Shown here: positions 1 through 16,382 of the stretch, piece by piece | Position numbering within the stretch: the stretch's first letter is position 1 | How the letters are laid out: each line of letters opens with the position of its first letter | Origin: a virus | Length of the DNA: 16,382 nucleotides | UHGV virus genome: UHGV-0181023 | Strand: one strand, 5' to 3' | The notes under the pieces: model-generated | What the model saw: the letters and a program-made list of their open reading frames with translations, nothing else | What the model was told of the DNA's origin: nothing | Databases searched by the model: none | Made by a program: the position numbers and the translations under genes

Positions 1-162
1 AATGCCGTAATGCTGCCTGATGCGAAATGGTCGCCGGAAACTTAAAACAGAAGCGAAAATTATCTGTGGTCTGCTCACGCCAGCGCAGGACAACCTCGGA
101 TTTCGGCAGGGCGTAAAGCGTGGTGTTGCCCTCCACACAGTTAACATGACGGGTATTAAGGA

Positions 163-1144
163 TTAACTTACTGATTTTAATAAGCCTCTGGTGTCACTTT
201 GGTGACTATGGGGCATCATTGGGACATAATCTGTCAGCTTCTGATTCAGCATTGCGATCTGTTCTGCATTGCTGTCAGTCATCCATGCTCCGTATACATT
301 GAATACCATCTGGGCACTTGCATGGCCCATCTGGCTGGCAATGAAGCTTGGGTTTGCTCCGGCAGATAATGACCAGCACGCATAAGTGTGTCGTGACTGG
401 TATGCCTTTCGATGCCTGATCCCTGCACGCTTAATGGCTGTTTCCCATGAGTCACCTACAGAATCGACTTTGTAGACAAAACCTACCTGTTCGCTTTTTC
501 TAACCACTTGAGGGTTAAACACGAAAGTACATTCATGGTTCACTGAACGTCTATATTCACGTAGTTGCACCTTGATGTTGTACTGCTTACCCAGTCTTGT
601 CATTTCAGCCTGATTTTTCAGGACACTGATAGCGGGCTGGATAAGGTGCACAACCCTGTTTGTGCTTGCTTCAGTTTTCGGTAGAGTGAACTCACTTGTT
701 TTTCGTTGAATTCTGATACCCGGTAAGCAAATCTTTCCTGATATACAGCAATTCCTCTTTGGTTACCGATGACACCAGTCTACTGCCTCCAATTTTCGGA
801 ACCATCGTTCTTGCAACGGATTCATAGCGATTGAATGCATTTGCAGAGATTTCCATTCGTTTCAGATCCAGCCACTTTTCTTCAAGTTCCTTCACCGTAA
901 TTTCTTTTTTACTTACCCCAAAAGTCTGAAGGTTGGGGGAGTCAGGGAACTGTGCAGCATAATCAAAGCTTCCTGTGCGGATGGCAAAACATACTGATGT
1001 CCGCAGTTCCCCGGCGATCTTCCTGTTCTTGGCAGTGTCAGGGACACCAAGATTTTCCCTGACACGTTTACCTTTAAAATTAAACCAGATGCGTAATGTG
1101 CCGCCGTGGTTTTCGACGCCTGTTGGATATTTGACTTTATCCAT
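163..1144 (-). pseudogene. int: tyrosine integrase (Rac IntR-like), apparently frameshifted: N-terminal ORF 692..1144, C-terminal catalytic ORF 163..651 in another frame
   Basis: N-terminal ORF has arm-type DNA-binding-like start (KYPTGVENHGGTLRIWFNFKGKR); C-terminal ORF carries SRHTYACW...GH...VYGAWM (box II Arg/His and catalytic Tyr). The two frames differ (529 nt offset) and the C-terminal frame stays open upstream across the N-terminal stop at 692. Box I Arg region not evident. Strong SD (GGAGGT) before ATG at 1144. Confidence 0.6.
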
Positions 1145-1199
1145 CGATACCTCCAGACGCCCAAGAGCGATACGAGCTTACATATTTCATGATATTAAA

Positions 1200-1436
1200 T
1201 CACCTGGGTTGTTTGTTTTTCATTGAGGCGACCCAGGCATCTATTGCTTTTCTGTTATACATACATTCACTGGAAGGCTTTGGATTACCGTCTGGTGATA
1301 CGTGAATATACTCTCTTCCAACCATCCAGCATTCTTTCCGGGCCCGAAGAATTGTGCCTGGTTTGAGCCCGGTAATTGCGATAAGAACGCTTTCACAAAC
1401 CCATTCATTGGGAGCCAGTTGAATCACATTGCCCAT
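1200..1436 (-). CDS. xis: excisionase-like protein (putative Xis)
   Basis: 78-aa ORF immediately upstream of int on the same strand; motif LAPNEWVCESVL...TGLKPGTI...REY.HVSPDG resembles phage excisionase-like family; SD GAGGT 5 nt before ATG. Confidence 0.65.
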   Translation of the reverse strand: MGNVIQLAPNEWVCESVLIAITGLKPGTILRARKECWMVGREYIHVSPDGNPKPSSECMYNRKAIDAWVASMKNKQPR

Positions 1437-1444
1437 GTATTACC

Positions 1445-1591
1445 TCACACAACACTCAGCCCACGGCAGTGGCAACACACTTCAAACATTCGCTTCACAA
1501 CTTCACGACAGTAGAAGCCGTCAACATCTCGCGTCAGGTCATAGCGATTGCCGTAACGCTGGTGGACCCATCGTTCAAATGCTTTATTCAT
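1445..1591 (-). CDS. small hypothetical protein, 48 aa, with CxxC and CCHC cysteines (below ORF-track size cutoff)
   Basis: ATG at 1591 preceded by AAAGGAAG; translation MNKAFERWVHQRYGNRYDLTRDVDGFYCREVVKRMFEVCCHCRGLSVV; stop overlaps the xis SD; sits in a coupled gene chain. Confidence 0.4.
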   Translation of the reverse strand: MNKAFERWVHQRYGNRYDLTRDVDGFYCREVVKRMFEVCCHCRGLSVV

Positions 1592-1594
1592 TCT

Positions 1595-1837
1595 TTACTT
1601 CCTTTTTATGGCTCGTAATTTTTTCAGGTGCTTTTCCTGCTCAGTGTCCGCGAGAATTTTGCGGTACTCCTGGTGGTCAATATGTTCGAACAGGCAGTTT
1701 AACTCACCAATGCGTACCCGCCCGGATCGTCCGTCCATCCGTCGAAAGAACACTGAGTGCTCAGTGATGCGAGTAATCACCACGGGGTATCCGGCTCTGT
1801 CCGTGTATATCTGACCGCGTTGAATCAAAGCGAACAT
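1595..1837 (-). CDS. hypothetical protein, 80 aa
   Basis: ORF-track frame 1595..1891; the listed start is TTG and its first 18 codons (MRWRWRWW...) look non-genic; in-frame ATG at 1837 has upstream GGGGAT. Confidence 0.5.
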   Translation of the reverse strand: MFALIQRGQIYTDRAGYPVVITRITEHSVFFRRMDGRSGRVRIGELNCLFEHIDHQEYRKILADTEQEKHLKKLRAIKRK

Positions 1838-1921
1838 GTGGTTATCCCCAGCGGCAAATCGAATACACCACCAGCGCCACCGCCATCGCAATTCCTACCG
1901 TTGTTAATGCTTCAGGCCAGG

Positions 1922-2266
1922 TCATCGTAAAATATCCTCCACGCTCATCAGTCCGTTCCGCTCCAGATAACTCATCGCCTTATCCGGTAATTTGCAGTCT
2001 GGCTTCGCTTTCCTCAGTTGCCAGGTTAACTGCTTTACCAGCATGGTTAACTCATCGACCAGACGCTGATATCCCACTGGTTTGTATTCATGCAATTTAC
2101 CGGCTGGCTCTGCTGCCAGCGATACCAGTGCGATTTCCAGAACAGCAATATCCATCTTATATGTGCGGATGATGTCATGGTCGATTGTGCCCGGTATGCA
2201 CAGTCTCTGTGCTTCAATAGTCTCCTCTGCGTGAGCTATTAACTGCTCTCTGGTAAAAGTCGTCAT
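1922..2266 (-). CDS. hypothetical protein, 114 aa; shares an (E/D)[10 protein letters not shown]-type motif with the two upstream paralogs
   Basis: ORF track; ATG at 2266 overlaps stop of upstream ORF (ATGA); upstream AAGAAGGGG. Confidence 0.65.
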
Positions 2267-2430
2267 GCCGTAGCCCCTTCTTGATATTTTTCAAACCAGA
2301 ACACAACCGGCTCTGCTTCCAGCGATACCAGCGCAATCCGTGCCAGTTCCATTTGTTCACCACGGGTAAGCCCGTTTTCAAGCGGATTTTTAATGAACAA
2401 TTCAATACGTTCTTTGGTAATAGTGGTCAT
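2263..2430 (-). CDS. small hypothetical protein, 55 aa; paralog of the N-terminal domain of the 2706..3116 product
   Basis: Not in ORF track (under 60 aa). ATG at 2430 with AAGGAG 7 nt upstream; translation [55 protein letters not shown]; stop overlaps next start. Confidence 0.5.
2296..2430. repeat. direct repeat copy A (~135 bp, ~87% identical to 2982..3116)
   Basis: Hand alignment of 2311..2430 with 2997..3116 gives about 105 of 120 identities; similarity extends ~15 nt further upstream. Confidence 0.6.
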
Positions 2431-2440
2431 GTGTTACTCC

Positions 2441-2704
2441 TTAACCCGCAGTGCTTTCAACTGATGAGGGGAACAAAATCTTTTCATCAAACCCTGCATT
2501 CATATCATGAACAGCAACACACCAATCCATCGACGAACGATTATCAAGAGCCTCCATGATTTCATCCATGCGGCGTAGGTCATACAGGTAAATGCTTTTA
2601 TCGCCAATGGTGTAAAAACCAATTTTTTTCGGTGATGGGCAGCGATCAAGAACGTCCTGTAATTCGTTCAACCATGCCCGTTCTTTTTTTGTTAAAGTTG
2701 CCAT
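2441..2704 (-). CDS. hypothetical protein, 87 aa
   Basis: ORF-track frame 2441..2815; internal ATG at 2704 has AAGGAGAG upstream and sits 1 nt after the stop of the upstream gene (TGAtATG), so the longer listed start is unlikely. Confidence 0.7.
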   Translation of the reverse strand: MATLTKKERAWLNELQDVLDRCPSPKKIGFYTIGDKSIYLYDLRRMDEIMEALDNRSSMDWCVAVHDMNAGFDEKILFPSSVESTAG

Positions 2705-2705
2705 A

Positions 2706-3116
2706 TCACTCTCCTTTCCCATGAAGCATAGCGGCGCGGCAGGCGTTCCAGCCTGTAGCGTATGCAGCCGCTTTGCTGCTGCCTTCAACTGGCGCATCCT
2801 GCCAATACATTTCATCCGGCACTACCGGCGCTGGCAAGGCAGCGTGATAGTAGAGTGGCATAGTTTTGTACAGTGGTTCGCCAGGACTTCCGTCAACCTG
2901 ATTCCATTCTTCAACCCAGGCATCAACAACCGCTTTGCTGGTTGATACATGTTCTTCTGAATCTACATTTTGTCCTGATATACAGAACATAACTGCCTCT
3001 GCTTCCAGCGATGCCAGAGCAATTCGTGCCAGTTCCATTTGTTCGCCACGAGTAAGTCCGTTATCAAGCGGATTTTTAATGAATAATTTGATACGTTCTT
3101 TGGTTATAGCGTTCAT
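2706..3116 (-). CDS. hypothetical protein, 136 aa, N-terminal domain duplicated in 2263..2430
   Basis: ORF-track frame 2706..3158; ATG at 3116 preceded by AAGGAGAG and overlapping the stop of the Ea22-like gene; product starts [41 protein letters not shown]. Confidence 0.7.
   Translation of the reverse strand: MNAITKERIKLFIKNPLDNGLTRGEQMELARIALASLEAEAVMFCISGQNVDSEEHVSTSKAVVDAWVEEWNQVDGSPGEPLYKTMPLYYHAALPAPVVPDEMYWQDAPVEGSSKAAAYATGWNACRAAMLHGKGE
2982..3116. repeat. direct repeat copy B (pairs with 2296..2430)
   Basis: See copy A; both copies encode the N-terminus ([34 protein letters not shown]) of adjacent genes. Confidence 0.6.
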
Positions 3117-3117
3117 C

Positions 3118-3933
3118 TCACTCTCCTTTGATGCGAATGCCAGTAGCGCGGATTGCATCGATGACTTCAGAAACTTTGTATGCCATTACCGTTTGGTAAT
3201 CATCGTGAAAATCTGTTCGATGAAGCATGCTGCTACGTTCCGGGAGCGATATTTCCCGAGCATCCAGTTCCTTAACGCGCTCCTCCAGTTCGTAGACCCT
3301 GCATTGTTCTCTATCATCAATCAGATATAACCCAAGACATTCGCTTTCTACCCAACCGCCAAAATCATGATCGTAACGCTCACATGAAAACTCACCGTCA
3401 CCGTCCTTTGTTGGAATGGTGTAACTATCTAATGGGCCACCATATGTCGGCACATTTCCCAATGTTGGATGCTCAATCCACATGAAAAATGCACGTCCGG
3501 TTATTGGGCAAATATCTGGCCGCCATTGGTTACGAACAGCCTTGGTTTCGGATAATTCTTCAGCGTGTTGTTTTACTTCCTCAAGCTCAACTCTCAGCTT
3601 CCCAACCGTAAGAGCAATATCCTCGTTCTTCTGGTCGCGGCGTTTGATGTATTGCTGGTTTCTTTCCAGCTCATCCAGCAGCGCCAAGACGGTAGCCGGA
3701 TTGGCTGCAGCGATGAATTCAGCATTGGCCTGCTGTTCCATTTGGAAATCTTCATCGAAACCGCTTTCAGGATGCGCTCCTTCAATTCTGCAAATGGGAA
3801 TATATCCAGCAGCCTCGCGATGAATTAGCGCATCATCACCATCAAATCGGCCCGATCCATATTCGAGCGACCACTCACCACACGTTGCTTTCTCTGCCTT
3901 TTCACGCAGTGCCTGATAGTCAATCTTGCTCAC
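3118..3933 (-). CDS. Ead/Ea22-like protein (N-terminal coiled-coil region, unknown C-terminal domain)
   Basis: 271-aa ORF; GTG start with AAGGAGG 6-7 nt upstream; motif NAEFIAAANPATVLALLDELE recalled as typical of Ead/Ea22-like prophage proteins; lies in the ea region between int/xis and the immunity region. Confidence 0.65.
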   Translation of the reverse strand: MSKIDYQALREKAEKATCGEWSLEYGSGRFDGDDALIHREAAGYIPICRIEGAHPESGFDEDFQMEQQANAEFIAAANPATVLALLDELERNQQYIKRRDQKNEDIALTVGKLRVELEEVKQHAEELSETKAVRNQWRPDICPITGRAFFMWIEHPTLGNVPTYGGPLDSYTIPTKDGDGEFSCERYDHDFGGWVESECLGLYLIDDREQCRVYELEERVKELDAREISLPERSSMLHRTDFHDDYQTVMAYKVSEVIDAIRATGIRIKGE

Positions 3934-4234
3934 TGGTTGCCTCCTTTGCCGGGATTTCTAACTTTTGAGTGGTTGTATCAAATTCAAACAACTTAACCAC
4001 GTCATCAAACAGGACATAATCACCATCAGGATCTTCAGTCATATCTGCGCCACAATCCTGACCGCACGAGTCGCAACCATCCATATCAAGCTCGTATCGC
4101 TTCAGGTTTGCGATATTTGATAAATTCAGCGCCAGTACAGCCAGGTCATAAACCTCTTCGGCAGTGACATCGCTGTTCAGTCCCATTTCATGGCGATATA
4201 TGATTTTTTCTACTCGTTGTTTTGTGATCGTCAT
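3920..4234 (-). CDS. hypothetical acidic protein, 104 aa (Cys/Asp-rich stretch DMDGCDSCGQDCGADMTEDPDGD)
   Basis: ORF-track frame 3920..4258; ATG at 4234 preceded by GGAGTGAAG; 3' end overlaps the Ea22-like start by 14 nt. Confidence 0.65.
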   Translation of the reverse strand: MTITKQRVEKIIYRHEMGLNSDVTAEEVYDLAVLALNLSNIANLKRYELDMDGCDSCGQDCGADMTEDPDGDYVLFDDVVKLFEFDTTTQKLEIPAKEATSEQD

Positions 4235-4382
4235 TTTTCTCTTCACTCCGATATACAAGGATTACCACACCCCCTCTGCTGATTGCGCGAGCTGGATCCC
4301 CTGGTTCCATGCCGTCAATTCCGAAGGCTTCGGAAAACGCATTCATTGCCTTCTGGCGTTCATCCTGCTTACGGCGTTTATT

Positions 4383-4505
4383 CTATTTTTTCAGGAACAA
4401 CAGCGACAGCCACCGTCCGCTGCAGAACACGATGTAAAAATAACCAAGGAGCGCCAGGCCGACATTCAGGGCCGTTTCTATGGTTAGTTGTGAGTCAGTT
4501 GCCAT
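4383..4505 (-). CDS. candidate small hydrophobic (single-TM-like) peptide, 40 aa
   Basis: ATG at 4505 overlapping the end of the upstream gene; translation MATDSQLTIETALNVGLALLGYFYIVFCSGRWLSLLFLKK; weak SD (AGGT); not in ORF track because under 60 aa. Confidence 0.35.
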   Translation of the reverse strand: MATDSQLTIETALNVGLALLGYFYIVFCSGRWLSLLFLKK

Positions 4506-4743
4506 TTCTTACCTGTTTAAGTAACTGGTTGAACATAACACTTAGGGGATTGCTGTATCCAAACGGCAGATTGTTTACGCAGTACAGAATCATTTTGTTT
4601 TTTTCTCCAGTTCGTACTATTAACCCATTCCACAATAACCGTGATAATTCATTACTGATAGAAGTTGCGCTTCTTCCAAGTGCGAGGGATATATCTTCTC
4701 TACTGCAATCTGGATTTTCCTGGATATACTCGATAACGGTCAT
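4495..4743 (-). CDS. hypothetical protein, 82 aa, possible winged-helix DNA-binding fold
   Basis: ORF-track frame 4495..4785; the ATG at 4743 follows the stop of the upstream gene (4754) with AAAAGGGA between, avoiding a 32-nt overlap; fold call is weak inference from DISLALGRSATSISNELSRL. Confidence 0.55.
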   Translation of the reverse strand: MTVIEYIQENPDCSREDISLALGRSATSISNELSRLLWNGLIVRTGEKNKMILYCVNNLPFGYSNPLSVMFNQLLKQVRNGN

Positions 4744-4753
4744 GTGGTCCCTT

Positions 4754-5335
4754 TTACTTAATATCTGTTTCGGATTGCATGCCATGAGTATTCATTTCGT
4801 TAATAATTTCATCCAGAAGGATTTCAAGCCCTTCTCGACCCATATCTGAAAGAATGAAACCTTTATCAGGGGAAGTAGTGAGCATTTTCTGATAAAGAAA
4901 CAGCGCTCTTCCCATTCCTTCAGCTTCGCCGTATTTTTGAATTAAATTCCATTCAATATACTGTTGTAAGGCAAATCGAATGGGGCCGGGATATATCGTC
5001 ATAAACCCATACATCCCGTTATATACCACGGCGTGTTCAGTTGTTCCGTGTTCATTCAGGATATCAATTGTGCCGTTCTTGTCTTCTTCTTCGTTGATGA
5101 ATGTCGTCACATACAACCATCGCCACTGAGCAACCTTCATCTCAACCGGAAGTTTACCCAGTAATCCTGCTTCGTCGGCTTGCGCCAGACACTGAAGGAT
5201 ACGTAAACCTCGCACATTAGGAGTATCGAATTCTCCGGCATCCAGACGACGTATGGCGTCGTGATAATCAATCGTCATACTGCCAGTTCGTATACCATTG
5301 GCTGTTGCTTCAGCCTGGAATTCATCGTATTGCAT
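4754..5335 (-). CDS. hypothetical protein, 193 aa
   Basis: ORF track; ATG 5 nt after the stop of the upstream 60-aa gene; protein-like composition; no family recognised. Confidence 0.7.
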   Translation of the reverse strand: MQYDEFQAEATANGIRTGSMTIDYHDAIRRLDAGEFDTPNVRGLRILQCLAQADEAGLLGKLPVEMKVAQWRWLYVTTFINEEEDKNGTIDILNEHGTTEHAVVYNGMYGFMTIYPGPIRFALQQYIEWNLIQKYGEAEGMGRALFLYQKMLTTSPDKGFILSDMGREGLEILLDEIINEMNTHGMQSETDIK

Positions 5336-5340
5336 GATAT

Positions 5341-5523
5341 TTATTCCTCATCTTCATCTGCTGGTGCAATAACGTCATATCCTGCCTTTTCTGCAATAAA
5401 CAGGAATGTTGAAAGAGTTCCTACAAGTTCATCGTCATGAACATGGCGAATGAATATTACTTTCCCGTTTTTGATGGTCAGCAATACTCTGGTTTGTTCG
5501 TGTTCTGCTGTTTTCTGATGCAT
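5341..5523 (-). CDS. hypothetical small protein, 60 aa, acidic C-terminus
   Basis: ORF track; SD GGGAGAT upstream of ATG at 5523. Confidence 0.6.
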   Translation of the reverse strand: MHQKTAEHEQTRVLLTIKNGKVIFIRHVHDDELVGTLSTFLFIAEKAGYDVIAPADEDEE

Positions 5524-5525
5524 TA

Positions 5526-5639
5526 TTATCTCCCGTATGCTTTACGCAGAAATAAGCAGGCAATATGCATGTAATTTTCACCGTATTGTGCAATAAGGCA
5601 GGCGGTCTTGTGTGATGCCATATTCTTTATAAAAGTCAC
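5526..5639 (-). CDS. candidate small ORF, 37 aa, GTG start
   Basis: AGGAGG 7 nt upstream of GTG at 5639; stop TAA overlaps the SD of the 60-aa gene; translation VTFIKNMASHKTACLIAQYGENYMHIACLFLRKAYGR; could instead be an untranslated leader. Confidence 0.3.
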   Translation of the reverse strand: MTFIKNMASHKTACLIAQYGENYMHIACLFLRKAYGR

Positions 5640-5717
5640 AATAAAGCCTCCTGTGGATTAAGGTTGTAACAATCCCCGGCGATAAAACCGCAATAAACGT
5701 TCAGGGCATATTTGTTG

Positions 5718-6083
5718 TTATTGCGCTAATTCTTTTTCGGCAGCAGCTTTTGTATACTCACATGCAAAATTCAGAATTTCGCTGCCGAGTGTTTTCGTTT
5801 CGTGATTACTGGACATATGTAATACCTGTGTTGCATGCAATAAATGATAAACATTTACCGCAAATGAATCAGGCTCCAGGCAAATGCCTTCGTAATTATC
5901 TTGCTGTGAGGTTGTTTCTGTCATTGCTCCTGAAGTGCATACGAGCCTGTTTTTGACAATTCTCTTTTCTCTAATCACTATATCGGCAACATCTATTGCC
6001 TTTACAACCTCCGGGAGAAGTTCCGGGTTTGTATAATCAAAGTCATCAACATGGAGAACAGTTATGTTTTCGAACTTTTTCAT
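5718..6083 (-). CDS. hypothetical protein, 121 aa
   Basis: ORF track; SD GAGGA 4 nt upstream of ATG at 6083; no family recognised. Confidence 0.7.
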   Translation of the reverse strand: MKKFENITVLHVDDFDYTNPELLPEVVKAIDVADIVIREKRIVKNRLVCTSGAMTETTSQQDNYEGICLEPDSFAVNVYHLLHATQVLHMSSNHETKTLGSEILNFACEYTKAAAEKELAQ

Positions 6084-6211
6084 GGTTTCCTCAGCTGACT
6101 TATATGTTCTGCTATATAGCGAGTCTCAGAAGTGTTTTCATATTAAGACTGTTTCCGCAATGATTGATAAAAATGTTCGCATGTACCTTGAAGGGCGAAG
6201 CGGCGATTATG

Positions 6212-6760
6212 TCACCATTGGTATTGGTTCTTCCGCAGAAGAGCTTCGCGAGATAAGGGGCAAACTTGTTGAGATGCGTCATGGTGTTGCTGCTCCTCAC
6301 TTTTTGGTTGCTCCGGAGGAGTAACCTCGCCAGTTAACAGCCACATCGGATCGCAGCCAAGAATATTTGCCAGTGGGATAAGCATACTGATGGTTGGTTC
6401 ATACTCTCCGCTCTCCCACTGAATGATGATTTCTTCATCGAGATCGAGCAGCCTGGCGAGTTCGGCGGTTGTTAAGCCGCAGGCTTCGCGTTGGGTGCGA
6501 AGGTTAACCAGCCAGCTTTTAGGGAAGGATTGTTTTTGTTGTGCAGGAGAAGCCGCAGATAGGGCATATTCATGGATAAATTCCATTACCTCAATGCCCA
6601 GTTCCTTTGAGCGAGCACAATCCAGAAGATGGAATGTGCGTACAGCACTTAGCAAATTTGCAATATTTAATGCAAAGGAATCAAGTTCTAAGCCTTCAAG
6701 CGTAACACAGCCGCAGTTGATAAAATTAGTTGTTTCTGGAGTTGCTTTTAGTGTCTTCAT
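6212..6760 (-). CDS. XRE-family helix-turn-helix protein, 182 aa, HTH in the C-terminal half with an unknown N-terminal domain
   Basis: Segment LRTQREACGLTTAELARLLDLDEEIIIQWESGEYEPTISMLIPLANILGCDPMWLLTG matches the XRE/Cro-CI HTH pattern; first gene downstream of a near-consensus promoter. Confidence 0.75.
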   Translation of the reverse strand: MKTLKATPETTNFINCGCVTLEGLELDSFALNIANLLSAVRTFHLLDCARSKELGIEVMEFIHEYALSAASPAQQKQSFPKSWLVNLRTQREACGLTTAELARLLDLDEEIIIQWESGEYEPTISMLIPLANILGCDPMWLLTGEVTPPEQPKSEEQQHHDASQQVCPLSREALLRKNQYQW

Positions 6761-6813
6761 ATACCCACCAACAATTTTAAATTGAATTTAATCAAGTTAT
6801 AATTGATGGCGCG

Positions 6814-6842
6814 ATATTATGCTTTGAGAAATAGGCTGTCAA
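6814..6842 (-). promoter_or_regulatory. near-consensus sigma70 promoter (pL-like) driving the leftward operon: -35 TTGACA, 17-bp spacer, -10 TAATAT
   Basis: On the minus strand TTGACA (plus 6837..6842) and TAATAT (plus 6814..6819) are 17 bp apart; flanked by AATTGATG motifs at 6801..6808 and 6848..6855 and a palindrome ATCAAGTTATAATTGAT at 6791..6807. Confidence 0.5.
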
Positions 6843-6870
6843 GAAAAAATTGATGTCGTGTGTTTTAGAC

Positions 6871-6894
6871 AGAAAAAAACGGGCAAAGCCCGTT
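6871..6894 (-). terminator. rho-independent terminator downstream of the repressor gene
   Basis: On the minus strand: hairpin ACGGGC-TTT-GCCCGT followed by a run of 7 T, 12 nt after the repressor stop codon. Confidence 0.65.
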
Positions 6895-6905
6895 AAAATC
6901 AAAGA

Positions 6906-7595
6906 CTAACCAAATCTGTTTATATTGAATGGTACTGATGAGATCACTTTAGACTGGATATAAAGCAGAGCTAACCCCTCTTTTTCGATGCTCCATGGTT
7001 GATAATTGGGGTTATCAGATAACACCATGATTTTGCTTCCAATTTTTTGAAGTCTTTTCACGTAGCATTCTCCATCAAAACAAAATGCATAAATGCCATC
7101 GCCATCAAAATAAGTTACTGTCTTATCAAGAAAAAGAAGGTCGCCAGGTGAGATTGTGGGAGCCATACTGTCTCCTCTGGCGTTACCTATTTCTATATTT
7201 TTGAATGCCCGATTTCCAACAAGGCGTCGGGCATATTCAGGATCAAGTTCTATTGAGCGCACTACATCTATCAAGTCACCACGGACATGAGTTCCATCAC
7301 CGCAACTAAACTCAACATCAAGGACATTAAACACGACGCTATCTGTTCTTGTCTGGTGTTTCTCTTGCGAGGAAAAGGTTGGTGAGGAGTCTTCACCTAA
7401 GAACCAGGATTGTGGATAACCGCTAATCTCGGATAAATGCGCGAGCTTATCACTCCGTGGAAATGTTTTTCCTGTTGTCCAGTACTGCACTGATTGCGCA
7501 CTCACACCTAACTTGCGGGCCAGTTGAGCCTGAGTCCATCCTTTTGCTTTCAGCATCGCGGCTATTCGATTTTCCGTGTTTTTGACGTTCTTCAT
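6906..7595 (-). CDS. cI: CI-type prophage repressor (N-terminal HTH, C-terminal LexA-like S24 peptidase domain)
   Basis: HTH GWTQAQLARKLGVSAQSVQYW; peptidase motifs GDSMAPT (Ser) and YVKRLQ (Lys); ORF track lists a TTG at 7601, ATG at 7595 preferred; divergent from the cro-like gene. Confidence 0.9.
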   Translation of the reverse strand: MKNVKNTENRIAAMLKAKGWTQAQLARKLGVSAQSVQYWTTGKTFPRSDKLAHLSEISGYPQSWFLGEDSSPTFSSQEKHQTRTDSVVFNVLDVEFSCGDGTHVRGDLIDVVRSIELDPEYARRLVGNRAFKNIEIGNARGDSMAPTISPGDLLFLDKTVTYFDGDGIYAFCFDGECYVKRLQKIGSKIMVLSDNPNYQPWSIEKEGLALLYIQSKVISSVPFNINRFG

Positions 7596-7728
7596 GACCA
7601 AATCCTGTGGGTTTCTTTACAAGGATAAATCTTTACTTGATTTTAGTGTATTCGATCCTTTTGCAACTTGCATGTTAATTTAAACTTGATGTATTCTTGA
7701 TTTATAAAGTTAATGTTGGTGCTTTGTT
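7596..7728. promoter_or_regulatory. immunity-region operator/promoter intergenic region (PRM/PR analog) with three direct copies of an ACTTGAT-type motif
   Basis: 133-bp AT-rich spacer between divergent repressor and cro-like genes; motifs at 7635..7642 (ACTTGATT), 7684..7691 (ACTTGATG), 7695..7702 (TCTTGATT); candidate PR elements TTGATG (7687..7692) and TAATGT (7711..7716). Confidence 0.6.
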
Positions 7729-8001
7729 ATGAAAGGAAATGATTACGACAAACTTCGTGCATTAATTGCGCAAAATGCCATAGCGCGAAATCTTGGTGTG
7801 ACGCCGCAAGCGGTGAATCAGTGGTTTTCAAAAAACACAATTCCTGCTCGTTTCGTTTTACGCGTATGTGAAGTAGTTGCATGGAAGGTCACGCCACATG
7901 GCTTAAGGCCAGATCTTTATCCTCACCCTGAAGATGGAATTCCTGATTCGTTACGCAAAATTTCAAATCCAAGCTTAGCGCACACAGAGGACGAGAAGTG
8001 A
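7729..8001 (+). CDS. cro: Cro-like regulator of the YdaS/Cro-CI HTH family
   Basis: 90-aa ORF divergent from the repressor; motif LGVTPQAVNQW...LRPDLY resembles Rac YdaS-type Cro analogs. Confidence 0.8.
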   Translation: MKGNDYDKLRALIAQNAIARNLGVTPQAVNQWFSKNTIPARFVLRVCEVVAWKVTPHGLRPDLYPHPEDGIPDSLRKISNPSLAHTEDEK

Positions 8002-8041
8002 TGGTGGTGATATGAGCGAAAAAATAACTATTAAATACGAT

Positions 8042-8064
8042 GGGGCAACCATTTCGATTGCCCC
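8042..8064 (-). terminator. candidate hairpin downstream of the 8072..8365 gene (weak terminator candidate)
   Basis: Inverted repeat GGGGCAA...TTGCCCC with 9-nt loop; a T-rich tract follows on the minus strand but about 15 nt away, so not canonical. Confidence 0.25.
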
Positions 8065-8071
8065 AATCACA

Positions 8072-8365
8072 TTAGCGTTCGCTGAGAAGTTGTTGGTAAG
8101 CCTTAAAGGATGCGAACTGCATTCTACCTTCGGCATTGATTCCAATGCCTTCGCTTGTACACCAGGTGATGAACTCGGCTGTATCCGCTTCAACTTTAAT
8201 AACTCGTTGCCCGCTTCTTTCGACACGCTTAATCAATTTTTCAGCGTCGTGTTTCCACTCGGTGTAACTGTCGGAGAGCACATCAGCATCAGTAAAAATA
8301 TTTTTGAGCTCATGATACTGAATCGCATCGCGAAACCAGAATAAACCAACGGCCTGAACTTTCAT
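8072..8365 (-). CDS. hypothetical protein, 97 aa, encoded opposite to the early-right operon (moron-like)
   Basis: ATG at 8365 with AAGGAGG 6 nt upstream; protein-like charged composition; competes with the overlapping plus-strand ORF 8012..8344. Confidence 0.55.
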   Translation of the reverse strand: MKVQAVGLFWFRDAIQYHELKNIFTDADVLSDSYTEWKHDAEKLIKRVERSGQRVIKVEADTAEFITWCTSEGIGINAEGRMQFASFKAYQQLLSER

Positions 8366-8484
8366 GTCGAACCTCCTTTGGTTCTTTTGTTTATAGGGAT
8401 CAAAAGGATAACTGAAGGAAGGTTCGGCACCAATAAGTACGAATGTGCGGAATCTTAAAAGAATTTATCCGTAAGGAGATGGCA

Positions 8485-9192
8485 GTGAACACCGCAATTT
8501 TTAACGACAAAGCATCCATGACCAGCGTTGAGATCGCAGAGCTGGTGGGTAGTCAGCACTCAGATGTTAAACGTAGTATCGAACGCCTGGTTGCTAAAAA
8601 CATCATCCGGAAACCGCCAATGGCTGTTTCCGAGAAAATCAATAACTTAGGTTTTAAAGTTCAATATGAGCATTACCTGTTTGAAGGAGAACAAGGTAAG
8701 CGCGACAGCATCATTGTCGTCGCACAGCTCTGTCCTGAATTCACTGCTCGCCTGGTAGATCGCTGGCGCGAACTGGAAGAACAGATCCGTAAGCCAATGA
8801 GCGAAATCGAAATGGTTGCCGCGATGGCTCTTGAAGCAGTTCGTCAGCAGAAACGGATCACTCAGGTGGAAGAAAAAGTCAGCCACGTTGCTGAAACAGT
8901 CGAGCAAATTAAAAAGGGCACTATTCGTGAGGGCTATGCCGGATATCGCCAACTGAAAGCAAAAACCGGTTTGTCAGATGATAAATGCCGCAATCTGGTG
9001 AACGCCTATCAAATTCCTACAGACACACATGAGTTCATGACGCCGGACGGATTGTTGTCACGTCGCGCAATTGTTGCTGTGGAACCGTTTATGGCTGCTT
9101 TTTATCGGGTTATGGAGGAAGCAGAACCGCGAGGGACTCGCTGGTATCACCCGAAAATGGGGTTATTTCAGGTTATTGGTTGGCAGCGGTGA
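8485..9192 (+). CDS. Rha-family-like phage regulatory protein (N-terminal DNA-binding domain, unknown C-terminal domain); start uncertain (ATG 8443 or 8479, GTG 8485)
   Basis: ORF-track frame 8443..9192; AAGGAG at 8473..8478 abuts ATG 8479 (spacing too short) and is 6 nt before GTG 8485; motifs SVEIAELVGSQHSDVKRSIERL and EHYLFEGEQGKRDSIIVVAQL resemble the Rha N-terminal domain. Confidence 0.65.
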   Translation: MNTAIFNDKASMTSVEIAELVGSQHSDVKRSIERLVAKNIIRKPPMAVSEKINNLGFKVQYEHYLFEGEQGKRDSIIVVAQLCPEFTARLVDRWRELEEQIRKPMSEIEMVAAMALEAVRQQKRITQVEEKVSHVAETVEQIKKGTIREGYAGYRQLKAKTGLSDDKCRNLVNAYQIPTDTHEFMTPDGLLSRRAIVAVEPFMAAFYRVMEEAEPRGTRWYHPKMGLFQVIGWQR

Positions 9193-9215
9193 AAAAAAGC
9201 CGGGAGTAACCCGGC
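9192..9215 (-). terminator. terminator-like hairpin reading on the minus strand (GCCGGG-AGTAA-CCCGGC followed by T7)
   Basis: On the plus strand an A7 run precedes the hairpin with no T tail after it, so it functions as a terminator only for leftward transcription. Confidence 0.35.
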
Positions 9216-9414
9216 TCACTCAACATCAATAACGGGGAGCTGTTTCGCATAAAACGGCTCCGAAACATCCAAGAACAGTTCTAAAGATATCAGCAGCTAT
9301 ATGATCATTTCAAGACCAAATATTGATTCTGCAATTTCGGGACGTTACACTGTCTCTGCACCTTATAAAGCGGGTGCCGGGGGTCGCAGCCCGGAATTGT
9401 CAACGGCGATATAT

Positions 9415-9434
9415 GACGCGCCAGCGTCTTTTTT
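9415..9434 (+). terminator. terminator-like hairpin (GACGC-GCCA-GCGTC followed by T6) inside the spacer upstream of rha
   Basis: 5-bp GC stem, 4-nt loop, T6 run; within a frame that is open but looks non-coding. Confidence 0.3.
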
Positions 9435-9600
9435 ATCGTCCGCGCTCACGCACGCCAGAATTATGGTGGGCTGGGCAGGGGAGCCGAAAGGCTCGCCGGT
9501 CTCCGTTGACGCCGGTACTGCGAACCCTGTTCAGTCTGCCACCAGTGAGTTTCGCAGCTCCGGTGGTGGAAGTTTTCCACAGTCAACGGAGGCTGCCATC

Positions 9601-10152
9601 ATGGCTACGATCCCAACCCTCACTCAACCTGAAATTGCCATCGTTGATGGTCAGGCTGTTACTTCATCCCTGGCTGTTGCCAACTTCTTCTCCAAGCGTC
9701 ATGACGATGTACTGAAAAAGATCCGCACGCTTGAATGCTCCGCATCATTCACTGCCCGCAATTTTTCGGTGAGTGATTACACCGATTGCACAGGCCGCAA
9801 ACTACCTTGCTATCAAATCACCCGCGACGGTTTTGCGTTTCTTGCCATGGGCTTCACTGGTAAACGTGCTGCCCAGTTCAAAGAGGCATACATCAACGCC
9901 TTTAACCTGATGGAGAAGAGTTTATCAGGTGCCGATGCGTCTGATATGTCAGCTGTCGCACGAAACGCCAGAGGCGTATACCTGCATTTGCGTGAAATCC
10001 ATCAAATCTGGACAAGCCAGCTTTATCCAATGCTTAAGGCCGTTGAATCTCCGCTGGCTAGCAAACTGTACGACCGTGTTGGTGATGCTGTTTTTGGCGC
10101 TGCACTTGTTGATTCCAGGCTGAATGGTTCTGACAAGGAGGTTCGCCCATGA
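9601..10152 (+). CDS. rha: Rha family phage regulatory protein
   Basis: ORF-track frame 9301..10152; ATG at 9601 has GGAGG 8 nt upstream; product QPEIAIVDGQAVTSSLAVANFFSKRHDDVLKKIR...YQITRDGFAFLAMGFTGKRAAQFKEAYINAFN matches the Rha pattern; the 100 codons upstream are low-complexity G/S/A-rich. Confidence 0.8.
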   Translation: MATIPTLTQPEIAIVDGQAVTSSLAVANFFSKRHDDVLKKIRTLECSASFTARNFSVSDYTDCTGRKLPCYQITRDGFAFLAMGFTGKRAAQFKEAYINAFNLMEKSLSGADASDMSAVARNARGVYLHLREIHQIWTSQLYPMLKAVESPLASKLYDRVGDAVFGAALVDSRLNGSDKEVRP

Positions 10153-10343
10153 TTAGTTACGAAATCATCATCTCCACTACGGAATACAGAAACGATGTAT
10201 CAGTTCGCACGGATGTATCTGTCTGGCACCGTTGCTATAAATCCAGAAAAACAGCGGAACTGAAAGCGGCAGAGATGTGTGAAACCATCTCAATGAAAGG
10301 TAGCCCGGTTAAATACGTAACTACGGCGGAGGTGCGTCCATGA
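10149..10343 (+). CDS. hypothetical small protein, 64 aa
   Basis: ATGA overlap with the rha stop; AAGGAGG 7 nt upstream. Confidence 0.6.
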   Translation: MISYEIIISTTEYRNDVSVRTDVSVWHRCYKSRKTAELKAAEMCETISMKGSPVKYVTTAEVRP

Positions 10344-10564
10344 TCCGCCACATCGTTAATTCCCTGTATCACCGATACAACCGTTGCCCCCGTGTGGGGC
10401 AGTGGTTCGCCACCAGCAACGGTCACGTTCTGCGGGTTTGCCTGGTCAACGCTGAAAGCCAGAAAGTCGTGTGCGAACTACAGGGGCGTAGCTACACCAT
10501 CAGTTACCCTCTGGCGGTATTTCTGTCTGGAAAAATGTTTAAGCGTCTGGGAGGTGTGGCGTGA
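10340..10564 (+). CDS. hypothetical small protein, 74 aa
   Basis: ATGA overlap with upstream stop; GGAGGTG upstream. Confidence 0.6.
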   Translation: MIRHIVNSLYHRYNRCPRVGQWFATSNGHVLRVCLVNAESQKVVCELQGRSYTISYPLAVFLSGKMFKRLGGVA

Positions 10565-10860
10565 ACTGTTTTCAGTTTGTGTGCGGATGTGCTTTCGATA
10601 ACCCGATTCAGCGCCTGATTATGTTGCGTGTTTTGATGTCGGGTTCTTCAGACGGTGAAGGCGAGAGAGTTATTGATCATCAGGTGCTTGCTGATTTCTG
10701 CTGTTGTTCTAAGCAAGCGATATTCAGGGAAACCCTGGCACTGGAAAGAGCTGGTTATCTTCATATCCGAAAAATTGCAACGCTTACTATTGATGCAAAA
10801 GCCAGACTACAACCTGCGCGTGGCTACACAATTCTCATGCCGCGGAAGGAGGTTGTATGA
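10561..10860 (+). CDS. hypothetical protein, 99 aa, Cys-rich N-terminus and possible HTH; GTG start
   Basis: GTGA overlap with upstream stop; GGGAGGTG 4 nt upstream; stop overlaps the start of the replication initiator gene. Confidence 0.55.
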   Translation: MNCFQFVCGCAFDNPIQRLIMLRVLMSGSSDGEGERVIDHQVLADFCCCSKQAIFRETLALERAGYLHIRKIATLTIDAKARLQPARGYTILMPRKEVV

Positions 10861-11861
10861 GCCGTTACGCCCCCACACCGGAAGTTATGGCTATTGGTCA
10901 AATTAATATTTCCGGCAATGTTACACCTGCGAACTGGTGGAAATATATTCGACTACCCAGTGGGCGTCCGGATGCGACGGCTATCGCTCTGCTTTCAGAG
11001 ATCGTTTACTGGTACCGCCCGACAGAGGTCAGGGATGAGCACACCGGAGCGTTGCTGGGATATCGCAAGCGTTTTCAGGGCGACAAACTGCAAAGAAGCT
11101 ACCAGGCGTTTGCTGAGCAGTTTGGTTTCGGGAAAAGGGAAACCGCAGATGCGCTGAAGCGTCTGCGCGATGCAGGGTTTATTACTCTGGATTTACGCAC
11201 GGTGGAAATGCTCGATGGGGTGAAATGCAGCAATATTTTGTTTGTCGGGATCAACCCACAGGCAATTGCGGCCATCACCACACCTTCTTCTGTTTCGCCA
11301 GAAAGTAACAGCAATAATGCAATCAGCGATACAGCTATTACGTTAAAACGGAACACCCCCCGACGTCATAACGGAACAGGGGATACGCCGAATGTTGATA
11401 CAAATACAGAGATTACTACAGAGATTACTACAGAGATTACAACGGAGACTAAAAACACTATTGATGCATCCGCTGACGCGTCTGCGCCAGCGCGTTCTGC
11501 CCGACAGGAATATTCACCGGAATTTGAACAGGCCTGGCAGGAATATCCCAAACGTGCTGGTGGCAATTCCAAGTCAGCAGCCTTCAAAGCCTGGAAAGCC
11601 CGTATCAGGGAGGGAATAAAACCGGAGACCATGCTTGATGGCGTGAAGCGGTATGCCGCCTGGGTACGTGCTACAGGAAATACCGGCACACAGTTCGTGA
11701 AGCAGGCCGCGACGTTCTTTGGACCCGATCGTCACTTCGAAGATTACTGGCAACAGCCAGCCGCTCACGGAGGTGGGCGACAGCGACAGGTCGATGTCCT
11801 GGCTGGCCTGGGAGCCATGTCTGACAAATTCGGTAAATCCAGTAACAAATTGACATTCTGA
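10857..11861 (+). CDS. replication initiation / replisome organizer protein (lambda O-like architecture with iterons inside the linker-coding region)
   Basis: 334-aa ORF, ATG preceded by GGAAGGAGG; internal 12-bp tandem repeats encode TEITTEITTEITTETK; immediately followed by DnaC-like and DnaB-like genes. Confidence 0.8.
   Translation: MSRYAPTPEVMAIGQINISGNVTPANWWKYIRLPSGRPDATAIALLSEIVYWYRPTEVRDEHTGALLGYRKRFQGDKLQRSYQAFAEQFGFGKRETADALKRLRDAGFITLDLRTVEMLDGVKCSNILFVGINPQAIAAITTPSSVSPESNSNNAISDTAITLKRNTPRRHNGTGDTPNVDTNTEITTEITTEITTETKNTIDASADASAPARSARQEYSPEFEQAWQEYPKRAGGNSKSAAFKAWKARIREGIKPETMLDGVKRYAAWVRATGNTGTQFVKQAATFFGPDRHFEDYWQQPAAHGGGRQRQVDVLAGLGAMSDKFGKSSNKLTF
11406..11453. repeat. candidate replication-origin iterons: four tandem 12-bp units (ACAGAGATTACT x2, ACAGAGATTACA, degenerate ACGGAGACTAAA)
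   Basis: Read directly from sequence; two copies of AACGGAACA at 11347..11355 and 11370..11378 lie just upstream; location inside the initiator gene parallels ori-lambda inside O. Confidence 0.6.
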
Positions 11862-11871
11862 GGTGACAGCG

Positions 11872-12750
11872 ATGATGACGATTGACCAACGTGAGAAACA
11901 AACAAGACTACAGGCGCGAATGGATGAGTTACGGGCAGAGATTGCATTTGCTCAGAAGGGCGAAAAGCCATGGCCTTATCGTTCCTGCCTGATGCGTGAA
12001 GGTCACGGATATTGCGAAAAACACGGTAAATATCGTACGCATATACTGGTGTGGATCGATCGTAATGGCGAGGACAGAGAAAAAATTTCATGCTGCCCTG
12101 ACTGCTTGATCGCTGAGGCCAGTGATTTGACCATGGAACTGTCGTCCCTCAAGGCGGAAGAACTGACTGATAACGCCGGAATTGCTCTGCGTTTTCGGGA
12201 CTGCGAGTTTGATAATTATCTGGAGGTTAATCCTGACGCAGCCAGAAATCTTGCGGCCTGTCGCCGCTATGCGGAGAACTGGCCAGATATGCTGGAGAAC
12301 GGTACCAGTCTTGTTATGACCGGCAGTTGCGGTACCGGGAAAAATCATCTGGCGGTATCAATGGCAAAACACATCATCCGTAACTATCTGGCCAGTGTGG
12401 AGATCACCGACGTGATGCGCCTTACCCGGGCTGTGAAAAACTGCTGGCGGAATGACAGTGAAAAAACAGCGGATGACGTCATTGAGCATTATGCGTCACT
12501 GGATTTGCTGATTGTCGACGAAGTCGGCGTTCAGTTTGGCAGTGCGGCTGAAATGGCCATTTTGCAGGAAATTATCAATGCCCGGTATGAGGGTATTTTG
12601 CCAACTATCCTGATCAGCAACCTTTCACCGGAAGAATTGTGGGCGTTCATCAGTCCCCGGATTGCCGACAGGATCACCGATGGCGGGCGCAACTGGTTGT
12701 CGTTTAACTGGCCCAGCTACCGTTCTCGTATCGGAGGTGTTGCCGCATGA
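11872..12750 (+). CDS. dnaC: DnaC/IstB-like AAA+ helicase loader with a Cys-rich N-terminal extension
   Basis: Walker A GSCGTGKNHLAVSMA and Walker B LLIVDEVG; ORF-track start is GTG at 11863, ATG at 11872 preferred (GAGGTG 7 nt upstream); N-terminal cysteines C-x8-C...CC-x2-C; ATGA overlap with the helicase gene. Confidence 0.8.
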   Translation: MMTIDQREKQTRLQARMDELRAEIAFAQKGEKPWPYRSCLMREGHGYCEKHGKYRTHILVWIDRNGEDREKISCCPDCLIAEASDLTMELSSLKAEELTDNAGIALRFRDCEFDNYLEVNPDAARNLAACRRYAENWPDMLENGTSLVMTGSCGTGKNHLAVSMAKHIIRNYLASVEITDVMRLTRAVKNCWRNDSEKTADDVIEHYASLDLLIVDEVGVQFGSAAEMAILQEIINARYEGILPTILISNLSPEELWAFISPRIADRITDGGRNWLSFNWPSYRSRIGGVAA

Positions 12751-14147
12751 CCAGCCAGAACACCCCGGCATGGCGTAACGATGACCTGGAAGGCGCTGTC
12801 ATCGGTGCGTTTTTTCTGCGTGGGGCCGATCCGGAAGTGATGGATATTCTGGCCACACTTCCGGCGGATGTATTTTTTGTGCGTCAGTACCGGGATATTT
12901 ACGCGGGGATTTGCAGACAGGCTCGCATATCCGGCGTCATTGACCCCGTACTGCTGTGCAATGAGATGCCGGAACTTGCCCCGGTGATTACCGACACCGG
13001 ACGCAAAACCTGGGTGAAGTCTTCACTGGAGCACTATGTCGCAGCGTTGCGGCGCAATGCCGCACTGCGCGATGCAGAAAAAACACTGACTGAAGCATTA
13101 CAGAATTTACGTGATGCGTATACCTGTGAAGCAGCCGAGGGCGCCCTGAAGGATGCGCAGAACATGATGGCCTCACTGTCGACCGGAAAGGGCGTCATTC
13201 AGCCGGTTCACATTGATGATGTCCTTCCGGAAGTGGTCGACCGTGTTGAATGCCGCAATCAGGGACTGGAGAAATCCAGGGCGCTGATGACCGGTATTGA
13301 TGAACTGGACGCAAAAACGGGCGGTATGGAGCCCGGAGACCTGGTATTCATTGCCGCCCGTCCTTCGATGGGGAAAACCGAACTTGCGCTGGACATCATC
13401 GACAAGGTGACTGAGCAGGGGCATGGCGTGCTTCTGTTCACCATGGAGATGGCGAACATCCAGATTGGTGAACGTATGGTGTCTGCTGCCGGTGGAATGC
13501 CGGTATCCCGTCTTAAGTCTGTTGCCCGTTTTGAAGATGAAGACTGGGCGCGTTTCTCGCAGGGCGTGGGACGAATGACGGGGCGTAATATCTGGATGGT
13601 GGACCAGGCAAACCTGACCATTGATGAGATATGTGCAACCACGAAGCACCACCGGATGAAACACCCGGAAACGGCGCTGGTGGTGGTCGATTACCTCGGC
13701 CTGATTAAAACCCGCAGCACGGGGCGTCACGACCTTGCGGTGGGGGAAATCTCAAAGGGACTTAAAAGCCTGGCAAAATCCGGCGGTTTTCCGCTGATTG
13801 CTCTGAGCCAGCTCTCCCGCGGCGTGGAATCCAGACCCAATAAACGCCCAATGAACTCGGACCTGAAAAACTCCGGGGAAATCGAGGCGGATGCCGACAT
13901 CATTCTGATGCTTTACAGGGATGAGGTATACAACCCGGAAACTCAGGCCAGAGGCATAGCAGAAATCAACATCACGAAACAGCGTAATGGCACGCTCGGG
14001 ACCATTTACCGGCGTTTTCATAACGGACATTTTCTGCCTGTGGACCAGGAGAGTGCCCGGGTTCTTTCCACACCCATGACGCCGGGCAATCCGCGCAGAT
14101 ACAGCAATAACCGCATGTCGGGCAGTAAAACGGAGCGTTTATTTTGA
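12747..14147 (+). CDS. dnaB: DnaB-family replicative DNA helicase
   Basis: 466 aa; Walker A ARPSMGKTELAL; SGEIEADADIILMLYRDEVY resembles the DnaB motif SGxIEQDAD...YRDE; GGAGGTG upstream. Confidence 0.9.
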   Translation: MTSQNTPAWRNDDLEGAVIGAFFLRGADPEVMDILATLPADVFFVRQYRDIYAGICRQARISGVIDPVLLCNEMPELAPVITDTGRKTWVKSSLEHYVAALRRNAALRDAEKTLTEALQNLRDAYTCEAAEGALKDAQNMMASLSTGKGVIQPVHIDDVLPEVVDRVECRNQGLEKSRALMTGIDELDAKTGGMEPGDLVFIAARPSMGKTELALDIIDKVTEQGHGVLLFTMEMANIQIGERMVSAAGGMPVSRLKSVARFEDEDWARFSQGVGRMTGRNIWMVDQANLTIDEICATTKHHRMKHPETALVVVDYLGLIKTRSTGRHDLAVGEISKGLKSLAKSGGFPLIALSQLSRGVESRPNKRPMNSDLKNSGEIEADADIILMLYRDEVYNPETQARGIAEINITKQRNGTLGTIYRRFHNGHFLPVDQESARVLSTPMTPGNPRRYSNNRMSGSKTERLF

Positions 14148-14401
14148 ACAACAGAACAATCACTGTTTCACCGGAACAACTTCGTCGGCAGGCGCAGGAG
14201 ATGCTTCGTTGTGCTGAACAGGTGGAAAAAACGAGCGTGAAAAAAGATACGCTCCGCAAGCAGCTTACTCCGGCGCTTCGTGATCTGCTGCAGGCAAAAC
14301 ACCGCACACAAAAGGCGGTGGATGAGCTGGTGGATTGCGTGGCGGAACTGGAAGGACAGGTAAGCCAGTTTGAAATACTGGTGAAGGAGTTTACTGCGTG
14401 A
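14144..14401 (+). CDS. hypothetical protein, 85 aa, predicted coiled-coil; TTG start overlapping the helicase stop
   Basis: ORF track; TTGA overlap; ACGGAG 8 nt upstream; start is the least certain aspect. Confidence 0.5.
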   Translation: MNNRTITVSPEQLRRQAQEMLRCAEQVEKTSVKKDTLRKQLTPALRDLLQAKHRTQKAVDELVDCVAELEGQVSQFEILVKEFTA

Positions 14402-14422
14402 TGACTGAGTTTTTTTCTCTGT

Positions 14423-16382: not shown

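What the first reader, a model, noticed from the sequence alone, without database searches (positions are those of the whole stretch)
1922..3116. Three adjacent paralogous genes built on a ~135-bp direct repeat
2296..2430 and 2982..3116 are ~87% identical direct repeats, each encoding the N-terminus ([31 protein letters not shown]...SLEAE) of a different gene; a third gene (1922..2266) carries a diverged version ([10 protein letters not shown]). One copy is a stand-alone 55-aa ORF, the other is fused to an unrelated ~85-aa C-terminal domain. This looks like module duplication and shuffling; the shared domain could be a common interaction module with variable effector tails.
Basis: seen in the sequence. 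Interest (0 to 1): 0.45.

Follow-up and report, generated by a model that had tools for sequence, protein, structure and literature searches.

The report
Shuffled N-terminal cap of prophage genes
The repeat is real: it encodes a conserved 40-residue N-terminal helical "cap" (the N-terminus of phage P22 EaA) that lambdoid prophages of enterobacteria paste in front of hundreds of different small accessory proteins. It is a clear but fairly ordinary example of phage genes being rebuilt by recombination at short conserved joints.

Summary
2297-2442 and 2983-3128 are 146-nt direct repeats, 86% identical. A 29-nt core recurs at 2106-2134.

All lie on the minus strand of an E. coli (ST131-type) lambdoid prophage, in the early-left accessory region between int/xis and the immunity genes. 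The repeat encodes the N-terminus of P22 EaA / HK620 HkaE, which no Pfam model covers. It is predicted to be an alpha-helical hairpin.

Its reach is wide:
- 234 protein clusters (50% identity level) carry it, at residue 1 in 123 of 126 representatives examined.
- It sits in front of DUF551, dATP/dGTP pyrophosphohydrolase (DUF550) and many uncharacterised tails.
- At least 17 sequence variants exist, all ending in IALxSLEAEP.

The two copies here are not a recent local duplication (dS 0.36, dN/dS 0.20). They are separately assembled cassettes.

Homology with other phages stops at the cap's 3' core, at a Pro-rich linker, at a CRAAML helix, or at "KGE-stop-ATG" gene joints. A sibling prophage, 99.7% identical, has an exact 203-bp deletion between the two 29-nt cores. 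This fuses the 55-aa gene's cap to the 114-aa gene's tail.

Shuffling is shown. The cap's protein function (self-association or docking) is inferred only.

This is a good example of known intragenic mosaicism, of modest novelty.

The parts
2297..2442 (-). Repeat copy A: Shine-Dalgarno sequence, start codon and N-terminal cap (residues 1-44) of g55
   Evidence: D1; alignment; cap HMM E 3.5e-32
2983..3128 (-). Repeat copy B: Shine-Dalgarno sequence, start codon and N-terminal cap (residues 1-44) of g136
   Evidence: D1, 86% identical to copy A; cap HMM E 6e-29
2263..2430 (-). g55: cap plus a 13-residue tail ([14 protein letters not shown]). Its stop overlaps the start of g114 (ATGA).
   Evidence: The exact sequence is seen on at least 1000 contigs. 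The same tail follows three or more cap variants.
2706..3116 (-). g136: cap, cassette 1, Pro-rich linker, cassette 2 / CRAAML helix, then a KGE-stop end. PGAP annotates it as two pseudogene pieces.
1922..2266 (-). g114: long cap variant (residues 1-54), short linker, then a conserved C-terminal module (ELTMLVKQL...EDILR)
   Evidence: In the AF2 model the cap helices 6-26 and 30-51 have pLDDT about 90.
2106..2134 (-). 29-nt core ([10 protein letters not shown]) at the 3' end of the g114 cap. It is one end of the 203-bp deletion seen in sibling prophage L007.
   Evidence: D3
2309..2337 (-). 29-nt core ([10 protein letters not shown]) at the 3' end of the g55 cap. It is the other end of the 203-bp deletion. 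Homology to HK620, P22 and PhiR12_1 stops here (2306-2312).
   Evidence: D3
2995..3023 (-). 29-nt core (IALASLEAEA) at the 3' end of the g136 cap. Homology to phage 689R5 ends at 3024. Homology to HK620, P22 and PhiR12_1 starts at 2997-2998.
   Evidence: D3
2811..2858 (-). Pro-rich linker PLYYHAALPAPVVPDE of g136. This is a conserved joint between cassettes across the family (consensus PLYAAPPAPVVPD).
   Evidence: Consensus; sequence listings; disordered in the AF2 model
2718..2750 (-). WNACRAAMLHG helix of g136. After this conserved joint, relatives either stop (GKGE*) or continue into a linker plus DUF551.
   Evidence: P0439, P0440 and P0214 compared with g136; helix 113-132 with pLDDT 81-85
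2702..2717 (-). Gene joint AAAGGAGAGTGA-T-ATG: the KGE-stop of g136 doubles as the Shine-Dalgarno sequence for g87.
   Evidence: D2; sequence; homology breakpoints at 2708 and 2717
3114..3129 (-). Gene joint AAAGGAGAGTGA-G-ATG: the KGE-stop of the Ea22-like gene doubles as the Shine-Dalgarno sequence for g136.
   Evidence: D2; sequence
2441..2704 (-). g87: the gene between the two canonical caps. It has no cap (phrog_1714) and travels as a block with g55 and g114.
3118..3933 (-). Ead/Ea22-like gene (271 aa), a mosaic neighbour. In other phages its N-domain is fused to the g136 tail at the same LEAEAV joint.
   Evidence: PF13935 E 2e-32; P0473 and P0497
4127..4234 (-). Possible fourth, very diverged cap: residues 1-36 (MTITKQRVEKII...DLAVLAL) of the 104-aa gene 3920-4234
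   Evidence: weak; hhalign probability 28%

Best explanation
**What it is.** The repeat is the coding sequence of a conserved N-terminal module, here called the 'N-cap'. It is about 40 residues in its canonical form, [41 protein letters not shown], and is predicted to be an alpha-helical hairpin.

The cap heads a hyper-mosaic family of small accessory proteins. These are encoded in the early-left region of lambdoid and P22-like phages of Enterobacteriaceae. The prototypes are P22 EaA and HK620 HkaE.

The window is such a prophage. It carries two canonical caps (g55, g136), one long variant (g114) and perhaps a fourth, arranged in tandem.

**How the proteins are built.** They are beads on a string: cap, variable cassettes, and sometimes a terminal domain (DUF551, a MazG-like dATP/dGTP pyrophosphohydrolase, or the ELTMLVKQL...EDILR module). 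The pieces are joined by a few short conserved stretches:
- the gene start;
- the cap's 3' core, IALxSLEAEP;
- the linker PLYAAPPAPVVPD;
- the helix NACRAAMLxG;
- the gene boundary KGE-stop-N-ATG.

**How the shuffling works.**
- Shown: homologous recombination at these short conserved stretches re-assorts caps, cassettes and whole genes between phages. It also deletes between copies within one prophage.
- Inferred from the literature: the enzymes are most likely relaxed-fidelity phage Rad52-like recombinases and/or RecA.

**Origin of the two copies here.** They are independently acquired alleles, not a fresh duplication.

**Why the cap is conserved.** It is held by protein-level purifying selection.

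**What the cap does (inferred, about 35% confidence).** A 40-residue hairpin is unlikely to be stable alone, so it probably self-associates or docks on a common partner. It would then give very different cargo cassettes the same assembly or targeting handle.
For: **Identity and location**
- tblastn of the cap hits eaA of P22 (84% identity, E 5e-17), hkaE of HK620, and EaA, DUF550 and DUF551 genes in 92 phage records.
- The locus lies between int/xis and the repressor genes of a prophage inserted next to yecE.

**Breadth**
- 234 representatives of 50%-identity clusters match at E <= 1e-3. Lengths among the 150 best listed run from 53 to 457 aa.
- The cap starts at residue 1 in 123 of 126.
- Tail content of those 126: 35 DUF551, 14 dATP/dGTP pyrophosphohydrolase, 75 with no Pfam domain.
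- Cap DNA occurs in 1341 of 5426 complete E. coli genomes, up to 6 places per genome.

**Protein-level constraint**
- dN/dS is 0.20 at dS 0.36 between the two window copies.
- At least 17 sequence-distinct variants keep the pattern M-T-T-[IF]-T-[KR]-E ... IALxSLEAEP.

**Combinatorial exchange**
- The g114 tail occurs behind 7 cap variants.
- The g136 tail occurs behind at least 8 N-termini, including the Ea22 N-domain.

**DNA breakpoints at joints**
- HK620, P22 and PhiR12_1 share only 2306/2311/2312-2430 and 2997/2998-3116 with the window.
- Homology to phage 689R5 ends at 3024, at the end of the core.
- Other homology ends fall at 2708 and 2717.

**Recombination product in the same prophage**
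- L007 is 99.7% identical on both sides. It lacks exactly the 203 bp between cores 2106-2134 and 2309-2337, which gives an in-frame 101-aa cap(g55)-tail(g114) gene.
- The same fused gene sits in other prophage contexts.

**Structure**
- AF2 predicts helices 6-26 and 30-51 in g114 (pLDDT about 90), followed by a disordered linker.
- AF2 predicts helices 6-14 and 23-38 in g136, with low pTM and disordered linkers. This fits a beads-on-a-string protein.

**Literature**
- Rad52-like phage recombinases recombine short diverged sequences, and small gene fragments are exchanged more often than whole modules (PMC3945230).
- The neighbouring ea22 genes are known to be mosaic (PMC10834534).
Against: **Function of the cap**
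- No experiment or multimer model bears on the cap's oligomeric state or on any partner.
- Foldseek found only generic hairpins, none at E <= 1e-3.

**Selection on DNA versus protein**
- Conservation of the two ends of the cap could owe something to repeated gene conversion, or to selection on the DNA as a recombination joint, rather than to protein function alone. I did not separate these with a synonymous-site analysis across many loci.

**Direction and mechanism of the event**
- The L007 event (deletion versus the reverse) is inferred by parsimony.
- Which recombinase acts is not known. No Red- or Erf-type recombination gene is annotated in the stretch shown.

**Sampling**
- High contig counts for g55 and g136 largely reflect clonal ST131 sampling. 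They are weak evidence for selection on these particular ORFs.
- PGAP treats g136 as two pseudogene fragments.
Confidence: 0.8

Rival explanations
1. Recent tandem duplication followed by decay. On this view the caps were copied in place, and g55 and g136 are truncated, non-functional leftovers of once longer DUF551-type genes.
For: - PGAP annotates g136 as two 'incomplete' fragments, one named DUF551 'missing C-terminus'.
- Full-length DUF551 relatives that are 96-99% identical over 97-98% of g136 exist: P0439, P0440 and P0214.
- g55 has only 13 residues after the cap.
- Rare frameshifted versions of g55 exist: P0007, P0008, P0101 and P0111.
Against: - dS of 0.36 between the two caps and their distinct allele lineages argue against a recent local copy.
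- The g136 end...AMLHGKGE-stop, is a recurrent natural gene end. 29 of 114 homologues end in GKGE, IKGE or GKGK, behind many different caps, and the end doubles as the next gene's Shine-Dalgarno sequence.
- The g55 tail is kept open behind three or more cap variants, and no longer parent containing VVFWFEKY was found among 552 retrieved relatives.
Confidence: 0.1
2. The conserved sequence is primarily a DNA or RNA element, and the encoded peptide is incidental. Candidates are a dedicated recombination site, a translational-coupling or leader cassette, or a regulatory RNA.
For: - The most conserved parts are the two ends of the cap (start region and 29-nt core), and those are exactly where exchanges occur.
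- The gene joints are conserved at the nucleotide level and carry the Shine-Dalgarno sequence (D2).
- g55 ends in an ATGA overlap with g114, as a coupling leader would.
Against: - dN/dS is 0.20, with 9 synonymous against 7 non-synonymous differences in 44 codons.
- Divergent variants keep a helical hairpin pattern while the nucleotide sequence changes.
- There is no Rfam family in 1900-3200.
- Promoter-like sites do not exceed the shuffled expectation. Terminator-like sites number 7 against 2.4 +/- 1.6 expected, but none is a convincing site; the one inside the g55 core (2323-2306) has a 5-bp stem and an 8-nt loop.
- No site-specific recombinase is needed: the L007 crossover lies in an 8-nt identical stretch inside a 29-nt homology, as expected for homologous exchange.
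Confidence: 0.08
3. Programmed fusion. On this view g55 and g114 are normally joined by a frameshift at the ATGA overlap into one 167-168-aa two-cap protein.
For: - In-frame fused forms exist: P0321 (167 aa) and P0322 (168 aa).
- Natural proteins with two caps in tandem exist: P0121 and P0134.
Against: - The fused forms are rare (1-3 member sequences) and differ from the window by small indels, so they do not share the window's sequence at the overlap.
- No slippery heptamer precedes the ATGA overlap.
- g114 has its own Shine-Dalgarno-like AAGGGG, 8 nt upstream of its ATG.
Confidence: 0.02

Closest known systems
P22 EaA / HK620 HkaE and the 'EaA protein', DUF551 (PF04448) and DUF550 / dATP-dGTP pyrophosphohydrolase (PF04447) proteins of lambdoid and P22-like phages
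   Same: - The N-terminal ~42 residues are the same: 84-98% identity.
- The genomic position is the same, in the early-left accessory ('ea') region next to int/xis.
- The linker motifs are the same.
   Different: - g55, g136 and g114 lack the DUF551 and DUF550 domains that name those families.
- g55 is cap-only.
- g136 stops after the CRAAML joint.
- g114 joins a long cap variant to a different C-terminal module.
Ead/Ea22 family (PF13935) and the mosaic ea22 genes of lambda and Stx phages (PMC10834534, PMC7093339)
   Same: - Same operon; the two are adjacent genes here.
- Same architecture principle: a conserved N-terminal segment and variable, portable C-terminal parts, including DUF551.
- In other phages Ea22 N-domains are fused to the very same g136 tail, at the same LEAEAV joint.
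   Different: - The cap shows no detectable sequence similarity to the Ea22 N-domain (hhalign E 0.55).
- Ea22 has a long coiled coil and is tetrameric (PMC10834534). Nothing is known of the cap's state.
Phage genome mosaicism by relaxed homologous recombination at short diverged homologies (PMC3945230), and protein-fragment shuffling in phages (PMC10684548)
   Same: - Exchanged pieces are smaller than genes.
- Homology patches of tens of bases, 83-90% identical, flank the exchanged pieces.
- A recombinant is observed between copies 203 bp apart.
   Different: - Here the joints fall at recurrent, protein-coding linker positions. Many unrelated cassettes can therefore be swapped in frame.
- The recombinase involved was not identified in this prophage.
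Polymorphic toxin loci (CdiA-CT with the VENN motif, Rhs with PxxxxDPxGL). This is an analogy from my own knowledge, not tested here.
   Same: - A conserved N-terminal part, then a short conserved motif, after which sequences diverge abruptly.
- The motif-coding DNA can serve as the crossover point for swapping C-terminal cargo.
   Different: - No toxin, immunity or secretion features were found.
- Each cap gene has its own start and Shine-Dalgarno sequence.
- The proteins are small and cytoplasmic-looking.
- This is a resemblance in logic only, not membership.

Membership tests
EaA-type N-terminal cap family (P22 EaA N-terminus; PHROGs 3323, 60, 660, 5117 share it; no Pfam model) | Significant sequence match to the first ~42 residues of P22 EaA / HK620 HkaE | tested here: met
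   - tblastn against P22 eaA gives 84% identity, E 5e-17, and against HK620 hkaE 90%.
- PHROG hits for g55 and g136 range from 2.4e-18 to 5e-22.
- For g114, a cap HMM built without g114-type sequences gives E 1.9e-9.
EaA-type N-terminal cap family | The module lies at the extreme N-terminus of the protein | tested here: met
   Residue 1 in g55, g136 and g114, and in 123 of 126 cluster representatives.
EaA-type N-terminal cap family | Encoded in the early-left accessory region of a lambdoid or P22-like (pro)phage | tested here: met
   The gene order is int, xis, DUF4222, g114, g55, g87, g136, Ea22..., repressor genes. The position matches that in P22, HK620 and PhiR12_1.
EaA-type N-terminal cap family | The cap ends in the IALxSLEAEP junction, after which sequences diverge | tested here: met
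   Present in g55, g136 and g114. The junction position clusters at residues 38-42 in 124 of 126 representatives.
EaA-type N-terminal cap family (fourth gene, 3920-4234) | Significant match to the cap profile | tested here: inconclusive
   HMM E 1.4e-3 and 3.4e-3; phrog_3323 E 2.9e-4; hhalign E 6e-4 but probability 28%. The IALxSLEAEP end is absent.
DUF551 (PF04448), the name PGAP gives to the N-terminal fragment of g136 | Presence of the C-terminal DUF551 domain | tested here: not met
   There is no Pfam hit for g55, g136 or g114 at E <= 0.1. Relatives P0439 and P0440 have the domain after the point where g136 stops.
DUF550 / dATP-dGTP pyrophosphohydrolase (PF04447) | Presence of the MazG-like pyrophosphohydrolase domain | tested here: not met
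   No hit in the window genes. The domain is present in 14 of 126 cap-bearing representatives.
Ead/Ea22 (PF13935) | Match to the Ead_Ea22 N-terminal / coiled-coil model | tested here: not met
   Only the neighbouring 271-aa gene matches (E 2e-32). The cap profile against that protein gives E 0.55.
Known anti-phage defence proteins (PADLOC-DB) | Match to any defence-system model | tested here: not met
   No hits for g114, g55, g87, g136, Ea22 or g104 at E <= 0.01.
Polymorphic toxin / CDI-like cassette systems (analogy only) | C-terminal toxin domain with a cognate immunity gene and a delivery domain | tested here: not met
   No toxin, immunity or secretion domains were found by Pfam, NCBIfam or PADLOC. 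Toxicity itself cannot be tested with these tools.

The most novel reading that the evidence does not exclude
The cap would be a shared assembly handle. Cap-bearing proteins co-expressed from one prophage (here g55, g136, g114 and perhaps g104) would hetero-oligomerise through their hairpins into mixed complexes. The cap-only g55 would act as a regulator or capping subunit.

The conserved in-frame joints would then make the whole family a recombination-driven diversity generator for fast-evolving host-manipulation or anti-immunity cargo. This is the same logic as VENN-type polymorphic toxins, but for intracellular phage accessory proteins.

It fits two points. The neighbouring hot spot has been suggested as a likely reservoir of anti-immunity genes, on the basis that the anti-OLD protein Oad2 is related to P22 EaE (bioRxiv 10.64898/2026.07.10.737580). 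The cap is also predicted to be a free-standing hairpin. No evidence here bears on assembly or on function.
Probability: 0.15. Interest if true: 0.6.

Novelty: new member of a known kind. Interest (0 to 1): 0.3.

Why it matters
The finding gives a name and boundaries to a very common but unannotated module. The cap has no Pfam model. PGAP labels cap-only fragments 'DUF551' or 'DUF550' on the strength of the cap alone, which is misleading.

It also gives an unusually clean worked example of how phage accessory proteins are rebuilt:
- five short in-frame joints;
- at least 17 cap variants;
- hundreds of tails;
- a caught-in-the-act 203-bp deletion between 29-nt homologies in a prophage that is 99.7% identical.

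The practical value is better annotation of enterobacterial prophages. It also yields a defined set of cassettes from a hot spot suspected of holding lysogeny-modulating and anti-immunity genes.

It does not reveal a new kind of system.

Tried and rejected
**Database searches with no result**
- Pfam and NCBIfam give nothing for g55, g136, g114 or g87.
- PDB sequence search gives nothing below E 0.3.
- Foldseek of the g114 model against the PDB gives no hit at E <= 1e-3, only generic 44-residue hairpins such as the Tiam1 coiled coil, ATP-synthase subunits and T3SS chaperones. I did not read function from these.
- Rfam has no family in the region.
- PADLOC gives no defence hits for the cap genes.

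**Regulatory-site scan**
- Promoter-like sites do not exceed the shuffled expectation.
- Terminator-like sites exceed it (7 found against 2.4 +/- 1.6 expected), but none is a convincing site. The one inside the g55 core (2323-2306) is weak, with a 5-bp stem and an 8-nt loop, so I dismissed it.

**Analyses that were uninformative or negative**
- Single-linkage clustering of the tails merged 122 of 126 sequences, because the tails themselves share linker motifs. I replaced it by reading the junction listings.
- Homology of the Ea22 N-domain to the cap was rejected (hhalign E 0.55).
- A search for a longer parent of the g55 tail found none among 552 relatives.
- The first paper search for EaA and DUF551 returned mostly noise. 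A whole-word search for eaA, eaD and eaE found no functional study of EaA.

- The first homologous-protein run returned only proteins of 97 aa or less. The architecture census therefore rests on the exhaustive phmmer search.
- Megablast copy counts miss the 86% copy, so I used blastn instead.

**Readings rejected**
- Programmed frameshift between g55 and g114 (see rivals).
Full report
**Where we are**

The window is an E. coli prophage. Bases 1500-4300 are 99.9% identical to NZ_CP124475, where the prophage sits next to yecE/cmoA.

All genes in the finding are on the minus strand. They form a long leftward operon:
- int and xis;
- a 48-aa ORF;
- DUF4222 (1595-1837);
- g114 (1922-2266);
- g55 (2263-2430);
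- g87 (2441-2704);
- g136 (2706-3116);
- an Ead/Ea22-like gene (3118-3933, PF13935 E 2e-32);
- a 104-aa gene (3920-4234);
- DUF4752, and further on the repressor genes.

This is the non-essential 'ea' / exo-xis-type accessory region of lambdoid and P22-like phages. The exact g55 and g136 proteins are seen on at least 1000 contigs, with names pointing to O25b:H4-ST131.

**The observation**

It is correct.
- 2297-2442 and 2983-3128 are 146-nt direct repeats, 86% identical. The chance expectation is about 1e-46.
- They cover the Shine-Dalgarno sequence, the ATG and the first 44 codons of g55 and g136.
- A 29-nt core recurs in g114 at 2106-2134. It is 90% and 83% identical to the other two cores, with a chance expectation of about 5e-5.
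- With an HMM built from cap variants that excludes every g114-type sequence, residues 1-54 of g114 match the whole model at E 1.9e-9. So g114 carries a longer homologue of the same module.
- The 104-aa gene at 3920-4234 may carry a fourth, much more diverged copy, but the evidence is weak.

**What the module is**

tblastn of the 44 residues against 50,697 phage records hits 92 of them:
- the N-terminus of eaA in P22 (84% identity, E 5e-17);
- the N-terminus of hkaE in HK620;
- genes labelled EaA, DUF550 or DUF551.

No Pfam or NCBIfam model covers it. Several PHROGs share it.

An exhaustive phmmer search of 1.84 billion cluster representatives finds 234 at E <= 1e-3 and 160 at E <= 1e-10. They are 75-98% identical in the module, although the representatives are by construction under 50% identical overall. 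Lengths among the 150 best listed run from 53 to 457 aa.

The module starts at residue 1 in 123 of 126 and ends at residue 38-42 in 124 of 126.

Of those 126 representatives:
- 35 have DUF551;
- 14 have the dATP/dGTP pyrophosphohydrolase domain;
- 1 has a tail-fibre assembly domain;
- 1 has a GH19 domain;
- 75 have nothing recognisable.

Cap DNA is present in 1341 of 5426 complete E. coli genomes, at up to six places per genome, and 75 times on plasmids.

**Anatomy of the family**

Reading the sequences side by side shows a beads-on-a-string design. The order is:
1. the cap;
2. the junction ...IALxSLEAEP(V);
3. a variable cassette of about 45 residues;
4. the linker (P)LYAAPPAPVVP(D/E);
5. a second cassette;
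6. the helix (W)NACRAAMLxG;
7. then either a stop (GKGE*) or EPVSQTYKL...NSPVTPDGW plus DUF551 or another domain.

g136 follows this plan and ends at GKGE*. g114 is a long cap, a 10-residue spacer, and a conserved C-terminal module (ELTMLVKQL...EDILR) that closes many 160-200-aa relatives. g55 is the cap plus 13 residues.

The cap itself comes in at least 17 sequence variants of 40-69 residues. They share M-T-T-[IF]-T-[KR]-E at the start and IALxSLEAEP at the end.

Tails and caps are combined freely:
- the g114 tail occurs behind seven cap variants;
- the g136 tail occurs behind at least eight N-termini, including the unrelated Ea22 N-domain joined at ...LLGELEAEAVMF.

Gene boundaries are conserved too. 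Ea22-to-g136 and g136-to-g87 are both AAAGGAGAGTGA-N-ATG, in which the KGE-stop is the next gene's Shine-Dalgarno sequence. Of 114 g136 homologues, 29 end in GKGE, IKGE or GKGK.

So the end of g136 is a standard end, not a random truncation, even though PGAP calls the gene two pseudogene fragments.

**Not a local duplication**

The two canonical caps differ at 16 of 132 nt: 9 synonymous and 7 non-synonymous changes, dS 0.36, dN 0.073, dN/dS 0.20. They belong to different allele lineages, each found elsewhere with other tails. They were brought together by recombination between phages, and the protein sequence is under purifying selection.

**Recombination at the joints is shown at the DNA level**

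- HK620, P22 and PhiR12_1 share with this locus little more than the caps. Homology runs 2306/2311/2312-2430 and 2997/2998-3116, so it stops at the cap's 3' core.
- Phage vB_EcoS-689R5 is about 94.5% identical from 1842 to 3024 and then diverges at the end of the 2995-3023 core. Its gene has another cap variant on the same tail.
- Other homology ends fall at the KGE-stop joint (2708, 2717) and at 1842.
- Most directly, contig DAFNAJ010000020 (L007) carries the same prophage with the same neighbours. It has one 101-aa gene in place of g55 plus g114.
  - It is 99.65% identical to window 696-2134 and 99.71% identical to 2309-5422.
  - The two alignments overlap by exactly the 29-nt core, so there is a 203-bp deletion between cores 2106-2134 and 2309-2337.
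  - The crossover lies in an 8-nt identical stretch.
- A simulated in-register crossover gives an in-frame protein that differs by two residues from the natural P0350 and P0351.
- The fused gene also occurs in other prophage contexts.

This is what relaxed homologous recombination by phage Rad52-like recombinases or RecA is known to produce (PMC3945230). Which enzyme acted here is not known.

**Structure and likely role**

AF2 on a 30-sequence alignment of g114 gives:
- a helical hairpin, helices 6-26 and 30-51, pLDDT about 90;
- a disordered linker, 52-63;
- three lower-confidence helices.

AF2 on g136 gives:
- cap helices 6-14 and 23-38;
- a low-confidence cassette 1;
- a disordered Pro-rich linker;
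- a confident helix 113-132;
- pTM 0.29, so no compact fold.

There are no significant structural neighbours and no solved relatives.

In an antiparallel hairpin the two most conserved segments, the start and the end of the cap, lie side by side. I infer that the cap self-associates or docks on a common partner.

By position the genes belong to a region whose known members affect the lysis-lysogeny decision (Ea22: PMC7093339, PMC10834534). A 2026 preprint suggests the recombination-related hot spot of such phages as a likely reservoir of anti-immunity proteins, because its anti-OLD protein Oad2 is related to P22 EaE (10.64898/2026.07.10.737580). None of the cap genes matches a known defence model.

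**Rivals**

- Decay after local duplication: made unlikely by dS, by the recurrent natural ends, and by the ORFs staying open behind different caps.
- A purely DNA- or RNA-level element: made unlikely by dN/dS and by the lack of RNA-family or convincing regulatory-site signals. Some DNA-level homogenisation of the joints cannot be excluded.
- A programmed g55-g114 fusion: unsupported, since the fused forms are rare indel variants.

**Verdict**

The shuffling interpretation is supported; local duplication is not; the function remains open. The finding is a clean, well-documented case of a known process (intragenic mosaicism in lambdoid accessory genes), involving a very common module that lacks a Pfam model. 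Interest is modest.

Noticed in passing
window 1-1144 (breakpoint between 695 and 696): The prophage integrase is broken. Window 1-695 matches NZ_CP124475 locus L001 4170-4864, and window 696-1600 matches L001 5197-6101. So 332 bp (not a multiple of 3) are missing from inside the 437-aa tyrosine integrase, which is intact in L001, L007 and L010. Two ORFs remain (163-651 and 692-1144). The prophage is probably unable to excise.
   Followed up: partly
window 9358-9546 (+) and 16202-16382 (+): Rfam gathering-threshold hits: isrK (9358-9434), C4 antisense RNA (9459-9546) and STnc100 (16202-16382, cut by the window end). The first two suggest a P1/P7- or P22-immI-like antirepressor control region in this prophage.
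   Followed up: no
L007 3001-3306 (GCA_021528075.1, DAFNAJ010000020.1); also L008-L010: A sibling prophage, 99.7% identical, has g55 and g114 replaced by a single 101-aa gene through an exact 203-bp deletion between the 29-nt cores. The same fused gene, with g87 upstream, also occurs in two other prophage backgrounds.
   Followed up: yes
window 1842; 2708-2717; 3024: Homology with unrelated phages repeatedly ends at the same few positions. 1842 lies just upstream of the DUF4222 start (L003 and L008). 2708 and 2717 lie at the KGE-stop-ATG joint (L002, L008, L010). 3024 lies at the cap core (L003).
   Followed up: partly
window 4495-4785 (-): A 96-aa ORF gives weak PADLOC hits (E 9e-6 to 7e-3) to the C-terminal winged-helix parts of CARF, CasR and Csa3 regulators. 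It is probably just a small winged-helix DNA-binding protein, not a defence gene.
   Followed up: no
P0121 (186 aa) and P0134 (332 aa): Some relatives carry two caps in tandem in one polypeptide: a canonical cap directly followed by the longer MTTLTRHRLL...ELARIALASLDAEP variant. They look like in-frame fusions of a cap-only gene with the next cap gene, the same arrangement as g55-g114 here.
   Followed up: partly
window 3118-3933 (-) compared with L002, L004 and L006: The Ea22-like gene is itself a patchwork. Only 3110-3285 and 3581-3949 match HK620 hkaG, and only about 3570-3720 matches P22 or PhiR12_1. This agrees with the published mosaic structure of ea22.
   Followed up: no

What the first reader, a model, noticed from the sequence alone, without database searches (positions are those of the whole stretch)
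5718..6760. First genes after the pL-like promoter: a 182-aa C-terminal-HTH protein plus a 121-aa unknown, not N or rex
In lambda the repressor is followed by rexAB and the pL operon starts with N. Here the repressor is followed by a terminator, then a near-consensus promoter whose first product has an unknown ~85-aa N-terminal domain fused to an XRE-type HTH (unusual domain order), followed after a 128-nt gap by a 121-aa unknown protein. This repressor-adjacent position is a known hotspot for exclusion and abortive-infection genes, so this pair is a candidate regulatory, toxin-antitoxin-like or defence unit.
Basis: partly seen in the sequence, partly recalled or inferred. Interest (0 to 1): 0.55.

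Follow-up and report, generated by a model that had tools for sequence, protein, structure and literature searches.

The report
Phage early regulator with decoy-like partner
The first genes after the repressor of this E. coli prophage are an uncharacterised DNA-binding regulator, a small protein that copies the regulator's helical pairing domain but cannot bind DNA, and a hidden third gene on the opposite strand; the set looks like a new regulator/anti-regulator circuit and also occurs in Shiga-toxin phages.

Summary
The described features are all present. A terminator follows the CI-type repressor, then a near-consensus promoter flanked by operator-like sites that recur at OR. The 182-aa ORF has an unknown N-domain followed by an XRE HTH, and a 121-aa ORF lies 128 nt downstream.

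Two corrections apply:
- **The two proteins are related.** Residues 24-70 of the regulator and 69-115 of the small protein are the same predicted two-helix hairpin (43% identity, E 9e-10).
- **The "gap" is not empty.** A conserved 86-aa gene (phrog_6104) lies on the opposite strand, with a coding-type substitution pattern.

Comparative data show a mix-and-match family built from a hairpin (H), a ~47-aa module (X) and XRE HTHs (T). The regulators are H-T, H-T-T or X-T-T. HTH-less partners (H, X-H) follow them in the early-left operon of N-less lambdoid prophages, including Stx2a phages.

My best reading is an immediate-early regulator plus a decoy-like anti-regulator with SinR/SinI-like logic (confidence about 0.4). 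However, the partner's hairpin type usually does not match its neighbour's, so action in trans or unrelated functions remain open.

No toxin, defence, N, CII or Rex signature was found.

The parts
6878..6894 (-). Intrinsic terminator-like hairpin (AACGGGCTTTGCCCGTT followed by TTTTTTT), 12 nt after the repressor stop codon.
   Evidence: 7-bp stem, 5 GC pairs, T-run; sequence read.
6814..6842 (-). pL-like sigma-70 promoter, TTGACA-17 nt-TAATAT.
   Evidence: 10 of 12 matches. It is the only strong minus-strand site between the repressor gene and the 182-aa ORF.
6838..6854 (.). Operator-like 17-mer GTCAAGAAAAAATTGAT, overlapping the -35 hexamer.
   Evidence: 1 mismatch to ATCAAG-N5-ATTGAT. The same motif occurs at OR (7625-7641 and 7674-7690). 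Also.
6791..6807 (.). Operator-like 17-mer ATCAAGTTATAATTGAT (5-bp dyad arms), about +1 to +17 of the promoter.
   Evidence: 0 mismatches.
6212..6760 (-). 182-aa early regulator (architecture H-T). Residues 1-21 are disordered. The hairpin is residues 23-74 (nt 6539-6694). The XRE HTH is residues 81-143 (nt 6332-6520). The tail, residues 144-182, is mostly disordered.
6064..6324 (+). Conserved 86-aa gene of unknown function on the opposite strand. It fills the '128-nt gap', overlaps the regulator's last 113 nt (convergent), and overlaps the small gene's first 20 nt (divergent). A GGAG sits 7 nt before its ATG.
   Evidence: phrog_6104 5e-48. Codon-position bias 16/7/31, 15 synonymous codon changes and 0 stops against L085. 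22 invariant residues across Escherichia, Salmonella and Citrobacter homologues. Intact in 56 of the surveyed loci, truncated in 21, absent in 13.
5718..6083 (-). 121-aa HTH-less partner (architecture X-H). X module is residues 1-47 (nt 5943-6083). A disordered linker spans residues 48-66. The hairpin is residues 67-121 (nt 5721-5885). A GAGGA Shine-Dalgarno sits 5 nt before the ATG.
   Evidence: phrog_5451 4e-83. The hairpin is 43% identical to regulator residues 24-70. AF2 gives hairpin pLDDT about 90. The ORF is intact in 83 loci, and the internal Met54 is not conserved.
6906..7601 (-). CI-type repressor (context). Its type co-varies with the regulator's N-domain type.
   Evidence: Pfam HTH_3 + Peptidase_S24; co-variation table.
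7625..7690 (.). OR region sites (7625-7641 and 7674-7690) carrying the same operator-like motif as the pL region (context).

Best explanation
The locus is the head of the CI-controlled early-left (pL) operon of an N-less lambdoid prophage.

Its first product, the 182-aa protein, is an XRE-family DNA-binding transcription factor. It oligomerises through an N-terminal two-helix hairpin. I infer that the hairpins pair into a four-helix bundle.

The 121-aa protein is an HTH-less relative. It carries the same kind of hairpin plus a second accessory module, X, which in related phages also sits N-terminal to HTH domains.

I propose that the small protein acts as a decoy, or anti-regulator. It would form mixed hairpin bundles with hairpin-bearing regulators and so change their oligomeric state and DNA binding. 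This is the logic of SinR/SinI, and of AimC/AimX.

A third, conserved 86-aa gene on the opposite strand sits between the two. It is convergent with the regulator, so its transcription would oppose pL transcription.

Shown: the gene structures, the domain sharing, the modular family, the operator-like sites and the coding status of the third gene.

Inferred: CI control of the promoter, hairpin-mediated oligomerisation, any physical interaction between the two proteins, and the regulator's target genes, which remain unknown.
For: 1. **The domain is shared.** BLASTP gives 43% identity over 47 residues, E 9e-10, and PHROG cross-hits run both ways. AF2 predicts a helix-loop-helix in both proteins: H23-45/H49-74 in the regulator and H71-89/H94-120 in the partner.

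2. **The same relation recurs independently with other domain types.**
- Small protein P0148's C-domain is 57% identical to the N-domain of regulator P0097 (E 4e-18).
- The 137-aa HTH-less protein that follows regulator P0176 is 38% identical to the N-domain of regulator P0113 (E 8e-11).
- The 66-aa hairpin-only protein that follows H-T-T regulators is 48% identical to regulator P0005's N-domain.

3. **The profile search shows free shuffling of three modules.** Architectures found are X-H, H alone, X alone, H-T, H-T-T, X-T-T and H-T-X'-T-T. H and X are therefore accessory modules of HTH regulators, and the 121-aa protein is 'accessory modules only'.

4. **The partner gene is tightly linked to the regulator.** The separation is 0-6 nt, or an ATGA overlap, in several arrangements.

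6. **The promoter looks CI-controlled.** Four of six distinct matches to ATCAAG-N5-ATTGAT lie at pL and OR. The pL regions of other immunity types carry repeats matching their own OR.

7. **Precedents exist.**
- SinI binds SinR through residues conserved between them and abolishes DNA binding (PMC3163267).
- AimX blocks AimC oligomerisation and DNA binding (bioRxiv 10.1101/2025.11.23.689978).
- Small proteins next to phage transcription factors control lysis and lysogeny (PMC10432266).
Against: - **No interaction was tested.** No complex prediction could be run.
- **The partner's hairpin type usually does not match its neighbour's N-domain.** In 80 IMG/VR loci the partner is type A in 78, while the regulator is type A in 24, C in 48, B1 in 3, B2 in 1, E in 2 and F in 1. 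Types C to G are not detectably homologous to the A/B hairpin family. A strictly cis SinI-like pairing would be broken in most phages.
- **In this window the two hairpins are only 43% identical.** They could therefore be orthogonal rather than interacting.
- **No family or fold link to SinI.** Pfam SinI was not hit, and Foldseek found no significant structural neighbour.
- **The X module is poorly supported.** It is modelled with low confidence, and codon-level evidence for selection on it is weak.
- **No operator for the conserved HTH was found.** No shared inverted repeat appears across loci.
- **The surveyed loci are not independent.** Many are near-identical E. coli prophages.
Confidence: 0.4

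Rival explanations
1. **Trans-acting decoy used in competition between prophages.** The HTH-less hairpin proteins do not target their own regulator. They target the early regulators of rival phages whose N-domain is of the matching type. This would happen during co-induction or superinfection, poisoning the rival's early programme. Regulator N-domains would diverge to escape.
For: - The partner hairpin type differs from the neighbouring regulator's type in about 55 of 79 classifiable loci.
- In three independent cases the partner's closest relative is the N-domain of a regulator from a different immunity type.
- Some phages carry arrays of several different hairpin proteins; L085 has five consecutive genes built from these modules.
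- The regulator N-domain evolves about 5-10 times faster at the protein level than CI or the HTH. Between this window and L099, CI is 94% identical in amino acids, the N-domain 57% and HTH1 86%; omega is 0.024, about 0.2 and 0.056 respectively.
- Cross-talk between co-resident prophage regulators has precedent: the Stx phage Cro represses another prophage (bioRxiv 10.1101/2025.01.01.630987).
Against: - The mismatch can equally arise from mosaic recombination at the conserved HTH1 sequence.
- The hairpin is still under purifying selection (pN 0.17 against pS 0.75), and positive selection was not shown.
- Only 19 of 292 E. coli genomes that carry the conserved HTH segment have two copies.
- The genes sit in the CI-repressed operon, so they would act only after derepression.
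- No interaction data exist.
Confidence: 0.15
2. **Independent functions.** The hairpin is a generic self-association module that has been shuffled among unrelated early-left proteins. The regulator works alone as an early activator or repressor, possibly with a CII-like role in establishing lysogeny as the PHROG label suggests. The 121-aa protein acts on some other phage or host target through its X module.
For: - Module shuffling is extensive. X is fused to several unrelated C-terminal regions: P0160, P0166, P0172 and P0178.
- The partner type is independent of the regulator type.
- The phage has no recognisable cII after cro and no N, so an establishment or early regulator is needed from somewhere.
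- phrog_4836 is labelled 'CII-like regulator'.
Against: - An HTH-less paralogue of regulator N-domains is repeatedly placed immediately downstream of the regulator. This is seen in three lineages and includes ATGA overlaps. Functional independence does not readily explain that.
- There is no Pfam CII match.
- The gene is in the left operon, downstream of cI, not after cro.
Confidence: 0.25
3. **Induction module of the TF-smORF kind.** The regulator controls a neighbouring small gene, either the opposite-strand 86-aa gene or the 121-aa gene. The product of that small gene inactivates the CI repressor or otherwise commits the phage to lysis.
For: - The module lies directly beside cI.
- An XRE transcription factor sits next to small proteins with no known domains.
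- The 86-aa gene and the X-H gene are divergent with overlapping 5' ends.
- Described TF-smORF modules share this logic despite having no sequence similarity to one another (PMC10432266).
- The regulator's N-domain type co-varies with CI type across six types.
Against: - The regulator appears to be CI-repressed rather than expressed in the lysogen.
- The regulator and the 86-aa gene are convergent, not divergent.
- The partner hairpin does not vary with CI type.
- The 86-aa gene is missing or truncated in many loci.
- At finer scale the N-domain diverges without CI diverging.
Confidence: 0.1
4. **Toxin-antitoxin, abortive-infection or superinfection-exclusion unit**. The HTH protein would be the antitoxin or regulator, and one of the small proteins the toxin or effector.
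For: - Repressor-adjacent positions are known hotspots for exclusion genes (established knowledge: rexAB, sieB).
- In some arrangements the HTH gene overlaps the small gene by ATGA, as in type II TA operons.
- The 86-aa opposite-strand gene could be expressed in the lysogen independently of pL, and it has no known function.
Against: - No toxin or defence family was hit in Pfam, NCBIfam or PADLOC. Only generic HTH matches such as RmrA and CapH appeared, and only over the HTH.
- The small protein is made of regulator accessory modules.
- The operon is apparently repressed in the lysogen.
- The module sits in the standard early-left operon and is followed by ordinary early-left genes.
Confidence: 0.07

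Closest known systems
SinR / SinI (Bacillus subtilis repressor and anti-repressor; also SlrR/SlrA)
   Same: - An XRE-type (434/P22-like) HTH repressor oligomerises through a two-helix domain.
- An adjacent small HTH-less protein carries a homologous helical domain.
- In Sin, that small protein forms a heterodimer which abolishes DNA binding (PMC3163267).
   Different: - The domain order is reversed: here the hairpin is N-terminal to the HTH.
- There is no sequence or Pfam relation to the SinI domain.
- The partner here carries an extra X module and lies downstream, not upstream.
- The partner's hairpin type is often not that of its neighbour.
- The host is an enterobacterial lambdoid prophage.
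- No interaction has been shown.
AimC / AimX and TF-smORF modules (small anti-repressors beside phage regulators)
   Different: - Those small proteins are not paralogues of a domain of the regulator.
- TF-smORF pairs are divergently transcribed and lie in linear plasmid-like phages between repA and telN.
- The target there is the master repressor.
- Here the regulator itself seems CI-repressed, and the partner is co-directional with it.
DicA / P22 C2 / 434-type phage repressor DNA-binding domains
   Same: The HTH (residues 81-143) is of this type:
- Pfam HTH_3 at 4.8e-11.
- PDB hits to P22 C2.
- A weak NCBIfam DicA hit that also covers the proline-rich linker after the HTH.
   Different: - It scores below the DicA family cut-off (41.5 against 101 bits).
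- It has an N-terminal hairpin in place of a C-terminal oligomerisation or S24 domain.
- It is not the immunity repressor, because a CI-S24 repressor sits next door.
- Many relatives carry two tandem HTHs.
Lambda N (the gene normally first after pL) and HK022 Nun
   Same: Same map position: the first gene of the early-left operon, immediately after pL/OL. As with N, its 5' part co-varies with the immunity region.
   Different: - There is no arginine-rich motif (read directly from the sequence).
- There is no N-family hit.
- It is a DNA-binding HTH protein, not an RNA-binding antiterminator.

Membership tests
XRE / Cro-CI-type HTH transcription factors | A five-helix HTH_3-type DNA-binding domain detectable by profile and by fold. 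| tested here: met
SinR/SinI-type repressor/anti-repressor pair | The regulator and the small partner share a homologous helical oligomerisation domain. | tested here: met
   BLASTP 43% identity, E 9e-10. Both are predicted as helix-loop-helix.
SinR/SinI-type repressor/anti-repressor pair | Membership of the SinI domain family (Pfam SinI), with the domain C-terminal to the HTH. | tested here: not met
   No SinI hit at E <= 1 for either protein. The domain is N-terminal to the HTH. Foldseek against the PDB found no significant hit.
SinR/SinI-type repressor/anti-repressor pair | The partner binds the regulator and abolishes its DNA binding. | not testable with these tools
   No complex prediction or experiment was available.
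TF-smORF induction modules (Silpe et al. 2023) | The transcription factor activates a divergently transcribed neighbouring small ORF. | tested here: not met
   The regulator and the 121-aa gene are co-directional. The regulator and the 86-aa gene are convergent. Activation itself was not testable.
TF-smORF induction modules (Silpe et al. 2023) | The small protein inactivates the cI repressor of its own phage. | not testable with these tools
   Indirect evidence only: the partner hairpin type does not co-vary with CI type.
Type II toxin-antitoxin system with an XRE antitoxin (HigA/HipB/MqsA-like) | A recognisable toxin partner (RelE/HigB, HipA, MqsR, etc.) adjacent to the HTH antitoxin. | tested here: not met
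   No toxin family was found for the 121-aa or the 86-aa protein in Pfam, NCBIfam, PADLOC or PDB. Hits to HipB and MqsA models cover only the HTH and fall far below the cut-offs.
Known anti-phage defence systems (PADLOC) | A match to a defence-system protein model beyond a generic HTH. | tested here: not met
   The only matches are RmrA, HTH_VI and CapH models, all over residues 86-150, which is the HTH. Nothing matched the small proteins.
Lambda N-type antiterminators | An N-terminal arginine-rich RNA-binding motif, and N-family homology. | tested here: not met
   The N-terminus reads MKTLKATPETTNFINCGCV, with no Arg-rich motif. No N family was hit in Pfam or PHROGs.
Lambda CII-type establishment activators | CII family homology, and a position after cro in the right operon. 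| tested here: not met
   No Pfam CII hit. The gene lies in the left operon. The only link is the PHROG label 'CII-like regulator'. CII-like function was not testable.
RexA/RexB exclusion system | Homology to RexA or RexB, co-transcribed with cI. | tested here: not met
   No hits. A terminator separates cI from these genes.

The most novel reading that the evidence does not exclude
The hairpin is a specificity-determining oligomerisation cassette of a widespread family of phage early regulators. The HTH-less hairpin proteins (X-H, H-only, and arrays of them) are dominant-negative 'decoys' that one prophage deploys against the early regulators of rival lambdoid phages during co-induction or superinfection. 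That pressure drives rapid divergence and cassette swapping of the regulators' N-domains. If so, this is a protein-level arms race between co-resident prophages, including Stx2a-converting phages.
Probability: 0.15. Interest if true: 0.85.

Novelty: new variant of a known kind. Interest (0 to 1): 0.55.

Why it matters
Regulation of lambdoid phages is taken to be textbook knowledge. Yet a sizeable group of E. coli prophages lacks N, CII and CIII and starts its early-left operon with this uncharacterised module instead. About 5% of complete E. coli genomes carry the conserved HTH segment. The group includes phiP27 (Stx2e), and Stx2a-, Stx1a- and Stx2d-converting phages.

If the regulator and its partner control the early programme or the lysis-lysogeny decision, they would influence Shiga-toxin phage induction and competition among prophages.

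The work also shows annotation gaps:
- The hairpin-only gene is not annotated in GenBank Stx2a phage records.
- PGAP calls a 68-aa fragment of the 121-aa gene.
- The opposite-strand gene is easy to miss.

Two protein modules, H and X, have no Pfam family.

Phage PhiR49_2 from ECOR13 carries a 98% identical module. It offers a direct experimental handle.

Tried and rejected
1. **Matched-pair hypothesis** (partner hairpin co-varies with the neighbouring regulator's N-domain). Rejected: 78 of 80 partners are type A whatever the regulator type.

2. **N-domain strictly tied to CI specificity.** Weakened. The association is perfect across six types. However, between this window and L099, CI is 94% identical while the N-domain is only 57% identical. 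Simple linkage also explains the coarse pattern.

3. **Positive selection on the N-domain.** Not shown. Synonymous sites are saturated, and hairpin pN is 0.17 against pS 0.75.

4. **Internal Met54 start giving a 68-aa SinI-sized protein** (the PGAP call). Met54 is not conserved, being I, S, T or N in homologues. An ATGA overlap with the upstream gene occurs in some loci. This supports the 121-aa form. Internal initiation in this particular phage is not excluded.

5. **Sequence and structure searches for the H, X and 86-aa modules.** Pfam, NCBIfam, PADLOC, PDB by phmmer or profile, and Foldseek against the PDB gave nothing significant.

6. **Homology of N-domain types C to G with the A/B hairpin family.** Not detectable by HMM.

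7. **A conserved operator for the invariant HTH.** No perfect inverted repeat with arms of at least 6 bp is shared across diverse or related loci.

8. **Rfam scan of 5300-8100.** No RNA family found.

9. **A promoter for the 86-aa gene.** A TATAAT at 6031-6036 (+) exists, but it coincides with invariant codons D16-Y17 of the X module. Its conservation is therefore uninformative.

10. **Literature searches.** No functional study of this family turned up.

11. **Co-residence of two modules in one genome.** Only 19 of 292 genomes have two copies, which is uninformative.
Full report
**Context.** The window is an E. coli lambdoid prophage of the phiP27 type.
- Reading leftwards on the minus strand, it encodes integrase, excisionase and early-left genes.
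- These are followed by a CI-type repressor (6906-7601, HTH_3 + Peptidase_S24).
- On the plus strand it encodes a Cro-like protein, two Rha/Ant-like regulators, an O-like initiator, DnaC- and DnaB-like proteins, and a Q-like antiterminator.
- The 1.3-kb region of the finding is 97.9% identical to phage PhiR49_2 from ECOR13. It is partly shared with phiP27.
- The region occurs in 305 of 5426 complete E. coli genomes.
- No N, CII, CIII or Rex homologue was detected.

**Checking the observation.**
- The repressor stop is followed by a hairpin plus T-run at 6894-6878, then TTGACA-17-TAATAT at 6842-6814, both on the minus strand.
- Two 17-mers of the form ATCAAG-N5-ATTGAT bracket this promoter. One (6838-6854) overlaps the -35 hexamer. 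The other (6791-6807) spans about +1 to +17.
- Allowing up to 2 mismatches, four of the six distinct matches in the whole window lie here or in the cI-cro intergenic region (7625-7641 and 7674-7690).
- In five other immunity types, the corresponding promoter region carries repeats that match that type's own OR. For type B1, for example, the pL repeat is atcgataaaccgat and the OR repeat is atcggaaagccgat.
- The promoter is therefore very probably a repressor-controlled pL. This is an inference.
- The 182-aa ORF (6212-6760) has HTH_3 at residues 87-141 and no known family in residues 1-86.
- The 121-aa ORF (5718-6083) has no family outside PHROGs.
- The spacing between the two ORFs is 128 nt.

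**First correction: the two proteins are paralogous over one domain.**
- Regulator residues 24-70 align with small-protein residues 69-115 at 43% identity (E 9e-10).
- Each protein also hits the other's PHROG family over exactly these residues.
- AF2 models give a helix-loop-helix in both. In the regulator it is H23-45/H49-74 with pLDDT about 80. In the small protein it is H71-89/H94-120 with pLDDT about 90.
- A 50-residue two-helix hairpin cannot bury a hydrophobic core on its own. From general structural knowledge, such units normally pair into four-helix bundles. I did not test this here.
- The rest of the small protein consists of a ~47-residue N-terminal module (X, low model confidence) and a disordered linker.

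**Second correction: the 'gap' holds a gene.**
- The plus-strand ORF 6064-6324 (86 aa) matches phrog_6104 at 5e-48.
- Compared with a distant locus (L085), differences fall 16/7/31 on codon positions 1/2/3 of this frame. There are 15 synonymous codon changes and no stops. Every other frame has stops or almost no synonymous changes.
- Homologues in E. albertii, Salmonella and Citrobacter share 22 invariant residues.
- The gene overlaps the regulator's last 113 nt, in convergent orientation.
- It also overlaps the small gene's first 20 nt, in divergent orientation.
- It is intact in 56 surveyed loci, truncated in 21 (phiP27's annotated L09 is one such remnant) and absent in 13.
- Its function is unknown; Pfam, PADLOC and PDB gave no hit.
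- The regulator's disordered tail differs completely in L085, while the opposite-strand protein is conserved there. The tail may therefore be of secondary importance.

**The family is modular.**
- Regulator homologues keep a nearly invariant first HTH, with 27 invariant columns.
- They carry at least six or seven different N-domains, an optional second HTH, and different tails.
- Types A, A'', B1 and B2 form one hairpin family with the consensus TFxGLxLxPD...N...L...G..IL.FA..YA.AA.
- Types C to G are helical but not detectably related to that family.
- A profile of the small protein, searched against 1.8 billion representative proteins, found only 44 hits. Their architectures are X-H, H alone (60-72 aa), X alone, H-T, H-T-T, X-T-T, H-T-X'-T-T and X fused to other helical domains.
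- H and X are therefore interchangeable accessory modules of XRE regulators. The 121-aa protein consists of two such modules without a DNA-binding domain.
- All contexts examined are the same: directly downstream of a CI-like repressor at the head of the early-left operon of integrase-bearing prophages. In one locus five consecutive genes are built from these modules.
- Regulators of the H-T-T form, including those of Stx2a-converting phages, are followed within 0-6 nt by a 66-aa hairpin-only protein. That gene is not annotated in the GenBank record.

**Recurrence of domain sharing.** Besides the pair in this window, there are further cases in which an HTH-less early-left protein carries a domain homologous to a regulator N-domain:
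- P0148 against P0097: 57% identity, E 4e-18.
- The 137-aa protein following P0176 against P0113: 38% identity, E 8e-11.
- The 66-aa hairpin protein against P0005: 48% identity, E 3e-8.

This recurrence is the main argument that the HTH-less proteins act through the same interactions as the regulators' N-domains.

**What argues against a simple cis pair.**
- I expected the partner's hairpin to match its neighbour's N-domain. It does not.
- In 80 IMG/VR loci, 78 partners are type A. The regulators are type A in 24, C in 48, B1 in 3, B2 in 1, E in 2 and F in 1.
- The regulator's N-domain type instead tracks the CI type perfectly across six types. The mosaic joint falls exactly at the start of the HTH.
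- Adjacency, with recombination occurring in the conserved HTH sequence, could explain this association.
- At finer scale the link loosens. Between this window and an Stx2a phage (L099), CI is 94% identical in amino acids, the N-domain 57% and the HTH 86%.
- Nei-Gojobori estimates give omega 0.024 for CI, 0.056 for the HTH and about 0.2 for the N-domain. The hairpin is still constrained (pN 0.17 against a saturated pS of 0.75).
- The N-domain is therefore a real but fast-evolving cassette. Positive selection is not demonstrated.

**Mechanism.**
- My best explanation (confidence about 0.4) has three parts. The 182-aa protein is an immediate-early DNA-binding regulator that oligomerises through its hairpin. 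The 121-aa protein is a decoy-like modulator that forms mixed hairpin assemblies with such regulators. The opposite-strand gene adds a third, unknown element whose transcription would oppose pL.
- This is the logic of SinR/SinI (PMC3163267). More loosely, it is also the logic of AimC/AimX (bioRxiv 10.1101/2025.11.23.689978) and of TF-smORF modules (PMC10432266).
- It is not a member of those families. SinI is not hit, the domain order is reversed, and the gene orientations differ from those of TF-smORF modules.
- Because the hairpin types are mostly mismatched, two rivals stay open. One is a trans-acting role against rival phages' regulators (0.15). The other is unrelated functions using a generic dimerisation module (0.25).
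- A CI-inactivating induction module (0.1) and a TA/defence unit (0.07) have little support.
- The regulator's DNA targets remain unknown. No shared inverted repeat was found.

**Verdict.**
- The sequences are already in databases as hypothetical proteins or PHROGs. To the extent of my literature searches, the following have not been described: the shared hairpin, the three-module family, its fixed position at the head of pL in N-less lambdoid phages including Stx phages, and the hidden opposite-strand gene.
- I rate it a new variant of a known kind (regulator plus oligomerisation-domain mimic), with interest 0.55.

Noticed in passing
window 5718-6083; L001 9119-9325; L099 5199-5399: Annotation is inconsistent across records. 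In strain S4, PGAP calls only a 68-aa product (from Met54) of the intact 121-aa ORF. The 66-aa hairpin-only gene directly after the regulator is not annotated in the Stx2a phage record LC567837.
   Followed up: yes
L085 1983-4316: After CI, a distant prophage carries five consecutive genes built from the same modules: H-like-T (191 aa), X-T-T (205 aa), X-helical (116 aa), H-only (66 aa), and a 131-aa double-helical protein. It also has the opposite-strand phrog_6104 gene in an identical 128-nt spacing.
   Followed up: partly
regulator homologues P0005, P0044 versus window 6212-6345: The single-HTH forms end with the same GCDP(M/L)(W/S)LLTG junction that closes both HTH1 and HTH2 in the two-HTH forms. 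The 182-aa form therefore looks like a deletion derivative, produced by recombination between the two HTH repeats.
   Followed up: partly
window 6215-6331 (regulator residues 144-182): The proline-rich linker and the short helix after the HTH (TPPEQPK...LSREALLRK) resemble the DicA region QPTPPVEKP...LSPKELELL. The NCBIfam DicA model aligns through residue 159 but scores far below its cut-off.
   Followed up: no
window 11405-11448: A 12-bp unit (TACAGAGATTAC) repeats 3.7 times inside the O-like replication initiator gene and encodes TEITTEITTEIT. This is probably the iteron-type origin embedded in the initiator gene, as in lambda.
   Followed up: no
window 5341-5523 (minus strand): The 60-aa ORF after the small gene (phrog_340) also matches the C-terminal parts of two 'anti-repressor' PHROGs (phrog_4792 and phrog_2379). 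It is conserved downstream of the module in many loci.
   Followed up: no
window 4495-4785 (minus strand): A 96-aa MarR-like winged-helix protein sits in the early-left operon (phrog_1687). It has weak hits to a Ren-like exclusion PHROG and to CARF/Csa3-associated wHTH models in PADLOC.
   Followed up: no
window 8072-8365 (minus strand) versus 8012-8344 (plus strand): Just right of cro, the conserved gene is on the minus strand (phrog_4753, 97 aa, the same orientation as cI). The overlapping plus-strand 110-aa ORF has no family. A leftward transcript from here would run antisense through cro towards cI, which is reminiscent of a pRE-type arrangement.
   Followed up: no
window 7662-7672: A perfect 11-bp palindrome, TGCAACTTGCA, lies in the cI-cro intergenic region. 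It is distinct from the ATCAAG-type operator motif, and what binds it is unknown.
   Followed up: no
window 7685-7705: The OR region contains a direct repeat, CTTGATGTATT x1.9. Some CI half-sites are therefore arranged directly rather than as inverted repeats.
   Followed up: no

Follow-up and report, generated by a model that had tools for sequence, protein, structure and literature searches.

In phage lambda, CI bound at OR2 activates PRM from a position of about -43. In phage P22, OL/PL lies directly after the repressor gene c2 and is read in the same direction, with operators of 18 bp and the N-like gene 24 as the first gene of PL. The Stx phages 933W and H-19B both use N antitermination. 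Operator number varies among these phages, with three OR and two OL sites in 933W and four OR sites in H-19B, and in 933W and lambda both the number of operators and their affinity have been tied to the ease of Stx prophage induction (PMC8065619). In the cryptic prophage CP-933P of E. coli O157:H7, the left promoter PL933P carries three operators like those of the divergent region, found by sequence; in experiments, PaaR2, the CI analogue, and YdaS each repressed it about 100-fold (PMC8630535).

The locus analyzed here lies in a 16,382-bp stretch of viral DNA (UHGV-0181023), hereafter the window. Its positions 6761-6905 probably (probability of about 0.83) comprise the terminator of the cI transcript followed by an early leftward promoter-operator, the equivalent of PL/OL in lambda and P22. 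A preliminary description of this DNA had proposed a repressor-controlled promoter with operators common to the cI/cro region, that is, an OL analogue, and the proposal is supported in silico by four independent lines: a dyad shared by both regions and recovered with a matrix trained on relatives only, the conservation of promoter and operators, the co-variation of the operators with immunity type, and relatives that keep OL1 and OL2 next to a downstream gene without a helix-turn-helix (HTH). A literature search returned no earlier description of the 17-bp operator sequence and nothing on the immunity type of the window.

Gene context of the locus

The window represents the early region of a lambdoid E. 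coli prophage resembling phiP27. Positions 6100-7989 are 97.5% identical to phage PhiR49_2 (from ECOR13), and the window shares ~78-82% identity with a set of Stx2a-converting phages and with phi467. The immunity region is carried by 136 of 5,426 complete E. coli genomes; the group also occurs in several Stx2a-converting phages of O145:H28-type strains, with related forms in Citrobacter and Pseudocitrobacter. In a 99.9%-identical E. coli prophage, the leftward side holds ea22-like, xis, and int genes and ends beside mlrA, and the rightward side leads from Rha-type regulators through replication genes to the Q antiterminator.

The 145-bp spacer 6761-6905 lies between the stop codon of cI and the start of an open reading frame (ORF) of 182 aa (Table 1), and the order on the minus strand is cI, terminator, promoter, and the 182-aa HTH gene with its Shine-Dalgarno sequence. 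The promoter-operator is placed beside cI, away from cro, and points to the recombination/integration genes. At the level of sequence, the window displays every feature expected of a putative lambdoid left operator-promoter.

PhiR49_2 and the Stx2a phages have the repressor gene annotated as cI, and its predicted product has the layout of a LexA-like (S24) phage repressor, with an N-terminal HTH and a C-terminal Peptidase_S24 domain. The translation shows a candidate Cys-Gly cleavage site (SCGDG) together with GDSM and KR motifs, the two motifs being presumably catalytic. CI is at most ~37-40% identical to any named lambdoid repressor, for example that of HK022, which points to a distinct specificity. 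The 182-aa protein falls into PHROG 4836, labeled "CII-like regulator", and Pfam, PHROG, and NCBIfam return HTH/regulator families only. No similarity was found between its N-terminal domain and either the N-terminus of phiP27 L10 or the genes that follow cI in the non-E. coli relatives. The ATG of this ORF lies at +48 from the predicted start at 6807. An Rfam search of 6761-6905 assigned no family and gave two matches only, both far under threshold.

Table 1. Predicted features of the left and right control regions and the genes around them. Scores and ranks are those of the operator matrix; mismatches are counted against the dyad.
Feature	Position	Strand	Remarks
First leftward gene, 182 aa	6212..6760	-	N-terminal domain of unknown function and HTH_3; phiP27 L10 family
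Shine-Dalgarno GGTGGG of the 182-aa ORF	6764..6769	-	+39..+44 from the predicted start; TGGTG conserved
Possible weak OL3, AACAATTTTAAATTGAA on the plus strand	6770..6786	.	2 mismatches; score 12.3, rank 5
Candidate OL1, ATCAATTATAACTTGAT on the minus strand	6791..6807	.	Predicted +1..+17; 0 mismatches; score 24.0, rank 1
Predicted transcription start, A	6807	-	7 nt after the -10; spacing rule only
-10 hexamer TAATAT	6814..6819	-	17-bp spacer to the -35; consensus scan
-35 hexamer TTGACA (PL analogue)	6837..6842	-	Consensus scan
Candidate OL2, ATCAATTTTTTCTTGAC on the minus strand	6838..6854	.	1 mismatch; score 20.6, rank 3
Predicted intrinsic terminator of the cI transcript	6878..6894	-	7-bp G+C-rich stem, 3-nt loop, T7 at 6877-6871
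cI repressor gene, 229 aa	6906..7595	-	HTH_3 aa 13-54 and Peptidase_S24 (LexA-like) aa 141-208; Pfam and translation
Candidate ORa, ATAAATCTTTACTTGAT	7625..7641	.	Nearest cI; 1 mismatch; score 19.1; conserved
Candidate ORb, GTTAATTTAAACTTGAT	7674..7690	.	Score 21.9, rank 2; conserved
Candidate ORc, ATAAAGTTAATGTTGGT	7704..7720	.	Degenerate here; score 9.4, rank 6
cro-like gene, 90 aa	7729..8001	+	YdaS / P22_Cro-type HTH

Predicted terminator and leftward promoter

The preliminary description placed a repressor-gene terminator ahead of the promoter, and a hairpin with a T7 tail was indeed found 11 nt past the cI stop, with a folding energy of -12.9 kcal/mol (z = -3.3). The terminator is kept in PhiR49_2 and in three relatives from outside E. 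coli, namely Pseudocitrobacter, an Enterobacteriaceae metagenome-assembled genome (MAG), and C. youngae. Two subtypes, Stx2_14040 and phi467, have unrelated sequence in its place and no terminator, which means that insulation from PRM is not universal.

The minus-strand promoter TTGACA-17-TAATAT that had been claimed is present where it was placed and agrees with the sigma-70 consensus at 10 of 12 positions. Matches of this quality number three in the 16 kb, with 3.2 expected, and finding one on the coding strand of a 145-bp stretch of local composition has a P of about 0.04. The promoter match alone is thus only modestly unusual, and it is conservation that carries the argument. The first five bases of the -35, TTGAC, are invariant in all nine relatives that share the CI type; the sixth base gives TTGACA in the E. 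coli and phage relatives and TTGACG or TTGACT in the three non-E. coli relatives. The -10 reads TAATAT or TAACAT in the E. coli relatives, and TATCCT or TACTCT, at the same place and weaker, in the non-E. coli ones. A simple scan recovers the same promoter, again at 10/12, in Stx2_14040 and phi467. The predicted promoter appears to be of good-quality sigma-70 type, at a position conserved in nine relatives.

The plus strand of the same spacer also holds a 10/12 match, TTTAAA-16-TATAAT (6776-6803), which lies in OL3/OL1, runs antisense to the 3' end of cI, and has an equivalent in phi467. That this should be the relevant promoter and the minus-strand match a secondary one has next to no likelihood: the plus-strand -35 is lost in the Stx2_14040 subtype and in the non-E. 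coli relatives, its TATAAT coincides with the A+T-rich center of an operator, and neither a gene nor an Rfam family lies downstream on that strand, whereas the minus-strand promoter is retained throughout and leads into a gene that has a ribosome-binding site.

Candidate operators in the spacers flanking cI

TTGAT had been singled out as an operator-like motif; it is shared by both regions, as described, but it constitutes the half-site of a 17-bp dyad and not a whole operator. The dyad has the consensus ATCAAGTTAAACTTGAT, derived from a matrix that was built from the homologous sites of five relatives, with the window and its near-identical twin left out. Two further elements of the preliminary description fit into this frame: AATTGATG is present on both sides of the promoter, at 6801-6808 and 6848-6855, and the 17-bp palindrome ATCAAGTTATAATTGAT was found at the place of OL1, with both 5-bp arms perfect and 7/8 pairs complementary. 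The threefold occurrence of TTGAT in the cI/cro spacer holds as a count (7637-41, 7686-90, and 7697-7701), but the third copy belongs to no conserved operator. The copy at 7697-7701 was rejected as an operator half-site, having a matrix score of 2.3 and being unconserved outside E. coli; the third right-hand operator is instead predicted to be the degenerate ORc, which at the corresponding position of the three non-E. coli relatives has 0-2 mismatches to the dyad.

With the relatives-only matrix, OL1, ORb, OL2, ORa, OL3, and ORc are the top six sites of the 16.4 kb, and the best background site scores 8.8. The simplified pattern ATCAA-N7-TTGAT gives a concordant picture. At ≤1 mismatch it has three matches in 16,382 bp, all three in the spacers flanking cI, where 0.04 are expected locally. 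At ≤2 mismatches, 6 of the 19 matches fall into these two spacers against 0.40 expected, a number reached in 0/5000 simulations; the left region alone has 3 matches against 0.23 expected (P = 0.003), and the cI/cro spacer by itself, on which the choice of pattern did not depend, has 3 against 0.18 (P = 8e-4). Expectations come from first-order Markov simulations with the A+T-rich composition of each spacer. The pattern was picked after OL1 had been seen, a bias that the independent OR region and the relatives-trained matrix reduce. Other dyad registers, namely AAATC-N7-GATTT (7627-7643), CAATTT-T-AAATTG (6772-6784), and CTTGAT direct repeats 11 bp apart, were rejected because only ATCAA-N7-TTGAT recurs in both regions and across genera.

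The left-hand sites occupy distinct positions relative to the promoter. The arms of OL1 are invariant in all relatives and always lie 6-7 nt past the -10. OL2 spans the predicted positions -47..-31, overlaps the -35 hexamer, and is kept in all relatives of the same CI type. OL3 would lie at +22..+38, with its center 21 bp from that of OL1, and is conserved in the E. coli subtypes but not in the non-E. coli relatives. Two or more putative operators of the cI/cro-region consensus therefore overlap the promoter. A distance of 47 bp, or about 4.5 helical turns, separates OL2 from OL1, and the two lie on opposite faces of the helix.

These figures bear on a reading in which the promoter is constitutive and of the "moron" type, expresses the HTH gene in the lysogen independently of CI, and owes its TTGAT repeats to A+T richness. 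The 32% G+C of the region would suit it, as would a promoter score that by itself is not highly significant and the succession of terminator and strong promoter, the usual shape of an autonomous cassette. Such a promoter is nevertheless very unlikely, since the matches exceed local-composition simulations in the left and OR regions, the arms are invariant across genera while the adjoining bases vary, the motif changes with immunity type (see below), and sites over the -35 and at +1..+17 are in repressing positions.

Conservation and co-variation with immunity type

Conservation was assessed in nine relatives sharing the CI type. In six diverged relatives, the -35, the -10, OL2, and OL1 are all kept; in the alignment of the phage and E. 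coli relatives, divergence is seen in the promoter spacer, ahead of OL2, and where the downstream gene begins. Within the E. coli relatives, the motif is accompanied by CI, Cro, and the downstream HTH protein alike, and other loci are needed to separate these three.

Heteroimmune loci offer one such comparison. PhiP27-type loci, which have the same gene order, carry the dyad GATAC-N4-GTATC in three left and three right sites, and the heteroimmune locus ASU11 carries AATAG-N6-CTATT in two left and four right sites. No cross-matches among the three dyads were found in the representative loci, where ATCAA-N7-TTGAT is missing from phiP27 and ASU11 even at ≤2 mismatches; the exception is a single 2-mismatch ATCAA-N7-TTGAT in the OL of a second phiP27-type locus, Stx2_12E129y. 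CI and Cro of the phiP27-type and ASU11 loci are unrelated or distant to those of the window. The HTH domain of the downstream protein, in turn, shows 61% identity in ASU11 (aa 49-143), 78% in phiP27 (aa 67-147), and 84-86% in other phiP27-type phages (aa 87-143), with an unchanged recognition region. The 7-mers common to the right and left regions likewise concentrate in matched immunity types.

The second comparison comes from a scan of one genome per species, which yielded three loci from outside E. coli (Pseudocitrobacter faecalis, the Enterobacteriaceae MAG, and Citrobacter youngae). These loci encode a CI of 74-79% identity with the same recognition helix, and the next gene bears no relation to that of the 182-aa protein and encodes no HTH. 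In all three, the terminator of cI is followed by ATCAAGTTTAACTTGAC over a TTGAC-type -35 and by a perfect ATCAAGTTTAACTTGAT exactly 47 bp beyond OL2, 6-7 nt past the -10. The three right-hand sites are spaced 31 and 50 bp apart in these relatives vs 30 and 49 bp in the window. The heteroimmune comparison and the relatives with a non-HTH gene together indicate that the CI/Cro pair, rather than the gene downstream, owns the operators; the operator sequence appears to track the immunity (CI/Cro) type and not the neighboring genes.

Autoregulation by the 182-aa protein, which would bind the TTGAT sites at its own promoter and so account for their likeness to the cI/cro spacer, can be weighed against the same data. 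The protein has a good HTH_3 domain and accompanies the motif in all E. coli relatives of the immunity type, and phiP27, with the same HTH domain, also has TTGAT within a repeated TTGATAC. Yet the near-identical domain of the phiP27-type and ASU11 phages goes with different dyads, and the three relatives of the same CI type that lack the downstream HTH gene retain OL1 and OL2, which makes autoregulation extremely unlikely; the 182-aa protein was accordingly rejected as the binder, the phiP27 TTGATAC repeat notwithstanding.

CI, Cro, and the operators always occur together, and for this reason the sequence alone cannot tell which of the two proteins binds. By the lambdoid paradigm, both CI and Cro would bind the shared operators. 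A narrower role, in which the operators serve only or chiefly Cro for lytic shut-off and CI represses by another route such as looping from OR, would agree with the co-variation of Cro with the operators, which equals that of CI, and with the strong repression of PL933P by the YdaS-type Cro of CP-933P. It is highly improbable all the same: PL933P is repressed by both proteins in CP-933P, lysogenic silencing needs just such strong sites over the -35 and the start, and CI and Cro share operators in every characterized lambdoid switch that we know of.

A model of the right-hand control region

A simple consensus scan of the cI/cro spacer found no promoter match of ≥9/12. With moderate to low confidence, PR can be placed at TTGCAT (7668-7673), an 18-bp spacer, and TATTCT (7692-7697), and PRM, with the same moderate to low confidence, at ATGCAA (7673 to 7668), a 16-bp spacer, and TACACT (7651 to 7646). 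We infer both promoters because conservation and geometry, not consensus, support them; the hexamer TTGCAT at 7668-7673 is invariant in all relatives. TTGATG (7686-7691) was noted as an alternative right-hand -35.

On this placement, ORa would be OR3-like and lie over the PRM start. ORb would be OR2-like, filling the spacer of PR at about -43 from the PRM start. ORc would occupy +1..+17 of PR, starting 6 nt past its -10, a gap equal to that between the -10 of PL and OL1. At both early promoters, with PR as placed here, an operator would thus appear at +1..+17 after a 6-nt gap from the -10.

Proposed mode of action

We infer the identity of the binding proteins, the start site, and the direction of regulation from sequence, and the following scheme is conditional on them. 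PL, starting near 6807, would drive a leftward operon that begins with the 182-aa HTH gene and continues with the ea22-like, xis, and int genes. As long as the phage is lysogenic, OL2 and OL1 would be occupied by CI dimers that block the binding of RNA polymerase and promoter escape, keeping the leftward genes silent, and in the subtype of the window the terminator would stop PRM transcripts from entering the leftward operon. Upon DNA damage and the SOS response, the LexA-like CI would cleave itself, leaving the operators empty and allowing PL to fire. Later, Cro would occupy the same sites and turn PL down.

A more elaborate scheme, in which the left region, with its operator at +1..+17 and its 47-bp site spacing, goes beyond a plain counterpart of lambda OL, would also employ the promoter-like element on the plus strand in OL1/OL3, which faces the 3' end of cI: the loss of CI would then release PL and an anti-cI transcript together, and convergent transcription would act as a commitment device. 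This extension is very unlikely, and to our knowledge no device of this kind has been described for lambdoid switches.

Comparison with known lambdoid switches

The proposed left operator-promoter resembles OL/PL of lambda in several respects: 17-bp pseudo-symmetric operators are found in the left and right regions around cI and overlap sigma-70 early promoters, the repressor combines an HTH with a LexA-like S24 domain, there are three OR sites, and under 1 kb separates the left operators from the right ones, making CI-mediated looping conceivable. It differs from lambda in the operator sequence, ATCAAGTTAAACTTGAT here vs TATCACCGCCAGTGGTA in lambda, and in spacing, with a -35 site and a +1..+17 site 47 bp apart here and three sites 23-24 bp apart in lambda. 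Moreover, no rexAB lies between cI and OL, and the first leftward gene encodes an HTH protein, whereas that of lambda encodes N. The operon does not appear to be a lambda-type, N-dependent PL operon, because its first gene encodes an HTH_3 protein; in addition, no N antiterminator is annotated in the related prophages.

In P22, too, the left operator-promoter comes straight after the repressor gene and reads the same way as that gene; P22 differs in its 18-bp operators, its repressor, and the N-like gene 24 at the head of PL. CP-933P has a lambdoid PaaR2 / YdaS / YdaT switch with a Cro of the YdaS family, to which the Cro of the window also belongs; its operators are 18-bp palindromes with GTTTAGTAA half-sites, PaaR2 is in an operon with a toxin-antitoxin pair, and the genes after PL933P are unrelated to those of the window. 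In the Stx phages 933W and H-19B, operator number and arrangement also depart from lambda, and the two strong OL sites seen here resemble the count in 933W, although the repressors and operator sequences of these phages are unrelated to those of the window.

An operator consensus and a full set of candidate sites are now defined, from sequence, for an uncharacterized immunity group, and this set allows homo- and heteroimmunity to be predicted among such prophages. The locus, as a probable PL/OL, is an expected part of a lambdoid switch, an unsurprising element that is useful for annotating the group, including the Stx2a phages. The architecture of the switch, with two strong OL sites and an operator at +1, can be compared with those of 933W and lambda.

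Variation of the candidate operators and of the terminator downstream of cI

Loci of the phi467 type (L003, ~3440-3470; also L009 and L010) carry additional ATCAA half-sites (CCATCAATCAAGATC) within the spacer of the leftward promoter, which measures 18 bp versus 17, and in the same subtype ATCAAG is also found upstream of the candidate operator OL2; these extra elements may represent additional or alternative contacts for the repressor.

The candidate operators also host a second promoter-like match on the opposite strand (Table), directed antisense into the 3' end of the repressor gene cI, whose -10 element coincides with the centre of OL1 and whose -35 element lies within the weak OL3. phi467 has an equivalent of this match, but neither Stx2_14040 nor the non-E. 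coli relatives preserve the TTTAAA -35 element. The match probably arises as a by-product of operator centres that are rich in A+T.

The intrinsic terminator 3' of cI is shared by the window, PhiR49_2 and the three non-E. coli relatives, and is absent from the Stx2_14040 (L002, 3451-3561) and phi467 (L003, 3386-3531) subtypes. Where the terminator is missing, transcripts originating from PRM, the inferred cI promoter, may enter the leftward operon, unless they are roadblocked by bound CI.

Coordinates of the features discussed in the window
Feature	Position	Strand	Details
L08-family ORF	5718-6083	-	next-but-one leftward ORF
182-aa HTH protein gene	6212-6760	-	first leftward gene
Promoter-like match	6776-6803	+	TTTAAA-16-TATAAT, 10/12 positions
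Intrinsic terminator	6871-6894		3' of cI
110-aa ORF	8012-8344	+	directly after cro
Strong hairpin	8065-8041	-	11-bp; directly after the 97-aa ORF
97-aa ORF	8072-8365	-	overlaps the opposite-strand 110-aa ORF
Rha-family ORF	9301-10152	+
IsrK	9358-9434	+	Rfam, 58.7 bits, exceeds gathering score
C4 antisense RNA (P1/P7-type immunity)	9459-9546	+	Rfam, 78.8 bits, exceeds gathering score
STnc100 sRNA	16202-16382	+	Rfam, 132 bits; match runs off the window end

Domain make-up of the 182-aa HTH protein and overlapping ORFs after cro

At its N-terminus, the 182-aa HTH protein carries a domain (aa 24-70) homologous to the C-terminal half (aa 69-115) of the product of the phiP27 L08-family ORF, with 43% identity over 47 aa (E = 2e-10). 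Across immunity types, this N-terminal domain varies whereas the HTH domain does not, and in some relatives the protein contains two HTH domains.

Of the two overlapping ORFs that follow cro, the minus-strand one is annotated in strain SCU-105 (PGAP), while in phi467 the ORF annotated at the corresponding position is on the plus strand; the plus-strand ORF of the window has no match in Pfam or PHROG searches.

RNA elements

The STnc100 match lies downstream of the region that is annotated with a Q-family antiterminator in a near-identical prophage. The IsrK and C4 antisense RNA matches adjoin each other in the 5' part of an ORF that, by annotation of the near-identical SCU-105 prophage, codes for a Rha-family phage regulator. 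The presence of these two sequence matches suggests that an antirepressor-like gene of the window prophage is subject to a second, RNA-based control.

Follow-up and report, generated by a model that had tools for sequence, protein, structure and literature searches.

A conserved antisense gene behind cro in an Escherichia coli lambdoid prophage: a phrog_4753 family member and predicted lysogen-expressed cargo

Introduction

What lies between cro and the first early gene beyond it, and on which strand it is read, is the question raised by a stretch of 16,382 nucleotides from the viral genome UHGV-0181023 (hereafter, the window). An initial annotation, made from the letters alone, had proposed a minus-strand gene of 97 amino acids at this place (here ORF97) with a possible promoter and a strong ribosome site, and had read it as a moron expressed from the lysogen with a conversion, exclusion or anti-repressor function. 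PR cannot express ORF97, because the gene points against PR, and PRM fires away from it; when such a gene would be made, and to what end, are the further questions posed by the locus.

Results and Discussion

Host prophage and gene order

The window represents a lambdoid prophage of E. coli, located at mlrA. The 531 bases around ORF97 have 100% identity to prophages of several complete E. coli genomes, and 94 of the 5426 complete E. coli genomes carry related copies of the cassette, in every case within the chromosome. In strain SCU-105, where the equivalent prophage adjoins mlrA, the gene order (PGAP annotation, with Pfam and PHROG agreeing) begins with an integrase and an excisionase, continues through leftward early genes to an S24-type cI, then cro, ORF97 on the minus strand and two Rha-family genes, and runs on through small ORFs, DnaC-like and DnaB-like genes and a DUF968 gene to the antiterminator Q. 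The initial placement of ORF97 between cro and the Rha genes is borne out by the coordinates of all three neighbors (Table 1), the first of which beyond the cassette, roi/rha1, is homologous to Roi of Escherichia phage PhiR49_2. A scan of positions 7500–8600 against Rfam returned no match.

Table 1. Features of the ORF97 locus, in window coordinates.
Feature	Position	Strand	Basis or remark
cI, S24-type	6906-7601	minus	Pfam/PHROG and PGAP
cro, YdaS/P22_Cro-type HTH, convergent with ORF97	7729-8001	plus	Pfam YdaS_toxin 1.6e-12
Inserted cassette, ~0.5 kb	7985..8482		Alignment with PhiR49_2 (PV340570)
Shadow ORF, 110 aa, not a gene	8012..8344	plus	Codon-aligned antisense of ORF97
GC-rich hairpin, starts 7 nt past the ORF97 stop	8041..8065	minus	Terminator-like scan match, conservation
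ORF97 CDS, 97 aa plus stop, WP_000867914.1 'hypothetical protein', phrog_4753	8072..8365	minus	PHROG, PGAP, substitution pattern
Long inverted repeat, arms 8365-8383 and 8410-8429	8365..8429		Spans ORF97 start, Shine-Dalgarno sequence and candidate promoter spacer
Short inverted repeat, GAACC-N6-GGTTC	8384-8369	minus	Sequence reading
Weak terminator-like hairpin and T-run, over the complement of the ORF97 Shine-Dalgarno sequence	8369..8394	plus	Terminator scan
Shine-Dalgarno sequence AAGGAGG, 6-nt spacer TTCGAC to ATG	8372..8378	minus	Sequence reading
Promoter of the initial annotation, TTCAGT (8416-8411), 15 nt, TATAAA (8395-8390)	8390..8416	minus	E. coli cassettes only
Candidate promoter, -35 TTGGTG (8433-8428), 17 nt, -10 TATCCT (8410-8405)	8405..8433	minus	Position kept in all cassettes
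roi/rha1, first PR-operon gene past the cassette, divergent from ORF97	8485-9192	plus	Pfam Phage_pRha, phrog_63, PGAP start 8485
Second Rha-family gene	9301-10152	plus	Pfam/PHROG and PGAP

Coding strand

An ORF on the plus strand overlaps ORF97, and it had been noted at the outset that this overlap blurs the strand assignment. Two checks suggested at that stage, a homology search of both products and a codon comparison of the two frames, remove the ambiguity in favor of the minus strand. ORF97 matched the phrog_4753 profile over its full length (E = 1.8e-49; residues 1–97 on profile positions 1–97 of 97), while the plus-strand product had zero matches in Pfam, NCBIfam or PADLOC and a single weak, partial match in PHROG (E = 0.015). 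When the window was compared to the Phytobacter and Klebsiella orthologues, position 3 of the ORF97 codons took 52–53 of the 75–77 substitutions. Changed codons in the ORF97 frame were predominantly synonymous (41–42 synonymous to 17–22 non-synonymous), an excess not seen in the plus frame (7 to 52–56), and amino acid identity was 78–83% in the ORF97 frame compared to 43–47% in the plus frame. Together, the family match and the pattern of substitutions show the minus-strand gene starting at the ATG at 8365 to be a genuine protein-coding gene under purifying selection. Its existence is not new, as it is already annotated as hypothetical.

The plus-strand ORF is codon-aligned antisense to ORF97 and stays open because TTA, CTA and TCA occur just once in total among the ORF97 codons, the single occurrence giving the plus-strand stop at 8342–8344. 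The openness of the frame is uninformative, since the antisense frame is equally open (0–2 stops) in every homologue examined, whatever the distance. The view that this ORF is the true gene, co-transcribed with cro from PR, is almost certainly wrong: its 110 open codons do run in the direction of the operon, and the annotators of phage EKP1 called its equivalent, but it belongs to no family, its codon changes and the low identity of its translation point to the opposite strand, its openness follows from the codon alignment and the rarity of TTA, CTA and TCA in ORF97, and, on reading the sequence, its ATG at 8012 is not preceded by a Shine-Dalgarno-like purine run. With the strand ambiguity settled, at least one deposited phage genome is seen to carry the shadow ORF in place of the real gene, the EKP1 annotation having called the former and missed the latter.

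The cassette as an insertion

In phage PhiR49_2, cI and cro match those of the window (95% identity), and cro overlaps roi directly. Homology between the two genomes stops near position 7984 of the window and restarts near 8483, leaving ~498 bases in between compared to ~29 in PhiR49_2. Because cro of PhiR49_2 runs straight into roi, ORF97 is placed on an insert of ~0.5 kb, which contains a new C-terminal tail for Cro, a spacer with the hairpin, ORF97 together with 119 bases of upstream sequence, and the ribosome site of roi/rha. The last ~11 codons of cro (..NPSLAHTEDEK) are a mosaic segment from the cassette side. Among 33 E. coli loci from IMG/VR, at least five different cI/cro pairs precede the ORF97–rha unit, and a PSLAHT(E/G)(D/E)EK tail is common to four unrelated Cro types; the mosaic joint is therefore located inside the 3' end of cro, as four unrelated Cro proteins share one tail. 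An ORF97 allele of 85% identity occupies this place too, and the region upstream of it is identical; in Klebsiella and Phytobacter the cassette is attached to other replication modules.

By its presence and absence between collinear phages ORF97 classes as a moron, and the same genome comparison shows it to be dispensable cargo added to a functioning operon. The moron reading of the initial annotation is sustained as regards an antisense gene in the PR operon with an empty site in PhiR49_2, and less so as regards the promoter proposed for it, which is weak and unconserved. The concept of the moron in lambdoid prophages is reportedly due to Juhala et al. in 2000. ORF97 resembles such loci in being additional DNA that separates genes lying side by side in a relative, antisense to lytic genes, with its own ribosome site and a 3' hairpin. 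Genes with their own promoter that run antisense to lytic operons are characteristic lysogen-expressed accessory loci, an example being STMMW_20121 of ST64B (Owen et al. 2020, PMC7067206). ORF97 differs from classical morons, found at PR', tail and lom/bor sites, in its position in the cro-proximal part of the PR operon, and from known conversion genes in having no sequence relation to them. The empty site in PhiR49_2 fixes the cassette to within a few bases and provides a natural isogenic pair for experiments.

The modular exchange of the immunity genes also bears on what ORF97 may act upon. Copies of ORF97 with 98–100% identity accompany at least five unrelated repressors, and immunity proteins of the same phage are unlikely to be the target, because a near-identical ORF97 goes with several unrelated repressors and Cro proteins. 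For the same reason a repressor-specific role, as in the anti-repressor option of the initial annotation, is disfavored. No anti-repressor family in Pfam or PHROG matched ORF97; Phage_pRha matched the neighboring genes instead.

A related possibility is a TF-smORF-type induction module made up of ORF97 and its divergent neighbor Rha/Roi; ORF97 would be switched on by Rha and would inactivate the repressor. TF-smORF modules consist of a small protein with a divergent transcription factor gene and act in a repressor-specific manner (Silpe et al. 2023, PMC10432266). The proposed regulatory logic resembles theirs and, as in those modules, a small gene lies divergent from a DNA-binding gene near the immunity region; ORF97 and Rha are divergent across ~119 nt in the window and in all 33 of the E. 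coli IMG/VR loci. This likeness is confined to the E. coli loci, however, since the pairing with Rha is absent elsewhere (Klebsiella, Phytobacter and metagenomic phages differ), and PhiR49_2 has roi without ORF97. The association of near-identical copies with so many repressors misfits a repressor-specific smORF, and ORF97, a folded domain of 97 residues that occurs irrespective of repressor type, is larger than the known smORFs; the module is judged highly improbable.

Expression signals

The E. coli, Phytobacter and Klebsiella cassettes are conserved from TTGG(T/A)G onward, which lies exactly 65 nt ahead of the ORF97 start codon, through the ORF to the hairpin. The Shine-Dalgarno sequence is strong and present at the 6-nt distance first described, and every orthologous cassette retains its G/A-rich GGAG core. 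The hexamers of the promoter initially proposed exist, but agreement with the consensus is limited to 8 of 12 positions and the spacer is short; the scan did not report them, and they are not conserved, TATAAA being replaced by a CAACTA-type sequence in four loci (L005, L006, L045 and L048, with Klebsiella and Phytobacter cassettes among them). The candidate promoter that begins at the conservation boundary is also weak (7/12 matches, under the scan threshold), and its -10 reads TATTCT, GATACT or GATATT in other cassettes. A sigma-70 scan of positions 7500–8600 found zero sites, compared to a mean of 1.7 in shuffled sequences.

Two inverted repeats overlap the start of the gene. The short repeat over the ribosome site, part of the initial description, is present but no stabler than shuffles (-6.3 kcal/mol, z +0.6) and is not conserved in the orthologues. 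The long repeat folds better as plus-strand RNA (-29.3 kcal/mol, z -3.45) than as minus-strand RNA (-22.4 kcal/mol, z -1.8), and 16–19 of its 19 pairs are kept in seven of eight cassettes, including G.U pairs available only on the plus strand; the remaining cassette, L047, keeps 12 of 19. A stem sequestering the Shine-Dalgarno sequence in the ORF97 mRNA was considered and is unsupported, as the minus-strand fold does not improve on shuffles and pairing is better on the opposite strand. The weak terminator-like element on the plus strand consists of the hairpin GAACCTCCTTTGGTTC (8369–8384) followed by TTTTGTTTAT; its stem is 5 bp and is unconserved in other cassettes.

It could be that these elements are the main purpose of the cassette, with the protein secondary. 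The cassette would then work in cis to insulate or attenuate transcription between cro and the early genes, by way of opposing transcription, the long inverted repeat and the weak hairpin and T-run on the plus strand. The terminator-like element does lie on the PR-sense strand, the 19-bp stem forms in PR-sense RNA with its plus-strand-specific G.U pairs in most cassettes, and the cassette sits at the position of lambda tR1. Yet the stem is broken in L047, the short hairpin is not conserved, and the protein is strongly conserved, with dN much lower than dS and an invariant D26 plus near-invariant residues across 114 relatives; both the cis role and the means ascribed to it appear improbable.

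Past the stop codon, the GC-rich hairpin of the initial annotation (8042–8064) is confirmed with slightly wider bounds (-19.9 kcal/mol, z -4.1 compared to shuffles). Across nine distinct cassettes, 93% of the pair cells hold in the ORF97-sense RNA, compared to 82% on the opposite strand. Its five variable positions include no double-sided changes, and 11 of 11 one-sided changes yield G.U or U-A pairs in the sense RNA and A.C in the opposite. The hairpin thus appears to act on the ORF97 transcript, because pairing survives the changes in the ORF97-sense RNA alone, and is likely the 3' end (terminator) or a stabilizer stem of that transcript. The T-run that follows is interrupted, so that the hairpin is not a textbook terminator and termination is uncertain. 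A boxB-like reading of the hairpin was rejected, as the loop sequence is unconserved.

The ORF97 protein and its family

A profile search of 1.84 billion representatives yielded 1118 family matches (E ≤ 1e-3), nearly all of them standalone proteins of 90–110 aa, with few tandem repeats. Some of the longer members are tandem repeats with coiled-coil linkers and, although HTH fusions were looked for among the longer members, there are none; N-terminal extensions in longer members look like miscalled starts. All 114 of the relatives scanned matched phrog_4753 and no other family; D26 is invariant among them, and W10, W37, G52, W68, C69 and R81 are near-invariant. ORF97 shares its length and motifs (G..WY, D26, LP.TY..W, DP.EF..WC and DA.AR..FA) with phrog_4753, including gp17 of Burkholderia phage Bcep176, and as a member does not differ from the family. 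Searches of Pfam and NCBIfam produced nothing above noise for ORF97 or the 114 relatives, and a search of the window proteins against PADLOC-DB gave 0 families for ORF97 at E ≤ 1.

The protein is 11 kDa and slightly acidic (pI 5.65), and it has no membrane segment, because its maximum 19-residue hydropathy is 0.42. The same value contradicts the source name 'membrane protein'. AlphaFold2 models built from 114 sequences reached a pLDDT of 95.4 and a pTM of 0.84 (five models, all ≥94 and all agreeing), and an alignment of 13 sequences produced the same β-α-α-β-α-α fold (pLDDT 87). On these models ORF97 is confidently predicted to be a compact, soluble β-α-α-β-α-α domain with no HTH, membrane segment or recognizable catalytic motif.

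The structure search suggested in the initial annotation, run for ORF97, returned a single structural neighbor, SO3848 from Shewanella oneidensis (PDB 2OX6), probably in its non-HTH half. SO3848 resembles Aca2 and YdiL and carries its HTH at the N-terminus; in the published description (PMC8434428), β1 is longer in the C-terminal part, which also has an additional helix, a β2 in parallel orientation and two further helices. The ORF97 model has the topology of this C-terminal part (a two-strand parallel sheet plus helices) but lacks the HTH, and there is no detectable sequence similarity (11–14% identity). Neither 2OX6 nor any other credible match was recovered in a profile search of PDB sequences, and Aca2 and YdiL were absent among the structural matches. 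The relationship is a resemblance of predicted folds and not demonstrated homology. HTH families had no match to ORF97, the 97 residues of which are wholly taken up by the predicted domain, and an Aca2-type regulator was ruled out because the HTH is missing. A fold search of BFVD recovered only two uncharacterized viral proteins. The family folds confidently in prediction, and its single structural neighbor is probably the unexplained half of a structural-genomics protein. Literature searches by accession, PHROG identifier and gene position found nothing on this gene, and the elements described in papers on the Stx 'bully phage', anti-sRNAs and TF-smORFs differ from ORF97.

A conserved slot behind cro

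Relatives of ORF97 down to 33% identity occupy the same slot behind cro in at least 12 phage backgrounds (the window, L005/L044, L006–L010, L045, L047, L048, L004, L014, L051, L056, L061 and L068), and homologues with 33–85% identity converge on cro and are co-oriented with cI. The gene stands behind a cro-type HTH gene in Klebsiella prophages (L006–L010, ahead of two different replication modules), Phytobacter (L005/L044), IMG/VR phages (L045, L047 and L048), phage EKP1 (L004, 34% identity) and metagenomic phages (L014, 34%; L051, 33%; L056; L061). The neighbor on the other side varies: E. coli has Rha, Klebsiella has replication genes or small ORFs, and L014 and L051 have a CII gene of the phage-186 type. 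Similarity between the small genes upstream of the homologues in L013 and L051 was not found. Exceptions were encountered: in Bcep176, gp17 lies within a six-gene block, also between a cro-like gene and cII; Klebsiella phage Kp4865-4 has its family gene left of cI, and in one phage (L054, L057 and L059) the gene follows a small XRE gene beside the tail genes. Only 3 cultured phages among 50,697 records carry the family. The exact ORF97 protein is encoded by at least 1000 contigs from E. coli, Salmonella and Shigella. A scan with a degenerate DNA motif identified nine viral loci, eight of which are true family members, and a scan of genome contigs identified one locus. Overall, a family of more than 1000 sequence clusters has a strikingly constant placement in temperate phages, behind cro and antisense to PR.

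In lambda, PRE transcription starts in the slot between cro and cII. The shared position raises the possibility that ORF97 is an accessory of the lysis-lysogeny switch, as the first gene of a leftward establishment transcript comparable to that from lambda PRE or phage 186 pE. Such a transcript would start beside the activator gene, cross ORF97, continue antisense over cro and reach cI, biasing the phage to lysogeny. Slot and direction (toward cro and cI) are the same as for the lambda PRE transcript and OOP RNA, from which antagonism with PR would be expected. The divergent neighbor in L014 and L051 is a CII gene (Phage_CP76), the position is retained across the distant backgrounds listed above, and dependence on an activator would explain the poor -35 and -10 elements. 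Set against this, no CII homologue or CII-type repeat was detected within the window, the conserved hairpin directly after ORF97 would hinder transcription from continuing into cI, PhiR49_2 does without the cassette although it matches otherwise, the divergent neighbor is inconstant (Rha, replication genes or small ORFs) and the family is present outside of phages too. The lambda elements are, moreover, non-coding in this interval, whereas the ORF97 cassette encodes a conserved protein. A switch accessory of this kind, and the course of the transcript with it, is unlikely.

In a broader reading, phrog_4753 would be an unrecognized, widespread element of temperate phages of Proteobacteria, tail-to-tail with cro, an HTH-less relative of the C-terminal module of SO3848/Aca2, whose antisense transcription (possibly together with the PR read-through stem) would tune the lysis-lysogeny switch or the competition between prophages. 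This is distinctly unlikely, but if true phrog_4753 would be a further element of the lambdoid genetic switch and not passive cargo.

Proposed role in the lysogen

The reading considered slightly better than even is that ORF97 is a cargo gene, predicted to be made in the lysogen and silenced by PR read-through upon induction. Leftward transcription would start at a weak promoter in the conserved 65 nt upstream of the ATG, and ORF97 would be produced as long as repression of the prophage keeps PR off. Upon induction, transcription from PR would cross the cassette antisense to the gene on its way to roi/rha and the replication genes, and the resulting collision would silence ORF97; in turn, transcription of ORF97 may counter leaky read-through from PR. 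The protein would bind a partner independent of phage immunity type, either a host component or a superinfecting phage, and this binding may confer a lysogen trait, such as exclusion or stress tolerance. The exclusion and conversion options of the initial annotation are compatible with such a role, though homology searches (PADLOC, Pfam and NCBIfam) lend them no support. If ORF97 does affect exclusion, stress tolerance or the lysogeny decision, a large uncharacterized family would gain a function, and the cro-proximal slot would become a site for lysogen-expressed cargo.

Several observations run counter to the cargo model. Its strict adjacency to cro, and to cII as well in L014 and L051, may point to the lysis-lysogeny switch and not to cargo. 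Members of the family are likewise present in non-phage chromosomes and at other phage positions (Kp4865-4 and L054). The promoter is not of consensus quality, and no defense, exclusion or conversion family matched the protein.

Copies outside of phages

The non-phage copies, from Syntrophorhabdus-type and other MAGs, are single genes. Four chromosomal contexts had no constant partner for the family gene; three of them contain redox or stress genes, namely ferritin/rubrerythrin with a flavin reductase, Fur with a catalase-peroxidase, and flavodoxin-like genes, and the fourth has a toxin-antitoxin pair near the family gene. These neighbors are a weak hint of a stress-related role in the cell.

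Cassette boundary and variation

The tail ..(H/N)PSLAHT(E/G)(D/E)EK is common to four Cro proteins that are otherwise unrelated and differ in immunity type, and this sharing of one tail places the mosaic recombination joint inside the cro 3′ end, in frame within the last ~11 codons. Within the cassette (the ~0.5-kb insert carrying ORF97, the minus-strand phrog_4753 member), a second E. coli allele (loci L068–L071) differs from the window at 15 of 97 ORF97 residues, with substitutions at codon positions 1/2/3 numbering 11/5/16. The 120-nt region upstream of this allele is nevertheless identical to that of the window, which indicates that the cassette has recombined internally or that the protein has evolved faster. 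In L027, an E. coli prophage from IMG/VR, transposase-like ORFs, probably an IS element, stand directly 3′ of the ORF97 stop codon in place of the hairpin and cro.

Locations of the features discussed
Feature	Sequence	Coordinates (nt)
Shared Cro tail	Window; also cro 3′ ends of L016, L017, L024 and L028	7969–8001
ORF97	Window	8072–8365
19-bp inverted repeat	Window	8365–8429
Candidate starts of first Rha/Roi gene (ATG 8443, ATG 8479, GTG 8485)	Window	8443–8487
Tandem Rha-family regulators	Window	8485–10152
Transposase-like ORFs	L027	4295–4820
Deposited annotation, shadow ORF called	EKP1 (L004, OM284015)	5001–5396

Inverted repeat and Rha-family regulators

The inverted repeat folds better as PR-sense RNA than as ORF97 mRNA, and is retained in seven of the eight cassettes, with G.U pairs specific to the plus strand. 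One possibility is an RNase III-type stem lying shortly before the ribosome site of roi/rha. Three candidates leave the start of the first Rha/Roi gene ambiguous, and of these only the GTG has an AAGGAG at normal distance; this start was also chosen by PGAP and agrees with the Roi start of phage PhiR49_2. The first member of the tandem Rha-family pair matches the PHROG ‘anti-repressor Ant’ family, and the second has an Ash domain at its N-terminus.

Family architectures and genomic contexts

Three IMG/VR loci of one phage (L054, L057 and L059) place a family member directly 3′ of a 79-aa XRE-type HTH gene with tail genes adjoining, an arrangement resembling a split version of SO3848, in which HTH and domain occur in a single protein. 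Longer proteins, P0020 (506 aa), P0037 (319 aa) and P0025 (206 aa), possess two or three tandem domain copies joined by coiled-coil-like linkers; an AbiEi_4 gene adjoins the three-copy P0020 (L052). Non-phage copies, from anaerobe MAGs (L012, L063, L064, L049), are monocistronic and repeatedly adjoined by redox or oxidative-stress genes. These neighbours are ferritin/rubrerythrin, the pair of Fur and catalase-peroxidase, and flavodoxin-like or flavin reductases.

In the deposited EKP1 annotation, the shadow ORF antisense to the family gene was called (‘hypothetical protein 21’) and the phrog_4753 gene was not. Klebsiella prophages are collinear with the EKP1 early region (Q, a 623-aa Toprim/AAA_25 protein and DUF4222). 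EKP1 is assigned to Elizabethkingia, for which a Klebsiella-like early region is odd.

Follow-up and report, generated by a model that had tools for sequence, protein, structure and literature searches.

The region upstream of the Rha-family gene rha has been read in two ways. In the reference annotation (PGAP) it forms the first part of a 283-aa CDS (9301-10152), and in the original prediction it was a non-coding spacer with one possible small RNA. We asked what 9320-9600 of the window (the whole 16,382-nucleotide stretch of viral DNA analysed here) encodes. Our results indicate that this segment is very probably an RNA-based immunity or antirepressor-control cassette of the P4, P1/P7 and Gifsy-1 type, located within the early-right operon of a lambdoid prophage from E. 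coli. The spacer is indeed not protein-coding, but instead of a single small RNA it holds a complete regulatory cassette of two RNAs, the small decoy RNA IsrK and a C4/CI-type antisense RNA predicted to mask the rha ribosome-binding site. Both RNA families (isrK and C4) matched at full length and above the curated Rfam thresholds, and the structured transcript is far beyond chance. The architecture of 9320-9600 matches P1 immI, P4 seqA-CI-seqC and Gifsy-1 isrK-orf45-anrP, and the reference annotation mislabels this RNA cassette as protein.

The upstream boundary and the IsrK-type RNA

The cassette begins next to a mosaic joint at about 9318-9322. The segment 9185-9325 is 99-100% identical in nine phages, where it always adjoins a gene for Roi or a DNA-binding protein. 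The terminator scan found an intrinsic terminator on the minus strand at 9190-9217, which abuts the stop codon of the roi-like gene and consists of an 8-bp GC-rich stem (9217-9197) followed by a run of seven T on the minus strand (U7 in the RNA). A minus-strand hairpin had been predicted at 9192-9215; it is present, with its position shifted by a few bases. This terminator is part of the roi-like module upstream rather than of the cassette. An OOP-like leftward sRNA spanning 9277 to 9190 was also considered on the basis of a promoter-like site (9313-9284), this terminator and a fold z-score of -3.0, and it is unproven. A 71%-identical variant of this candidate kept the -35 and the terminator but not the internal hairpin.

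On the plus strand, a putative cassette promoter at 9323-9351 was read from the sequence, with the hexamers TTGATT (9323-9328) and TACACT (9346-9351) separated by 17 nt exactly where they had been proposed, and transcription is predicted to start at G9358. The promoter fits the consensus at only 8 of 12 positions, which is why a consensus scan missed it. It is collinear with the Gifsy-1 promoter (TTGACA/TATATT) and is hence the positional homologue of the experimentally active PisrK, whose deletion abolishes transcription in Gifsy-1 (PMC4825925, Table 1A). Hexamers resembling -35 and -10 elements were observed at the same place in divergent homologues.

The 77 nt that follow (9358-9434, plus strand) matched the Rfam isrK model (RF01394) over model positions 1-77 of 77, with 58.7 bits (GA 50) and an E value of 1.3e-10. 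The element is an IsrK-type sRNA and is equivalent to the P4 seqA leader, or to Rfam c4-a1b1 plus a terminator. Its fold contains hairpin 1 (9358-9363/9372-9377), hairpin 2 (9378-9381/9390-9393) and a Rho-independent terminator (9415-9419/9424-9428) with U6 at 9429-9434. The GC hairpin expected around 9376-9396 was recovered as CCGGG (9377-9381) opposite CCCGG (9390-9394), and the expected plus-strand terminator at 9415-9434 as GACGC-GCCA-GCGTC (9415-9428) followed by T6 (9429-9434), which the terminator scan found independently. The structured transcript of about 70 nt that these three elements were thought to define is therefore the 77-nt IsrK homologue. The original prediction had also suggested a covariance comparison across homologues. 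In an RNAalifold alignment of 20 diverse homologues, compensatory changes were found in 8 of the 13 pairs of the IsrK fold, including all five pairs of hairpin 1. Hence, the three-hairpin fold is backed by covariation, and its context is that of Gifsy-1, collinear with it: a predicted promoter directly upstream, and a C4-like segment and a regulator gene downstream on the same strand. The Rfam c4-a1b1 model (RF03163) matched 9345-9397 weakly, at 17.2 bits versus a GA of 46.7, and the isrK model, spanning the same two hairpins, gives the better description of this element.

Two short segments of IsrK are complementary to the RNA encoded downstream. Site a1 (TCGCAG, 9384-9389, plus strand) lies in the loop of hairpin 2 and is complementary to the a' segment of the C4 RNA, whereas site b1 (GTCAACGG, 9399-9406, plus strand) is single-stranded between hairpin 2 and the terminator and is complementary to the C4 b' loop. 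Site a1 corresponds to G28/G31 of Gifsy-1 IsrK, for which pairing with C162/C159 was shown by compensatory mutations (PMC4825925). Since these mutated bases lie exactly in a1 and a', the pairing is experimentally validated in the homologue. The assignment of the letters a and b used here may differ from the P1 nomenclature.

The C4-type RNA and its recognition sites

The rest of the spacer had been taken as featureless, which was not the case. A C4/CI-type antisense RNA, homologous to STnc1160, was found at 9459-9546 on the plus strand, matching Rfam C4 (RF01695) over model positions 1-87 of 87 with 78.8 bits (GA 45) and an E value of 2.3e-14. It folds into a long basal stem enclosing two hairpins, and RNAalifold on 28 sequences found compensatory changes in 17 of its 27 pairs. 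Its mature form is predicted at about 9465-9545, with a tRNA-like end made of the stem, an A (9542) and then CCA (9543-9545); the processing site is presumably that of the known P1/P7 C4 and P4 CI RNAs, from which we placed it. The CCACC at the end of the RNA is kept in all homologues. A scan of the window for tRNA and tmRNA found neither, and the idea that the tRNA-like end is a real tRNA was rejected.

The C4 RNA exposes two recognition elements, the b' loop (CUCCGUUGAC, 9501-9510) and the a' segment (CUGCGAA, 9518-9524) in a single-stranded junction. Their downstream counterparts, also on the plus strand, are site a2 (TTCGCAG, 9551-9557) in the rha leader and site b2 at 9582-9592 (GTCAACGGAG, 9582-9591), which overlaps the Shine-Dalgarno (SD) sequence of rha, GGAGG (9588-9592). 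The exact complements measure 10 nt for b':b2, 8 nt for b':b1, 7 nt for a':a2 and 6 nt for a':a1. Exposed segments of the RNA are thus complementary to sites both upstream and downstream, the downstream one lying over a ribosome-binding site. Within the 16-kb window, just two such pairs of a and b sites exist, one at 9384 and one at 9552. Folding of the read-through leader predicted cis pairing of b' to b2 and of a' to a2; when the C4 RNA is in its canonical fold, the SD is predicted to pair instead with CUCCG (9558-9562). The SD is thus sequestered in the modelled read-through leader, either by b' or by a local anti-SD.

A set of 27 specificity classes from 113 viral contigs was compared, and a'/a1/a2 and b'/b1/b2 were found to co-vary three ways. 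For the 8-mer core of b', the b2 site of the same class contained a perfect complement in 21 of 27 classes and the b1 site in 16 of 27, while no such complement was found among the 682 non-cognate class pairs in either comparison (b1 or b2). The a' 7-mer had a perfect complement in its own a2 in all 27 classes and in its own a1 in 22, versus none of 542 non-cognate pairs in either comparison. The b' sequence is hypervariable among homologues and tracks b1 and b2; a' occurs in five variants, with a1 and a2 changing accordingly. The classes, which recombine, comprise at least 18 b cores and at least 5 a cores. The SD (GGAG) invariably forms the end of site b2, and its spacing to the start codon is constant. 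A megablast search of two divergent cassette types (L033 and L007) against the phage collection, aimed at an anchor in P1 or Salmonella phages, returned nothing useful. The three-way covariation in 27 classes provides a ready data set for studies of RNA-based heteroimmunity.

These results also bear on a reading in which IsrK is an independent trans-acting sRNA of about 70 nt, with targets elsewhere and a functionless spacer behind it, or in which the terminator at 9415-9434 acts mainly as a tR1-like attenuator relieved by antitermination. Rfam lists IsrK as an Hfq-binding RNA, and a further terminator-like site at 8369-8384 suggests an antitermination-dependent operon. The IsrK terminator lies between the cro/roi genes and rha plus the replication genes, on the same strand, and must therefore affect read-through from the early promoter. 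The tR1-like alternative of the original prediction fits only in part: the terminator does lie on the route of rightward early transcription, but the characterised relatives P4, P1 and Gifsy-1 work through RNA-RNA pairing and not through a simple attenuator. Behind IsrK, the supposed spacer contains the conserved C4 RNA, itself covarying, together with the sites it targets. Nucleotides that vary in IsrK do so in step with the neighbouring C4 RNA and not with an external target. In Gifsy-1, moreover, the toxic and inducing effect of IsrK needs the intact cis locus (PMC4825925). An attenuator could be added to the two-RNA cassette, but it leaves the a and b sites unexplained. We consider this reading improbable, and a paired IsrK-C4 cassette is preferred.

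The rha start and the open frame in the leader

The two-RNA cassette leaves the question of where rha begins. ATG 9601 is preceded by GGAGG (9588-9592), whereas a search for an SD upstream of 9301 found none, and the translation of 9301-9600 is rich in Gly, Ser and Ala (43 of 100 residues), as had been noted before. In the rha CDS, variable columns were distributed 6/11/32 over the three codon positions and the ratio of synonymous to non-synonymous changes was 106:34. In the leader, the corresponding values were 18/20/12 and 10:40, and the variation was concentrated in the a and b sites. The third-position bias begins at 9601. Since the leader lacks the codon-position signature of the rha CDS, ATG 9601 is likely the start of rha, in agreement with the original prediction, and the annotated start should be moved there. 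The SD and the ATG were found at the same offset in nearly all of 81 homologous leaders.

The gene starting at 9601 (9601-10152, plus strand) encodes a 183-aa Rha-family regulator and putative antirepressor, the cargo of the cassette. It matched Pfam Phage_pRha with 104.8 bits, the domain beginning at residue 21, and its PHROG matches are annotated as regulator and anti-repressor. Elsewhere, genes with Rha, Bro-N, ORF6N or HTH domains lie behind the cassette; of these domains, Rha, Bro-N and ORF6N are characteristic of antirepressor-type proteins in phages. No sequence similarity was detectable between the Rha protein of the window and Gifsy-1 AnrP, so a homology of the two was rejected and the antirepressor function of Rha is a family-level guess only. 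The CI-like repressor of the prophage is encoded at 6906-7601. The two Rha-like genes that flank the region were compared with each other as well, with no detectable relatedness.

The annotated alternative is that the 283-aa ORF is real, with an "Ash" N-terminal domain fused to Rha and incidental matches to the RNA families. PGAP calls this CDS and, in many genomes, annotates the corresponding position as "ash family protein". Pfam Phage_ASH (PF10554) matched the leader translation with E values of 7.6e-14 alone and 7.8e-17 within the full ORF (52.5 to 62.1 bits versus a cut-off of 26). Several PHROGs include the leader translation, and databases treat 9301-9600 as protein, while a search of NCBIfam with the same translation returned no model. 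The frame is also free of stops over 300 nt here and in most close relatives. Between 9303 and 9600, frames 0 and 1 contain no stops and all five stop triplets fall in frame 2; in shuffled sequences, one such stop-free frame had a probability of about 0.07 and two together one of 0.007. We treat the two open frames as a by-product, not fully explained, of a GC-rich constrained RNA. Selection for an open frame in the leader was set aside, as the frame is closed in several distant members; the two variable codons in b' were too few for testing such selection.

Several observations stand against the 283-aa protein. Position 9301 lies upstream of the cassette promoter and beyond the mosaic joint near 9320, and the frame is broken in Gifsy-1 by a b' hairpin that is 4 nt shorter. 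The positions that vary are exactly the RNA recognition sites, and neither a conserved frame, a synonymous excess nor a plausible start accompanies the PF10554 match. The same profile matches the obsolete P4 "cI protein" ORF exactly over the CI RNA, although immunity in P4 is conferred by a processed RNA that is not translated (PMC4825925, discussion). The genuine epsilon protein of P4 matches a different family, and the "Ash" domain is fused to unrelated cargo proteins elsewhere. The profile has nevertheless been used as a P4 epsilon marker (PMC8628076), although it does not match P4 epsilon, and a paper on Stx-phage regulatory regions gives the "Ash domain" as of unknown function (PMC8951638). 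Taken together, a genuine Ash-Rha fusion is extremely unlikely, and both the 283-aa ORF and the Pfam "Ash" match look like translated-RNA artefacts. The "ash family protein" and PF10554 labels and the 283-aa CDS at such loci hide two RNA genes.

A less radical alternative keeps the RNA cassette and adds translation from ATG 9463 when IsrK opens the structure, giving a 229-aa extended Rha beside the 183-aa form and recalling the nested Ant1/Ant2 of P1. The frame concerned (9463-9600, plus strand; 46 codons without a stop, in frame with rha) is the counterpart of Gifsy-1 orf45, whose first AUG (position 107) aligns with ATG 9463. In Gifsy-1, over-expressed IsrK leads to translation of orf45, which anrP requires for its own translation (PMC4825925), and 9463 is likewise in frame with the downstream start and stop-free in most lambdoid relatives. 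On the other hand, ATG 9463 sits in the 5' strand of the C4 basal stem, a search upstream of it found no SD, and the predicted RNase P cut would fall within this AUG. The 46 codons carry no coding signature (variable columns 11/10/7 by codon position; 6 synonymous versus 23 non-synonymous changes). The in-frame relation to the regulator gene is lost in Gifsy-1 and others, and the fusion is therefore not conserved; where present, it may mean no more than that a constrained RNA carries no indels. An extended isoform is accordingly unlikely, though less so than the annotated protein, and the untranslated cassette followed by rha at 9601 remains our preferred reading.

Proposed control of rha and comparison with known systems

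By analogy with the homologous systems, a working scheme can be proposed for the direction of regulation, RNA processing and polarity, with Rha as the presumed antirepressor. The moderate promoter at 9323-9351 would start transcription from about 9358, and the weak 5-bp terminator (9415-9434) would stop most transcripts, giving the 77-nt IsrK RNA. Part of the transcripts would read through, and transcripts from the upstream early promoter may also cross the cassette. The read-through RNA would carry the C4-type RNA (9459-9546), probably excised by RNase P at its tRNA-like end. On the leader, b2 would be bound by the b' loop and a2 by the a' segment, in cis or in trans, which would bury the SD ahead of ATG 9601, so that the Rha-family regulator would not be translated. 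On the model of P1 and P4, the untranslated message may undergo Rho-dependent termination before the translationally coupled downstream genes, including those for replication. IsrK holds slightly weaker copies of the sites (6 nt for a1, 8 nt for b1) and could therefore compete for a' and b', either in cis, as part of the long transcript, or in trans, as a separate sRNA. In Gifsy-1, excess IsrK turns translation of the downstream gene on, and both Hfq binding and the trans-activation of long-isoform translation by IsrK are known from Salmonella experiments only (PMC4825925). In the published Gifsy-1 model, the ribosome-binding site under control is that of orf45, to which anrP is translationally coupled (PMC4825925), rather than the SD in b2, so the exact step blocked may differ here. 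Repression by C4 may act in trans from the processed RNA, or in cis only.

The cassette lies directly upstream of the replication genes, in an early operon of a phage type that includes Stx-converting phages, and is therefore a candidate control point for induction. A more speculative extension, which we regard as possible but doubtful, is that it serves as P4-style RNA immunity for a lambdoid or Stx-type prophage: the C4 block of rha would impose Rho-dependent polarity on the replication module (10561-14147), and the a and b classes would form an RNA "address code" by which co-resident prophages and satellites silence or derepress each other's induction and replication. If this were true, the widespread "Ash" family (PF10554, PGAP "ash family protein") would be a translated-RNA artefact.

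The closest known system is isrK-orf45(STnc1160)-anrP of Gifsy-1 in Salmonella (Hershko-Shalev et al. 2016, PMC4825925), which is collinear base for base with the locus described here. Both have the promoter, a 77-nt three-hairpin IsrK with a leaky terminator that Rfam isrK matches, the C4-like RNA, the a and b sites, an SD inside b2 and a regulator gene. The recognition sequences differ, the a site being UUGGCGU in Gifsy-1 and UUCGCAG in the window, and the b site AUCACCGG and GUCAACGGAG, respectively. Because the b' hairpin of Gifsy-1 is 4 nt shorter, orf45 is out of frame there and ends in an AUGA overlap with anrP, whereas the equivalent frame of the window continues into rha. As cargo, Gifsy-1 encodes an ORF6N protein and the window a Rha-domain protein. 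The Gifsy-1 cassette follows the Q-like antQ, while that of the window lies between the roi-like gene and the replication genes in the early-right operon.

The experimentally defined immunity region of the satellite phage P4 (PLE-seqA-CI RNA-seqC) matched the same two Rfam models above threshold, with the CI RNA at 8420-8507 and the seqA leader at 8615-8692. The scores of P4 and the window are close for C4 (74.9 and 78.8) and isrK (60.8 and 58.7), whereas the c4-a1b1 model gave 44.1 bits for P4 versus 17.2 for the window. In both, an antisense RNA is derived from the transcript that it regulates (by processing that is presumed for the window), complementary sites lie upstream and downstream, and a spurious overlapping ORF matches Pfam Phage_ASH. 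The outcome differs, since premature transcription termination that keeps the replication gene alpha silent is documented for P4 (PMC4825925), whereas a translation block of an antirepressor-type gene is suggested for the window.

C4 antisense RNAs have their prototype in the immI operon of P1/P7 (c4-icd-ant1/ant2), where the RNA keeps the Ant antirepressor of the same operon from being expressed (PMC8198154). P1 has an icd ORF between c4 and ant and a C1-repressed promoter, whereas the cargo of the window is a short Rha protein, and the likeness to P1 is by description, not by sequence. The a1/b1 sites of P1/P7 are said to lie upstream and a2/b2 downstream, with the ribosome-binding site in the downstream set; heteroimmunity reportedly arises from differences in the recognition sequences, and RNase P reportedly processes the C4 RNA at its tRNA-like end.

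The sar RNA of P22, which keeps an antirepressor (its target ant) in check, and the OOP RNA of lambda, which does so with an early regulator, are likewise small RNAs of phages. The minus-strand terminator at 9190-9217 occupies a position like that of the OOP terminator, directly against the 3' end of an early gene. Both sar and OOP are antisense RNAs encoded in cis, on the strand opposite their targets. The RNAs of the window are unlike them, being encoded on the same strand as their target and acting through short sites of the trans type. The region lies in an E. coli lambdoid prophage and represents a known kind of system; conceptually nothing at this locus is new, and it is an ordinary further copy of the RNA immunity cassette known from P1 (C4), P4 (CI) and Gifsy-1 (IsrK).

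RNAs and recognition sites upstream of rha

An Rfam scan at the curated thresholds, done twice, gave two full-length matches in the region 9193-9600, which the original prediction had described as a spacer with one possible small RNA. The isrK model matched 9358-9434 with 58.7 bits (threshold 50, E 1.3e-10), and the C4 antisense RNA model matched 9459-9546 with 78.8 bits (threshold 45, E 2.3e-14). A weak sub-threshold match to c4-a1b1, the model for the a1, b1 targets of C4 antisense RNA in the clan of C4, was found over hairpins 1-2 of IsrK. The proposed "~70-nt structured transcript" was correct, with a size of 77 nt. Because of the isrK match, the promoter, GC hairpin and terminator noted before are the IsrK promoter (TTGATT 9323-9328 and TACACT 9346-9351, spaced by 17 nt), its hairpin 2 (CCGGG/CCCGG, 9377-9394) and its terminator (9415-9428, followed by T6), all of which are present in the sequence. 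The small RNA therefore stood, while C4 had been missed, in the stretch taken as a G/S/A-rich in-frame extension; the observation was real, and what it mainly inferred holds but is not the whole picture. The IsrK / C4 (P1 immI, P4 seqA-CI-seqC) family of RNA immunity cassettes thus gains one more ordinary member.

Two exposed segments of C4, b' (CUCCGUUGAC, 9501-9510, in the loop of the second hairpin) and a' (CUGCGAA, 9518-9524, in the junction strand), are exact complements of two pairs of sites, all on the same strand. The upstream pair is in IsrK, where the loop of hairpin 2 holds a1 (9384-9389) and b1 occupies 9399-9406; at 6 and 8 nt, its complementarity falls slightly short of that of the downstream pair (7 and 10 nt), which consists of a2 (9551-9557), downstream of C4, and b2 (9582-9591), containing GGAG of the rha Shine-Dalgarno (SD, 9588-9592). 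These are the only two occurrences of the a...b arrangement in the 16-kb window. The lettering is meant to follow the P1 convention, but the original papers may use a and b the other way round.

Matches to a degenerate pattern that fixed the conserved C4 core but not the loops were found in 113 viral contigs, comprising 81 distinct cassettes and 27 b'/a' sequence combinations (classes). The upstream and downstream sites changed together with the C4 loops in every class. The b' core was perfectly complementary to its own b2 in 21 of the 27 classes and to its own b1 in 16, versus none of 682 non-cognate comparisons for either site; the a' heptamer perfectly matched its own a2 in all 27 classes and its own a1 in 22, versus 0/542 for each non-cognate comparison. 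The SD was always the end of b2, and its spacing to the start codon did not vary. Compensatory changes were observed in 17 of 27 pairs of C4 and 8 of 13 pairs of IsrK, which supports both folds. The -35/-10-like hexamers were conserved in the multiple alignment, and the terminator-to-C4 spacer varied in length, with some lengths not multiples of three. The tR1-like attenuation first offered as an alternative agrees with an IsrK terminator located between the early promoter and the rha/replication genes, but it leaves the covarying sites unaccounted for.

Across 110 loci, the cargo gene encoded Rha (65), a 64-aa protein (29), or Bro-N, ORF6N (AnrP, the Gifsy-1 cargo protein), HTH_35 and others; the Rha of the window and AnrP are unrelated in sequence. 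Since the cargo varies between cassettes, the RNA cassette is a portable regulatory module. The 113 contigs carry at least 18 b-type and at least 5 a-type recognition variants, which recombine freely (e.g., one b' is found with different a'), and the cargo may be Rha, Bro-N, ORF6N, HTH_35 or one of several small proteins of unknown type; movement of the RNA module is therefore not tied to the gene behind it.

The start of rha and the Ash family

Several annotation sources have 9301-9600 as protein-coding. RefSeq annotates 9301-10152 as a single 283-aa "Rha family phage regulatory protein", PGAP calls an "ash family protein" at matching loci of many E. coli genomes, Pfam PF10554 (Phage_ASH, Ash protein family) matches the leader translation (9346-9633, E 7.6e-14), and several PHROGs contain this translation, fused to unrelated proteins. 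Frame 0 has no stop for 300 nt in the window and most close relatives; over 9303-9600 frame 1 is stop-free as well, the five stop triplets being all in frame 2, and in shuffled sequence two or more open frames arise with a probability of ~0.007.

The evidence against a coding leader was stronger. Among collinear homologues, the rha CDS showed 6, 11 and 32 variable columns at codon positions 1, 2 and 3, and 106 synonymous versus 34 non-synonymous codon differences. The leader 9358-9600 lacked this pattern: 32 distinct sequences showed 18, 20 and 12 variable columns, clustered in a1, b1, b', a', a2 and b2, and 10 synonymous versus 40 non-synonymous variants. The 9301-9600 translation is G/S/A-rich, as described before (43%), and its ATG at 9301 has no SD, lies upstream of the cassette promoter and is separated from the cassette by a recombination joint at ~9320. 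The frame is broken in several distant members and also in Gifsy-1, whose b' hairpin lacks 4 nt compared with that of the window. A PF10554 match is also found in P4, on the obsolete "cI gene product (AA 1-137)" ORF (8330-8521, minus strand), precisely over the CI RNA, and according to the discussion of PMC4825925 the immunity factor of P4 is a processed RNA that is not translated. The genuine P4 epsilon protein belongs to another family, PF25738, not PF10554.

From the coding tests, the lack of an SD at 9301, the broken frames and the P4 overlap, we conclude that rha starts at 9601, as originally placed, with GGAGG eight bases upstream of the ATG. On the same grounds we take the "Ash" protein-family model to have been built from a conserved RNA locus; the family looks like an artefact of translated RNA. 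PF10554 has been treated in the literature as a protein domain of unknown function (PMC8951638) or as P4 epsilon (PMC8628076), and detection of CI and seqA relatives by the Rfam C4 and isrK models has been published elsewhere. The value of the locus is mainly annotation correction. ATG 9463 corresponds to the orf45 start of Gifsy-1; in the window it shares its frame with rha and could give an extended Rha isoform; this is possible but unlikely, because the codon-level test found no coding constraint in the 46 codons from it.

Genomic setting

E. coli isolates of human origin carry chromosomal prophages with 99% identity to the 1.8 kb around the cassette; of 5426 complete E. coli genomes, 1161 contain related sequence, and several Stx2-converting phages are 95-96% identical to the 408-bp region itself. 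In the gene order of the best-matching genome, the integrase, a CI-like repressor gene (6906-7601, minus strand), a Cro-like gene (7729-8001) and the roi-like Rha/Ant-type gene (8443-9192, directly before the cassette region) are followed, after the cassette, by the Rha-family gene, small coupled ORFs, replication initiator, loader and DnaB helicase genes and the Q antiterminator, which places the cassette in the early-right operon of a lambdoid prophage.

The minus-strand terminator reported before is canonical (9217-9197, followed by T7). Together with the sequence to ~9320, it (9190-9217) is 99-100% identical in nine phages and always attached to a Roi / DNA-binding protein gene; the block 9190-~9320 therefore belongs to the upstream module. 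A minus-strand promoter-like site, TTGAAA-18-TATCTT (9313-9284), and this terminator could delimit a leftward RNA of ~85 nt (fold z-score -3.0), abutting the roi-like gene stop codon in an OOP-like position. A 71%-identical variant retained the -35 and terminator and not the internal hairpin, and the leftward RNA is unproven.

Other features were observed in the window. A RefSeq 97-aa hypothetical protein (8072-8365, minus strand) is in the post-cro position where a cII-type gene is expected; it overlaps a plus-strand 110-aa ORF (8012-8344) with no Pfam or PHROG match, and a plus-strand terminator-like hairpin (8369-8384) follows. Downstream of the Q-family antiterminator gene, Rfam STnc100 matches 16202-16382 (plus strand, 132 bits, clipped by the window end), which probably represents the short leader transcript made from the late promoter.

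Predicted regulation and known systems

In the thermodynamic prediction for the read-through leader (9358-9620), b' pairs with b2 and a' with a2 in cis. Enforcing the canonical C4 fold was 6 kcal/mol less stable and left the SD paired, now with CUCCG at 9558-9562. Either predicted state would fit a long transcript that is not translated. By analogy with P1, P4 and Gifsy-1, from which the direction of regulation is borrowed, C4, in cis or once excised, would occlude the rha SD, and IsrK would compete for a'/b' and relieve the block; the ratio of the two RNAs may be set by the 5-bp IsrK terminator. RNase P would excise C4 at the stem-A-CCA end (9465 / 9542-9545), and Rha may act as an antirepressor. 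The genes after rha overlap start to stop from 10149 to 14147 (10149/10152, 10340/10343, 10561/10564, 10857/10860 and onward), as far as the replication initiator, loader and DnaB-type helicase, so blocking rha translation could have a polar effect on the replication module, possibly by Rho-dependent polarity on the translationally coupled genes.

P1 needs C4 RNA to keep the Ant antirepressor, encoded in the same operon as C4, from being expressed (PMC8198154). The three Rfam models also match satellite phage P4 in its immunity region, which has been defined experimentally, at the CI RNA (8420-8507) and the seqA leader (8615-8692 and 8653-8705); in the account given in PMC4825925, CI RNA pairs with seqA and seqC, causing premature termination and silencing of the replication genes. 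IsrK was characterised in Gifsy-1 of Salmonella, and the window can be aligned with that locus base by base between the promoter and the start codon. In Gifsy-1, some IsrK transcripts extend past the terminator, and the resulting isrK-orf45-anrP mRNA is translationally inactive; free IsrK binds the long transcript and turns translation on, upon which AnrP induces the prophage (PMC4825925). That study mutated G28 and G31 with C162 and C159, and also C18/G173. When the published numbering was applied to the Gifsy-1 sequence, the mutated bases mapped exactly onto a1 and a'; the a1:a' pairing has therefore already been validated in a homologue by compensatory mutagenesis.

What the first reader, a model, noticed from the sequence alone, without database searches (positions are those of the whole stretch)
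11345..11460. Candidate origin of replication inside the initiator gene
Four tandem 12-bp iterons (11406..11453) plus two AACGGAACA repeats just upstream lie in the part of the O-like gene encoding the interdomain linker (TEITTEITTEITT), the arrangement known for ori-lambda inside gene O.
Basis: partly seen in the sequence, partly recalled or inferred. Interest (0 to 1): 0.45.

Follow-up and report, generated by a model that had tools for sequence, protein, structure and literature searches.

The report
Phage origin with conserved 12-mer array
The repeats mark the likely replication origin of an E. coli prophage inside its initiator gene, but the four 12-base repeats are not the initiator's private binding sites: the same DNA motif sits next to dozens of different binding-site sets in phages of at least six bacterial phyla.

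Summary
Window 11406-11453 holds (ACAGAGATTACW)x3 plus one degenerate unit. Two AACGGAACA copies lie 23 nt apart upstream. All of it sits in the disordered linker of a 334-aa replication initiator, which is followed by DnaC-like and DnaB-like genes.

An origin inside the initiator gene is supported by comparative anatomy, but the roles are reversed. The upstream repeats belong to the type-specific, palindromic iterons: TTACGTTAAAACGGAA and CGACGTCATAACGGAA. Relatives carry four of these at a 23-nt period.

The 12-mer array is a separate, nearly invariant DNA element. It follows at least 25 unrelated iteron families in IMG/VR, and it occurs in prophages and plasmids of at least six bacterial phyla.

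- Its synonymous codon positions are more conserved than a non-synonymous one.
- It is read in another frame in three initiators from two clades.
- It occurs without any initiator ORF on Bacillus plasmid pBSG3.
- It always co-occurs with one winged-helix N-domain superfamily carrying an invariant Tyr-Trp.
- It occupies the place of lambda's AT-rich unwinding segment.
- Its copy number varies (2-5 units), and mosaic breakpoints fall at its edges.

Best reading (inferred): it is the origin-opening or helicase-entry element. I found no published description of the motif.

The parts
10857..11861 (+). Replication initiator gene (334 aa), with the origin inside it
   Evidence: PHROG 270 'replication initiation protein', E 6e-78. 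Weak O-like PHROG hits (391, 678). No Pfam family above threshold. The closest database proteins are named 'replication protein'.
10929..11282 (+). Codes the N-terminal winged-helix domain (aa 25-142) with the invariant Tyr51-Trp52 motif LSEIVYW
   Evidence: AlphaFold pLDDT 74-86. Best fold matches are winged-helix proteins including DnaD-N, but none is significant, E >= 0.013. Y51, W52 and G64 are invariant across 23 families. The motif is found upstream of the array in 23/23 IMG/VR families and 32/39 further loci.
11283..11507 (+). Codes the disordered interdomain linker (aa 143-217), which contains the whole candidate origin
   Evidence: pLDDT below 50 for residues 143-217.
11338..11353 (.). 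Iteron 1, TTACGTTAAAACGGAA, an imperfect palindrome (ACGTT / AACGG)
   Evidence: (D10). Homologous to the palindromic iterons TTACGTTGAAACGTAA / TTCCGTTGAAACGGAA of same-family initiators in Xenorhabdus and Serratia.
11361..11376 (.). Iteron 2, CGACGTCATAACGGAA, 23 nt after iteron 1
   Evidence: The 23-nt period is the same as in relatives. It is in a different reading frame from iteron 1.
11384..11399 (.). Possible degenerate third iteron, TACGCCGAATGTTGAT (weak)
   Evidence: It keeps the 22-23-nt phasing and matches 9 of 16 positions of the last iteron of Xenorhabdus L143. This is my own alignment of the and sequences. Uncertain.
11400..11405 (+). Conserved ACAAAT junction preceding the array in this N-domain subfamily
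   Evidence: The same GACAAAT/ACAAAT precedes the array in loci from Chloroflexota, Clostridia, Bacillus and Xenorhabdus.
11406..11453 (+). The 12-nt tandem array (ACAGAGATTACW)x3 plus the degenerate ACGGAGACTAAA. A conserved DNA element that does not depend on initiator type. Proposed origin-opening / helicase-entry segment.
   Evidence: repeat; distribution and synonymous-site conservation; alternative reading frames; ORF-less copy on pBSG3; lowest GC and lowest duplex stability in the gene; copy number 2-5 in the same prophage family.
11471..11486 (.). Short palindrome CGCTGACGCGTCTGCG just after the array. Whether it belongs to the origin is unknown.
   Evidence: the repeat finder pair I5. 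Not examined further.
11508..11711 (+). Codes the helical C-terminal domain (aa 218-285). By analogy it is the module that recruits the helicase or helicase loader.
   Evidence: pLDDT 60-75, helices 221-285. PHROG hits to 'DnaD-like helicase loader / primosomal protein' families. The identical C-module is joined to other N-modules in phiP27 and Stx phages.
11863..12750 (+). DnaC/IstB-like AAA+ helicase loader gene
   Evidence: Pfam IstB_IS21 4e-14, Bac_DnaA 1.3e-5; PHROG 50, 3.9e-87.
12747..14147 (+). DnaB-like replicative helicase gene
   Evidence: Pfam DnaB_C 7.8e-74; PHROG 19, 5.6e-115.

Best explanation
Window ~11338-11453 is the replication origin of a lambdoid E. coli prophage. It is embedded in the linker-coding part of the prophage's own initiator gene and has two different kinds of repeat.

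(1) Type-specific iterons. There are two clear imperfect palindromes at a 23-nt period and possibly a third, degenerate one. These are the sites for dimers of the initiator's N-terminal winged-helix domain (inferred).

(2) Immediately downstream, a tandem array of the 12-mer ACAGAGATTACW. This is a DNA-level element that does not depend on iteron specificity. It is shared by all initiators of one winged-helix superfamily, marked by an invariant Tyr-Trp. It sits where lambda has its AT-rich segment.

The most likely mechanism is inferred, not shown. Initiator molecules assembled on the iterons destabilise or open the adjacent array. One strand of the array is captured sequence-specifically, most plausibly by the conserved core of the initiator itself. 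The C-terminal domain then brings in the phage DnaC-like loader and DnaB-like helicase.

The TEIT peptide is a tolerated by-product of this DNA. As side effects, the array behaves as a variable-number repeat and as the junction at which N-modules and C-modules are exchanged between phages.
For: Shown:
- Gene identity and neighbours.
- Linker location.
- Constant architecture of iterons, then 0-12 nt, then the array, in 100 unique IMG/VR contexts. These fall into 25 iteron families over GC 0.31-0.62.
- 38 exact hits in GTDB species representatives, against roughly 0.07 expected by my own calculation. Most show the same architecture in Pseudomonadota, Bacillota, Cyanobacteriota, Chloroflexota, Planctomycetota and Acidobacteriota.
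- A scan allowing any codons for TEITTEIT returns almost only the ACA-GAG-ATT form.
- Per-family statistics: synonymous positions 3, 6 and 9 are conserved in 71/72, 70/72 and 69/72 units, against 56/72 for non-synonymous position 8.
- In relatives collected by N-domain protein similarity alone, the Glu codon of the first unit (Lys in one lineage) is GAG (AAG there), never GAA, in all 10 lineages whose unit the script could read. ORF-wide GAG use there is 0.33-0.62.
- The array is read as YRDY or DYYRDYY in intact initiator ORFs L137, L328 and L156.
- Iterons plus array occur without an initiator ORF on Bacillus plasmid pBSG3. That stretch is 79% identical to the phage PM1 initiator gene.
- The array is the GC minimum of the gene (0.333).
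- It lies among the least stable 2-10% of 24-nt windows in genomes with GC >= 0.44.
- Both single strands are unstructured.
- Lambda and P22 have their AT-rich segment at the same position after the last iteron.
- The array co-occurs with the YW winged-helix domain. It is absent from lambda O, P22 gp18 and phiP27 L17.

Established knowledge:
- O bound to the iterons opens the adjacent A+T-rich region in lambda.
- oriC and RK2 unwinding elements are tandem 13-mers whose exact sequence matters.
- A specific strand is usually captured in the open region (PMC5043065).
Against: - No experiment. Replication, binding and unwinding are all inferred.
- In low-GC genomes (0.31-0.41) the array is not unusually unstable: 20-50% of nearby windows are less stable. 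Easy melting alone therefore cannot explain its conservation.
- The 12-nt period is not in helical phase.
- No universal phage-encoded partner lies downstream. The next gene is DnaC-like in only 31 of 69 loci.
- This window has only two good iterons, against four in relatives.
- All carriers share one N-domain superfamily. Deep common ancestry therefore contributes to the distribution, and the number of independent lineages is smaller than the number of loci.
- The frame-shifted cases include metagenome assemblies.
Confidence: 0.6

Rival explanations
1. The four 12-mers are the iterons, that is, the specific binding sites of this initiator's N-terminal domain, and the AACGGAACA repeats are accessory.
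For: They are the most conspicuous repeat in the gene and lie in the linker region like the lambda iterons.
Against: - The identical array follows at least 25 different iteron sets and N-domains only 15-25% identical.
- The period is 12 nt head to tail, rather than about 20-24 nt.
- Stx phages share the array with the window but have a different N-domain and their own obvious iterons directly upstream.
- Same-family relatives have four palindromic iterons where the window has the AACGGAACA repeats.
Confidence: 0.07
2. The array matters only as protein. TEIT repeats form a flexible hinge, and the DNA identity is incidental (slippage plus shared ancestry).
For: - 120 of 122 exact matches are read in the TEIT frame, although all three frames are open.
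- The segment is predicted to be disordered.
- Copy number varies in 4-aa steps.
Against: - Synonymous sites are more conserved than a non-synonymous site.
- GAG is used in all 10 array-independent lineages whose unit could be read, despite 33-62% background use.
- The peptide itself varies (TENT, TKIT, TETT, HEIT) while the ACAGAGA..TAC core persists.
- The array is read as RDYY in L156 and as YRDY in L137 and L328.
- It is present without an initiator ORF on pBSG3 and directly after a stop codon in L083 and L015.
Confidence: 0.05
3. The array is primarily a recombination linker. It is a short sequence shared between phages that lets homologous recombination swap origin-specific N-modules and host-specific C-modules, and it is kept because mosaics that use it are viable.
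For: - Similarity to Stx phages starts exactly at window 11405. Similarity to phiP27 and PhiR49_2 starts at about 11457-11459, so both edges of the array are breakpoints.
- The same C-module is joined to at least three N-modules, and the window's N-module is joined to other C-modules.
Against: - Second-order selection for recombination cannot hold synonymous sites fixed across phyla whose phages never meet.
- phiP27 shares the C-module without having the array.
- The array is retained on a plasmid with no initiator gene to shuffle.
- Breakpoints at a conserved island are expected as a by-product whatever its function.
Confidence: 0.12
4. The element acts at the RNA or translation level, for example by pausing ribosomes so that the nascent initiator binds its own template in cis, or as an mRNA regulatory site.
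For: Lambda O acts preferentially in cis (own knowledge). The array is almost always transcribed as part of the initiator mRNA.
Against: - No Rfam match and no structure in either strand.
- The codons are not rare.
- The reading frame differs in three loci.
- An ORF-less copy exists on pBSG3.
Confidence: 0.04

Closest known systems
ori-lambda inside gene O (four 18-bp iterons plus a 38-bp A+T-rich segment)
   Same: - The origin lies inside the initiator gene, in the part coding the link between a DNA-binding N-domain and a helicase-recruiting C-domain.
- The iterons are palindromic with roughly 20-24-nt spacing.
- A low-stability segment abuts the last iteron on the downstream side.
   Different: - The initiator is not a Phage_rep_O family member.
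- Lambda's segment is CACAAAAGACACTATTACAAAAGAAAAAAG, which is purine-asymmetric and is not the tandem 12-mer.
- The partner here is a phage DnaC-like loader plus a phage DnaB-like helicase, not lambda P with the host DnaB.
P22 ori inside gene 18 (annotated rep_origin 32840-32984)
   Same: Iterons in the middle of the initiator gene, followed by an A-rich repeat. The helicase is a phage-encoded DnaB type.
   Different: - P22 gp18 is of the lambda-O type.
- Its post-iteron segment is ACAAAAGACAATAT x2, not ACAGAGATTACW.
- It shares only a 10-nt string, ATACAAATAC, with the window, which may be chance.
DNA unwinding elements made of tandem 13-mers (E. coli oriC, plasmid RK2 oriV)
   Same: - Two to five head-to-tail copies of a 12-13-nt unit lie directly beside the initiator-binding repeats.
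- The sequence matters, not only the A+T content.
[quoted passage not shown]
   Different: - Those 13-mers are specific to a replicon or a host and are not interchangeable. This 12-mer is the same across phyla and across iteron specificities.
- Unwinding here is untested.
- There are no DnaA boxes nearby.
DnaD-like / SPP1 G38P-like phage replisome organisers and lactococcal phage origins inside rep genes (own knowledge: the TIGR01714 description says the low-complexity region reflects DNA direct repeats able to act as an origin)
   Same: - An N-terminal winged helix, a central low-complexity region that encodes origin repeats, and a C-terminal DnaD-like domain in many members (Phg_2220_C or DnaB_2).
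- Plasmid-borne copies of such origins are known to interfere with phage (Per phenotype, own knowledge).
   Different: I found no description of a shared 12-mer distinct from the iterons. The window protein matches no Pfam family above threshold.

Membership tests
Lambda-type intragenic phage origin (iterons plus adjacent unwinding segment inside the initiator gene) | Located inside the initiator gene, in the interdomain region | tested here: met
   ORF 10857-11861 is a PHROG 270 initiator. The repeats fall in the disordered linker, aa 143-217.
Lambda-type intragenic phage origin (iterons plus adjacent unwinding segment inside the initiator gene) | Three or more initiator-binding repeats of about 16-20 nt with dyad symmetry at a period of about two helical turns | tested here: inconclusive
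   There are two clear imperfect palindromes 23 nt apart and one weak third. Same-family relatives have four.
Lambda-type intragenic phage origin (iterons plus adjacent unwinding segment inside the initiator gene) | A low-stability (A+T-rich) segment abutting the last iteron | tested here: met
   GC 0.333 at 11400-11459, the minimum of the gene. Only 2.8% of 24-nt windows within +/-500 nt are less stable.
Lambda-type intragenic phage origin (iterons plus adjacent unwinding segment inside the initiator gene) | The initiator binds the repeats and the fragment supports initiator-dependent replication | not testable with these tools
   Needs EMSA or footprinting and a mini-replicon assay.
Lambda O protein family (Pfam Phage_rep_O) | Sequence match to the family model | tested here: not met
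   No Pfam hit at E <= 0.01. There are only weak PHROG 'O-like' hits, E 3.5e-7 and 6e-5, next to the strong PHROG 270 hit.
Iterons (initiator-specific binding repeats), as claimed for the 12-mers | The repeat sequence is specific to, and co-varies with, the initiator's DNA-binding domain | tested here: not met
   The same 12-mer is found with 25 iteron families and with N-domains 15-25% identical. Stx phages share the array but not the N-domain.
Iterons (initiator-specific binding repeats), as claimed for the 12-mers | Unit length and spacing of about 17-24 nt, in helical phase | tested here: not met
   Period 12, head to tail.
Tandem-repeat DNA unwinding element (oriC / RK2 13-mer type) | Tandem 12-13-nt units directly flanking the initiator-site array | tested here: met
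   Two to five units begin 0-12 nt after the last iteron in all families inspected.
Tandem-repeat DNA unwinding element (oriC / RK2 13-mer type) | Locally lowest duplex stability | tested here: inconclusive
   Met in genomes with GC >= 0.44 (least stable 2-10% of windows). Not met in low-GC genomes, where 20-50% of windows are less stable.
Tandem-repeat DNA unwinding element (oriC / RK2 13-mer type) | Initiator-dependent strand opening and single-strand capture at the units | not testable with these tools
   Needs KMnO4 or P1 probing and ssDNA-binding assays.
YW-type winged-helix phage replisome organisers (PHROG 270 and relatives; DnaD-like architecture) | N-terminal winged helix with the [LF]x[QE]hxYW motif, a disordered middle and a helical C-domain | tested here: met
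   The fold matches are weak (E >= 0.013), so the fold assignment is generic winged helix.
Purely coding hinge repeat (peptide VNTR) | Synonymous sites free to vary, always translated in one frame | tested here: not met
   Synonymous sites are 96-99% conserved. The frame is shifted in L137, L328 and L156. An ORF-less copy is on pBSG3.

The most novel reading that the evidence does not exclude
Phage and plasmid initiators of the YW winged-helix superfamily use a two-part origin code. The first part is fast-evolving iterons that set replicon specificity. The second is an invariant 12-nt tandem element, ACAGAGATTACW, recognised in duplex or single-stranded form by the invariant core of the initiator (Tyr-Trp) to open the origin. 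On this reading the motif has been held fixed at the DNA level across at least six bacterial phyla. It can also be parasitised by initiator-less replicons such as pBSG3-type plasmids, which carry a phage PM1-type iteron-plus-array cassette.
Probability: 0.3. Interest if true: 0.8.

Novelty: new variant of a known kind. Interest (0 to 1): 0.62.

Why it matters
An origin inside an initiator gene is textbook, so finding one in another E. coli prophage is ordinary. What is not ordinary is a second origin element whose DNA sequence is essentially the same in phages of enterobacteria, Bacillus, Staphylococcus, clostridia, cyanobacteria, Chloroflexota, Planctomycetota and Acidobacteria, while the neighbouring iterons and the proteins have diverged almost beyond recognition.

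If it is the site where the duplex is opened or the helicase enters, several things follow:
- It gives a sequence-defined, portable handle for studying origin opening by non-AAA+ initiators.
- It gives a simple marker for annotating phage origins and initiator genes. Many are now labelled 'hypothetical', 'DNA-binding protein' or 'GntR regulator'.
- It explains why mosaic joints in this gene fall where they do.
- It suggests how small plasmids could borrow, or act as decoys for, a phage's replication machinery.

Tried and rejected
- DnaA boxes: none within about 900 nt of the array (nearest at 12432), and no enrichment in the window.
- Sigma-70 promoters or terminators at the array: none.
- Rfam families: none relevant.
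- Hairpins or single-strand structure of the array: MFE 0 on both strands.
- A universal downstream partner gene: rejected. The next gene is DnaC-like in only 31 of 69 loci.
- Correlation with the C-terminal domain: rejected. The array occurs with Phg_2220_C, DnaB_2 and unclassified C-domains, and phiP27 has the window's C-domain without the array.
- A profile search for distant N-domain relatives in IMG/VR failed because the alignment was too divergent. The subfamily search returned only near-identical E. coli prophages, so I used the metagenome scan to get an array-independent sample.
- Literature searches for the DNA string, the peptide, P22/gene 18 origins, replisome organisers, pBSG3 and the Eru typing of Stx phages found no description of the 12-mer. 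Weigel & Seitz 2006 is not held. Older subscription literature could not be checked.
- Hits to the motif in a giant-virus MAG, a Nostocales chromosome, an archaeal MAG and a Saprospirales MAG are unrelated repeat proteins without iterons and were set aside.
Full report
**Observation**

The window carries a lambdoid prophage early region:
- a CI-like repressor (6906-7601, minus strand);
- a Cro-like gene (7729-8001);
- two Rha/antirepressor-like genes;
- a replication module made of a 334-aa initiator (10857-11861), a DnaC/IstB-like loader (11863-12750) and a DnaB-like helicase (12747-14147).

Inside the initiator gene, Tandem Repeats Finder reports a period-12 array at 11405-11448 with 3.7 copies and 93% matches. 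The units are ACAGAGATTACT, ACAGAGATTACT, ACAGAGATTACA and a degenerate ACGGAGACTAAA, at 11406-11453. The motif is strongly over-represented in the window, and its only exact copies are the tandem ones. AACGGAACA occurs exactly twice, 23 nt apart, at 11347 and 11370. The array is translated as TEITTEITTEITTETK. An AlphaFold model places residues 143-217, which cover both kinds of repeat, in a disordered linker between a winged-helix N-domain (aa 25-142) and a helical C-domain (aa 218-285).

**The 12-mers are not this initiator's private binding sites**

A megablast of the gene against phage genomes gave the first clue. Stx-converting phages match the window only from position 11405 onward, exactly where the array starts. 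phiP27 and PhiR49_2 match only from about 11457, just after it. The same two breakpoints recur in E. coli genomes.

In the Stx2 phage and in a Klebsiella phage, conspicuous iterons at a roughly 20-24-nt spacing lie immediately upstream of the same 12-mer array. An example is GGGGAAAGTCCATTCCG. The N-terminal domain there differs from the window's.

A blastn of just 70 nt around the array found it, at 85-95% identity, inside replication-initiator genes of phages of Acinetobacter, Bacillus, Klebsiella, Staphylococcus, Erwinia, Geobacillus, Pseudomonas, Pantoea and Providencia. It also found the array in plasmids of Bacillus, Nostoc, Clostridium and Marinobacter, among others.

In 100 unique contexts the layout is constant: a set of direct repeats, then 0-12 nt, then (ACAGAGATTACW)2-5, then the C-domain coding sequence. 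Clustering the 100 nt upstream gives 25 unrelated iteron families in genomes of GC 0.31-0.62.

A scan of one genome per GTDB species gave 38 exact hits, where about 0.07 is expected by my own calculation. Most show the same architecture. By record titles they come from Pseudomonadota, several classes of Bacillota, Cyanobacteriota, Chloroflexota, Planctomycetota and Acidobacteriota.

**The conservation is at the DNA level**

1. A scan allowing any codons for TEITTEIT returned almost only the loci that have ACA-GAG-ATT.
2. With one representative per iteron family (72 units), the synonymous positions 3, 6 and 9 are A 71/72, G 70/72 and T 69/72. The non-synonymous position 8 is T in only 56/72. 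Position 12 is T or A about equally.
3. I collected relatives by N-domain protein similarity alone, from gut metagenomes at about 60% identity. In each of the 10 lineages whose unit the script could read, the sequence ACA AAT ACA GAG AWT AC (AAG in place of GAG in one lineage) is kept at the same place. The Glu codon is GAG in all nine with Glu and never GAA, although GAG makes up only 33-62% of Glu codons in the same ORFs.
4. The peptide is not well conserved (TENT, TKIT, TETT, HEIT), while the ACAGAGA..TAC core persists.
5. In intact initiator ORFs the array is read in another frame. This occurs in a Lachnospiraceae MAG (L137), a related gut contig (L328) and Thermoanaerobacter thermocopriae (L156), giving YRDYHRDY, TENTYRDYNTDY and DYYRDYYRDYN.
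6. On the 8.4-kb Bacillus rolling-circle plasmid pBSG3 and its relatives, three to four iterons (CCTACAGGGAAA...) plus three 12-mers lie upstream of the plasmid rep gene with no initiator ORF. The only ORF over the stretch is a 63-aa TTG-started one that reads the array in another frame, and I take it to be spurious. This stretch is 79% identical over 121 nt to the iteron-plus-array part of the phage PM1 initiator gene.
7. In two related IMG/VR contigs a TGA stop directly precedes the array.

**What the array goes with**

It does not track the C-terminal domain. That domain is Phg_2220_C in some carriers, DnaB_2 (DnaD-like) in others and unclassified in several. phiP27 has the window's C-domain but no array; in its place it has two copies of AAAACATGATCCGCAAG.

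It does not track the next gene either, which is DnaC-like in only 31 of 69 loci.

It does track the N-terminal domain. All 23 IMG/VR families with a readable N-terminus carry a [LF]x[QE]hxYW motif, and so do 32 of 39 further loci. The other seven are unrelated repeat proteins, non-coding, or truncated. The N-domains align as one superfamily, with Tyr51, Trp52 and Gly64 invariant at 15-25% overall identity. Lambda O and P22 gp18 (Phage_rep_O type) and phiP27 L17 (HTH_36 type) lack the array.

**The true iterons of this window**

Same-subfamily initiators in Xenorhabdus and Serratia have four palindromic repeats at a 23-nt period, TTACGTTGAAACGTAA or TTCCGTTGAAACGGAA. The last one abuts GACAAAT plus the array.

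The window has TTACGTTAAAACGGAA (11338-11353) and CGACGTCATAACGGAA (11361-11376) in the same phasing, and a weak third copy at 11384-11399. Dyad symmetry suggests binding by dimers, as for lambda O (PMC5043065).

In 80 E. coli prophage loci of this family these sequences are almost invariant. The array has 3 units in 66 loci, 4 in 10 (the window's allele), 2 in 2 and 5 in 1. One locus showed no unit; the sequence held for it ends about 140 nt after the N-domain match, so the array region is probably not covered. Protein relatives differ in length by steps of 4 aa.

**How it most likely works**

In lambda the four iterons are followed by a 38-bp A+T-rich segment. In P22, iterons in gene 18 are followed by an A-rich repeat (the phage L genome paper, describes four ~20-bp repeats). 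O bound to the iterons opens that adjacent segment, and the helicase is loaded there. In oriC and RK2 the unwinding element consists of tandem 13-mers whose exact sequence matters, and one strand is captured (PMC5043065).

The 12-mer array occupies this same position.
- It is the GC minimum of the gene (0.333).
- It is among the least stable 2-10% of nearby windows in mid- and high-GC genomes.
- Both its strands are free of secondary structure.

In low-GC hosts it is not unusually unstable. Sequence-specific recognition, and not mere meltability, must therefore explain why it is kept.

The only constant companion is the YW winged-helix core. I found no exact tandem copy outside this initiator context apart from the unrelated repeat proteins, and I did not check chromosomal origins as such. 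The most economical inference is that the initiator itself recognises the array once it has assembled on the iterons. This step is inferred and untested.

I found no DnaA box, promoter or RNA family at the site.

**Side effects**

Because the array is a conserved island between two diverged modules, recombination breakpoints fall at its two edges. The same C-module is found behind at least three N-modules. I regard this as a consequence and not the reason for conservation, but it remains a rival explanation.

**Comparison and novelty**

As an origin inside an initiator gene, this is a new member of the lambda/P22 kind. The initiator itself is not a lambda O homologue.

The deeply conserved 12-mer, distinct from the iterons, is a variant I could not find described in the searchable literature. 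Older subscription papers could not be checked, so prior description cannot be excluded.

**Confidence**
- 11338-11453 is the origin: about 0.8.
- The array is selected as DNA: about 0.85.
- Its role is origin opening or helicase entry: about 0.45.

Noticed in passing
L130 (pBSG3, NC_014104.1) 700-845; also plasmid hits H122-H124 and H133-H135: Small Bacillus rolling-circle plasmids carry a phage PM1-type origin cassette (3-4 iterons plus three 12-mers) without any initiator gene. The stretch is 79% identical over 121 nt to the PM1 initiator gene. It could be a decoy against the phage or a way to be amplified by it.
   Followed up: partly
L137 (Lachnospiraceae MAG), L328 (gut contig), L156 (Thermoanaerobacter thermocopriae): Intact initiator ORFs in which the 12-mer array is translated in a shifted frame (YRDYHRDY, TENTYRDYNTDY, DYYRDYYRDYN) instead of TEIT.
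   Followed up: yes
L083 0-810 and L015 (IMG/VR, GC 0.37-0.39): The initiator appears split. A short N-terminal ORF ends about 280 nt before the array, the iterons lie in the gap, and a TGA stop directly precedes the array. A RecT-like gene follows.
   Followed up: partly
window 10561-10860 (+): A 99-aa ORF matches the N-part of PHROG 4617 'replication initiation protein' (E 2e-29). Its stop overlaps the initiator's start codon (ATGA). It may be a small winged-helix accessory protein or a remnant of another initiator N-module.
   Followed up: no
L172 (phiP27) 860-905: phiP27 has the same C-module as the window but an HTH_36-type N-domain and its own iterons (GACCCTTCAGAATCTG-like). In place of the 12-mer array it has two copies of AAAACATGATCCGCAAG, 24 nt apart.
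   Followed up: partly
L132 (lambda) 519-567; L133 (P22) 925-965; window 11397-11406: Lambda and P22 share CACAAAAGACA(C/A)TAT(T)ACAAAAGA directly after their last iteron. P22 and the window share the 10-mer ATACAAATAC at the equivalent place. This may be a distant relationship between the post-iteron segments, or chance.
   Followed up: no
window 7685-7705: An 11-nt tandem repeat (CTTGATGTATT x1.9) lies in the divergent cI-cro intergenic region. It is a possible operator repeat.
   Followed up: no
L131 (Nostoc flagelliforme plasmid pNFSY08) 2330-2540: About eight iterons (GGTGAAATTCCCAAAAA-like) followed by the 12-mer array lie inside a 469-aa 'hypothetical protein' gene that is followed by dnaB. 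This looks like an unannotated replication initiator and origin on a cyanobacterial megaplasmid.
   Followed up: partly
L007 (giant-virus MAG), L135 (Nostocales), L144 (archaeal MAG), L139 (Saprospirales): The same DNA string also occurs in unrelated repeat proteins (NRDY / TEIT repeats) without iterons or a YW domain. These are false positives for any motif-based origin finder.
   Followed up: partly
one search hit list: Many relatives of this initiator are annotated as 'DNA-binding protein', 'helix-turn-helix domain-containing protein' or 'GntR family transcriptional regulator' rather than as replication proteins.
   Followed up: no
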